64,000 nt of DNA from Octopus vulgaris (lineage: Eukaryota). Each line of letters opens with the position of its first letter. Within the stretch, counting starts at the first letter, position 1. Location: NCBI GenBank assembly GCA_951406725.2, contig OX597835.1, positions 24,366,001 to 24,430,000 of the forward strand. Direction: 5' to 3'. The translations under genes were made by a program, and so were the position numbers. The notes under the pieces were generated by a model that worked only from the letters and a program-made list of their open reading frames with translations, searched no databases and had not been told where the DNA came from. Below, piece after piece: positions 1-64,000 of the stretch.

Positions 1-142
1 AGGCAGAGTGTGATTTCTAGGACATTTATAAAGAGAAAGGTAATCTTATTGCTGTTTCAAGGATATAAAGGATATCCCACCATCAGAGACGATATGAGGG
101 AATTGGACCCTACTATTTCCTCCACTTTAACTCTCTCATATC

Positions 143-190
143 ATCTCTGATGGTGGGATATCCTTTATATCCCTGAAACAGCTGTAGGAT
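143..190 (+). ncRNA. Minimal hammerhead ribozyme-like motif (A9G variant) in a fold-back element
   Basis: atct-CTGATGG-t-gggatat/atatccc-t-GAAAC-agct-GTA-ggat. Helix III is the palindrome acagctgt. Confidence 0.6.
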
Positions 191-1028
191 TACCTTTCCC
201 TTTATAAATGTCCAAGAAATCTCACTCTGCCTTGGCTTTGTTGTCTCATTTTATTCAACACACACATATATGTGATAGGCTTCTTTCAGTTTCCATCTAC
301 TAAATCCACCCACAAGGCTTTGGCTGGCCCAAGGCTATAGTAGAAGACACTTGCCCAAGGTGCAATGCAGTGGGATTGAACCTAGAACCATGTGGTTGGG
401 AAGCAAACGTCTTACCACACAGTCTGTGCCTATCTTAACACCTTACCACACCTGTGCCTATCTTAACCCTTCAGTGTTCAGATTTCAAGGATGTGGTTGC
501 TTATTTTCAGGCTGGATCTGGCTTTCTCTAACATAAAACAGGAGAAATACTTAGGCTGGATATGGCAGGTTTAAATACGAAAGGATTAACAAGTCCTCTT
601 ATTTCAATGAGGTAAGGTGGGATTTGAAGAACATTTTGGTTGCTATTTCTAGCAAGTGGTCTAGTGACAACATAGCAGCTTCCTCATTACCCAGGCTGTG
701 TGTTAATGAACTGCATTTGGTGTTAACTGCGGAGGTTCTTTTGGTAAGAATCTGCCAAGATAAGGTGGTAGTGGTTCATCAAAGACTATCAGCCATCATC
801 GCAACACACAGATGTCTGATAAGATTGGAGATGTTATCAAACAGTAAATTACCATTCCACACTATTCTTTGCCACCCACACCATTCCTGCCCATTCCAAT
901 ACCATTTCTTAAGAATTCATTTCAACATTCTTAGCTTTTTTTCTTAGAACATTATATCAGTAAGCAACACACACACACAAATATATATATATACACATAT
1001 CCAGACAGGTATAGAGATAGAGTAATTG

Positions 1029-1076
<48 letters not shown>

Positions 1077-1159
1077 GTGTGTGTATGTGTGTGTATAATA
1101 CTATTATGGACATTTATTGATTGTAGGTGCATATATAAGTTTTGAATTTTATATATAAA

Positions 1160-1554
1160 CTAGCAGTATCGCCCGGCGTTGCTCGGGTTTGTAAGGGAAA
1201 TAACTATATAAGCATTTTTAGAGATGTAAAGTATAAAGCCATCTCAATATGGCTAACCACAAAGGTGGGGTGTTACTGTAGCTTTTTACGTTCCGAGATT
1301 TAATAATAAATTTTTAGAGAGTTACTTCCCTTATATATGCCAAAAATGCATTAAAAATGGGAAAAATTGATGGTAAATTTTTTTTAAAATTGTAGACTCA
1401 TCGTAGACGTGCGCTAATACCCAGAAGGGCTCGATATGAATCACGACTATAAGATACCCGGTTTTGGTTAAACTGCACCACAAAATGTGGGAGTAGTTAG
1501 GAATCTAAATCGTAGGAGACAGACAGCACGCAACCTCACTTTTATATATAAAGA
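1160..1554 (-). mobile_element. Non-autonomous Helitron
   Basis: The minus strand starts TC(tttatatataaaag), has a GC-rich subterminal hairpin (plus strand cccggcgttgctcggg, 1172-1187) and ends CTAG. It is inserted between A and T with no TSD. Confidence 0.8.
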
Positions 1555-1566
1555 TATATATATACA

Positions 1567-1600
<34 letters not shown>

Positions 1601-1963
1601 CATACATACATACATACAGGAGTGTGACGAAAGAACTCTGGCCGAAATAAGATTAAGATTAATGTAAAAAATAAATAACACTGAATATATAGTGTGTGTA
1701 TTTTTATTGGCTAAACTGGCAAAATGACCATTCCGAAATATAACAATATCTGTAATATAATATGTGACAATTATTAGGTTGCCATAAAAAAAAAATCTGA
1801 GTTTCAGATGAACATAAAACAGGAGAAATACTCAGGCTGGATATGGCAGGTTTAAATACTAAAGGGTTAACAAGTCCTCTTATTTCAATGAGGTAAGGTG
1901 GGATTTGAAGAACATATATATATAATGCAAAATGGAGATGAACACCAATTTTTCTATGTGACT

Positions 1964-2012
1964 GGCTTGAAAAATTGTTAAGATATTTCTTAACATGAAA
2001 CTAATGGTAGCC
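1964..2012 (+). ncRNA. Hammerhead-like motif, U3-A8 core variant
   Basis: ggc-TTGAAAA-at-tgttaaga/tcttaaca-t-GAAAC-taatg-GTA-gcc. A second copy is at 62556-62621. Confidence 0.6.
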
Positions 2013-3105
2013 TTAATACACAAATTATCTTTATCCATCAATGCAGTGTTGATCACTCATTTTCATTGTTTAGTATTTGCATATAAGTACACACACACAC
2101 ACATATGTATATAAACACATACACAACACAGATATGCATCTGGTGTGTGTGTGTTCAAAGCTTTGATGTTACAATGTTACTAGTATGATATAAAGATACT
2201 ATGATGTCATTACAATGCTATGATGAGACTACAATAATATTATGATGTGATGATAAGACTGAGTTGGCAGAATCGTTGCATTTTGTCCATCTCTACATTC
2301 TGAGTTCAAATTCTGCCAAGGTCAACTTTACCGTTCATCCTTTAAGGGTTGATAAGACAAGCGCCAGTTGAACAGTGGGGTTGATGAAATTGACTAACCC
2401 TTCCTTGAACTTGCTGGCCTTGTGCCAAAATTTGAAACCAATATTATGATGTGAAGATAAGACGAGGATGTTATGATGGTATGATGTTATGCTTTGACTA
2501 CAATTTTATGAGGATCTTATGACGATACTACAATATTTTGATAACACTATGGCATTATATTATGCTGTTATGATGTTATGATAATACAATAACTATTTTG
2601 TGATGATAGTATAATGATACTATGATATTATGGTAACACTGTGACATACTATGGTGTTATGATGTTACCATGTTGTTATGATGATACTAAGTGCTATGCT
2701 CAATGTTACTAGGTAACTATGATGATGATGATGATGAAACTAAGATGGTACAAGGATGTTATGATGACAATGTTATGATATCGCAATGCTACTGCAATGT
2801 TAGGATTTGGATTAAAATGTTATGATAAGATGACATGACAATGTCACAATCTTTCTATGATGTTATGATGATAAAGTGATATGACAACATCATTACGGAA
2901 CGTCAGTTGAATGTTTGTTTTAGAAGAGAGTGTGACTTCAATTAATATTCAATTAAAATCCCATTATGACTGTCTTAAGTGACATTTAACACAAGTTCAT
3001 TTACTGTTTGATAATGATGATGATGTTAGTGGTGGAGGTGGTCGTACCACTGGTATCCAGACATCCTGCCTTTGCCAACATCATCAACACAACATCTGTC
3101 TTGCT

Positions 3106-3137
<32 letters not shown>

Positions 3138-3352
3138 AACCTTAAAATTATCATGTCATACATATCTATAAGAAACGTGATGCAAAATATTTTAGATTTA
3201 ATATACTCACATACATAAACACATACAAACAGACATATGTATTATATATTATGCTTTTAGCTATGATTCTATAAATTATTTTTCAGACAAAACATATATA
3301 CATATATATATATATAGATATAAATAAGTAACAAGGATGTACAGGCATCAAT

Positions 3353-3437
3353 TCATTACGGCCGTTTCAAGGAGCTCCATTTGCTTGATTAATGAGAACA
3401 TTACATCAATTTGAAAGAAGCTGCTCTCTTCAGATGA
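3353..3437 (-). ncRNA. Minimal type I hammerhead ribozyme motif, intact core
   Basis: tcat-CTGAAGA-gagcagcttc...ggagctcctt-GAAAC-ggcc-GTA-atga. Helix I is tcat/atga and helix III is the palindrome acggccgt. Confidence 0.72.
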
Positions 3438-3730
3438 CTGCATGGACATCAAACATAAAAGATAAACCATTTTTTAAATACAAATTTACATCAATAATGG
3501 AAACCAAAATATTAACATTGCTTCCTTTTGTTATATTTGCAGCAGATATCTTCACTTAGCTGGGTTGCATTGTCTACACTCACGATATACAGGAATATTA
3601 GGTACAAACATCCCTACATGGAATCTTGATATTTAATATTCAAATAATATTGTTGAGGCATGCAGAATTAACTGAACTAGCAAGGTGCCTCAATTAAAGT
3701 ACCTAATTCAAATGAATATATACCATATAT

Positions 3731-4042
3731 GTGGAGGCGCAATGGCCTAGTGGTTAGGGCAGCGGACTCGCGGTCGTAGGATCGCGGTTTCGATTCCCAG
3801 ACCGGGCATTGTGAGTGTTTATTGAGCGAAAACACCTAAAACTTGACGAGGCTCCGGCAGGGGGTAGTGGCGATCCCTGCTGTACTCTTTCACCACAACT
3901 TTCTCTCACTCTTTCATCTGTTGGCCTGCTCGCTTAGCCAGCGAAGTGGCGTCATTTCAAGGCTAAAACAATGCGAAGCGCATTGTGACCAGCGATGTGT
4001 AACAACATCTGATAGCCTGGTCGGTCACGGTGATCACGGTGA
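3731..4042 (+). mobile_element. tRNA-derived SINE family D
   Basis: Head gtggaggcgcaatggcctagtggttagggcagcggactcgcggtcgtagg...gtttcgattccc. Copies at ~45745-46127(-) and ~62787-63077(-), all beside TA tracts. Confidence 0.8.
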
Positions 4043-5104
4043 TATACCATATATAAAAAATCAAAATATATATAAAATAAAAATAAGCAACAGGCTATCA
4101 AGAAGTGATGCAGTACATATATATTATATACATGCATGTATGCATTTATACACACACACACATATATATATTGCATCAACATCACCAATGCTACAATCAC
4201 CACAACCACCACCATAACAACCACCACTGCTATTATTTGTACAACTACCACCAAGACCGTCATTAGTATCATCACTAACACCACTTCGGTTGTCGCACTG
4301 TACCATCGTAAAGAAGGGTGGTCACACTGGATTGGCAATGCGGCCCTGGATGTATTGTGCTTTTGTGCTTACAAATAAAAGACAGGGTGGTCATGGTTGG
4401 AACACCTTTGATAATAGGTCTACTGGGTCTGGACTGATCTGGGACAAATCTACACTGCAAATGCCACCCTCATTTCCATCATTGTAACCACTGTCAGCAT
4501 CATCATCATCATCATCAATACTACCACCACCACCACCACCACCACCATCGTGACCAACATCATCACCATCACCACCATGATCATCATTATCATCTCCACT
4601 ATCACCACCACTAACAAACATAAGACACTGCCACCATCATGATTGACACCATCATCATCCTCACCACCACCACCATCATTGCCTCCACATCATCGTTATG
4701 CATCTGTTGTCCATTTCTCGCACTTAGATGAGTTGGGATGCAGTGTTTGTTGCCTGATGTTTTCAGCCGAGTCTTCATTCATCTAATTAATTTCTTCGTT
4801 AACAGAATGAAGCTGCAAGAATTAATGTACATTTTAATATGTACACGTTTGTGTGTGAGGGAGAGAGGGGAGGAGAGAGAAGGAGAGAGAGAGAGAGAAT
4901 GATAAAGCATTGATAGCTGTTGACGATGATGTGTGTGTTTGTTAATGTATGTCAGTGTGTATGTATATATGAGAGTGTGTAAGTGTATATATGTGTACAC
5001 ACACAAATACTAGAAAACATACAGACCCACACACATGCATACACATGTAGGTGTAAGCAATAATGCATTGGCATACATGCACACATGCCTATAAACAACA
5101 TATC

Positions 5105-5463
5105 TAAAAGAAAACACCTATGATGAACTATTGAGGACTCTACAGGTACTCTATCCAGATTACAAGTTCAGGTTTATACCTGTAGCTTCTCAACGAATGT
5201 TAACAAAGCTGAAGATCGGTGAAAAAGAGAACACCTATGCTGAACTATTGAGAAATCTGCAGTTACTTTATCCAGATTACAAGTTCAGGTTTATACCTGT
5301 AATTATTGGGGCCCTGGAATATGTAACACACTGCTTAGATACCAATCTTGAGAAACTAGGCTTCTCAAAATCAGAAAGAAGAAAGCTAATTTGAAGACTA
5401 CAGATCAGATCTATCACTGGAGCTGTAAAAATCTGTAAAACTTTCCAGAAGTTTAGCATTTAA
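5105..5463 (+). mobile_element. 3' fragment of a restriction-like-endonuclease LINE (R4/Dong-like) with a local tandem duplication
   Basis: KIGEKENTYAELLRNLQLLYP..FIPVIIGALEY...LEKLGF...*RLQIRSITGAVKICKTF. Positions ~5107-5183 duplicate ~5224-5301. Confidence 0.65.
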
Positions 5464-5753
5464 ATATATACGAACATCTCTAGATATGCAACTATATATA
5501 TGAGAATATATACATAAAGCAAAACATACAAATCTGCACATATACAAACAAACAAAAATACCCTGTTTGTTGATGTTGAAATTTCAATGATGGAGCCTTG
5601 GATCTACATTAGAAATCGGTTCTTTCTATATTGGCAAGAAATCTTGAAATAAAGTGAATAATGACAGACAAACAGACATATGTATGTACGGGCATCTTCC
5701 AGTTTCTGTCTACCAAATCTGCTCAGAAGTTTTTGGTCAGACCAGGTCTATAA

Positions 5754-5955
5754 TCATCATCATCATTGTTCGACCGTGGTCGAGACAATGGAATTTACTA
5801 TGTTACGCCAGACTTCACGGTTCATCATAGCATTACGGAGGTCCTGTTGCTGGATGCCTGTATCCCTGGAGATTACATCAGGGTAGGAGAGTGTGCACCC
5901 TCTGGTATTGCGAGTAGATGGCTTCCAGAGGAAAAGAGTAGAAATTACTTCTTTT
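5754..5955 (-). mobile_element. RTE-like LINE 3' end
   Basis: LFLWKP...LSYPDVISRDTG...DLRNAMMNREVWRNIV...* followed by a (TGA)n tail. Confidence 0.7.
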
Positions 5956-6468
5956 TCAGCTCTACAACAAGGTCTATAATACAAGATGTTTGCTGAAGTT
6001 GTCACACAGTAGGGCTGAACCCAAAACCATATGGTTGGCATTCACACTTGTTAAGTACACCGCCGTGCCTGTACCAAACAGTCACACCGGCACCTCTATT
6101 TTAAAGACCTTGGTTGAGTGAAGATAACATTAGAACTCCAAAGGATTTGAACTCTGAAATGCAAAATGATGGAAGTGAATAACAAGCTGTTTTTTGTGAT
6201 GCTCTGTCGACTCAGCTACTCCACCAGTATTTTTTGCTGCGGAGAAAGACCTAGAATTTCATTGGCCGTTCTTTCCTGTTCGGTTGATGCCAGTTCCGTA
6301 TGTAAGTGAGTACAACCCATTAATCAAAACGCTTGTCATACACAGACATATACATATGCATACACACACACACACACATATATACACACAAACATACATG
6401 TGTGTGCATATGTAGCTTAATGGTTTTATATATATATGTGCCTATATGTTTATATCATATATAATGTA

Positions 6469-6502
<34 letters not shown>

Positions 6503-6640
6503 TATATAATGTATGATATATATATATATCATATATAATGTATGATATATATATATATATATAGATGCAAACACACACACACAGAAGTATTTCTACAAAA
6601 TGCATAACAATACCAAAATCTGCTAATAATGATGATGTGG

Positions 6641-6683
<43 letters not shown>

Positions 6684-8023
6684 TACACCAACAACAACAA
6701 TAATAATATTAATAGCAACAACCAGTGACATCTTTTTTTACAATTATTTTCTTATGAATAGTATTGATAACAATTTTTATATTTTTATTTGTCAATAATG
6801 ATAATAATAATAATAATATTATCACCATCATCATCATTATTATTATTATCATTATTATTATTATTATAGTTTTATTTATTCTTCCTATAATAAAAGTTGT
6901 AATAATGGTAATAATGATGAGGAACTTGGGCAAGCTGTAGATTTCTGCGAGTAGTAGATTATTATTATTATCATTATTATTATTATTATTATTATTATTG
7001 TTGTTGTTGTTGTTATTAATATGGTTTGGATTATTAGCGAAGAGAGAGAAGGAATCCGAAGTGTGCATGTAATAAAGCACGTTTTATTGGTACTAATTTG
7101 AAAAATGATTCCAGGAACCATGCCAAAAAACTCATGTCCTGGCAGAGTTACAAAGTCAGAAGCAGTACAACAACAACAACAACAACCAGAACAACAAGAA
7201 AGAAGAACAACAACAACAATGACCACCAGCTACTTGTGTGTCCAAAGAAGAAAACACTTAGGACAAAACTTTTTTCTTAAAAATGGATGGAACCCCATTT
7301 CTGCTACGTATCTATTACCCTCTGATCCATGGATGGAATATTCTACCCAATTGTCAGTTAGGATATGATGTTAATGATGATGATGAGGATGATGATGATG
7401 ATGATGGTGACGATATAGCCGTTTACCTCCAGGTCATCTCTAAGCCATCCAGCAGACCTTATGGTCAAAGGTGTGGTTACATGTGTTGTTCAGCCACTAC
7501 CCACATGTCAGGGCCCTGGTGCAGTAAACCTTATGATCCTTTGCTGGTTTACTCAAAATGTTTGGCCCCAGGTTAGATCCTCATCCAGCAGACCTCCAAT
7601 GATCAAAGAGGTATTGGCCATACCAAGTTGTTTAACTCAAGTTCCTCTCTGAGCCTGCAGTTTCATTCTTCAGATTTAGTATACAAATATGTGTGTGTGT
7701 GTGTGTGTGTGCATCTATATATGTGTGTAAATATATATATGTGTGTGTGTGTGTATATACATGTGCATGTGTATGAATATGTGTGTGTATATGTATATAT
7801 GTGTATGTGTATGTATATCTCTCTTTTTTACTCTTTTACTTGTTTCAGTCATTTGACTGTAGCCATACTGGAGCACCACCTTTAGTCGAGCAAATCGACC
7901 CCAGGACTTATTCTTCGTAAGCCTCGTCTCTTTTGCTGAACCACTAAGTTACAGGGACATAAACACACCAGCATCAGTTGTCAAGCGATGTTGGGGGGGA
8001 CAAACAAAGACACACAAACATAT

Positions 8024-8077
<54 letters not shown>

Positions 8078-8865
8078 GTGTGTATAATGGAAACAACTGT
8101 AGGTCATTTTTGTTACAATAGGTAATATGTGATGACCATTATTTATGCCTCGTCTGATATACCTACATACATACATCCAGGACGGCATTATCCAATATGT
8201 ATATATTGTGTAATTGGTACACATGTACAGCTCTGTTGGAGGTAGGCTATGCAATATCAGTAGATGCACCCCTATCTTGCTGTTAACAGACATGCTTCAA
8301 GGGTGGTTCCCTTTGTGATGATGTTTTAAAAAAAGCTCATGCTGGTACAACTGGGTCTTAACCCTTTTGATACCAACCTGCCCAAGAAGCCCCTGGTTTT
8401 ACAATACAAACATCCTATAATTATCTAAACTAAAACTTTCCACAAAGTGCAAAAAAACATACTTTATTTGGTAGCTGAAAGATTACTGAATCTCTTGATA
8501 CCTCATACGTCAAAATCAGCAACTCAGTTTTCGAATCCATAAGGAATACACACACACACACACACACGCTCACACAGAGTTCTTGTGGAGGTATCCATGG
8601 AAAATGGACATTAAATGATGAGGATATATATGATGGGCTTCCATACAGTTCTAATCCATAAAATTCATTCACAAGACATTGGTAGGCCTGGGGCTATAGT
8701 AAAAGACATTTGCTTTACCAAAGGTGCAGTGCAGTGAGATTGAACCCAAAATTACATGGCTGCCAATCAAGCTTTTAACCACACAGCCATTAATTAACAA
8801 AAGGTGAAGTATTTCATGAGAATTATGGTAACAAAAGAGTCAAAGGAGAATTCTATTAACCTTAA

Positions 8866-9086
8866 CCCCTTAGCATTTAAACCAGTCATATCCGGCCAAA
8901 AGTATTCTGCCTGTTTTATGTACAAACTGGCCAGATCTTGTCTCTCACACCAACCCTACAATATCGTTTTAAAAATTAACAGCTACCTCATCAAATTCTC
9001 ATAGTTACAAGATAATGCATGATTAGTTCAAAACAAAGTGGATGAAAAAGCATTAATTTTGGCAGAATAATGCGAACACTAAAGGG
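8866..9086. mobile_element. piggyBac-like MITE
   Basis: TTAA|ccc...ggg|TTAA termini. Related pieces at ~464-590 and ~40308-40860. Confidence 0.65.
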
Positions 9087-10510
9087 TTAATTCTATTAAG
9101 CTTCTACCATTTTATCTTTGCAGTTGTAGTGATTCCTGCTGCTTTCATTCTTGTAATGATTCTTCTGTCGAATCAAATATCTGCAAGGCTGTAACTCAAA
9201 ACAGCATTGGCTTACTCATACACCTAGCAAACACACCTAATAAAGCAGAGCTTCCATTGCCATAGTGTGCATGTGCACAAGCCACCCACATACATCAACT
9301 ATACAAAAGTCACGCACAAAAACATTTGACATTTTATTCATGCTACATTATTACCAAGGGGACGAAACTGCCCTGCGTCCAGTGCATTCAAAAGTTGTGG
9401 TGAGCAGTTGCTGTCTCATGTAAGATGAATCCAGCTGTATACTGAGCAAATACACTTTTACTCTTTTACTTGTTTCAGTCATTTGACTGTGGCCATGCTG
9501 GAGTACCGCCTTTAGTCGAGCAAATCGACCCCAGGGCTTATTCTTTGTAAGCCTAGTACTTATTCTATCGGAGTGGCAAGACTGGAGAGGCTGAATGGAT
9601 AGGCTCTGAGTATGTTTTTCTAAGCAGGAGGAAAGAAACTGGAAGAGGGCACTTTCCCATACCTTGTGGATAGAAGAGTAATCGGGGTCTTTTGTGTAGG
9701 GTTTTACCTGAGTTACCCAAAGTGGACTGCCTCGTTATTGGGAATTTCATTTATTTATTTATTCATTATTTATTCCTCTAATTTCTATTTCTTATATCCT
9801 TTGTTATGTCTGTTAATTTTTGAGTGTCTTCCTTTGATTGATGTAAACCCCACCTGCTTCTGTGTGTTGTACCCTGTCCTTTGATATTGCCCTCCATATC
9901 TTGGGCCCTTGTGGCCAATAAAAGAAATCATCATCATCACCATCATCATCTTCATCATTAAGGTGGTGAGCTGGCAGAATTGTTAGCGCACTCAGCAAAA
10001 TGCTTAATGGCATTTCATCCGTCTTTATAATCTGAGTTCAAATTCCACCGAGGTCGGCTTTGCCTTTCATCTTTTTGGGGTTGATGAAATAAGTACCAGT
10101 TATGCACTAGGGTCGATGTAATTGACTATCCACCTTCCCCCCAGATTTTCAAGGCCTTGTGCCTAGACTAGAAATTATTATTATTATTAATTTTGTCTGT
10201 CATATGTGTGTGCTGATCATTATTTTACTCCATTTATTCAGTTTTAGAAAATTTGGTTTTGAAATGTGCAATATAGTTTTATTAAATGAATTTTAATCTT
10301 GGTGTGTGACCTTTGGCCAATGCTGTGAAACAAAACTAAAATACTTCAGAAGCATGTATGATGATGATGATACACGTACACACATATGCTCACATTTATA
10401 CATATGTACAGGTGTACATAAATCCATATATACACACACCTAAGTATATATATATATATATACAGACACACACACATGAGTATGTATATATATATATATA
10501 CACACACATG

Positions 10511-10546
<36 letters not shown>

Positions 10547-11166
10547 TACACACATGAAATTATACACATGCATACGCACGTATATGAATATATATACCTG
10601 TGTGTGTGTGTGTGTATATGTATATATATGTATGTGTACAGACATAGATATATATATGTATACATAGATACATGCATATAAACACATACATCCATCCACT
10701 CATCTACACACACACAAAGAAAAAGTGAGTGGGAGTAAGAAAGTGAATACGAGAGAGAGAGAGAGAGAGAGAGTCAATAAAATCCGCTATGCAGCATCTA
10801 ACCAATCCCTGATGTGTGTCATCAATTAGTTATTACAGCCTTGGAACCTTTACTCCCTGCCATTCCATCTCGTTTGTGGGCAATTGGCCAATGCTTGTAT
10901 TTCACGTTACAGTTCTACACCTATTTACAATGTGGTAGCACCGTAGAATATATAGCTTTCATCATGCTCCGTTGCCAACTTCAGACTAATTTTAGAAAGG
11001 TATCTGTTGTTAATTTGCCTTAATAAACCTCTGAAGAAAGTTGATTAGGTATAGGTTCATGGTGAGGTTGATGTGTATTAATAGAACCATCCGGGATGAT
11101 GGAGGCACTGTATTCTTCGGCATAAAAGTTAAACTTTTCAAACAAAAATTGAGAGTTGGAAAACGT

Positions 11167-11354
11167 AGGCACAGGAGTGGCTGTGTGGTAAGTAGCTTGC
11201 TAACCAACCACATGGTTCCGGGTTCAGTCCCACTGCGTGGCATCTTGGGCAAGTGTCTTCTACTACAGCCTCGGGCCAACCAAAGCCTTGTGAGTGGATT
11301 TGGTGGACGGAAACTGAAAGAAGCCTGTCGTATATATGTGTATATATGTGTGTG

Positions 11355-11421
<67 letters not shown>

Positions 11422-11638
11422 GTGTATGTATGTGTGTCTGTGTTTGTCTCCCTAGCATTGCTTGACAACCAATGCTGGTGTGTTTATGTCCCCGTCACTT
11501 AGCGGTTCGACAAAAGAGACCGATAGGATAAGTACTGGGCTTACAAAGAATAAGTCCCGGGGTCGATTTGCTCGACTAAAGGCGGTGCTCCAGCATGGCC
11601 ACAGTCACATGACTGAAACAAGTAAAAGAGTAAAAGAG
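11167..11638 (+). mobile_element. tRNA-derived SINE family B with an internal (TA)n(TG)n tract
   Basis: Head ggagtggctgtgtggtaag...ggttcagtccc (A/B-box-like) and tail ...gactgaaacaagtaaaagag. More than 15 full or partial copies in the window. Confidence 0.85.
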
Positions 11639-11639
11639 G

Positions 11640-12008
11640 GGATCAATTAATTATGATGTCATTCAACATATTCTCCTCTCAGATTCACACACTTATTACA
11701 GCGGTCCTTCAGTTTTTCTGAGCCCTGTAAAAGAACTTGGAAGGGTCAGCCTTCAAACAGTTCTTTTGCAATACCCTTGGAAACTAGGAACTTTTCAGCA
11801 CCCTCTTGTACATATATATATGAGGGGTGCTGAAAAGTTCTTGGTTTTGGATATAAGAAAATACAGGAGGATCAGTTAATTATGATTTTATTCGATTCAC
11901 ACACTTATTGCAGCGGTCCTTCAGTTTTTCTAAACCCTGTAAAAGAATTTGGGCCTCCGACCAGATTTTTCACAATACCCTTAAAGCTAGTAATTTTTCA
12001 GTAACACC
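11640..12008. mobile_element. Two tandem mariner-derived MITE copies
   Basis: Inverted termini gaacttttcagcaccctc (11788-11805) and gaggggtgctgaaaagttc (11822-11840). The internal sequence gattcacacacttatt.cagcggtccttcagttttt is repeated. Confidence 0.6.
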
Positions 12009-12203
12009 AAGACAACTTTGGGAGAACCAAAAATTCCATGTGAAATACAGCAGAATTTGGAAAAGATAACAATGTTTTCATGTTTACTCTACATATTTAC
12101 ACTATGGACTATATGTCTGGAAATACAATAATCATTATACAGCATATATATAAAAAAAGATGAGATGACAAAGGAATAAATGATTATCTTATGACCTTCA
12201 TTA

Positions 12204-12262
12204 GCTTACAGCTGTTTCTGCTGTAGACTCATAGTTGAGTGACCTTATAGCTTCATCAGAGC
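12204..12262 (-). ncRNA. Minimal type I hammerhead ribozyme motif, intact core
   Basis: gct-CTGATGA-agctata...ctacagca-GAAAC-agct-GTA-agc. Confidence 0.7.
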
Positions 12263-14227
12263 ATTGAATATGAAATGCAATTTATTTGGGAAAAGAATTA
12301 CATTTATGCACCACCACCACCACCACCACCACAACCACCACCACACCACCTCAACCAGAAGAAGCAGCAGTAGTAGCAGCAGCACCACCACCACCATTGT
12401 TACCAACACCACTGCCACTATCAAAAACACCACACTATTAACATACCACCACCACTCTCAGCACTACCACCAGCACCAACAATAACATTAACAACACCAT
12501 CAGCACCACCACCACTGCGACTGCTGCTGCCACCACCACCATCACTGTGACTGCTGCTGCCACCACCACCACCAACTGCTGCAATCATATTCAACCATTG
12601 CTAAGCAAATAATTCCCTGCAGTCAAGAACTGTGAATTCCTCTGATTTATCCATTAAACGGACCAAATGATATTCTCCTAAAGACAGAAGAAGAAAAACA
12701 ACAACGATGATGATGATGATGGCGTCACAGAATCTGTTGTTGTCTGAGATGACCTTTCAATGCTCGGCTCTTCCATTAGTGCTTGCCGTAATCAAAGTCA
12801 TAGATGCACCATGCTGCATCACAGATGCAGCAGAAAAGGTCAGTCTTTGTCCAGCACCAAGAAAATTGCACTGATTCATTATTCTCACTCTCTCTCTCTC
12901 TCTCCAGCTCTCTTCCTTCCTCTCTCTTTGTTCCTCTGTTTTTCTTCCTCTCTTTCTGCTTCTTTCTTTCTCTCTCTGTATCTCTGTTTTTCTTCCTCTC
13001 TCTCTCTCTCTCTCTCTATCTACAGCTCTTTTCTTTCTCTCTTTCTCTCTCTCTGCATCTCTGTTTTTCTTCCTCTCTCTCCCTCCATCTCCCTTCCTCC
13101 CTTCTTCTCTCTGAGAGGGTAAAATCTTTTTAAAGGATGCTCTCCAAGAGTCTCCAAGAGTGCAATCTGTTAATCTAATGGTAAAACAAAAAAGGTAAGA
13201 AAGCTTAGGTGGTGGTGGTGGTGGTGGCGGTGGTGGTGGTGGCGGTGGTGGTGGTGGTGGTGGTGGTGGTGGCGGTGGTGGTGGTGGTAGCGGAAGTGGT
13301 CATGGAGGGTTAGTATAGAGATGGAAGGTTAGAGGTATGGCAGAGAGAGAGAGAGAGACGAACTGATGGTGTGATGGGAGATGGTGTGTTGTTGGGGGTG
13401 GGGTCTACAGAAAAGGTATGCAGATGGGGTCAGGAGGGGGAGGCAGTCTGTGTTTTTATAGGCATGCGTATGTGTATAGTTACAGGATTGTGTGTGTGTG
13501 TGTGTGTGTACGTGTGTAAGTCTGAGGAGTAACCTCTTGCCCCCACCACCCCACCACTACACACCCATCCATCCATCCATAAACGCCACTTGAAATCAAC
13601 AAGGAATTGTTGGCCTTTTGAAAAACAAAGCCATTTGTTAAAACAACAACTACTGCTACCCCCATCACCACCACTGCCATCACCACCACCATCACCACCA
13701 CCACCACCATCATGACCATGAGCAGAAAGATTACTGATACTAGCAGCCTTCACAATAGCTAAACCACATTCAAATCACAATTCTACTTGCCTTACGAAAG
13801 AAAGGACTATATTGGATAATGTGGTCTTGTGTTACCCTGGGTTGGTCATGACTGGAACACCTTTGGTCTTAACTCAATCAGAACTGACCATATGACTAAA
13901 CCCCCACCAAGTCCTCAACTAGTAACCAACAACCCCTCCTCTGAAATTTCAGGCATTGCGCCTATATTAGAAAGGATGATTAATATTATTATTAAGGCGG
14001 CGAACTGGCAGAATTGTTAGCACACCAAACAAAATGCTTAGCGGTATATCTTCTGCCGCTACATTCTGAGTTCAAATTCCACCAAGGTCAGCTTTGCCTG
14101 TCATCTCTTCGGGGTCGATAAATTAAGTACTAGTTACATACTGGGGTCAATCTGATCAACTTAATACCTATGTCTGTCCTTGTTTTCCCCTCTATGTTTA
14201 GCCCCTTGTGCTTATAATAGAAGAAAT

Positions 14228-14592
<365 letters not shown>

Positions 14593-15009
14593 TGTTGTTG
14601 TTCAAATTCCATTGAGGTCAAATGTGTCTTTCATCCTTTCAGAAGCAATAAATCAAGTACCAGTTGAGTACTGGGGGGGGGATTGTTGTAATCGACTAGT
14701 TCCCTCCCCTAAAAATTCAGGCTTCGTGCCTTTAGTAGAAAAGACCGTCATTATTATCATCATCATCATCATCATTATCATCATCATTAAGGCAGTGAAC
14801 TGGTAGAATGGTTAGCACATCAGACAAAATATTTAGCATTCCAGCCATCTGGAATGTTCTGAGTTCAAATCCCGCTGAAGTCGACTTAGCTTTCATCTTT
14901 ATGAGGGTCAATGAAATAATTACCAGTTGAGCACTGGGGTTGACATAATTGACTTACTCCACCCCTAAAACTTCAGACTTTGTGCCTATAGAAAGGATCA
15001 TCACCATCA

Positions 15010-15041
<32 letters not shown>

Positions 15042-15478
15042 GTTGTTGTTGTTAGCATTCTGCTAGTGGCATTTTTTCCGTCTTTACATTCTAAGTTCAA
15101 ACTCCACCAAGGCCAACTTAGCCTTTCATCCTTTCGTGGGGGTGGGTGGGGGGCAATAAAATAAGTACCAGTTGGATACTGGGGTCAATGTAGTCGACTT
15201 AATTCTGTTCTGTTTTCTGCAGGTGCTCCACCCATATTGCAACCCCTATTTGTTCCATGTACTTCTCGAGATTTTTGCTCACTGTTCCCAGGGCTGCAAA
15301 GTGACTACAATTGCATAACCTCCCAAGCTAACCTGTCATATCTATCGACTTTTCTTTCTTCCTTATTTTTTATATTATAATAATAATTATAATAATAATA
15401 ATAATAATAATCTGTTAGATTCACTTCAACATTTAAATTTAATTTGTCAAAATATTTTCGTCACTTTGAGCATGGAAT

Positions 15479-15529
15479 TTTGTCAGTGAACAGGTCACGG
15501 TCACAAAGCGATGAAAATATTTTGACAAA
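15479..15529 (+). ncRNA. Hammerhead-like motif, G3-C8 core variant, in a fold-back element
   Basis: tttgtca-GTGAACA-ggtcac...gcgat-GAA-aatatt-T-tgacaaa. Helix I is 7 bp and helix III is the palindrome aatatt. Confidence 0.6.
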
Positions 15530-16667
15530 TTAAATTTAAATGTTGAAGTGAATCTAACGGATTTTGTGTGTTTCCTATATGGTTTATAAACACCTTCCAC
15601 GCTGCAATTGTTTCCGTTCCAGCACACGACCTCAGATCAGGTCACTTGCTATGCAAGTATATTTCCAAAATATAATAATAATAATTATTATTATTATTAT
15701 TATTATCATTTGGCCTTGTGATATCCTCCTCATCTGATGCCCATGTAACAAATAAAAGAAAGCATTATTATTATTGTTATTTTTAGTAAAATTATAATTT
15801 TTATTATCATTATTGGGCAGTGTGTAATGTTTGTTAGCAGCAGCAGTAGCAGTTGTATTCATCAATCACTCATCTTCACTCACACTCAATGTTGCATGGT
15901 TGAGTAACCAGAGAAAGACAAAGAGATGTAGGAACAAGGAAGGTGAGGGGTAGGGGGTCTGGAATAAAAGGGGGAAAAAGAGAAGGAAAGATGGAAGGAC
16001 TCCCCCTTCCTCTCTGTCACTCTTCAGGCAAGAACACAAAAAGATGTAGTAAAGGGCAGAGGGGGTGATATAAAGGAACAAATACAAGAGCAGGAGGGGG
16101 AGAAAGAGGGGGCAGTGAGTAGGGGCCAAATGTCTGACTGCTATTACTTACTGCTCTGTTGGAACCCCTTTCAAAGAGATGAAAGGTGTGGGTGGATGGG
16201 TTGGGGGCTGGGTGCCGTGGGGGGTAGAGACCCTCCTGTGCCTAAGAATTAACAACCTTTGATACATTAAACCCACCATTAAAACAGAATAACAACTTAC
16301 TGCTCCCTCTTTGCCTCTCTCTCACACACACACACACACACATCATAAAACACATACACTCACTAGACTGAACATAAACAAAATTGCACACACACACACA
16401 TACACATGCAAACAACTGTTTATACATACATGCACATAAACATACATTTAAGCACACTTGCATGTATGCACACAATCATAAAAACAACTATACATACAAA
16501 CACACCACATCGCACCACATACATATATATACAACTGCATGCACATATACATAATCACACACACACATATATATATACATACATACATTTACACACCACA
16601 TATCTACATAACATACATACACATACACTACATGCACATACATATATATATACACATACACTACATG

Positions 16668-16699
<32 letters not shown>

Positions 16700-17614
16700 G
16701 CGATTTTGACATCTATATCTAGCATATTGACTGTCCACTTTTAGTGGTCAGTCCTTTAAATTTTGTATATATATATATATATATATACATATATATATAC
16801 ACATACACATACACACTACACTGCATACTTAAACACACATACATCCACACACATACACATACATGCATACACACACACACACACATACCTGCAAAGTTCA
16901 ACAGGTAATGGACACACCATCCTCTTTCCCTACATCAACGTGTGTGTGTGTGTGCATATGTATGTGAGTGTCAGAGCAAACTCATGCGTTTCTGTATGGG
17001 TGTGTGTGTATGTGTTTGCAATATGAATATGTATCTAAGTCTGGGAGCTGGCAGAGTCGTTAGCACGCTGGGCAAAATGCTTTGCGGCATTTCGTCTGTC
17101 ATTATGTTCTAGGTTCAAATTCCGCCAAGGTCAACTTTGCCTTCCATCTTTTCAGGGTCAATAAAAACAGTTACCAGTTGTGTACTGGGGTTGATGTAAT
17201 TGACTTGGCCACTCCCCCTCAGATTGCTGGCTTTGTGCCAAAATTTGAAATCATCATTATTATTATTATTATTATTATTCTATTAATATAATAATTTTGC
17301 ACGGTGGACAGAATGTTTAGCTGCATTTCGCCCATCTTTACGATCTGAGTTCAAATTCCACCGAGGTCAACTTTACCTTTCATCAATTTGGGGACAATCA
17401 AATAAGCACCAGCTGCACACTGGGGTTTACGTAATCAATTTAACCCCCCACCCCCACCAACAAACATAATTCCTGTTGCTTTGTTTGTTGTTTGCAGGGG
17501 GGGAGGGGCATATAGAATCAAGGCTGTGCCCCAGCACGGTCGCAGTCTAATGATTGAAACGAGTAAAGGATAACAGCTCAGGGTGCATGTGTATGAAGGA
17601 AATGTTGTACTTAC

Positions 17615-17710
17615 CCACTGAGGAAACTGAATCCATGAACACAGACAAGGATGTAACCGAAACTGTCCACTTTCAACAGGTTCCCATAGAGTGTATCGAA
17701 CCACAATCCT
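17615..17710 (-). CDS. NT5C2: Next internal coding exon (96 bp) of cytosolic purine 5'-nucleotidase (cN-II)
   Basis: ggtattgcag|AGGATTGTGG...CTCAGTGG|gtaagt. Translates (R)[32 protein letters not shown], versus human [33 protein letters not shown]. Joins the previous exon in frame (AG+A = Arg) across a 2171-bp GT-AG intron. Confidence 0.96.
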
Positions 17711-17874
17711 CTGCAATACCATCAAACAAATGGTTTTAGTGAAACATCAGAAATATATTATAAGCATAAAACACACACAGAGGGCCAGATTAAGAGCCAT
17801 GGAGGCCCTAAACACTTAAAAAGAAATTTTGGTGTCCCCATACATATGTAATTTAAAATATAAACAATAAACAA

Positions 17875-18150
17875 TGGCCATTGCCAGCCTTGCCAGGCCC
17901 CCGTGCTGGTGGCACGTAAAAAGCACCATCCGACTGTGGCCGTTTATCAGTCCCGTCTGGCACCTGTGCCGGTGACACGTAAAAAGCACCCACTACACTC
18001 ACGGAGTGGTTGGCGTTAGGAAGGGCATCCAGCCGTAGAAACATTGCCAGATCAGACTGGGCCTGGTGCAGCCTTCTGGCTTCCCAGACCCCAGTTGAAC
18101 CGTCCAACCCATGCTAGCATGGAAAGCAGATGCTAAATGATGATGATGAT
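17875..18150 (+). mobile_element. Family C dispersed repeat (probable RTE LINE 3' UTR) with a (GAT)n tail
   Basis: ggtggcacgtaaaaagcacc...ggagtggttggcgttaggaagggcatccagc...ccatgctagcatggaaag. Copies at ~26503, 20755(-), 32050(-), 38144(-), 40480, 43508(-), 47536(-) and 55078(-). Confidence 0.75.
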
Positions 18151-19199
18151 GAACAGGGTAAAGACTTCCTTTGGTCATGAATGACAAAGGGGCTGCAATT
18201 AGAAAGTTCCCTTCTGAGGCACAAGTCCATAAAAGGTTGTTTATGGAACACCAACATACCAGCATGATTTGCAGATTTAGAAATAATAATGTTTCTATTT
18301 ATTTGAGGAAGATTTTAACTGCTATTTCTTGCAAATCAAGAGACTGTTTAAAGCAGGAGGTAAAGAACCATTTAAATTCTAGGGTTGAATAGCAAGTGCA
18401 TGAGAACTTGCAGTGCAACTGCACCAGAAAAATTAACAAATCTTTTATTTTACAAATTCATAGGTATGCTTGCAATTTCACTAACTAACATTAATTATAG
18501 AAATAGAGTAATTAACTAAGTAATTACAATACTTTAAAAACTCTGTACGGGATGTTGAAACCAATTTATATTCAAGTAGTTTTTGAGTTTTTATCTGAAG
18601 CTGAAGGATTCAACCTGTTTTTTTTAAATTTTTTAAATTTTTATTTTTCTACCCAGGCAGCCCAGGTTCGATTCCCAGTATGGGGACATTGACTTATAGG
18701 CAGGGGCATGGCTGTGTGGTAAGAAGCTTTAGGTTTAGTCCCACTACGTGGCACATTAAACAAGTGTATACAGCTCTTGTTTTGGGCCGACCAAAGCCGT
18801 GTGAGTGGATTTGGTAGACGGAAACTAAAAGAAGCCCCTTGTATGTGTGTGTCTTTGTATCGGCGTTTGTCCCCACAACTGACAGACAACCGGTGTTGGT
18901 GTGTTTACGTCCCTGTAACTTAGCAGCTCAGCAAAAGAGACCAACAGAATAAGTACCAGGTTTTAAAAAAATAAGTACTGGGGCTGATTCCTTTGACTAA
19001 AAGATTCTTCCAGGTGGTGCCCCAGCATGGCCGCAGTCTAATGGATGATATTAGTAAGAGACAGAAGACAAAAGATATGAATGAGTAAGAAGCTTAACAT
19101 TTGAATGAAGGTAAAATTTTGCCTGCAAATGAGGGGGTCCCTGCCTCTAACAAAGAAGGATCCCCCCCATTGGCTTTTAAAGTGACAATTCTATGTTGA

Positions 19200-19790
19200 A
19201 TAAGAGAAGTTAGACCAATATTTAAGGACCAGCATTCAACCTCAGTCCCTCTAGTTTTACACTGAAGAGTGACAGTTACCTACTTGTGCCCCTGGATAAG
19301 ATAACAGTCTATCTTATGTCTAAAGAGTGAAGTTAGTCCTTTCATACAAGACTACTATTCTAACCCAACTTCCTGTTATTTTTCCACTGAAGCGAGACAA
19401 ATATCTCCTCTTGCCCCTGGATAAGATAACAGTCTGTCATACATGTTTAAGGAGTGAAGTTAATCCTTTCCTACAAGACTAGTACTTTAGTCTAACTTCT
19501 TGTTTTTCTGTTGAAGTGAGACATATCTCCTCTTGCCCCTGGAAAAACAACAGTCTCTCATACATATCTAAGTAGTACAGTTAATCCTTTCCTATAAGAT
19601 CAGCATTTAGCTCTACTTTCTGTTATTTTTCCAGTGAAGCAAAACAAATATCTCTTCTGCCACTGGATAAGACAAATAGTTAAGGAGCAAAGTTAATCCT
19701 TTCCTATAAGACTAATATTTTAGCCTAACTTCCTGTCATTTTTTTCTGTTGAAGTGAGACAAATATCTCCTGGATAAGACAACAGCCTAT
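19200..19790. repeat. Tandem repeat, about 5 diverged units of ~123 bp
   Basis: Anchor ctgga(t/a)aa at 19292, 19417, 19539, 19663 and 19770. Confidence 0.85.
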
Positions 19791-19881
19791 GAACACATGG
19801 AAGAAGTGAAAATAGAAACCAAACCAAAACATTACAGATATATATAAAGAAAAACACTGAGGGAGTGTATTGAGAACTTAC

Positions 19882-19999
19882 CTTATTGGGAAGGTGTGGT
19901 CGTACTCAAAGTCCTCAATAGCATTAGGGTAACCCATGAGAATCATTTTCTTTTTGATGAGGTCAAAACCAAGGGCCTCGAAATTGGGGGATTTGTAAA
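19882..19999 (-). CDS. NT5C2: Internal coding exon (118 bp) of cytosolic purine 5'-nucleotidase (cN-II)
   Basis: Flanked by ttttctt...tatcacag| and |gtaagt. Translates (V)YKSPNFEALGFDLIKKKMILMGYPNAIEDFEYDHTFPIR, which aligns without gaps to human cN-II [40 protein letters not shown] (recalled sequence). Phase 1 start, phase 2 end. Confidence 0.95.
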
Positions 20000-20482
20000 C
20001 TGTGATAAAGAGAAGAAAAAAAGAGAAAGGTTTAGTCATTTTATTTTATTTTGTTAATGTATTTTTGACTGCCTTGTTTCATATATCTTTTAAAGTTGTC
20101 TTTTATTTGTTTCAGACATTAGACTGTGGCCATGATGGGGCACTGCCTTGAAGAACTTATCAAATGAATCAACCCCAGTACTTGTTTTTTTTTTCAAGCC
20201 TGGTACTTTTTCTATTGGTATCTTTTGTCAAACCACTAAGTTATGGCAATGCAAACACACCAACATCAGTTGTCAAGCAATGGTGGGGAACAAAGACACA
20301 CACACACACAAATATATACATACAACAGCCTTCTTTTAGTTTCCATCTATCCAATCCACTCATGAGGGTTTGGCTGGCCTGAGGATATAGTGGAATACAA
20401 TTGCCCAAGGTGCCACACAGTGGGACCGAACCCACGACCATGTGGTTGGGAAGCAAGCTTCTTACCACACAGCCCCATCTGC

Positions 20483-20709
20483 AAGGCGGCGAGCTGGCAG
20501 AATCGTTAGCACGCCAGGCGAAATGCATAGCCGTATTTCGTCTGCCGTTACGTTCTGAGTTCAAATTCCGCCGAGGTCGACTTTGCCTTTCATCCTCTCG
20601 GGGTCGATAAATAACGTACCAGTTTTGCACTGGGTCGATGTAATCGACTTAATCCTTTTGTCTGCCCTTGTTTGTCCCCTCTATGTTTAGCCCCTTGAGG
20701 GCAGTAAAG

Positions 20710-20712
<3 letters not shown>
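20483..20712 (+). mobile_element. tRNA-derived SINE family A
   Basis: aggcggcgagctggcagaatcgttagc...gagttcaaattcc...cctttcatcct.tcggggtcgataaa...gtacc...taaagaaat. More than 20 copies or fragments, e.g. 9960, 13993, 32941(-), 37650-38120(-), 51850-52300(-), 54548 and 63425. Confidence 0.85.
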
Positions 20713-20755
<43 letters not shown>

Positions 20756-20900
20756 TCATCATTCAGCATCTGCTTTCTATGCTGGCATGGGTTAGATGGT
20801 TCCACTGGAATTGGTAAGCTGGAGAATTGCACCAAGTTCCAGTCTGGTTTGGCATAATTTCCACAGCTGGATTCCCTTTCTAAAGCCAACCACTGCATTG

Positions 20901-20947
<47 letters not shown>

Positions 20948-20980
20948 TTTATTTAAAAGCAGCAGAAAATTCAACAAAAC

Positions 20981-21069
20981 CTGTTACTCTGAGTTTCACG
21001 TTCCTGTTCGTCAGACAGTTTCTAGCAAAAACTGTCCGACGAACGGGAACGTGAAACTCAGAGTAACAG
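20981..21069. ncRNA. Pair of divergently oriented hammerhead motifs (20981-21018 minus, 21032-21069 plus)
   Basis: ctgt-C(T/C)GACGA-ac(a/g)ggaacgt-GAAAC-tcaga-GTA-acag on each arm of an inverted repeat of about 75 bp. Confidence 0.7.
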
Positions 21070-21171
21070 GTTTTGTTGAATTTTCTGCTGCTTTTAAATA
21101 AAGCATATTACTCTACCACTGGTATTTGAGTACTCTTTTTCCACCTTGTTTCACATTTATGTGTTTACTCC

Positions 21172-21213
<42 letters not shown>

Positions 21214-21451
21214 CATACATACATACATATATATGTATATTATACATATAATGGGCTTCCATACAGTATCTGTATAGCAAATTCACTCACAAGGTATTGA
21301 TTGGCCCAGGGTTATAGCAGAAGACACTGGCCCCCTCCTGCCCCCCACCTGGTGTTGTAGTGGGATTGAACATGAAGCTACATAGTTGCAAAGCAAGCTT
21401 TTTAACTACACAACTGCATTATGCGTGTGTATTTGTAGGTATACTGTATAA

Positions 21452-21487
<36 letters not shown>

Positions 21488-23039
21488 CTATGCTGTGTGT
21501 GTGTGTGTGCAGCTATGCTGTGTGTGTGTGTGTGTAGGAATGTTCTATGTATTCATGTGTGTGTGTGTGCTTGTAGATACAGATGAGTATGTGTATTAGT
21601 TTATGTAGGTATGCAATATGTGTGCACTGCAAGGGTCTGTTTGTCTTTCTCTCTCTCTTTCTGTCTTTCTATTCCTATCACTATCTCTTAGTCACCCCTC
21701 TCTCTCTTTCTCTCTCTCTGTCATTCTGTTCCTATCACCATCTCTTAGTCACCCCCTCTCTCTCTACTCCCTTACCATTGTCTCTGTCTCTCTGCTTCCC
21801 TAACACTTCCCCTCCTATCACCACCACTCCCTCCCTCTCCTGTTAGCCCCCCCTCCCCACTCCTTCAGACACAGATCTGATAATCAACAATACATAAAAA
21901 CAGTAGGCAGAGGAGGAGGAGGAGGAGAAGGAGGTGGAGGGACTGTCCAAGTGATGGTGGTGGTGGTGTATGAGACAATGCAGAAGTGTGTATGTGCCGA
22001 GGAGTGGGGGGGGGGCGAATGTGGGTGGAGGAAAGGAGATATGAGAAGTGGGGGGTGGGGGAGAGGTGTTGGTCTGCCGGTGGTGGTGGTGGTGTTGGTG
22101 ATGGGGAGTTCTGAAGTTAATGACAGGCAGTAATCATCAATGTGACCCTTGGTTGAAGGTGAGATAAAGATGGCAGCAGGTGGAGGTGGGTTGCGGTGGA
22201 TGGAGGAGGAATACAGAGGTGTAGTGCCTATGTACTATTTGGTGGTAGTGGTGGTGGCAGGGGCTGTAGTGATGGGGGTGATGATGATGATGACAGTGTT
22301 GTTGGGGATGTGTTAAAGATGGTGTTGTTATTGTTGATGGTGTGGTGGTGGTGGTGGTCATGGCTGGTTGATGGAGTTTTGTGTTGGTGTTCACGATGGA
22401 GGGTGGGGGGTCGCATGAAGGTGGTGTTAATATTCTGGCAAAATCGTTAGCACAGTCTTTACATTATGAGTTCAAATTACACCGGGGACGACTTTGCTTT
22501 TCATCCTGTTGGAGTTGATAAAATAAGTACGGGTGGGGGGGGTGTCGATGTAATCGATTTAACCCCCCCCCGCCCTGCTGGCCTTGTGCCAAAATTTAAA
22601 ATCATCATCATTATTATTATTATTAAGGTGGTGAGCTGGCAGAATTGTTACGTTCTGAGTTCAAATTCTGCCGAGATTGACTTTGCCTTTCACTGGTACT
22701 TAATTTATCGACCTCGAAAGGATGAAAGGCCTTGTGATGGTAGTGGTGTTGGTGGTGACAATGATAGCATATTGGTATTGTTGTTGTTGTTGTTGTTGTT
22801 GATGGTGGTGTTAAGAGAATTGAGAGCAAAGTGATGTGGTTAATGGTTATGATGGTAGTGGCACTGGTATCTTGGTATTTCTGGTCTCATCTCATCTTCT
22901 TCGCCCACCTATACTCAAGAGGATTGTGTGGGGGGTGGGGGAAAAGTGTCTTCAAGCATGCCATCCATCAGGCCCTATGAGAAGTACCCATCTCCAAACT
23001 GATCCATCTGAATCACCAAGTGAGACTAGCTGAGTTCAT

Positions 23040-23560
23040 GGATGGTATCCAACCATCTTGCTTGTGGTCTAGCCTTAGTTGTTTTTGCTCATAAAACCTG
23101 TCCAGTGATTCCTCAAAAAGGTCTCAGGAGTGACACTGCTCAAAGTGTGTAGTTTGGAGACCAGAGAGGCACTCCAGATGAAGCTGCTGTTTCTCTGAAT
23201 TGAGAGGTCATATACCACAGACATGTAGCAAGAATGTCCTAAGAAATAAATGTGACCAGATCTCAAACAACAACATCTGAGAACAATACCAAGCAGCAGC
23301 AGCAGCTGACCACTGAAGACCAAGTCTAGCAGCACAGGCTACAATGGTTTGGCCACATCTACAAGATGAGCAACGGAAGACTACAACACCAACATCTGTG
23401 GTGGCAGTGACCCTTGCACTGGAGAATCCAGTGCAGTGCACCACAGAAGACATGGGAAAAACAACCTGAAGTCACAGTGCTTTGACCTCAAGCAGGCTAA
23501 GGTCAGCGTTTTGGAGTGGAAAGTGTGGAATAACCTCATCCAGCAACACCCACAGTGACG
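23040..23560 (+). mobile_element. Degenerate RTE-like LINE ORF fragment
   Basis: LQWFGHIYKMSNGRLQHQHLWWQ...QKTWEK resembles the LRWFGHxxRM...RPRKTW motif. Many stops. Confidence 0.6.
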
Positions 23561-24848
23561 TACTGGTTGAGAGGACAGCCTCCCGCTACAGTTGCCATCA
23601 GAGAATTTTACTTAATTACTTAAATAATAGCCAGAACACCATTAATACCAGCAATTGAGTGTTTAGCCCTAGGCCAGACCAAAGGTTGAGCAGCTCTATG
23701 GACAAAGACAATCCAGTCAATGACCATACCATCATTTTGTATTTTTACATCAGGAATAATGTATCTTGGGTTACACTACCCAACATGTCCTTCTGCTTTT
23801 CTTTAGGATGATTGTGTGCAATGAGGAACATTTGGCTGCTATTTCATGCAGACTGAATGAGTACACAGATGCTCCCTAGCAGCAGCAGAAGTAGAGGTAT
23901 AAGTAGTAGTTGTAATAGTAGTGGTGGTGGTCGTAGTAGCAGTAGAAGTAATTGTAGTAGTCAAGGTGGTGGTGTTGTGACGGTGGCTGTGGTGGTTATA
24001 GTTGTATTTGTAATGGTAGTGGGTGGTGGGGTTGTGAAGGTAGTGGTGATGGTGGTGCTGCTGCTGTTGGCGTTTGTGGTGGTTATGGTTGTAGTAGTAG
24101 TAGTAGTAGTGATGATACAACAAGTAAAAGTAGTAGTAGTAATAGTAGTAGTAGTAGTATAATTGTGGTGGTGCTAAGTAGAATAGAATAATGTTCTGGA
24201 AAGATCTAATCAGTCCATTTTTCTGCAATCTTGGGTCAGGCAAATCATTTGAAGGGGATGGTGGTGGTGGTGGTGGTGGTGGTGGTGGGCCGATGAAACA
24301 CAGGATTTCATTAGAGCAAAATTATTCACACCTCATTGCTTGCCCTCTTCATCCTTTCCCACCTCCATTCCCCCCCACCCGATCCCTTCCCTGGTCCTCC
24401 CTCCCCCACCCCTATAGTCCCCCCCCCCCCTTCTTTGAATTCCTTCCCAAGTTCCACCTTCATTATTCCCTACTCTAGCTTTCCCTTCTTTGTTCTCCTT
24501 GTTCCCTTACTTTCTCATTGTCCCTTGCCTCTCCTTCCCCTTCCTTGCTCTCTATCTCTCCTTTCCTTTCCTTCCCCTTACTCCCTTCCCTCTTGCTCTC
24601 CTTCTCTCCGTTGCTTTTCTTCCCACCCTTACTCCCTTTCTCTCGTCCCTTATGAGGGAGTTTTTCTTATGTTTTTTGGCCCTCAGAGTCTTTGATTTTG
24701 GTTTGTTTTGTTTCTTGTAAAACCCAGGGGCAATTTTCATGGATGATCTTCCACAAAAAAAAAACACACTTAATTGCACACCCAGATTCATATACGTACA
24801 TATAACAGTGTGAGCATTATACATACATACACACATATATATGTGTGT

Positions 24849-24888
<40 letters not shown>

Positions 24889-24980
24889 ATAATGCTCACA
24901 CACTCACTCGCACAGATAATCATAAATGCATGTGAATTGTAGATAGATTATGTATGTGAGAGTGTGCATGTGTGTGTATG

Positions 24981-25026
<46 letters not shown>

Positions 25027-25027
25027 C

Positions 25028-25058
<31 letters not shown>

Positions 25059-27070
25059 TGTATGTATGTATATATATATGGGGTGGAAGGGTGCATATGT
25101 GTGTGTGTGGGGGGGGAAGAGGTGTATATGTGTGTGTGTGTATATATAATATCTATATTCCATGTGGAAGAATTGTGCGCAAGTATGTGTGTGTATGTAA
25201 TATCTGTGGCAAAATAACTGAAATAGACCACTAAAACTATACTGTGTGTGTATTTTATTAATAACTACATGAGTGCATGTGTGTGTGTGTATATATATAT
25301 ATATATGCACACACACGCACACACACACACACAGAAAGCAGTGCTCCAGCATGGCCTTGATTTTGATGACAAAAAGACACCACACACTGAAAAATGTGTC
25401 TACCCATATCTAACTAAATACTATATATGTATGTGTGTGTGTATGTGTGGGTGTGTTGAATATATTTTGCAACTTGCACATTTGGTCTGGTACATTCCAA
25501 CCCTAATCCTACCCCCTACAATGATTTCCCTACAACCACCCATACATAAATACACCAGAAACACACACACACACACACACATATATATAAACACAATCGA
25601 GATACACACACAGATATTACATACAGATATAATATATACAGAGCTCACACACACAATGCTAATGTGTGTGCACACATACACACACATGTATACATGCATA
25701 TATGCACATACACACACGCACACACATACATGGCCCTAAAGAAATTCTGCGAATAATGATTTTATTCTACGTTCAGCGATGAAGGGACTTTTCCTGATCA
25801 GCAATGAGTGGGGGGTGGGGTGGCATGCAGTGAGGAGGGGGTGCTGAAATATGGGTCCTGGAGCATGGCAGAGTAGGTGGGTAGGGGACAACAGCATTGA
25901 CTAACTCAGAAGAACTAAAGATTAGAACCACCACCACCACCACCACAACCCTCCTCCCACCATGAGCTGATTTAAAAAAATTTTTCTTCTTTGGTTCTTT
26001 GGTTCCTAGTTAGCGAGAAATGGTAAATGCAAGGAAAGCTCTTCAGGTTCGTTTACTTAATTATAGTTCTATATAATAATAATGAGGATTATAATAATAA
26101 TGATAACAACAACGACGATGATGATGATGATAATGATGACTGCAATAGTAAATACAGGGATTCTGGATGGGAGGGCATGGAAAGATGGTGAGTGGTTCAG
26201 AGAAGATTACGTAAGTTCTGGGAAGAGTTCAGTGGAATCATTCTTGAGACGCACAGAAGAAACTAAGACACAGATCTAACCCCAGTTGGCCAGCATTGGT
26301 TTGGTTGTTGTTGTTTGGCTTATACTCTTATACTCTTTCATGTAATTAATACATGTGTATGTAGCACATAGTTACTACATGTGGGTGTACACTTCTAATA
26401 CTTTCTAATACTTTTGAATAAATAGACACACTGGAATGTCTACCAGGTGATGTATGTTGTTTTATATCCTCTCCATTTTCTCTTATTTGCTATATATATA
26501 GCCGGTGGCACGTAAAAAGCACCATCCGACCGTGGCCGTTTGCCAGACTTGTCCGGCACCTGTGCAGGTGGCACGTAAAAAGCACCCACTACTCATGGAG
26601 TGGTTGGCGTTAGGAAGGGCATCCAGCCGTAGAAACATTGCCAGATCAGACTGGGCCTGGTGCAGCCTTCTGGCTTCCCAGACCCCAGTTGCACCGTCCA
26701 ACCCATGCCAGCATGGAAAGCGGATGCTAAACGATGATGATGATGATGATATATATATATATATAGTACTCTTTTTTTTGTTTGTTTTCTTTTTGTCTTT
26801 GTTGCCATACACATTCGCTAGCTTTTTTTACAAAGAGGTCTAATGCTCTTGGCTTAGACTTTTTTTTGGGGGGGGAGGGGTGACCAGATCAAACCATCTT
26901 GAGTCTGCCTGAAATGGTCATTCATGACTTATGGGACTTGACTGAGGAAAGAAAGCCATGAATGACCCGTCTTTTTTGCTTGTCCTTCTAATTGTTGTTT
27001 CTCTTGTCCACCTTTGTATCCTCTATTTGTCAGAATGTTTTGATGCCTTTGTTGCATTTTCTTTTTTTTT

Positions 27071-27469
27071 TTTTACTTGTTTCAGTCATTTGACTGCGGC
27101 CATGCTGGAGCACCGCCTTTAGTCGAGCAACTCGACCCCGGGACTTATTCTTTGTAAGCCCAGTATTTATTCTATCGGTCTCTTTTTGCCGAACCGCTAA
27201 GTGACGGGGACGTAAACACACCAGCATCGGTTGTCAAGCAATGCTAGGGGGACAAACACACACACACAAACATATACACATACACACATATATATATATA
27301 CATATATACGACAGACTTCTTTCAGTTTCCGTCTACCAAATCCACTCACAAGGCATTGGTCGGCCCAGGGCTATAGCAGAAGACACTTGCCCAAGATGCC
27401 ACGCAGTGGGACTGAACCCGGAACCATGTGGTTGGTTAGCAAGCTACTTACCACACAGCCACTCCTGCA

Positions 27470-27472
<3 letters not shown>
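27071..27472 (-). mobile_element. SINE family B, full-length copy
   Basis: Near-identical reverse complement of the 11167 and 46587 copies. Confidence 0.85.
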
Positions 27473-27527
<55 letters not shown>

Positions 27528-28065
27528 AGGCAAATAAGAAAATGCAGAGGATAATTGACAGACATCAGCCTGTAGACGTTCATTTATATCTATTTATTAA
27601 TTGATTACAATCATATGTATAAGTAATCAAATAAACAAATGAAATAAGCAAATAAACAAGTAAATAAATACATGAATAAAAATAAACAAATGAATAAGAA
27701 TAAATGAGTGAAAAAACGCTAAGCTCTTACAGCTGTTTCTAACTATGGGGTTGCCCAACCTGCCACGTTTTCTACATCATGCCAGTAATATACAGCGATT
27801 TTACAAATGCTGAACAAACATTGGACAGGGGTCCAATATGTATATATACGGCAGCCGGGGGTGTTTGTCTCCCCTTCGTATATGTATATAAGGACACAGG
27901 GAAAAAAATGTGTCAAAGCTATCAGGAGGCGTTCGATGCTTCCTAGGGCTATACAGCGGTGGTGTATCCCCTACTGTCACGTTCTTGTTAGATTGACAGT
28001 ATACAACCATTCTATCGCCCCACCACTGTACATGTCTCTACGAGAGATTTAGAAATTCAATATTT

Positions 28066-28111
<46 letters not shown>

Positions 28112-28115
28112 CTAC

Positions 28116-28214
28116 CTAGTTAGCTATTGATCTATCTATCAATCTATATCCATCTATCTAGCTGTTTAGCTAGCCAGCTATCCATCCATCTCTCTCTCTC
28201 CCTCTATCTATCTA

Positions 28215-28247
<33 letters not shown>

Positions 28248-28293
28248 ATATATATATATAATGTATGTGTGTGTGTGTGTGTGTGTGTGTATC

Positions 28294-28349
<56 letters not shown>

Positions 28350-28432
28350 CAGACAGACAGATAGAGGGAGAGAGAGAGCTAAACAGCTAGATAGATGGAT
28401 ATAGATTGATAGATAGATCAATAGCTAACTAG
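28116..28432. repeat. 56-bp perfect inverted repeat enclosing mirrored microsatellites
   Basis: 28116-28171 is the reverse complement of 28377-28432. Confidence 0.85.
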
Positions 28433-29236
28433 ATAGATAGATGGATGGATGGGCAGATAGATAGATATATTCCATACTGGTAAAATCAAGTCTTTTGAGA
28501 TGGACAAAAAAAAATTCTCCCTTATTCATAAGCCCTTAATATGAAGAAAGAGAGGGAAATGACTGTAAGAGGAGAGGAAAGATACTCACACACACATACA
28601 TATATACATACATACATCTATGTGTGTGTGTGTGTGTGTGTGTGCAAAAGAGAGGGACAGACAGACAGAGAAAAAACAAGAGTTCATTTAGCTAATCCCT
28701 TCAGTTGTTTCAATTTGCAAGGAAGGTGAAAGACAAGGGTGGGGAATGGGTGTGCCAGCTATTACGGGAGAGTATGGGGGAAGGGTGATCAGTAGGGTGG
28801 GGATTGTCTTAAAAATCCCTAACATTCTCGTTCCGGGGAGTCTAATTTACTGGAAGGTGGCAAAGGAAGGAACGGCGGCGGCTTTATAAGATATGAGAAC
28901 TTATAAACTAACTTTCAGGATACCCATTACCTGTCTTCACCAGCACCACCACCTACAACAACAACAACAACAATGCTAGATGAATCATTAATAAGGAGCT
29001 CCTAATATGACCTTCCAAATGAACGTGTAGGTAATGATGATGACAGTGATGGTGATGACTGTGGTGATGATGATTACGAAAAAGGGGACTAAATGGAGGA
29101 AGAGGAGGTGGAGGAGAAGGGGTGGTGGGCTTTGATGTTTGTATTTTTTTTTTAATTCTTCTGATGGTAATATAGAACAGTTACTTAATGAATCCTTTAA
29201 ATTTTTATTACATGCTTATACATGCACGCACACACA

Positions 29237-29288
<52 letters not shown>

Positions 29289-29507
29289 ACAAGATGTATT
29301 TAAATACCTATATATATATACATACATATATTTATATACATACATACATATAAACATATTATACATATATATATGTATAGATATGCATATATACACATAT
29401 ATATATGCATATATACATATATACTTACATATATACATATATACATACACACATACATATATACATATTATACACACACACACATACATATGAATGTGTG
29501 TGTGTGA

Positions 29508-29626
<119 letters not shown>

Positions 29627-30252
29627 TATATATATATATATATATCAGAAAAGAAAATGGAGAGATTGAAAGATAGACATCAATTTATCTATGGAACTCC
29701 AATTACATACATATATATCCCTTTAAGAGGTATATATATCCTTGCAACACAAACATATATACATACCATACACACACACACACACACATATATATCATGC
29801 TTGTATATATATATATATATATGCGTGTGCACATGTGTGTGCATTCCAACTGCAATTTGATGAAAGCATGTTAAACGTTTTGTCCCAATATTAACAAGGA
29901 ATTTTACTCAGCTTTCATTATCTAATATTTCACTCATTGTATTCCACCACCACCACCACCACCACCACCACCTTCGCCACCAACTCTACTAACAATACAA
30001 TCATCACCAACGGCACAGCTGCTGCCACCACTGTGTCCACTAACACTACCACCGGACACCATCCTGTGAATGGTACCATACATTTTATCCTAGAAATACA
30101 ACACCTAGGTATAAACACACACACACACGTGCACTCATGTGCATTCATGTGTACATAGATAACTATTAATTTATGTGTGTATATATATAAATATATATAT
30201 ATGTATGCACATACAAACACATGCCTATAAACATACACATATATATACGTAC

Positions 30253-30305
<53 letters not shown>

Positions 30306-32366
30306 TATATATGTATATACGCATTTGCATATACACCCCTCCCTGTATATATGTACATGTGTACACACGTGCATATTCATCAATTTATATGTATATACAT
30401 GCATACTGACACACACATAATTATAAACACACACACACACACATATATATATATACACACTCATCCATATATATATGTACATATATATATATACACACAA
30501 ACACATACATATATATGCATGCATATATATATACATACGCACACCCATATATATACATGCACATACTACACATGATACTCACACATATACATATACACAA
30601 TCCCTTATATATATGCACACACACAAACACATACATCATACACACACACACACACACACATGTAGGTATAAATAATGCAAAAAAAGAGTGATGATGATGA
30701 TGACGGTGGCATAGAAGAACCAAAATAATCTCTCCCCTGCTCTTTTGCCATAACCCTAAAACCGATTCCAATATGCCAAAGTTGGAAATATTGCCAACAT
30801 TTTTGGCTCATCTCAGCACCAAATAAGGGGATTATATCACACACACACACACACACAATTAAAAGGGCAGTTTTGTCCCTTCTTGGGCCCCTTCACCAAC
30901 CCCTGCCTCCTGCTTAGTCTTCTGCATTCTTCAAGGTATTTGGAAGGAAAGGACAAACCTTTCCTGGCCAGAAGTATTTGGTGTTGCTAATGAGAGGTCA
31001 AGCTCTCCTCCAGCTCCCAATAACACCACCACCACCACCACCACCACTACCATCATTAATACCACCACCACCAACATCATCACTACCACTACAAACACCA
31101 CCACTCACTCACACCACCAATACTGTTCCTACCATTGTTACGACCACCACCACCAACACCACCACTATTATCATATTCCTCATCACTATTAACACCACAT
31201 GGATATTATTAATCACACTGCTCCAATCTCTATGCCTACCACCACCATATTGATATCATTAATCACACCACCCCAATCTCTATGGCTACCTCCACCACCA
31301 CCACCACCAGCCCAACTACCAGGCCACCCTTTTTCCATTCTGAGTTCAAATCTTAGTAAGGCCAACTTAACCTTTCATCCATCTGGCCAGGTGGTTTTCG
31401 TGGTGGTGGTGATAGTGGTGGAGAAATTGATAGAATCGGGTACCAGTCATGTACCGGGGGTTTAATATAATCGACACACTCTGCTCCTCCAGCCTCTTCT
31501 CCCTGTGTTAGAGAAATTATTGTATGCTTTTCAGTTGTTTCTGTCATTGAACCGTGGCCATACTGGGGCATTACATTGAAAAGTTTTAGTTGAACAAATC
31601 AACCCCCAAGGACATATATTTTTAAGTCTGGTACTTATTCTATCAATCTCTTTTGCTGAGCTGCAAAGTCATGGGGTATGTGAGTAATTTAAAAATACCT
31701 TACAGAACAACTGTGCCCTGTATTTAGGGGTTGCCCTTTGACAAGGCACTGCACCCGTTCAGCTACCCTGCCAGAGATACAACGAAGTCATTGGGACTGC
31801 AGCATGGCAGATTGTGAAGAGGCAGTAGAAGAGCTCCACTGAGTCAATGGTGCTTCTTACATTGATGCTGAGAGGAAGAATTTTGGAAGATCAATGGTGA
31901 GGATCACCAAGCTCTGTCAAGAGAGTAACTGCAATGCATCCATAGGGGGGGTGGTGGCCATGGTTGTGTAATCAGCTGATGAAAGACTCGTTATAATTCA
32001 AGCTCCCAATTCAATGGAACTGGTTGGTGAGGGAGAGTCATGGGAACCCATGAAAGCATGGTAGGCTGCACCAAACTCCAGTTTGATTTGGCATGGTTTT
32101 CCATGGCTGGATGCCCTTCCTAATGCCAACCACTCCAAGAGTGTGTAATGGGTGCTTTTATGTGCCACCAGCATGGGTGCCATTTGCATGACACCAAGGT
32201 GCTTTTATGTGCCACTGGCACAGGTGCCAATTTCTGTGACACTGGTATCTGCCATGTCTGCTATTTTGCTCAGCTTGATGGGTTTTCTTCTCAAGCACGG
32301 CATAATGCCAAAGGTCTTGGTCATTGCCTCAGAGGAACTCGGCCACTGGAGACTGTCAGAATGATG

Positions 32367-32419
32367 TGGATGCCTCTGATGAGAACCCAATAAGGTTCGA
32401 AAATTGATTAAGGTGTTCA
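32367..32419 (+). ncRNA. Type I hammerhead ribozyme motif, intact core, in a direct-repeat element
   Basis: tggatgcct-CTGATGA-gaacc-caataa-ggttc-GAAA-attga-TTA-aggtgttca. Helix I is 9 bp with G-U pairs and helix II is 5 bp. Predicted cleavage is after 32410. Confidence 0.78.
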
Positions 32420-34605
32420 TCATTTTCTTCAGTGATGAGAAATGGCTAAAATTTGCCCTGTTTATAATTATCCCCTATGTTACATATATATTATATCATA
32501 CCTTGATACTATGTATATTAAGATGCCCATTGACAGTACCATTGCTGGTATTTATAGAATGTTAAACATTTTCGATATGCAAATTAGGGACTCCTTCATA
32601 GAGTAACTGCTGCATTTGTTGAGTATATAAGCAGTTTGGCTGATTGTTTCTCTGGAGGCTGTCAGAATGATGAGAACCCAAAAAGGTTTGAAAACCAATT
32701 AAGGTTGTTCATTATTTTTTCCAGTCTGCAGAGAAATGGCAAAAATTTGCACTGTTAATAATTATACAATATGTTACATATATATGATGGGCTTCTTTCA
32801 GTTTCCATCTACCAAATCCACTCGAAGTTTTGGTTGGCTCAAGGCTATAGTAGAAAACCCCCGCCCAAGCTGTCATGTAGCTGGAATGAACCTGGGACCA
32901 TGTGGAAGGAAAGCAAACTTCGTGCCATATAACCACACCTATTTCTTTACTACCTACAAGGGGCTAAATACAGAGAGGACAGACAAACGGATTAAGTCGA
33001 TTACATCGACCCCAGTGCGTAACTGGTACTTAATTTATCAACCCCGAAAGGATGAAAGGCAAAGTCGACCTTGGTGGAATTTGAATTCAGAACGTAGCGG
33101 CAGACGAAATACCGTTAAGCATTTCGCCTGGCGTGCTAACTATTCTGCCAGCTCGTGTCATATAACCACAGCAACACACACAATCAGACAGACTGACACA
33201 CAGACAGATAGATTGATATGATCACTTCTACATGCTTTCTATTAAGGTCACTGACGAGGGATTGGTCAGCCCAGGGCTATAGTGGAAGATATTTGCCCAA
33301 AGTGCTGTGCAGTGGGACTGAGCTTGATATGATGTGGTTGATCGAACTCTGTTTGTTGAACTGCTAAGTTATGGTTTCTTTCATGACCTGGATACACTGG
33401 TTTACACCAGTATAGCCGTAAACACAGGCAGGGATGCTGGCACAAACATTTGTCCCCATCAGTCTTCACATCGTCACTGCTGGGGCAGCGGCAGTATTCA
33501 TCATCATCACCAACACTATCATGATCATTCCATCATCACCACCACCACCGTTACCATTATCATCATTATCATCATCATTAACATTATAACCATCATCATC
33601 ATCACCAACGCCATCATCATCATTATCTTCTTCGTCCTTGGCAACATCATCACCACCACTATCAACATCATCAATACATCTTCATTAACATCCTCATCAT
33701 GTATTTAAATGTAAGTCAATGAGATGTATATATATGTGTGTGTGTGTGTCTATGTGTGTGTGTGTGTCGGCTCTTGTATATACATGAATGTAAATGACGT
33801 GTGTGTGTGGGGAGGGTGAATATGTCTCTTCCATGTAATTGTATGTGAATGTGTAAATTTGTGTATGGGTACATATATATGTGTGTGTGTATATGTATAT
33901 ATGTATAATGCATATGTACATATGCATGTGTATATGCTCATCTGCATATGTGAATGTGTGTATGTGTATATGTGTGTGTGTGTGTGTGTGTTGATGCAAG
34001 ACTGGTCATCCTATTCCTTAGGATATCATCCATGACTGTAACAAGTATGGGGAGGTGTGGGGTATGGCAATGAAGGGGTAAGAGGGTTTTAGAAGGGGCT
34101 TGACCAGGTCCCAGGTAATTAGGTGAACGGGTGGGAAGGTGAAGATGAGGGTAAGAGTGACGGTGGGGGGGGGGGAGAATGAGTAGGGTGGGAGAAAAAT
34201 AGTGGTAGGAGGATGAATTTGTGATAGAAGAGGGAGGGAGGAAATGATAGAATGATGAGAGTGGGAGGCAGACGTAGAGAAAAGGAGGTGGTGGTGGCAG
34301 GGATGGGGAGGGACAAGAATAGTCAAAGGAAAGGTGTAGGGAGAGGAGAGGCAGTACTAATACAACAGCTGATCACCAATTCTATATTAATGAGGAAAAG
34401 ACAAAAACATGGTAATGGTGGTGGTGGAGGTGGAGATAATGGGATTGATGGTGGTGTAGTGACAATAGTGGTGGTGGTGGTAATGGAGACAGTGATGGTG
34501 ATGATGTGGTGGTGGTGGTGTTGATCATGGCAATGCTGTTGACGGTAGTGGTGGTGACAGCAATATTAATTTGGTAACACCAATGCTGGTGATAGTAGTA
34601 GTAGT

Positions 34606-34636
<31 letters not shown>

Positions 34637-34782
34637 ATACTATTATTATTCATCAATATTAGTTTCCAGTTTTCTGCATTGTGAGTTCAAATCTTACCAA
34701 AGTCAAAATTACTTTTTATTCTTTCAGGGTCGATATAATGAAGTATCAGACAACTTCTAGGAGCAATATAATAATTTGAAAC

Positions 34783-34814
<32 letters not shown>

Positions 34815-35611
34815 GGACGGATACATTCCTTTTTGGTAGCACTCTCATTGACTTCTTCAAGTTTCACTTGAAAAGGAGAGTGGAGTGGGAAGTGCTGCCC
34901 TCAAGTGAGCACCTCTCTAAGTGTAGACCTGTGAGTCGGAGAGAAAGAATTGGAGAGGGCACTTGCTCCTGGGGTTTCAGGGAAATCTTGGACAGTGGGG
35001 TTCCTAGATTATCCCTAGAGCCCTTCATGTATCAAGAGGGCCACATCTCTATCATCCTCCCTGCCAATTTTATGCTATGCATATGTCCCTTCTTTTTCAT
35101 TGTATACTCTGTATTCTTTCTTCCTTTCTTTCACTTTTTTTTTGTATCATTTCATTATATGTAAACCCCCACAATTTATGCCCGTCTTTGTATTGTCCCC
35201 CTCATCCGTTGCCCTTGTGGCAAATAAATGAAATCTTCATTATTATTAATGTAGTGAACCGGCAGAATCATTAGCAGTCAGGCGAAATGCTTAGCGGAAT
35301 TTCGTCAGTCTTTATGTTCTGAGTTCAAATTCTGCTGGGGTCAACTTAAGCTTTCACCCTTTCAGGGTCAATAAATAAGTACCATTTGCATACTGTCTTT
35401 TCCTACTGGAGCGGCCCAATATCTCCTCTATAGTAAGACACAAATCTCTATTCCTCAATTATACTTTAAGTGCTCAGCCAACACAAAGCTATTTCCACCA
35501 GTACAACTTCCTCTCCCAGCCAAGGCATCTTTGTCAGGCAAGTTACTTAGCAACCCGGCTGGTGCTGGTGCCACATAAAAAGCCCTGATACACTCTGTAA
35601 AGTGTGTAGTG

Positions 35612-35950
35612 AAAGTGCATAGTTCAGTGGTTAGGGCATCAGGTTCACAATCATGAGATAGTGAGTTCGATTCTTGGACCAGGCTGCATGTTGTGTTCTT
35701 GAGCAAGACACTTTCTTTCACATTGCTCCAGTTCACTCAGCTGTAGAAATGAGTTGCAACATCACTGGTGCAAAGTTCTGTCAGCCTTGGCCTTTCCCTT
35801 GGATAACATTGGTGGTTTGGAGAGGGGAGGCTGGTATGCATGGGAAACTGCTGGTCTTCCGTAAACAACCTTGCCTGGATTTGTAACTCGGAGGGCAACT
35901 TTCTAGGTGCAATCCCATGGTCATTCATGACCAAAGGGGGTCTTTACCTT
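35612..35950 (+). mobile_element. tRNA-derived SINE family E
   Basis: tRNA-like head and tail ...ctaggtgcaatcccatggtcattcatgaccaaagggggtcttt. Copies at ~18156(-), 42190-42485(-) and 53795-54350(-). Confidence 0.75.
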
Positions 35951-36302
35951 TTACACTCTGTAAAGCGGTTGGCATTAGGAAGAGCATCCAGCCACAGAAA
36001 CTGTGTCAAAGCAGACAACAGAACATGATGCAAATCTCTGGTTTGCCAGCTCCTGTCAAACCATCCAACCCATGTCAGCATGGAAGACAGATGTTAAATG
36101 ATGAGGTTTTAGTATGAGGAGAGCTTCCTCAATTCCTCCTACCAATCCAGGAACTTGGAAGCGCTATAAAAGAGCAAAAGGTATTTCTGCTGCCATTCCT
36201 ATAGTGACTAACCTGTTACAAAAAATCCACTCTGCTTATCCATAAGAGGAAGAGAAGCACTGCACTTCCTTCTGTGACTAAGTCATTATAATAATGATAA
36301 TA

Positions 36303-36338
<36 letters not shown>

Positions 36339-37159
36339 GTCACTCTATACATCCAAAAATCAATTCATTTATTTGTTTATTTTACTCTAGTGACACACAC
36401 ACACACACGGTTGTGAGGGTGGATTGAGAGAGATTAAGGTCAGAAGTTCACCACTGAAAGCTCTGTTTGATCCACTGAGAAATATTGATCGACTTCTGCC
36501 TGACAGACAGACAGAAACTAGACCCATGACCATACAAAGGAATGGCTAAAAATAACAGTCAAATTACATTTAAATCCTCCTCCCCCTTCTCATCATCATC
36601 AGCATCATCACTAGTTGTAGCAGCAGCTACAATAACAACAAGGGGAGGCAGCTGTTTATATTGGTTTGACTTGCTAGAAATCATTCCTAAAGTTACATGT
36701 TATCATCTTAAAAAATGATGGCCATACGTAGTCCTAGATATACAAAAAGACAAGGAAGTCATGGCTGGAATGCTTTTAAGTTATGTCATTACTCTGATCA
36801 GGGACTGACCTGGATACAAACAACCAGAAGAATCTCATACTTTACCAAGAAAGCCTGCACAAGGCTACTTTAGTTGCTAGAAATAGTAGCAGCTAAACTG
36901 CCTTCAAGATACACCTTGCTACTTTAAAAAATGAATACAATGGGTAATGTGAACCAAGGTAGACTATTCCTGAAACAAACGAACATGACTGTTGTGACTA
37001 GAATACCTTTGATCGTAATTCTGCCTGATCAGGACTGACCTAGGGTTAAACAACGACACAGACATTAACTACACTTCTATAAGATTATGCTAATTAAAGT
37101 ATGAGTAATCACATCCATATCAATATGCAAATTTGCTGATACACACACATGCATTTAAG

Positions 37160-37590
37160 CATCTTGAGTGTCTTTCGGAAATCCTATTAATGATCTCAAT
37201 GTTATCAAATAGATAGGGATTCCTCGGAGCAGAGTCTGCATCTCCTGGAAAGGACATTATATGATTGTCCATGCCTTATTATGGACCAATTAATATCATA
37301 TTCAATTTTATCTTCCTTAAGTTGCCACACAAAATTAGCCAAAGATGTTGAATGCCTCTTGTTGATTTTCTTGAAGCTGACGACATGATTGTGATAACGA
37401 TTCTTGAATGAATCAGCTTGAATGAATCACTCAATGTAAACATACAATCCTCTCCTTGCATCTACGGTACATTTATATACAAGATTTGTACTCATACAGA
37501 GGTCCATCAATGGGCATTCTGATTTCTCTCTGCATGAGCATTTATTAGTTTTAGTTGCATATGTGGCAGTTCTGACTTCATTTTCACACA
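37160..37590 (-). mobile_element. Degenerate fragment of a second, divergent Penelope-like element (GIY-YIG region)
   Basis: Minus strand reads NKCSCREKSECPLMDLCMSTNLVYKCTV...DSFKNRYHNHVVSFKK...SLANFVWQLKEDKIEYDINWSII...RRCRLCSEESLSI*, collinear with the 57 kb element. It has stops and frameshifts. Confidence 0.85.
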
Positions 37591-37617
37591 AATGAACTTA
37601 AAGGATATACAAATATG

Positions 37618-37650
<33 letters not shown>

Positions 37651-38870
37651 CCTTTCTACTACAAGGCTTGAAATTTGTGGGGAGGGGTCTAGTCGATTAC
37701 GTCAACCCTGGTGTTTCACTGGTTCTTAATTTATTGACTCTGAAAAGATGAAAGGCAAAGTTAACCTTGGTAGAATTTGAACTCAGAATGCAGTGACAGA
37801 CCAAAAACCACTAAGCATTTTGCCCGGTGTGCTAACGATTCTGCCAGCTTGCCATCTTAATAATAATGATAATGATGATAATAATAATAATAATAATATA
37901 ATAATCCTTTCTATTATAGGCACAAGGCCTAAAATTTGCAGGGAGGGGTAAGTTGATTACATCGACTCCAGTGTGTAACTGGTACTTATTTAATTGACCT
38001 TGAAAGGATGAAAGGCAAAGTCGATCCCGGCAGAGCTTGAACTCAGAATGAAGCAACAGGTGAAATACCACTAAGCATTTCATCCAGCGTGCTAACAATT
38101 TTGCCAGCTCGCCACCTTATTAATAATGATGATGATGATCATCATCATCGTTTAACGTCCGCTTTCCATGCTAGCATGGGTTGGACGGTTCAACTGGGGT
38201 CTGGGAAGCCAGAAGGCTGCACCAGGCCCAGTCTGATCTGGCAGTGTTTCTACAGCTGGATGCCCTTTAATAATAATATATAATAATAATAATGAAATAA
38301 TGAATTAATAATTTGGTTGGGGGGGGTTGGAATTTTGGCACTAGGCCAGCAATTTTGGTGGGAAGCAGAGAGTTGATTCCATCAAACCCCCCACCTCCAC
38401 CTCAGTGTTCGACTTGTACTTCATTCGATCAACCCTGAAGGGATAAAAAAAAAAAGACAAAGCCAACTTTGGTAGGATTTGAACTCAGAACATATAGAGC
38501 TAGAAGAAAATGCTGCTACGCATTTTTGCCCAACATGTTAATAATTAATTGATTGCGGTTAAGTAATTATGTGAGCATGTGTAATTAATGTAACTTGTGT
38601 AAGTCAATGAGAGGTAATGTATTACAGATGTGTGCTTGTGATGTGTTATTATGAACACATACAACAGTTACTAATTGGAAAAGGTTTAATTAAGAATGTA
38701 TGATTAATACACACACACACACATACACATACATACACATATACATGCATACATACACGTACATTGCACATACATACACACATATACACATACATACACA
38801 CAGGTATGCACACATACACATGTGCCCATGAATACATACACACACACACATGCATACATACATATACATA

Positions 38871-39275
38871 TAGGCATAGGAGTGGCTGTGTGGTAAGTAG
38901 CTTGCTTACCAACCACATGGTTCCAGGTTCAGTCCCACTGCGTGGCACCTTGGGCAAGTGTCTTCTACTATAGCCTTGGGCTGACCAAAGCCTTGTGAGT
39001 GGATTTGGTAGACGGAAACTGAAAGAAGCCTGTCGTATATATGTACGTTTGTGTTTGTGTGTGTATGTTTGTGTGTGTGTTTGTCCCCCAACATCGCTTG
39101 ACAACCAATGCTGGTTTGTTTACGTCCCCGTAACTTAGCGGTTCAGCAAAAGAGACCGATAGAATAAGTACTAGGCTTACAAAGAAGAAGTCCTGGGGTT
39201 GATTTGCTCGACTAAAGGTGGTGCTCCAGCATGGCCACAGTCACATGACTGAAACAAGTAAAAGAGAAAGAGAGT
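38871..39275 (+). mobile_element. SINE family B, full-length copy
   Basis: Same head, body and tail as 11167. Confidence 0.85.
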
Positions 39276-41391
39276 ATACACATGCATACACAGACACATA
39301 CACACATGTATGCACATGTATACACACATACACACATCTTTATCAACGTGCAAGTTAAAAAAAAAATTACGAAAAGTCTAATCTTTAATCTGGCATGTTT
39401 TACTTATTTTAGTCATTTGACTGTGGCCATGCTGGGGCAACACTTTCAAGGGTTTTAGTCGAACAGCTCAACCGCCCTCCCACCCCTTCTTGGTACTTAT
39501 ATTTTTTGTTTTTTCTTTAATATCTGGTACATATTCTATCTGTCATTATGGGAGCCTGCAGGATGTAAACAAACCATCACTGGCTGCCAAGTGATGGAGA
39601 GGGGTGAACACAAAGACACATACACATGCATTTGCGCACACACACAAACACACAAAAACACACACATATATATATATATATGATGGGCTTCTATGCAATT
39701 TCTATCTACAGAATCCACTCAAAAGGCTGTGGTTGGCCCAAAGGCTAGAGTAGAAGATACCCAAAGTGGTGTGCAGAGGGAATGAACCCGCAACCATGTG
39801 ATTGCAAAGCAAGCTTCTTAACTACACAGCAATATGCGTTACATTCCATTTTTAAAGAGGAACCACTCTTCAAGAATTGTGTTCCTACTTTCCAGAGAAG
39901 ACCCTGTTTTTGGACAATATTTTAATCATGCCTGAAACATCATAATCCCTCCTGATTCATGTTACAACGACCTAATACATTCTAGCAATGTTAGTTGAGT
40001 AATAATACTCCACCACCAGCACCCCATCCACCCCCATTTAGTTAACTGAATTTCTAAATGTCAGAGATTAGTCGTTTAATAAGATTAACGATCCTCCGTC
40101 TACTGACCTCATCTGTAGAGTACAAATTTACAATATCATCATTTTAACATCCATTTCGCAATGCTAGATGTAATCGCAATGTTAGATGTAATCTGTCACT
40201 ACTAAACACACACATATGCATGCACACGCATGCACATACACATAAATAAATTCCAAAGTTAAAAGAGAATGTACTTCGCTTAATCCATATTAAACAGGAA
40301 TATTCCTTAACTATTTAGCGTTTAAACTGACCACATCAGGCCCAAATATTCTACTTGAATGCTGAAACTGGCCAGATTTTGCCCTGTAAAATGCACTCTT
40401 TGCCCATTGGGCCTCACGGAGGCAGTGACAAGTGACCGAGACCCTTGGCAATATACTGTGCTTGAAAAGATCTGTCAAGCCAAGTGGGATCGTAGTTGTG
40501 GCCGGTGCTGGGGTTTCATAACTGGCACCCATACTGGTGGCACGTAAAAGGCACCCATTACACTCTCGGAGTGGTTGGCATCAGGAAGGGCATCAAGCTG
40601 TAGAAACCAGGCCAAATTAGACTGGAGCCTGGTGCAGCCTTCCAGCTTGCCAGCCCTAGTCAAACAGTCTAACCCATGCCAACAGGGAAAGCGAACGTTA
40701 AATGATGATGGTGATGATGATGATAATGATGATTATAACGATGATGATGATGATGAAACAATCATATTATCGGAATCTCGAAGGTACAAGATAATGCATG
40801 ATTAATTGAAATCAATGTTTGTGTATAAGCATTTACATTTGACAGAGTAATTCTAAACCATAAAACAATCCCTCCTCCTTATCCTCTGCCACTGCAGCGG
40901 CAGTCATAATGAAATATGCTAGAAATAGTAACAAAATAGGACCTCAAACCAAGCACACTATACTATCTGAAGGAAAAGAAATAAAAAGGTTACACAAGAC
41001 ATTGGCGTGTGGGTTAAGTTTGCTTTCCAACCATGAGGTTTCCCGTTCAGTCCCACAGGCCAATTCTTTGTGAGTGAATTTGATACATGGAAACTGTGTG
41101 GAAGCCTTTTTTGTATTATATAATATATACATATGGAAAATAAAAAAGTGGAGAGGATGTGGAGAGGATACGAAATGGACAGACATCAGCCAGTAAACAT
41201 TCCAGTATGTCCAAGTACTAGATTGTATTAGATGAATACATAAGTACATAGACATTTATTAGTAATACAGCATATCTAATACAAAGAATTGGTAATTGCA
41301 AGAACAAGGGTGTGGAAGCATATAATCATATAGGAACAGGTGCTTGAATGAGTACATGAGCAAATAAGCAGATTGTCAGTAGGTGCGAGTT

Positions 41392-41514
41392 CCTTACAGC
41401 CGTTTCTGCCAAGAGGCAACAAAATCTTCCAGGTTGTCTCCATCTCTTCAGTGTTATGTAGGGATGAGCAGGTATGGCTTGGATAAGGAATGTGCCTCTA
41501 GGCTTCTTCAGAGG
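41392..41514 (-). ncRNA. Hammerhead motif with a long helix II insertion
   Basis: cct-CTGAAGA-a-gcctagaggca...(about 74 nt)...tgcctcttggc-a-GAAAC-ggct-GTA-agg. Helix II pairs at 10 of 11 positions. Confidence 0.68.
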
Positions 41515-42090
41515 GTCTAGGTAGTTGGGAGGGCTAAGACATATAAAAAACAGTCAATAATAGCTACAATGTGTTTGTCTTTTTAAAAAAGAGCAGAAAG
41601 AGAATAGGAGTAAGAAATAAGAACGAAAATGAGGATGTGAGTGAAGTACATCTTAGTATAATGATTTGGGTATAGCAAGGGGAAATAAGATACTAGCACA
41701 TGGGTATGAAAAATTAGGTACACTACCAGCAGTATATTGGATAGGTGCTATACCTTAGTTGGTTTCTCAACCTCTAACTCACACAGAAATATATATATAT
41801 ATATGCATATACATATAGAGGGTGCGTGAAAATTCACACATAAAATCTGTTCAATGTGCTCCAGAATTGTTAAAGACAGAACCCCAGGTCAACCAAGTAA
41901 TTGTGAGTGAATTTGGTACAGGGAAACAGTGTGCAAGCCTGTTGTGTTTGTGTGTGTGAGCGTATGTGTATATATATATATATATATATAAAGTTAATCC
42001 AAACATGAAAACACAAAGAGAAAACATAACACGAGGACGTGGAACAAATATAGTATTATTGGATGCTCAGGAAGGAAGGGAAGAAGGGGG

Positions 42091-42125
42091 GTTTAATGTT
42101 TCGAGCAGAGCTCTTTGTCAGAAAC
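42091..42125 (-). ncRNA. Degenerate minimal hammerhead motif
   Basis: gttt-CTGACAA-a-gagc-tct-gctc-GAAAC-ATT-aaac. G8A and helix III changes are consistent with CpG decay. Confidence 0.5.
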
Positions 42126-43718
42126 ATAGAAAAAGGAAAGATCCAGAGAAGGGAAGACAGAGGAAAAAAATCGCCAATGGTACACACGCGGTAAAGACCC
42201 CCTTTGGTTGTGAATGAACATGGGATTGCACCTAGAAAGTTCCCTTCCAAGGCACAAGTCTGAACAAGGTTGTTTATGGAAGACCAGCAGTCGCCCATGC
42301 ATACCAGCCTCTCCTCTCCATGTCACCGATGTTATCCAAGGGAAAGGCAAAGGTTGATACAGCTTGGCACCAGTGATATTGCAATTCATTTCTACAGCTG
42401 AGTGAACTGGAGTGAACTGGAGTAATAAATAAATCAAACTCACTACCTCATGATTGTGAGTCCAACACTCCAGCCACTGAGCCAGGTAATATATATATAT
42501 ACATATATACCAGGTCAAATGTCACACACAAAATAAGTCCAATCCTCTCCAGAATTGTCAACGACATGCTTTAATTTCCCTAAATTGAATAAAATAAACA
42601 AAGAGGAATACACACACTTGTACACAGTGAACAAAATAAATAATAAGAACATAATATAAATAAAATATCAAATGTTTTGGCCCACCCTGTATATATATAT
42701 ATTGTGTGTGTGTGTGTGTGTTTATGCACTTAAGTGCTGGCGTTGGTTTGTTTACACCCCTGTAAGTAAGTGGTCTGGCAAATAGATTGGTAGACTAGGT
42801 ATCTGGCTTAAAAAATAAGTACTGGAGTTGATTCATTCAACTAAAAAGACCTTTCGAGGAGATGCCCCAGCATGGACGCAATCCAATGACTGAAAGAAGT
42901 AAATAAAACAACAACAATAACAACAAAAACGCAATAAAAGATAATAGGATGGTCGATGTAATCTAGAATATATGATTTTTGAAAACACAGCAGGAAGGTC
43001 ATGGATAGACTGGCTCTGCTCAATCATGGCTGCTTGGAGGTTTGAATAACAAGAACAATAATTAAAATATAATTATAACAAAAAGAAAAAAGAAGAAATA
43101 ACAACTATAAAAAAATAAAAGGAAATGGATTTTTTTCCAAAACTTTTTACACATTTTTTCTTATTTTTTCTGTAGAAATGGTCTTACATTGTTCTTAACA
43201 GCAAAAAATACAACTCTAGTATTCTAGTATTTACCATTGTTCTTAAAAGGATAGAACCCAATACTTTTCTGTTTACCATTCTTCGTAACAGCAAGAACCC
43301 AATACTTTTCCATTTACCATTGTTTAGAGGAAATTTTCACACAGTGCTTCCCTCTCAGACACATTTAGATGGACTTTTGACATTTATACTTGCTGTGCAT
43401 TTCATACGTTTTGTCTACAATACATATGTGTGTATGCATGCGTGATGATGGGTACGCACACGTGCATGTATGCGTGTTTGTGTGTGTGTGTGTGTGTGTG
43501 TATATGTATCATCATCATCAGCATCCTTTAACATCAGTTTCCCATTCTGGCATGGGTTGGATGGTTTGACCGGAGCTGACAAGGAAAAGAGCTGCACCAG
43601 GTTCAAGCCTGATTTGGCTTCGTTTCTACACCTGGATGCCCTTCCTAGTGCCAACCACTTTACAGTGTGTGCTGGGTGCAGTGCTGATTAACCGTTATGC
43701 AAAATAAGCACATGCTTA

Positions 43719-44133
43719 TTTCTTTACTGCCCACAAGGGGCTACACACAGAGGGGACAAACAAGGACAGACAAACAGATTAAGTCAATTATATTGACCCC
43801 AGTGCGTAACTGGTACTTATTTAATCAACACCAAAAAGATGAAAGGCAAAGTCGATCTCGGTGGAATTTGAACTCAGAATGTAGCGGCAGATGAAATACC
43901 TATTTCTTTACTACCCACAAGGGGCTACACACTGAGGGGACAAGCAAGGACAGACAAACGGATTAAGTCAGTTATATTTACCCCAGTGTGTAACTGGTAC
44001 TTATTTAATCAACTCCAAAAAGATGAAAGGCAAAGTTGATCTCGGTGGAATTTGAACTCAGAACATAGCGACAGACGAAATACCACTAAGCATTTTTCCC
44101 GATGTGCTAACGTTTCTGCCAGCTCGCCACCTT
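43719..44133 (-). mobile_element. SINE family A dimer with an 18-bp TSD
   Basis: aaaataagcacatgctta at 43701-43718 and 44134-44151 flanks a full copy plus a tandem partial copy. Confidence 0.88.
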
Positions 44134-44199
44134 AAAATAAGCACATGCTTAGGGCATTGAGGGAAGAAGGGGGCACCACAGAAATTGTAAATAGTTTAT

Positions 44200-44392
44200 G
44201 GCACATTAGAAATCATTCTAAGCTTGCTAAAATTGACATTATTGAGTGTGCCTTTCCAAATGTAGACATCACCTTTCGTACATTTTTAACATGAATGGTC
44301 ACAAATTGCTCAGCTACACATTCATTTTCTCAGTTCAAGTATATTAAAAATCTCATCAAAACAACTGTGCAACAAGGCAGGCTGGATGCTTT
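44200..44392 (+). mobile_element. hAT transposase dimerisation-domain relic
   Basis: ECAFPNVDITFRTFLT*MVTNCSATHSFSQFKYIKNLIKTTVQQGRLDA matches the FPN..LT.PVT.CSAERSFS.LK.IK..LR.TM.Q.RL pattern. Confidence 0.75.
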
Positions 44393-44710
44393 ATTTTTAC
44401 TAAGAAGAGAATTCTGGGAGAGGGGGTTAGTTGATTACATCAACCCCAGTACGTAACCGGTACTTATTTTATCGGCCCCAAAAGGTTGAAAGGCAAAGTC
44501 AACCTTGTTGGAATTTGAACTTGCCCGGCATGCCAATGATTCAGCCACCTCACCACCATTATAAAATAACCCTTTCTACTATAGGTACACAAAAGGGGAA
44601 TAGTCAGTTACATTGACCCCGAAGGCAAGAAAGGAGAAGTCGACGGTAGTAGAATTTGAACTCAGAACGTAAAGACAGACAAAACTCTGCTTAGCATTTT
44701 GCCTCGTATG

Positions 44711-44780
<70 letters not shown>

Positions 44781-44908
44781 TAAAGTAAGCACATAAATAT
44801 GAAACAAGGTGTGAAAAAATAGTACTCGAATACCAGAGGTAGAATAATAGGATATATTATTATTAAAGCTGCCAAAACATCACGAAAATATCACCTCCAC
44901 CAAAAAAA

Positions 44909-44948
44909 ACTGCTACTCAGAGTTTCATGTTCCTGTTCATCAGGCAGT
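44909..44948 (-). ncRNA. Hammerhead motif, intact core with decayed helix II; same family as 20981
   Basis: actgc-CTGATGA-acaggaacat-GAAAC-tctga-GTA-gcagt. Confidence 0.62.
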
Positions 44949-45211
44949 TTAAACTGTATGACAAATGGTAACGTGAAGGTCTGAGTAGTAGTTTTTTTGT
45001 GTGATATTTTGTGATGTTTTTGCGGCTTGAATAATAATAAAGTGTATACACACACGTGTGTGCATAGATACACAAATACCTACATGCATATATACATACA
45101 CAAAGATATAATATACATACAGAAAGATATGTATGCATAGACATGTAAATACATACAGACATACATACACACACCGTTAGCCACTACACACACTTTTTTT
45201 CTCTGTGTCCC

Positions 45212-45245
45212 TTTCTGTTGAAGAGCATAGGCTCGAAACGTAAAA
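45212..45245 (+). ncRNA. Minimal hammerhead-like motif (A6U variant)
   Basis: ttt-CTGTTGA-a-gagc-atag-gctc-GAAAC-GTA-aaa. Related to the 42091 motif. Confidence 0.5.
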
Positions 45246-45330
45246 AACTTTTTCTATTCCTGAGCGTTATACTAATACATCTGTTTGTTTCGTACACCAC
45301 CTTCGTCTTTTGTTTTTTTTCGTAAACTCT

Positions 45331-45373
<43 letters not shown>

Positions 45374-45710
45374 ATATATTAATAAATAAAATAAAACATA
45401 TGCATATATATATAAACATATATGTACGTACCTACCTCTACATGTACATATACACGCATATATGAGTACAGGACACCAAAAGGACGTCGAACACAATGAA
45501 AAACGAAAACATAGACACAAACCAAAGGAACTGGACATTTTTTTAAAAACAAAAAAAAAAAAATAGAGTACAGGACAATTAACACAAAGAAAAAAACCCC
45601 TTCTTCAGTCGCTAAAGGTTTCATCTACTCTACGTTTCGAAGGATATATATATAATATATATATATACACACACATACACACATATATATACATAGATAT
45701 GTAATATATG

Positions 45711-45745
<35 letters not shown>

Positions 45746-46134
45746 GGCACCCTGTCGGTTACAACGACGAGCATCCCAGTTGATCCAATCAATGGAACAG
45801 CCTGGTCATGAAATTAATGTGCAAGTGGCTGAGCACTCTGCATACACATGTACCCTTAATGTAGTTCTCAGGGAGATTCAGCGTGACACAGAGTGTGACA
45901 AGGCTGGCTCCCTTTGAAATACAGGTACAAAAGAAACAGGAAGAAAGAGTGAGAGAAAGTTGTGGTGAAAGAGTACAGCAGGGTTTCCCACCACCCCCTG
46001 CTGGAGCCTCATGGCACTTTATGTGTTTCCACTCAATAAATACTCTCAATGCCCGGTCTGGGAATCAGAATCACGATCCTACGACCACGAGTCCACTGCC
46101 CTAACCACTGGGCCATTGTACCTCCACTTATATA

Positions 46135-46176
<42 letters not shown>

Positions 46177-46303
46177 CACATTCACACTCACATACATATG
46201 TATGTATAGATATATAAATACATACACACACATACATACACATATATATGCGTAGATATATAAATATATATGCAAACATATGTGCATATACATGTATATA
46301 TGC

Positions 46304-46360
<57 letters not shown>

Positions 46361-46416
46361 ATTTACAAAAAAAAACAAACGATGAAGATGGGTGTGTAAA
46401 CAAGAAACAGATATGC

Positions 46417-46453
<37 letters not shown>

Positions 46454-46469
46454 CATATATATAAAAGCA

Positions 46470-46511
<42 letters not shown>

Positions 46512-46586
46512 AGCATACATATGCATATATGCATATATATACATATATATATATACACATATATATAAATGCATATATATGTACAT

Positions 46587-46985
46587 AGACGCAGGAGTGG
46601 CTGTGTGGTAAGTAGCTTGCTAACCAACCACATGGTTCCGGGTTCAGTCCCACTGCGTGGCATCTTGGGCAAGTGTCTTCTGCTATAGCCCCGGGCCGAC
46701 CAATGCCTTGTGAGTGGATTTGGTAGACGGAAACTGAAAGAAGCCTGTCGTATATATGTATATATATATATGTATGTGTGTGTGTGTTTGTCCCCCTAGC
46801 ATTGCTTGACAACCGATGCTGGTGTGTTTACGTCCCCGTCACTTAGCGGTTCGGCAAAAGAGACCGATAGAATAAGTACTGGGCTTACAAAGAATAAGTC
46901 CCGGGGTCGATTTGGTCGACTAAAGGCGGTGCTCCAGCATGGCCACAGTCAAATGACTGAAACAAGTAAGAGAGTAAGAGAGTAA
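46587..46985 (+). mobile_element. SINE family B, full-length copy
   Basis: Same head, body and tail as 11167. Confidence 0.85.
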
Positions 46986-47011
46986 TATATACATATATGC
47001 ATATATATATA

Positions 47012-47049
<38 letters not shown>

Positions 47050-47487
47050 ATATTTAAACACAAACATATAGACACAAACATTAATTTTTTCAGTTACAAA
47101 TACCAAGTATATATTTATTTATTTACTTATTTCTATGCACGTGTGTATGTGTGTATATGTGTGGTGTGTATATGTGTTTGTCTAGTTTATGATTCATATC
47201 TTTGAAAGCATTTGTTCATGAAAAAGAGGCCAACTTCAGTGTAAATTACAATACTGATGACAGTTGTGTTATTGAGAATGGTTGAACAGTCTTTGGAATT
47301 GGTTGGACATGATGAGAATGCAGAGCTGAGGAGGAGAGGTAGACAAAGAGGAAGGAGAGAAAGGGGTGAGGTGGATGAGGGTGGGTGAAGTGAAACAACC
47401 ATCTTGAAGAAAGAACAACTTGTGAAAAGACTGAATATGCAAAACAAGCAGACAATTTTTTAATATAAAGTGGCTGCAAACACACAC

Positions 47488-47534
<47 letters not shown>

Positions 47535-47980
47535 TCATCATTGTTTAATGTCAGCCTTCCATGCTGGAATGGGTGGGATGATTTTACAAAAGCCAGCCAG
47601 ACAGAATCCAGCCTCAGACTTCTGTGACTGTTTTGGCAAGATTTTTACAGCTGGATGCCCTTCCTAACACCAACCACTCAGCGGAGTGGACTTAATGCTT
47701 TTTACATGGCACAAGCACAGGTAAGGTCAGTTTTGGCAAGGTTTTTACAGCTGGATACCCTTCCAAACACCAACCACTTTACAGTGTGAAGTTGGTGCTT
47801 TTAAGTGACACCTGCATTGACAGGGTCACCAAGTACTTGCAAGACAATATATATATATATATAAATAAGAAAATGGAGGAACAGATTCCTTCCAATCATC
47901 AACTTACAGATAATACCAATTCATATAATTTATTACCTAATTAAACAGGAACATCCAAATCCAATATATATATATATAAT

Positions 47981-48372
47981 AGGTGCAGGAGTTGCTATGT
48001 GGTAAGTAGCTTGCTTACCAACCACATGGTTCCGGGTTCAGTCACACTGCGTGGCACCTTGGGCAAGTGTCTTCTACTATAACCTCGGGCCGTCCAAAGC
48101 CTTGTAAGTGGATTTGGTAGACGGAAACTGAAAGAAGCCCATTGTATATATTTATATATATGTGTGTGTGTGTGTTTGTGTGTCTGTGTTTGTCCCCCCA
48201 ACATCGCTTGACAACTGATGCTGGTGCGTTTACGTCCCCGTAACCTAGCAGTTCGACAAAAGACACCGATAGAGGAAGTACTAAGCTTACAAAGAATAAG
48301 TCATGGGGTCAATTTGCTCAACTAAAGGCGGTGCTTCAGCATGGCCACAGTCAAATGACTGAAACAAGTAAT
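47981..48372 (+). mobile_element. SINE family B, full-length copy
   Basis: Same family. Further copies at ~18698-19075(+), 20108-20475(-), 39405-39830(-), 50053-50449(-) and 59722-60172(+). Confidence 0.8.
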
Positions 48373-49184
48373 GGAAAGAAGGAAAAAAAGAGACTGATCA
48401 AGAAAAAAAATTTTTCAAATGTTTGTATGAAGATTTAAAGGAATTCAATATAAGAGGATGTACAGAGGTATAACGGTCAGTGTGTATACATATGCACAAC
48501 ACACGTATGGACACCAATGTTTCCACATCAACTGTGATGTGATGAGATGCAACAAGAATTTTTCAATCTACAAAGAAAGCATACTCTACACATACACACA
48601 CACATATAAACATATATCTATATACACACACATATACACTTCTAAACATCACCATTCTGGCTTCAAACTACTTTCAAGAAACTACAAAACATTTTAAACC
48701 TTGTTTACTTATTTGTTTATTTATATATTTTGATGTGATTTTATTTATTTATTTATTCAAAATTGTTTTAGGCTTTTGTATTTTTATTTATTTATGTTTT
48801 TTCTTTGGTTTGTTTTATGTACACATTACTTACAATAAGTACATTTTGGAGCCAGGAAAAATACAATTTATCAAAAAATAACCATTGATGATGGTGATGA
48901 ATGTGATGGTGGTGATTTCACACACACACACACACACACACAGATGTGTATATCTACATGTGTGCATATGTATATATATATGTGTGTGTATGTGTGTATA
49001 TATATCATCATCATCATCGTTTAGCGTCCGTTTTAAACGATGATGATGATGATATATATACACACATACACACACATATATATATATAAATACATACATA
49101 CATATCTACATATGTGTATGTATATATGTGTGTGTATATATATATATATATATACATACATATCTACATATGTGTATGTATATA

Positions 49185-49220
<36 letters not shown>

Positions 49221-49981
49221 CATACATACATATCTACATATGTGTATGTATATATATGTGTGTGTGTGTATATATATATATAAATACATACATATATCTA
49301 CATATGTGTACGTATATATGTGTGTATATATATATATAAACACACACTTATGAAGAGCTTTGAAAGAACTCACCGATGCTGAGTGGTTGATATTAACCCA
49401 AAATACATTTATATCTTCAGATCTAAAGGACTTCCATGGTGCCTTCCCTGGCACCCCACTGCCTCCTCCTCACCACCACCACCACCCCTTCCTCCTCCAA
49501 CACCACCACCACCTTACCTGTCTTCATGACCAAGAAGACACAAACACAATGAATTATTGAACTCAGACTTGTTCTAGTGGTTTAAGTAGCAAAACACATC
49601 AACTAGCAACGCTTCAGATCTATTAGACTAAGCACCCAACAACCTCTTCCTTTAAGGTTACATTTGCACTTAAATTCGGGGTAGAACCTCGTCTGCAGCA
49701 AAACAAGGGAAATAACCCCTGTAGCTTATTACTGCAACGATCATAATTTTTACGCGCGTTTTGTGTCTCTCTTTTTAGCTTTTACTGGTTTCAGTCATTG
49801 GACTGCAGCCATGCAGGGGCACCACCTTGATGGGCCTGGATGAACAAATTTACCATTTTACTGCAGTACTCTCCTTTTATTTTCAAAGGCTGGTACCAAT
49901 TCTATTGGTCTGTTTTTGCTGAACTGCTAAGTTACAGATGTACACAAAGCAACTCTGGTTTTCAAGTGATGAGTAGTAGGA

Positions 49982-50039
<58 letters not shown>

Positions 50040-50262
50040 ACACACACACATTCTTTTACTTGATTCAGTCATTTGAGTGCAGCCATGCTGGAGCACTGCC
50101 TTAAAGGGTTTTAGCCAAAGCAATTGACCCCAGGACTTATTCTTTGTAAGCCTAGTACATATTCTATTGGTAACTCTTGCCGAACCGCTAAGTTACAGAG
50201 ATGTAAACACACCAACATCGGTTGTCAAGCGATGGTGGAGGGACAAACACAGACACACAAAC

Positions 50263-50295
<33 letters not shown>

Positions 50296-51658
50296 CAACA
50301 GGCTTCTTTCAGTTTCCGCCTACCAAATCCACTCACTATGGTAGAAGCTATAGTAGAAGACACTTACCCAAGGTGTCACGCAGTGGGACTGAACTTGCAA
50401 CCTTGTGGTTGGGAAGCAAGCTTCTTACCACACAGCTATGCCTGCGCCTATATATATGAATGCTAGGTTTCCTTACAGTTTCCACCAACTAAATTCACTC
50501 ACAAAAAGTTGATTGGCCTGGAAGTTACAATAAAAGATATTTATCTAAGGTGCTGTGGAGTGAGACTGAACCTGAAACCACATGATTGAGAGAATGAACT
50601 TCTTTACCACACCACATAGCAGATACACACACATACACACACACAAACAACATAGACACCACAACCACCGCTACTACCAACACTACTACTACCTCTTGTA
50701 CCACCATCACCACCACCACCACCACCACCACCACCATCACCACCACCACCACCAAAAACAACAACAACACCAACAATAACAACAACAACAACAACAAGTC
50801 TCTAGAATCCATTAAAATCAACTCTTCTAGCAAATTCCTGTACCATTTCCTTAGACCCAGCCATTCTTCTACATTATCTTCATAGCTAATTGTCTTTTGC
50901 TTACAGCTGTGTGAGTTTCTGGTGTGGCTGGGGTAATTGGAGGAGACCCCCACCGCCCCCCAAACTCCTCACACAGCCCAGGGGCCAGAAGGGTGTTTAG
51001 TAGGGGTGAGTTTGTTTCTAGAAGTATTCAGCTGTGTGTTTGAGTGTGTGTGCGTGTGTGTGTGTGTGTATAGTGTAGTGTTTGTGTGCGTGTATATGTA
51101 TGTAGTATACCTGTGTGTGTGAGAGCATCTTGCATTTCTGTATGTGTGAAGTGTGTGTTTGTATGTATTTGTGTGCATATGGGTATATATTTGTGTGTAT
51201 TTGTTTTTTTCTGTGTGTGTATGTGTTTGTGTTTGTATTGTGTATATGTATATGCATGTGTGTGTGTATTTTTATGCATGTGTGTGTGTATGTGTGTGTA
51301 TGTGTGTGCATGTATAGTATGTGTATAATATGTTGAACCTTTTCATTACTCCTCTACCACCACCACCACTTAACCTCCACCATCATCATCATCGTCATCA
51401 TTAACAACAGCAACATTAACACAAAATAATGCATTCACCTTTACATGATTGCTTGACCTTCTGGAAGCAACAGCCAAATTGCCCTCCAACTGTTTTCCAA
51501 TAATTATTACAATAACAACAACACTATTAATACTGATTTCAAATTTTAGCACAAGGCCAGCAATTTCAAGGTGAAGTGGATTAGTCAATTACATCAACCC
51601 CACATTATTTACATTATTTACAATTGACGAATATTTGTCCTCATCATGTTTGTTGTTA

Positions 51659-51702
51659 ACATAATGTTTCGGCTGGTATACCCTCCAGCCTTCATCAGGT
51701 GT
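51659..51702 (-). ncRNA. Minimal hammerhead motif with decayed helix III
   Basis: acac-CTGATGA-a-ggctgg-agggtata-ccagcc-GAAAC-ATT-atgt. Helix II is a perfect 6 bp. Confidence 0.6.
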
Positions 51703-52069
51703 CTTGGGGAAATTTCGAACCTAAGGTAGTTTTTGATGTTATTATTATTATTATTCAGATCACTGCTTGGAATTGAACTTGGAATCTCGGGATTAATAGC
51801 TCATGCTCTTAACCACTATGCCATATGCCCATGGGCATATAATAATAATAATTTTCAAACTTAGGCACAAGGTCAGCAATTTTGGGGGAAGGAGTAAGTC
51901 GATTACACTGACCCCACTAATCAACTGATACTTAATTTATTGACATCCAAAAGGATAAAAGGCAAAGTCGACCTTGGCAGAATTTGAACTCAGAACATGA
52001 GGACAGACAAAATGCCACTAAGCATTTTTCCCAGATGTGCTAATGATTCTGCCATCTCCCCACCTTACA

Positions 52070-52102
<33 letters not shown>

Positions 52103-52481
52103 TACGAATTTAGGCACAAGGCCAGAAATTTGGGGGTTAAGGGGTGAGTTGACTATATTGACCCCAGTGTTTCACTGGTACTTAATTTATCGACCCTGAA
52201 AGGATGAAAGGAAAAGTTGATCTTGGTGGAATTTGAACTCAGAATGTAAAGGCAAATGAAATGCTGCTAAGCCTGGCATTGCTAACCGTTCCGCCAGCTC
52301 ACTGACTTTACTCCATAATCATCGTTAGCAACAACAGCAACATCTGTACATAACAACAACAAGAACAATGGTACTACACTACAAAAACAACCCATGTAAC
52401 AGCAATAACACCAACATATGATAACCACATCTGTGCTTAACAATAACAACAACATCAACATCTGTACATAACACACACACA

Positions 52482-52529
<48 letters not shown>

Positions 52530-52618
52530 ATGAGAAAACAAAAGAGTGAAATAAAACCCCATCAAGACACTTTCCAAAGCACAACCAATATTACTTCCTG
52601 GCAGTTATTTCCTGTGTC

Positions 52619-52661
<43 letters not shown>

Positions 52662-52947
52662 TGGGGGGGGGCATAAGGAGGGTTAGGGGGGGAAAAGGGG
52701 AGAATGTGTGGAGGGCACATTCTCTAGGACTCCCTAACGTCCCTTCACCTTAACGAAGGGCATTCTTCGGTATGATATACAAGGAACTATGTGTTGTGGC
52801 ACTCATGTGAGGGAATGGATGGCGTGGAAGACAAAATAGACTAAACATGAACATATACATACACACACACACACACACACTTATACGTACATATATATGT
52901 GTATATACATATATACATATTTGTAAATATATAAATGTGTGTGTGTG

Positions 52948-52986
<39 letters not shown>

Positions 52987-53009
52987 GTATGTGTGTGTAT
53001 ATATATATA

Positions 53010-53053
<44 letters not shown>

Positions 53054-53164
53054 TGAGAGAGAGAGAGAAATTGATAGATGTAGGTGCAGGTGTACTTAAG
53101 AAGTTTACTTCCCAACTATGTGGTTTCAAGTTCAGTCCCAATCTGTGACACCTTAGTCAAGTGT

Positions 53165-53208
<44 letters not shown>

Positions 53209-53212
53209 GTAG

Positions 53213-53247
<35 letters not shown>

Positions 53248-54112
53248 GTAGCCCTAGGTCAATAAAGCCTTGTAAGTGGATCTAACAGAGAGAAACTGAG
53301 TCACTGGGTAAAACAAAATATATTTTATTGGACTAACGGACTTTTTGAGGTTGAAATATTTTATGCGTGTGTGTGTGTGTATGTTTGTGTATGTTTGTGT
53401 CTCCATGTTTGGACATCATGTGATGGTTGTAAATGACTGTCATCGTCATCATCATATAAGCAATGTCATTCACTTCCAATATTCTGTGAAAAAAATATCT
53501 GGCCATGGAAACTGGTGAGCGTCGGCAAGAGGAAGGGCATCCGGCCACAATCTGCCTTGATAAACTCTGTCTGACCTGTGCAAGCATGGAAAAGTGGCCA
53601 TTCTGATGTTTCTCTATACCATTATCTTCATCATATAATGACTGTTTTCCAAGGGTTGGATGATTTAACAGGAACTGGCAAGCTGGAGGACTCCACCATG
53701 TGCTACCATTTGTTTCCATGGTATGGTTCCTAGGGTTAGACGTTTTCCTAATGGCTCCTTCATCTGTTTCCAAGCAAGGTAATATTTCCCACATCAAAGA
53801 CCCCCATCAGTCATGAATGACCAGGGAATTGCACCTAGAAAGTTCCTCTCCGAGTTACAAGGCCGGGCAAGGTCATTTATGGAAGACCAGCAGTCACCCA
53901 TGCATACCAGCCACCCCTCTTCTTGCTACCAATGTTATCCAAGGGAAAGACAAAGGCCAATGCAGCTTGGCACCAGTGATATTGCAACTCATTTCTACAG
54001 CTGAGTTAACTGGAGCAACGTGAAATAAAGTGTCTTGCTCAAGGACACAACACACAGCCCGGTCCGGGAATCGAACTCATTACCTCATGATTGTGAGCTT
54101 GATGCTCTAACC

Positions 54113-54331
54113 CAGTGCTTTTCAAACTTTTTGCTGGAGCGGAACCCCAAGGAAACATTCCACTGGCTCGAGGAACCCCTGTGCAATAATTTAATCGTCT
54201 TATGCACGCATATCTGCACAGGAGAATTAAAAATTACTGCCGATTTTAGCAGTTTTGTAACTTCTTGCGGAACCCCTAGACTGTACTGGCGGAACCCTAA
54301 GGTTCCACGAAACCCTGGTTGAAAACCACTG
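54113..54331. mobile_element. hAT-type MITE with an 8-bp target-site duplication
   Basis: TIRs cagtgcttttcaa/ttgaaaaccactg. TSD ctctaacc at 54105-54112 and 54332-54339. It interrupts a SINE head. Confidence 0.88.
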
Positions 54332-55280
54332 CTCTAACCACTAAGCCATGTGCCTGTGTCATTCCTCCCATGGTCAGACCTCTTTTCACAGAATATTGGG
54401 AACGGGTCACAGATGACTGCATCAAGCTCATCAACCTGCTTTGGCAGGGTTTCTATGGTTGAATGCCCTTCCTATCGTCAACCATATTCCAGAGTGTAAA
54501 TTGCATGAGTGTGCGAGATGGTATGTGTGTGTGTGTATGATGGTATGAAGGTGGCAAGCTGGCAGAAACGTTAGCACGCCGGGCGAAATGCGTAGCCGTA
54601 TTTTGTCTGCCCTTACGTTCTGAGTTCAAATTCCACCGAGGTTGACTTTGACTTTCATCCTTTCGGGGTTGATAAATTAAGTACCAATTACGCACTGGGG
54701 TCGATGTAATCAACTTAATCCGTTTGTCTGTCCTCGTTTGTCCCCTCTGTGTTTAGCCCCTTGTTGGTAGTAAAGAAATAGGTATGTGTGTGTGTGTGTG
54801 TGTATGTGTGTGAGAGGGAGAGAGGGAGAGAGAGAAATTGAGAGTGAGAGAGGGTGGGAGGAAGAGCACAAGTCTGCATATGAACATATGATGTGAATGT
54901 ATGTTTATGTGATTCAGTTCTAGGTTTTGATGTGTGTTGAACTTTTAAAAGTTATCAAAACTGCACCAATGTAGAAATTACTTTAACTAGGATGTGTATG
55001 TGTGTATATATATCATATATATGTTTATATATCTATCAGTGCATCTGTGTGTGAGCATATATACATACATACATATCATCCTCATCATCATCATTTAATG
55101 CCTATTTTCCATGCTAGCACCGGTTGAATGGTTTTGACAGGAGTGGACTAGCTGAAGGGCTGTTCAGGCTCCATGTCTGATTTGGCATGGTTTCTATGGC
55201 TGGATGCCTTTCCTAATGCCAACCACTTTTCAGAGTGCACTGGGTACCTTTACACAGCACTGGTATGGGTGCCTTTTTGA

Positions 55281-55513
55281 AAGGCAACGAGCTGGCAGAA
55301 ACGTTAGCACACCGGGCGAAATGCTTAGCAGTATTTTGTCTGCCATTACGTTCTGAGTTCAAATTCCGCCGAGGTCGACTTTGCCTTTCATCCTTTCGGG
55401 GTCGATAAATTAAGTACCAGTTACACACTGGGGTCGATGTAATCGACTTAATCCGTCTGTCTGTCCTTGTTTGTCCCCTCTATGTTTAGCCCCTAGTGGG
55501 CAATAAAGAAATA
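55281..55513 (+). mobile_element. SINE family A with a 16-bp TSD
   Basis: ggtatgggtgcctttt at 55262-55277 and 55514-55529. Confidence 0.88.
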
Positions 55514-55574
55514 GGTATGGGTGCCTTTTACATAGCACCAGCAACTACGAGCCTGCAAGACTAGGGATGCTCAG

Positions 55575-55772
55575 CTGGAGATGGTCTGCAAGGGACGACC
55601 CCATATGCAAGGACAATCACATGCTTTTACTTAGCTTGACGTGTCTTTTCAAGCAAGCTCCCAGGAGTCTCGGTCCCATGTCATCCCCACTGTAAGTCCA
55701 AACATTTGTAGATCCTTTCTCAACACTTCATCCCATGTCTTCCTGAGTCTACCCCTTCCACATTACCCTCTG
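55575..55772 (-). mobile_element. RTE-like LINE ORF C-terminus
   Basis: CGRGRLRKTWDEVLRKDLQMFGLT. Related pieces at ~32260-32340 and ~40410-40480 run into the family C repeat. Confidence 0.6.
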
Positions 55773-55776
55773 CAAT

Positions 55777-55816
<40 letters not shown>

Positions 55817-55976
55817 TATATACATACATATACATATACATACATATACACATATATATACATACATATACACACATATATATATACATACACACACACA
55901 CACACATATATACATACATATATACATACATATGCACACACACACACACACATATATACATATATACATACATATG

Positions 55977-56030
<54 letters not shown>

Positions 56031-56421
56031 CACACACACATATATATATATGTATAGACACACACACACACACACATGCACACAGTTCTAATATAAAAGC
56101 AAATCTGTGATACACTTCTGAATTCCTGGCAAAATGGCAGAGGTACCAGTAAGACTACAGTTTTCGGTTTGTTAGCTGATGTCAGGCTTCAGTGAACTTC
56201 ACCCACAACACTGAGGAAATGGTAAGGAATGGTGAGGAATGGCAGTCTCAGAGCTATGGGAAAGAAGATGCTGATTAGCTTCCACATCGTTAAAATAATT
56301 TCTACATAGGTGCTAATGAAATAACTTTAAAATTTTCTTCGCACCAAAGCTAACATGGAATCACACACATACACATATATATACACATATATACTTATAT
56401 ATATGCTACACACATACATAA

Positions 56422-56452
<31 letters not shown>

Positions 56453-56637
56453 CACACACACACTCACACATGCATACATAGACACAGGCATATCTGTGTG
56501 GTAAGAAGCTTAGTTCCCAACCAACCACAGGGTTCTGGGTTCAGTCCGGTGGTACCTTGGGCTGGTGTCTTCTACTACAGCCTTGGGCTGGCCAAATACC
56601 TTCTGAGTGCATTTGTTCGATAGAAACAGGAAGAAGC

Positions 56638-56668
<31 letters not shown>

Positions 56669-56770
56669 TGGTAAAACGGTAAGATAACAAAAGAAAGAAA
56701 GAGACCTCAATATTATGTAAATAGAGGAAATTTATCTATACAATAATATGTTACATTACTCGGTAGTCAA

Positions 56771-56829
56771 GATAAAACTGAGTTTCAGATGCCGAAGTGG
56801 AAATCCACAACACCATCTCTTCGGTTATC
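56771..56829 (-). ncRNA. Hammerhead motif (U4C) in the 3' UTR of the Penelope-like element
   Basis: gataa-CCGAAGA-gatg...catc-t-GAAAC-tca-GTT-ttatc. PLE pseudo-LTRs are known to carry minimal hammerheads. Confidence 0.65.
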
Positions 56830-57013
56830 TGGCTATTTGAAAACGCTATGAAAAAATACCGTTATATAAAGAGAAATTACTGTGTTATAACTCTGCTTGC
56901 CTGCATACTTATACATCGCTCGCATTTTTCGTCATAAAAAATTATATAAAAATACATAAAAAATATATAAAAATATATAAAATCTTCTTGGGACATAACA
57001 TAGAAAGCATGTT

Positions 57014-58219
57014 CTATCTGTTTTCTTTAGGGGACCAAAAACGTAACAGAAATTTAGTCACATGTGGGCATGATCCGAAAAGTTCTGTACTTGTGTTTAG
57101 ACATGTAGTAGGGTCTAAGCTGCTTTTTCAGATAAGCCATCTCTCCATGTCGCATAGACCGCACCTTCTGCTGCTGTTGGTATAGGGCTTACATCTGGCC
57201 AAAATCTTCCAATGTATATTATAATCGACACCTTTATCCCTTAAAGACCAAATATGATTAGATAATTGTGTCGCTTTTCTTTTGTTCCAGTGCCTAAAGC
57301 TCAAAGTGTGGTTATTGAACCTGGCCTTGAAATTACCATCTGTAAGGCCCACGTATTTCTTCGTCGAAACGGTGTCTTTAGTGGTTATAGAGTTTACGGT
57401 AGCTTCATATATGATGGTCTTGGACATGCAAGCTCCATTTAGCGGGCACAATTCTTTATTCCTGCATGAACAGCTGTTTTCTTGTTGTGTTTTTTGTATG
57501 TTATGTTTGATTATGTTTTTAAAATTGGTAGTTGAACTAAAACTAATTTTTAAATTGTGTCTATTGAAGAGTTTCCTATAAGCATGGTTAACTGGAAAAT
57601 GTCTATCTATCAGTGCTAGGAAATATTTACCTATATTGAAGGCCACCTCGGGTGAGTAAGGGGGCGTAAACCAGATGACCTTCCTATTTCTATTATCCCT
57701 TTTCCTTACTGTTGGGCTAGTAATGGGTGTATATTTTATTTTTTCGCTAAAACCACTATCTTTTAAAGCCTTATTATAAACTGGGGCAACGCTATTGAAG
57801 ATGTCCTTATCAGAGGAGAGGCTAGAAATCCTCTTACTAATATTTTTAACTAAATTTTTGATTACTATAGGGGGATGGCATGAACCTACATTAATATAAC
57901 TTAGTCTATCATTGGGCTTCCTATAAGGCTTATAAATATTCTTATTAAGATCTAAGGAAACGTCTAAGAAATTGACAACCGTCAGGTTAGTATCTATAGT
58001 TATACTAAGTCCGAAGTATTTCATTAACTGGATAATATCCTTCCTAAAACGATTTTGTGCTGGTCCATTTGTATTAGCTGTTAAGGCGAGGGCATCATCT
58101 TTGTAGATGGCGAAATGTATGTTAGGGAATGTCTTACCTAAGGTATCTAGGAGAAAAAGTCCAATTAGATCGCAGATGCCTGCCCCATCATATGAACCCA
58201 TGCTCACATCGAAAGCACC
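57014..58219 (-). pseudogene. PLE reverse transcriptase/GIY-YIG ORF, 5'-truncated, with an in-frame TGA at 57128-57130
   Basis: The 359-aa ORF in the track continues in the same frame past TGA as KSSLDPTTCLNTSTELFGSCPHVTKFLLRFWSPKENR to TAG at 57014-57016. This contains the conserved PLE C-terminal LN..EL...C.H..KFLL motif. Confidence 0.85.
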
Positions 58220-58220
58220 C

Positions 58221-58274
58221 TAATATGTTACATTACACGATAGTCAAGATAAAACTCTGAGTTTCAGATGCCGA
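58221..58274 (-). repeat. Partial direct copy of the PLE 3' UTR (pseudo-LTR fragment) at the inversion junction
   Basis: taatatgttacattac...tagtcaagataaaactctgagtttcagatgccga matches about 56743-56795. Confidence 0.85.
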
Positions 58275-58280
58275 CACAGA

Positions 58281-58544
58281 GGGCGCTTTCGATGTGAGCA
58301 TGGGTTCATATGATGGGGCAGGCATCTGCGATCTAATTGGACTTTTTCTCCTAGATACCTTAGGTAAGACATTCCCTAACGTACATTTCGCCATCTACAA
58401 AGATGATGCCCTCGCCTTAACAGCTAATACAAATGGACCAGCACAAGATCGTTTTAGGAAGGATATTATCCAGTTAATGAAATACTTCGGACTTAGTATA
58501 ACTATAGATACTAACCTGACGGTTGTCAATTTCTTAGACGTTTC

Positions 58545-58546
<2 letters not shown>
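58281..58546 (+). mobile_element. Inverted duplication of the PLE 5' segment (mirror of 57955-58220)
   Basis: 266-bp near-identical reverse complement with the same translation (MSMGSYDGAG...NFLDVS). Ends in (TA)n. Confidence 0.92.
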
Positions 58547-58597
<51 letters not shown>

Positions 58598-58867
58598 GTG
58601 TGCGTGTGTGTCTGTTTGTCCCCCTGCGATCACCTGATAACTGATGCTGGTGTGTTTATGTCCCTGTAACCTAGTGGTTCAGCAAAAGAGATTGATAGAA
58701 TAAGTACTAGGCTTACAAAGACTAAGTCCTGGGGTCATCATATGACACCCATGCTCCAGCATCGAAAGCGCAGTCAAATATGTTACAGAACACGATAGTC
58801 AAGATACATAACATACATACCAGATGGTAAACAGAGGGCGCTTAAATCGATGTGAGCAATGGGTTCA

Positions 58868-59690
58868 TATACACACACACATATATACACATATATACAT
58901 ACACACACACACCTATATACACATATATACATACACACACACACCTATATACACATATATACATACACACACACCTATATACACATATATACATACACAC
59001 ACACACATATATACACATATATACATACACACACACACATATATCACATATATACATACACACACACACCTATATACACATATATACATACACACACACA
59101 CCTATATACACATATATACATACACACACACACATATATACACATATATACATACACACACACACCTATATACACATATATACATACACACACACACCTA
59201 TATACACATATATACATACACACACACACATATATACACATATATACATACACACACACACATATATACACATATATACATACACACACAACCTATATAC
59301 ACATATATACATACACACACACACATATATACACATATATACATACACACACACACATATATACACATATATACATACACACACACACCTATATACACAT
59401 ATATACATACACACACACACATATATACACATATATACATACACACACACACACATATATACACATATATACATACACACACACACATATATACACATAT
59501 ATACATACACACACACACCTATATACACATATATACATACACACACACACCTATATACACATATATACATACACACACACACCTATATACACATATATAC
59601 ATACACACACACACATATATACACATATATACATACACACACACACCTATATACACATATATACATACACACACACACACCTATATATAG
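58868..59690. repeat. Microsatellite-derived minisatellite (~26-30 bp unit)
   Basis: About 30 units of tatatacacatatatacatacacacacac(ac)(c/a). Confidence 0.9.
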
Positions 59691-59885
59691 ATATATAGAG
59701 AGAGATGCAGGAGTGGCAATATAGGTGCAAGAGTTGCTTTGTGGTAAGAAGCTTGCTTCCCAACCACATGATTCCGGATTCAGTCCCACTGCATGGCACC
59801 TTGGGCAAGTGTCTTCTACTAAAGCCTTGCGCCGACCAAAGCCTTGTGAGTGGAGTTGATAGGCAGAAACTGAAAGAAGCCCGTC

Positions 59886-59961
<76 letters not shown>

Positions 59962-60194
59962 CTGTGTTTTCCCCCACCTCCCCATCATGACTTGACAACT
60001 GGTGTTGGTGTGTTTACGTCCCAGTAACTTAGCAGTTCGGTAACAGGGACGGATAGAATAAATACCAAGCTTAAAAAAATAAGTCCTGGGTTCAATTCCT
60101 TTGTCAAAAAATTCAAGGTGGTGCCCCTGTATGGCCACAGTCTAATGACTGAAACAGGAAAAAAGATAAAAGATATGTAAATATAGAGGAGGGT

Positions 60195-60705
60195 GAGTGA
60201 CAGTTATGATGATGATCATCATCATCATGACAATTATGACGACAATCATGATGACACAATGATAACAATTGTGATGATGAAGATGAGGAGGAGGATGAAA
60301 ATGAGGATGTTGACGAGGATGAAGAAGAGGAAGAGAAGGAGGATGAAAATGTTGATGAGGATGAGGAGGAAATAATGAGGAGGAGGAAGATGAAAACAAC
60401 GGTGATGAGAAGGATGAAAATGAATGGTGAGGAAGATGATGGAAATGATGATGATAATGAGGCAGAGGAGGAAAATGATGATGAGGAGGAGGAGGAAAAC
60501 GATGATGATGACGATGATGATGGTGATGAGGAGGAAAATGATAATGATGATGAGGAAAACGATGATGATGATGAGAATGAAAATGAAGATGTTGATGACA
60601 ATGATGATGGTGATGATGATGAGGAGGAAAGGGATGAAAATGATGATGATGATGACGATGATGATGATGATGATGACGATGATGATGATGACGATGATGA
60701 TGATA
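60195..60705. repeat. Degenerate (GAT/GAG)n trinucleotide tract
   Basis: Low-complexity triplet repeat that generates poly-D/E, poly-H and poly-S ORFs. Confidence 0.9.
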
Positions 60706-61294
60706 GCTGCCACAGCAGACCCTCATCATTAGTTTACCTCACTTTTATATTTTATTAATTTTATCTTTAAAAAAAAACAACAACAACAAAAAAATATATA
60801 AATAAATTTTAATGTTTCAAAGATGTTTTCATTCCGTGTCAGAATGAGAAGCGAACACTTTGAAACCGAGAAAGTATCGACAGTTCAACACACACACACA
60901 CACACACCCACACACAAATATAAAGATAAAAAAAAAAAAAGTAACAAACAAAATCACAGACTCAAGACAGCCAAGGAACCAAAAGGAAATGGTATATATG
61001 GAATCGTATCAAATGAGGATATCGCAATATGGCACCGAAACCAAGATTTGGCAACATATAAATATAAACGTTTTTCCTCCTCTCTTCCACGACCACCACC
61101 ACGACCACCACCACTGCGGACTGTTCTGCCGAAGGGTTGGTGTGGTGGTGGTGGGGGAGGATAACGGAACACCACCAGCAACAGTGGTGGGATATGAACT
61201 CTTGATTGCGGGATGTACAACAGCACCAACAACTGCAACAACAACCGGATATGAAGTACAGTTTCATTTTGTAATAGTGGAGAATTAATGTACT

Positions 61295-62100
61295 TGTGGT
61301 GGTGGAGGTCATTGTGGTGGTGGTGATGGTGGTAGTAGTGATGGCAGTGGTTGTGGTGATGATGATAGTGGTAGTGATGGTGGTAGTAGTGATGGCAGTG
61401 GTTGTGGTGGTGGTGGTGGTAGTAGTAGTGATGGCAGGGTTGTGGTGGTGGTGATGATAGTAGTGATGGCAGTGGTTGTGGTGGTGGTGGTGATGATAGT
61501 GATGGTGGTGGTAGTGGTGGTGATGGTGGTGGTGGTGGTGGTGGTAGTAGTAGTGATGGCAGTGGTTGTGGTGGTGGTGTTGATGATAGTGGTAGTGATG
61601 GTGGTGATGGTGATGGTGGTGGTAGAGGTGATAGCAGTGGTTGTGGTGGTAGTGGTGACGGTGGTAATGATGTGGTGATGGTGGTAGCGGTGGAGATGGT
61701 GGTGCTGCTCTTGGTTGTAATAGTGATAACAGCATGGGTGGTAGTAGTGGTGCTAGTGGTGTGAGCAACAGTAGTGGTGATGATGACATCAGTGATAGAC
61801 ACGGCGATGGTAGTGTTAGTAGTTGTGATATGGGTGGAGGTAGTGCTGGTGGTGATATAGCTGGAGACATTGTGTGAGAAGAAGTTGTGGTGGCAACGGT
61901 ATACATGGAGGTGTTAGTGGTGGTTATGGAAGTGGTGGTTTAGGTAGAAGTAGCAGTAGTGATGGTGGTGGCGTAGATGGAGATGTCAGTGGTGGTAGTC
62001 ATGGCAGAACAGGAGAAAATGGTAGTGGTGGTTGTGATGATGATGCAGATGGAAGTGTTGGTTTTAGTGGTGGTGTTGGTGGTAATAGCATACGTAGCAG
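61295..62100. repeat. Degenerate (GGT/AGT/GAT)n tract
   Basis: Low-complexity triplet repeat. Confidence 0.9.
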
Positions 62101-62470
62101 AAGGAAGTACAGCTGTTGACGCCAGTGTGAAGTACAGCAGATACACAAGTTGCCAGAACTGCAGTCAATGGCCTAACAACACCACCACCAACAACAACAA
62201 TAACAATAATTTAGTGATACGGGAGAAGCCACAACCCACAAACATATCACAAAACACATATACACACAGACAAACACTCGCTTATACACACACACACGGA
62301 AATCCTCTCAGCTCATTGATAAGGGAACTGTCTCATTAAATACGCAAACTGCGATAGCTTTCACTTTCAACAGATTCAGCATCTGGTTTTGTAAACAATA
62401 TTATATATACATGCATACATATATATATATGCATGTGTATAAATATGTGTGAATGCATGTGTGCATGTGA

Positions 62471-62502
<32 letters not shown>

Positions 62503-62555
62503 GTAGGCAGTCTGTGTTTCCTGAAATGGAGGTGAACACCTTTCTTCATGTGATT

Positions 62556-62621
62556 GGTTTGAAAAATTGCTAAGTCATGAGATGTTTTCCTACGTTTTGT
62601 AGCATGAAACCAATGGTAGCC
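62556..62621 (+). ncRNA. Hammerhead-like motif, U3-A8 variant (second copy of the 1964 family)
   Basis: ggt-TTGAAAA-at-tgcta...tagca-t-GAAAC-caatg-GTA-gcc. Confidence 0.6.
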
Positions 62622-62713
62622 TTAATTCACAAATAAATTATATCCACTACTATAGTGTTAAGCACTCATTTTCATTGTTCAACATCTATGTGTGTGTGTC
62701 TCTCCCTCCCTCC

Positions 62714-62787
<74 letters not shown>

Positions 62788-63192
62788 CACTGTGACCGAC
62801 CAGGCTATCAGATGTTGCTACACATCGCTGGTCACAATGCGCTTCGCATTGTTTTAGCCAACCCGCTGGCTAAGCGAGCAGGCCAACAGAAGAAAGAGTG
62901 AGAGAAAGTTGTGGCGAAAGAGTACAGTAGGGATCGCCACCACCACCTGCTGGAGTCTCGTGGAGCTTTAGGTGTTTTCGCTCAATAAACACTCACAACG
63001 CCCGGTCTGAGAATCGAAACAGCAATCCTACGACCATGAGTCCGCTACCCTAACCACTGGACCATTGTGCCTCCACATATATATATATATTCATGTATAT
63101 ATCAGCCTTCTAACTGACTTTGGAGTACCTGATTCGCGGAATTACATTACTTCGTTCATTTAGAATATGCCATTTCTGCACCTTGATTGTGA

Positions 63193-63240
<48 letters not shown>

Positions 63241-63689
63241 AAAAAATATATATTAAATGCACAAACAAATGGGAAACAGATGCAGAAGGTCACCAAATCT
63301 TCATTAGTTATCGGTCAGAAGGTCAAAAGCAATTTCGCATATATATACATATCGGGTCATTCGGAATAAAATGTCTGATTTTGAACTGAAAGTTTAATTT
63401 ACTTCGTCTCAACAAAAAGCAACGCAGTGAGTTAGCAGAATCGTTAGCACACTGGGCGAAATGAATAGCGGTATTTCGTCTGTCTTTACGTTCTGAGTTC
63501 AAATCCTTCCAAGGTCGACTTTGCCTTCCATCCTTTCGGGGTCGATAAATTAAGTACCAGTTGCGTACTGGAGTTGATCTAATCGACTGCTCTACTCCCC
63601 CAAAATTTCAGGCCTTGTGCCCAGAGTAGAAAAGGAAACCAATGCAGTTAATTAAAGTATGTACCTAAACTATCAACAGAATTTTGTCA

Positions 63690-64000
63690 TTTTATTGGTA
63701 GCCTCTTTATGCTGGCAGCAAGGAATTCTGGAGAGCAAGAGGTGATGAAATCATGAAAGGCTATTTTTGCATTTTCTTCAGATTTGAAGATTTTTTCCTT
63801 GCAAAAAGTTGTCTAATGCCTGGAAAACACAACAGTCAGTTGGTGCACGGTCTGATGAATATGGTGGATGACAGAGTACTTCCAAGTTCAGTTCCTGTAA
63901 CTTGAGTAGCATTCTTTGTGCAACATATGGTCAAGCATTGTCTTGCATGAGAATTGGTCTGTCTCTATTGACAAATCTTGATTGTTTAATTGCAAGTTCA
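63690..64000 (-). mobile_element. mariner transposase pseudogene fragment (runs off the window edge)
   Basis: RPILMQDNA*PYVAQ...LEVLCHPPYSSDRAPTDCCVFQALDNFLQGK matches the HDNARPH and HPPYSPDLAPSD motifs. Confidence 0.85.

Follow-up and report, generated by a model that had tools for sequence, protein, structure and literature searches.

Non-LTR retrozymes of metazoans have been described from coral, mussel, and axolotl (Cervera and de la Pena 2020, PMC7229834), and retrozymes derived from Penelope elements have been reported in vertebrates by Li, Clavereau and Pollet (bioRxiv 10.64898/2026.07.22.740005; Li et al. 2026 in the following). The latter authors argue that retrozymes derive from Penelope terminal repeats (pLTRs), and their sampling covers vertebrates, three insects, and one coral. 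Penelope-like elements themselves carry minimal hammerheads in their pLTRs (Cervera and de la Pena 2014, PMC4209133; Craig et al. 2021, PMC8557442). The minimal Penelope hammerhead has a helix II of 7-8 bp, an extra nucleotide after A9, and a short helix I, while the canonical metazoan type I motif has a helix I of about 6 bp, a helix II of about 4 bp, and a helix III of 1-2 bp with a palindromic loop (PMC4209133). Helix sizes are not exclusive, because some Penelope elements carry canonical hammerheads. For cephalopods, the accessible passages of the giant squid paper only count 235 Rfam hammerheads, and the text passages and supplement of the Octopus vulgaris repeat paper yielded no family like the one discussed below. 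No description of this family was found either in the literature on octopus or cephalopod hammerheads or ribozymes, and the supplement of Cervera 2020 may list it. All comparisons with these systems are made from excerpts of the cited papers, and likeness to the published retrozyme families is by description and not by sequence.

The window, i.e., the whole 64-kb stretch of Octopus vulgaris DNA that was analyzed, contains an array of about 440 bases that consists of about 1.45 head-to-tail copies of a non-coding unit of ~306 nt (Table 1). The reading that we prefer, with a probability of about 0.65, is that the unit belongs to a hammerhead family, likely a Penelope-derived non-LTR retrozyme, of which this copy is likely unable to release a monomer. 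Like the metazoan retrozymes, the unit is non-coding and arranged in tandem, falls within 150-450 bp with a GC content under 50%, carries a type I hammerhead, has a self-paired monomer, and co-exists with Penelope-like elements (PMC7229834). Its helix III of 2 bp and a tetraloop resembles HHR_Amex2, and the palindromic loop resembles HHR_Amex1 from the same study. Unlike those retrozymes, the locus has only 1.45 units and a dead second ribozyme, and no target-site duplication of at least 6 nt was found around the array. The unit length lies near the averages of 313-316 bp given for amphibian and insect elements by Li et al. 2026 (10.64898/2026.07.22.740005), whose systems also include pLTR-related units as dimers, as monomers, and in decayed form. 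However, these authors call active those loci with two consecutive units that have complete hammerheads, and the locus falls outside this class by the deletion in copy 2. With the Penelope pLTRs the unit shares the type I topology, the palindromic helix III, tandem insertions of more than one unit, and, as in the Hydra clade, the association with TA runs (PMC4209133, PMC8557442). The helices of copy 1 (10 pairs, 5 bp, and 2 bp) are those of the canonical metazoan type I motif and not of the minimal Penelope type (PMC4209133).

Table 1. Features of the hammerhead array, its left flank, and the coding Penelope-like element, in window coordinates
Feature	Positions	Strand	Basis or remarks
Left flank: a different high-copy repeat, interrupted where the array starts	32280..32345	.	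Contig alignment tables
Repeat copy 1, comprising the outer arm of helix I, the hammerhead, and a tail of ~80 nt that closes with a TA run	32346..32491	+	Pairwise alignments; family coverage in 4/4 runs aligned
Predicted type I hammerhead, copy 1	32366..32420	+	Descriptor scans
Helix III strand (monomer: 2 bp + tetraloop)	32402..32409	+	Contig majority letters
Connector, tail to 3' linker	32492..32543	+	Most family-divergent part of the locus; some other copies start or stop at its edges
3' part of linker	32544..32651	+	Contains the TATATAA motif and a predicted pairing arm
Repeat copy 2	32652..32785	+	15-nt deletion after 32667; cut-site strand (UA 32700-32701) kept
Array 3' end at TA run	32771..32785	+	Runs into the microsatellite tail of a high-copy repeat unrelated to the unit (~32776-32940)
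5'-truncated coding Penelope-like element	57128..58219	-	RT end, GIY-YIG-like domain, CxCx5C linker, TA flanks

The direct repeats that the original prediction had placed at about 32347-32490 and 32652-32785 are real: a global alignment of 32346-32494 with 32652-32788 gave 116 identical columns out of 134, with a single 15-nt gap, and the local alignment of 32250-32600 with 32560-32900 reached a score of 148, against a maximum of 26 in 200 shuffles. BLASTN between the copies returned 83.5% identity over 121 nt. The copies start 306 nt apart, which sets the intact monomer at ~306 nt, and no third copy of the unit occurs elsewhere in the 64-kb window. The unit has 34% GC and stops in all six frames; no open reading frame was found in or beside the array, nor one with reverse transcriptase (RT) and GIY-YIG domains flanked by the repeats at this locus. 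Between the copies there are 17 substitutions in 131 columns (JC 0.14), and because of this divergence the insertion is old if both copies began identical, in line with the earlier view that this copy is probably old. The surroundings are made of microsatellites and high-copy interspersed repeats. The repeat adjoining on the 3' side has more than 10 other copies within the window, and its microsatellite tail confounds the array's own 3' end by merging with the TA run. The TATATAA of the linker, at 32624-32630, is a putative promoter-like motif; a bacterial promoter scan was uninformative.

As had been predicted, the first repeat holds the best hammerhead, with an intact core, a 5-bp helix II, and an extended helix I: it is the only match of the strict descriptor in the window, and 200 simulated windows that keep the dinucleotide frequencies of the real one gave 0 matches. 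Helix I joins 32366-32375 with 32411-32420 by 10 consecutive pairs, four of them G-U, and the core consists of CUGAUGA (32376-32382), GAAA (32399-32402), and UA (32409-32410), with the cut predicted after 32410. Helix II (32383-32398, GAACC/GGUUC, 5 bp) is closed by the loop CAAUAA, which presumably resembles the Schistosoma loop. An Rfam search found no hammerhead here, neither at the gathering score nor at E up to 10, and its other results were sub-threshold, unrelated matches only.

The second repeat has indeed lost 15 nt between two TGATG microhomologies, as the single gap in the alignment indicates; in copy 1 these motifs flank the missing stretch at 32362-32366 and 32377-32381. The deletion takes out C3 together with the helix I 5' strand, and copy 2 is also altered in helices II and III. 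A contig that differs at 0 positions over 32609-32802 includes the deletion, and the run it comes from (X1, record 8) is possibly the very sample from which the window was assembled. Regarding the cut sites proposed at 32410 and 32701, they are homologous positions 291 nt apart, but this spacing is a product of the deletion and the intact unit measures ~306 nt, not the ~290 nt proposed for the monomer. The release of such a ~290-nt RNA at this locus, with cleavage through a dimeric helix III, is not supported, because copy 2 lacks the core and the 5' strand of helix I. For site 1 there would be no second core to act with, and its helix III has just 2 bp; cleavage of site 2 would depend on core 1, at most within a dimer whose helix I is bulged. 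A 291-nt monomer is therefore unlikely to be released. The size and layout of a retrozyme are borne out by the type I hammerhead, the non-coding sequence, the GC content, and the tandem-type unit, but only one core is complete. Because copy 2 carries the deletion and only core 1 survives, the locus is classed as a relic and not as an active member; it is likely an old, inactive retrozyme copy that does not serve as a source of circular RNA.

The RNA from cut to cut folds better than each of its 200 dinucleotide shuffles (z -3.18), and for 32346-32651 the fold has a z of -2.52, with 2 of 100 shuffles doing as well. In the folded monomer the 5' tail is predicted to pair with the 3' end over ~40 bp, which would place ligatable ends together; a pairing of the linker arm at 32626-32652 with tail positions 32437-32466 is also predicted. 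Taken by itself, copy 1 is no more stably folded than its shuffles (z -1.3), and its minimum-energy fold is not the hammerhead. The letters found in the majority of the family, limited to the 18 listed within 32411-32701 in 40 of 100 table rows, were no more stabilizing than random changes (8/18 versus 60/150, p = 0.42).

The existence of a dispersed family is indicated by the contigs of other sequencing runs, which were aligned to 32280-32860 at 80% likeness. Of 24 runs, four were aligned in this way, namely a DNA run of organism A (X1), a DNA run of organism B (X5), and one presumed-RNA run of each organism (X15 and X16), and the whole unit is covered in all four. The C at 32405 was found in 89 distinct contigs of X1 and 112 of X5, hence in many genomic copies of two species. 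This letter is carried by the family majority (82% in X1 and 87% in X5) and makes helix III a perfect 8-nt palindrome, which in copy 1 of the window is off by one through a C-to-T change. Majority letters at 32405, 32682, 32689, 32695, and 32697 (61-97%) repair the ribozyme in both copies.

The joint that leads from the linker to an intact hammerhead (32651 to 32346) is present in five X1 and three X5 contigs, with more joints nearby, among the best 15 of 132 joints. The junction between tail and linker is crossed, with at least 31 nt on each side, by 8 of the 32 records displayed out of 97,299 pieces (three each in X1 and X5, one each in X15 and X16), and these records are 11-17% different from the window. 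Both junctions of the closed ~306-nt unit are therefore shared by other loci in two species. Furthermore, the missing 15-16 nt are present in four of the seven displayed records that span the deletion site. Other copies in this layout, the lack of which the original prediction had named as one point against it, thus exist as far as both junctions and the intact hammerhead after the linker are concerned, but no displayed record has two intact hammerheads: neither these in tandem nor three units occur among the 32 displayed of 97,299 pieces. X1 record 3, the only displayed one that covers both hammerhead positions, seems by gap arithmetic to be without the 15 nt too, which speaks against this reading. 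The family-like contigs of X15 and X16 are 8-14% different and, relative to the flanking repeats, 3-18 times scarcer than in the DNA runs, a comparison that reveals neither circles nor RNA levels, since it is made on contigs.

Some candidates from these tables were rejected. The joints 32405 to 32698 and 32414 to 32716, considered as circles or deletions, are single copies split across both repeats, and the joints that go back by 306 nt reflect the window coordinates and do not measure the unit length in the contigs. One X5 joint, 32514 to 32362, goes back 153 nt in two contigs and hints at a shorter variant of the unit. No loose ends within the unit appear among the best 24 of 1,076 rows, which are dominated by the flanking repeat.

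The life cycle that would account for this layout can be sketched by analogy with the published systems (PMC7229834, PMC4209133). In intact members of the family, two hammerheads, paired by way of their palindromic helix III, would cleave a tandem transcript, and the resulting ~306-nt monomer, its ends predicted to be paired, would be closed by a host ligase. A Penelope-type RT/endonuclease would then use a TA-rich target for priming, close to the TA run that lies ~80 nt downstream of the cut site, and reverse transcription would continue past one turn, stopping here after 1.45 turns. Priming near the TA run followed by 1.45 turns would account for the observed layout, with the TA run as the 3' end, a complete unit, and a further 0.45 unit truncated at its 5' side. 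In favor of this, two other copies appear to end at the same TA run (X15 record 11 and X5 record 25). If confirmed, the family would extend retrozymes to another animal lineage.

The alternative that survives best, although we regard it as rather unlikely, is that the unit is the pLTR of a coding Penelope-like element, dispersed mostly as solo, 5'-truncated ends of ~255 nt that run from 32544 through the hammerhead to the TA run, so that the locus would be a tandem or internally deleted pair and never an independent circle of ~300 nt. Three records stop at 32544, two of them with 154 and 243 unaligned letters upstream (X15 record 13 and X16 record 19), and in two others the alignment ends at the TA run, beyond which 521 and 334 letters are unaligned (X15 record 11 and X5 record 25); as one piece is shown per record, such flanks may partly align elsewhere. 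Both sets of ends are what this alternative expects, but the break at 32544 could also stem from the indels of the window copy at 32537-32541. The same ambiguity applies to the connector, whose summed depth in the DNA runs is 27-64 times below that of the tail and linker, where depth dips are by themselves no finding and summed depth is no copy number; a rough estimate of ~770 copies derived from it was set aside for that reason. Together with the stops at 32544, the low depth may mean that most copies are open, pLTR-like elements of ~255 nt and only a minority is closed; it also fits poor alignability, given that at 32511-32541 the window copy departs from the majority by at least six substitutions, besides several indels. 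The TATA-like motif ~50 nt upstream of the ribozyme suits a pLTR, as do the type I hammerheads with palindromic helix III that Penelope elements carry (PMC4209133, PMC8557442) and, by analogy, an unrelated metagenomic family that occurs both as a dimer and next to RT-like frames (see below). Opposite to this, the array has no reading frame in or beside it, its helix sizes are canonical and not minimal, and each of the four runs has the closed tail-connector-linker junction from other loci. Homology of the unit with the Penelope terminal repeat in the window was rejected as well, because 38 of 200 shuffles score as well. The two explanations may nevertheless describe one family, since Li et al. 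2026 (10.64898/2026.07.22.740005) derive retrozymes from pLTRs. The apparently fixed 3' end at the TA run and the break at 32544 provide two coordinates for locating the parent Penelope element. Finding it would put to the test, in an animal other than a vertebrate, the view that retrozymes descend from Penelope elements, a point that the available text of Li et al. 2026 names as untested.

A bolder version of the retrozyme reading has a low probability. Here the family would be young and active, with ~306-nt circles copied by a TA-targeting Penelope enzyme from a fixed priming site, and the unit lacking 15 nt would be a propagated passenger, i.e., a ribozyme-dead parasite that keeps its cut-site strand and would be cut in a dimer by the core of an intact neighbor. 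The passenger is hinted at by X1 records 3 and 7, which seem to lack the 15 nt, and by the helix III strands of copies 1 and 2, which can still pair (-1.9 kcal/mol for the computed duplex). By gap arithmetic, these records, 11% and 15% different from the window, have no room for the 15 nt at 32667-32668. Either a recurrent microhomology deletion or a propagated dead variant would explain this pattern, and an alternative alignment is also possible.

It is improbable that the unit is a SINE-like, dispersed solo hammerhead element whose tandem layout is incidental and goes back to a local DNA duplication. Solo or partial copies do lie inside long unrelated sequence (X15 records 10 and 11, X5 record 25, and X1 record 5), but a one-off local duplication would not yield both junctions at other diverged loci of two species. 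Finally, a chance hammerhead-like motif or an assembly artefact is scarcely credible, as the missing Rfam match and the shuffle-like fold of copy 1 alone are outweighed by the empty simulated windows, the majority letters that restore the motif, and the contig identical over 32609-32802, so that contig alignment and simulated windows largely refute it.

The coding Penelope-like element at 57128-58219 shows that possible helper elements exist in the genome. Its CxCx5C linker and TA flanks are as described for Penelope elements of the Hydra clade in the available text of Craig et al. 2021 (PMC8557442), and its Pfam GIY-YIG match (E = 0.025) is below the cut-off. The region 56660-58550 holds this element on the minus strand, with an open frame of 363 codons; part of a terminal repeat lies upstream, and 58282-58545 carries a truncated copy in inverted orientation. 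At ~56770-56840, also on the minus strand, a degenerate motif resembling a hammerhead, but of a different family, was recognized by eye where the descriptor missed it. In addition, a decayed GIY-YIG-like fragment at 37220-37546, also on the minus strand, has 37.5% identity over 112 aa to the Penelope-like frame. The sequence ATGTNACAT is common to the tail of the unit and that of the Penelope-like element, with sites at 32477, 32771, 56748, and 58225; it is not enriched in the window (four sites versus six expected), and all four sites fall in the tails of the two hammerhead-bearing elements. Elsewhere in the window, 19255-19771 is a tandem array of about four units of 121-125 nt.

A scan of other sequence collections with the hammerhead pattern gave 0 matches in viral contigs and 19 in metagenomes, none of the latter homologous to the unit past the ribozyme core. 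The metagenomic matches include a separate type I hammerhead family, in contigs L003, L005, L009, L012, L013, L015, and L018, which forms a 233-nt dimer in L003, directly precedes RT-like frames in L015 and L018, and is solo in others; for these frames the RVT_1 match reaches only E = 0.036. In another contig, L014, positions 7-70 form a type I hammerhead whose helix II is the same and whose helix III is palindromic, located on the opposite strand just past the end of an RT frame that matches RVT_1 with E = 4.5e-13.
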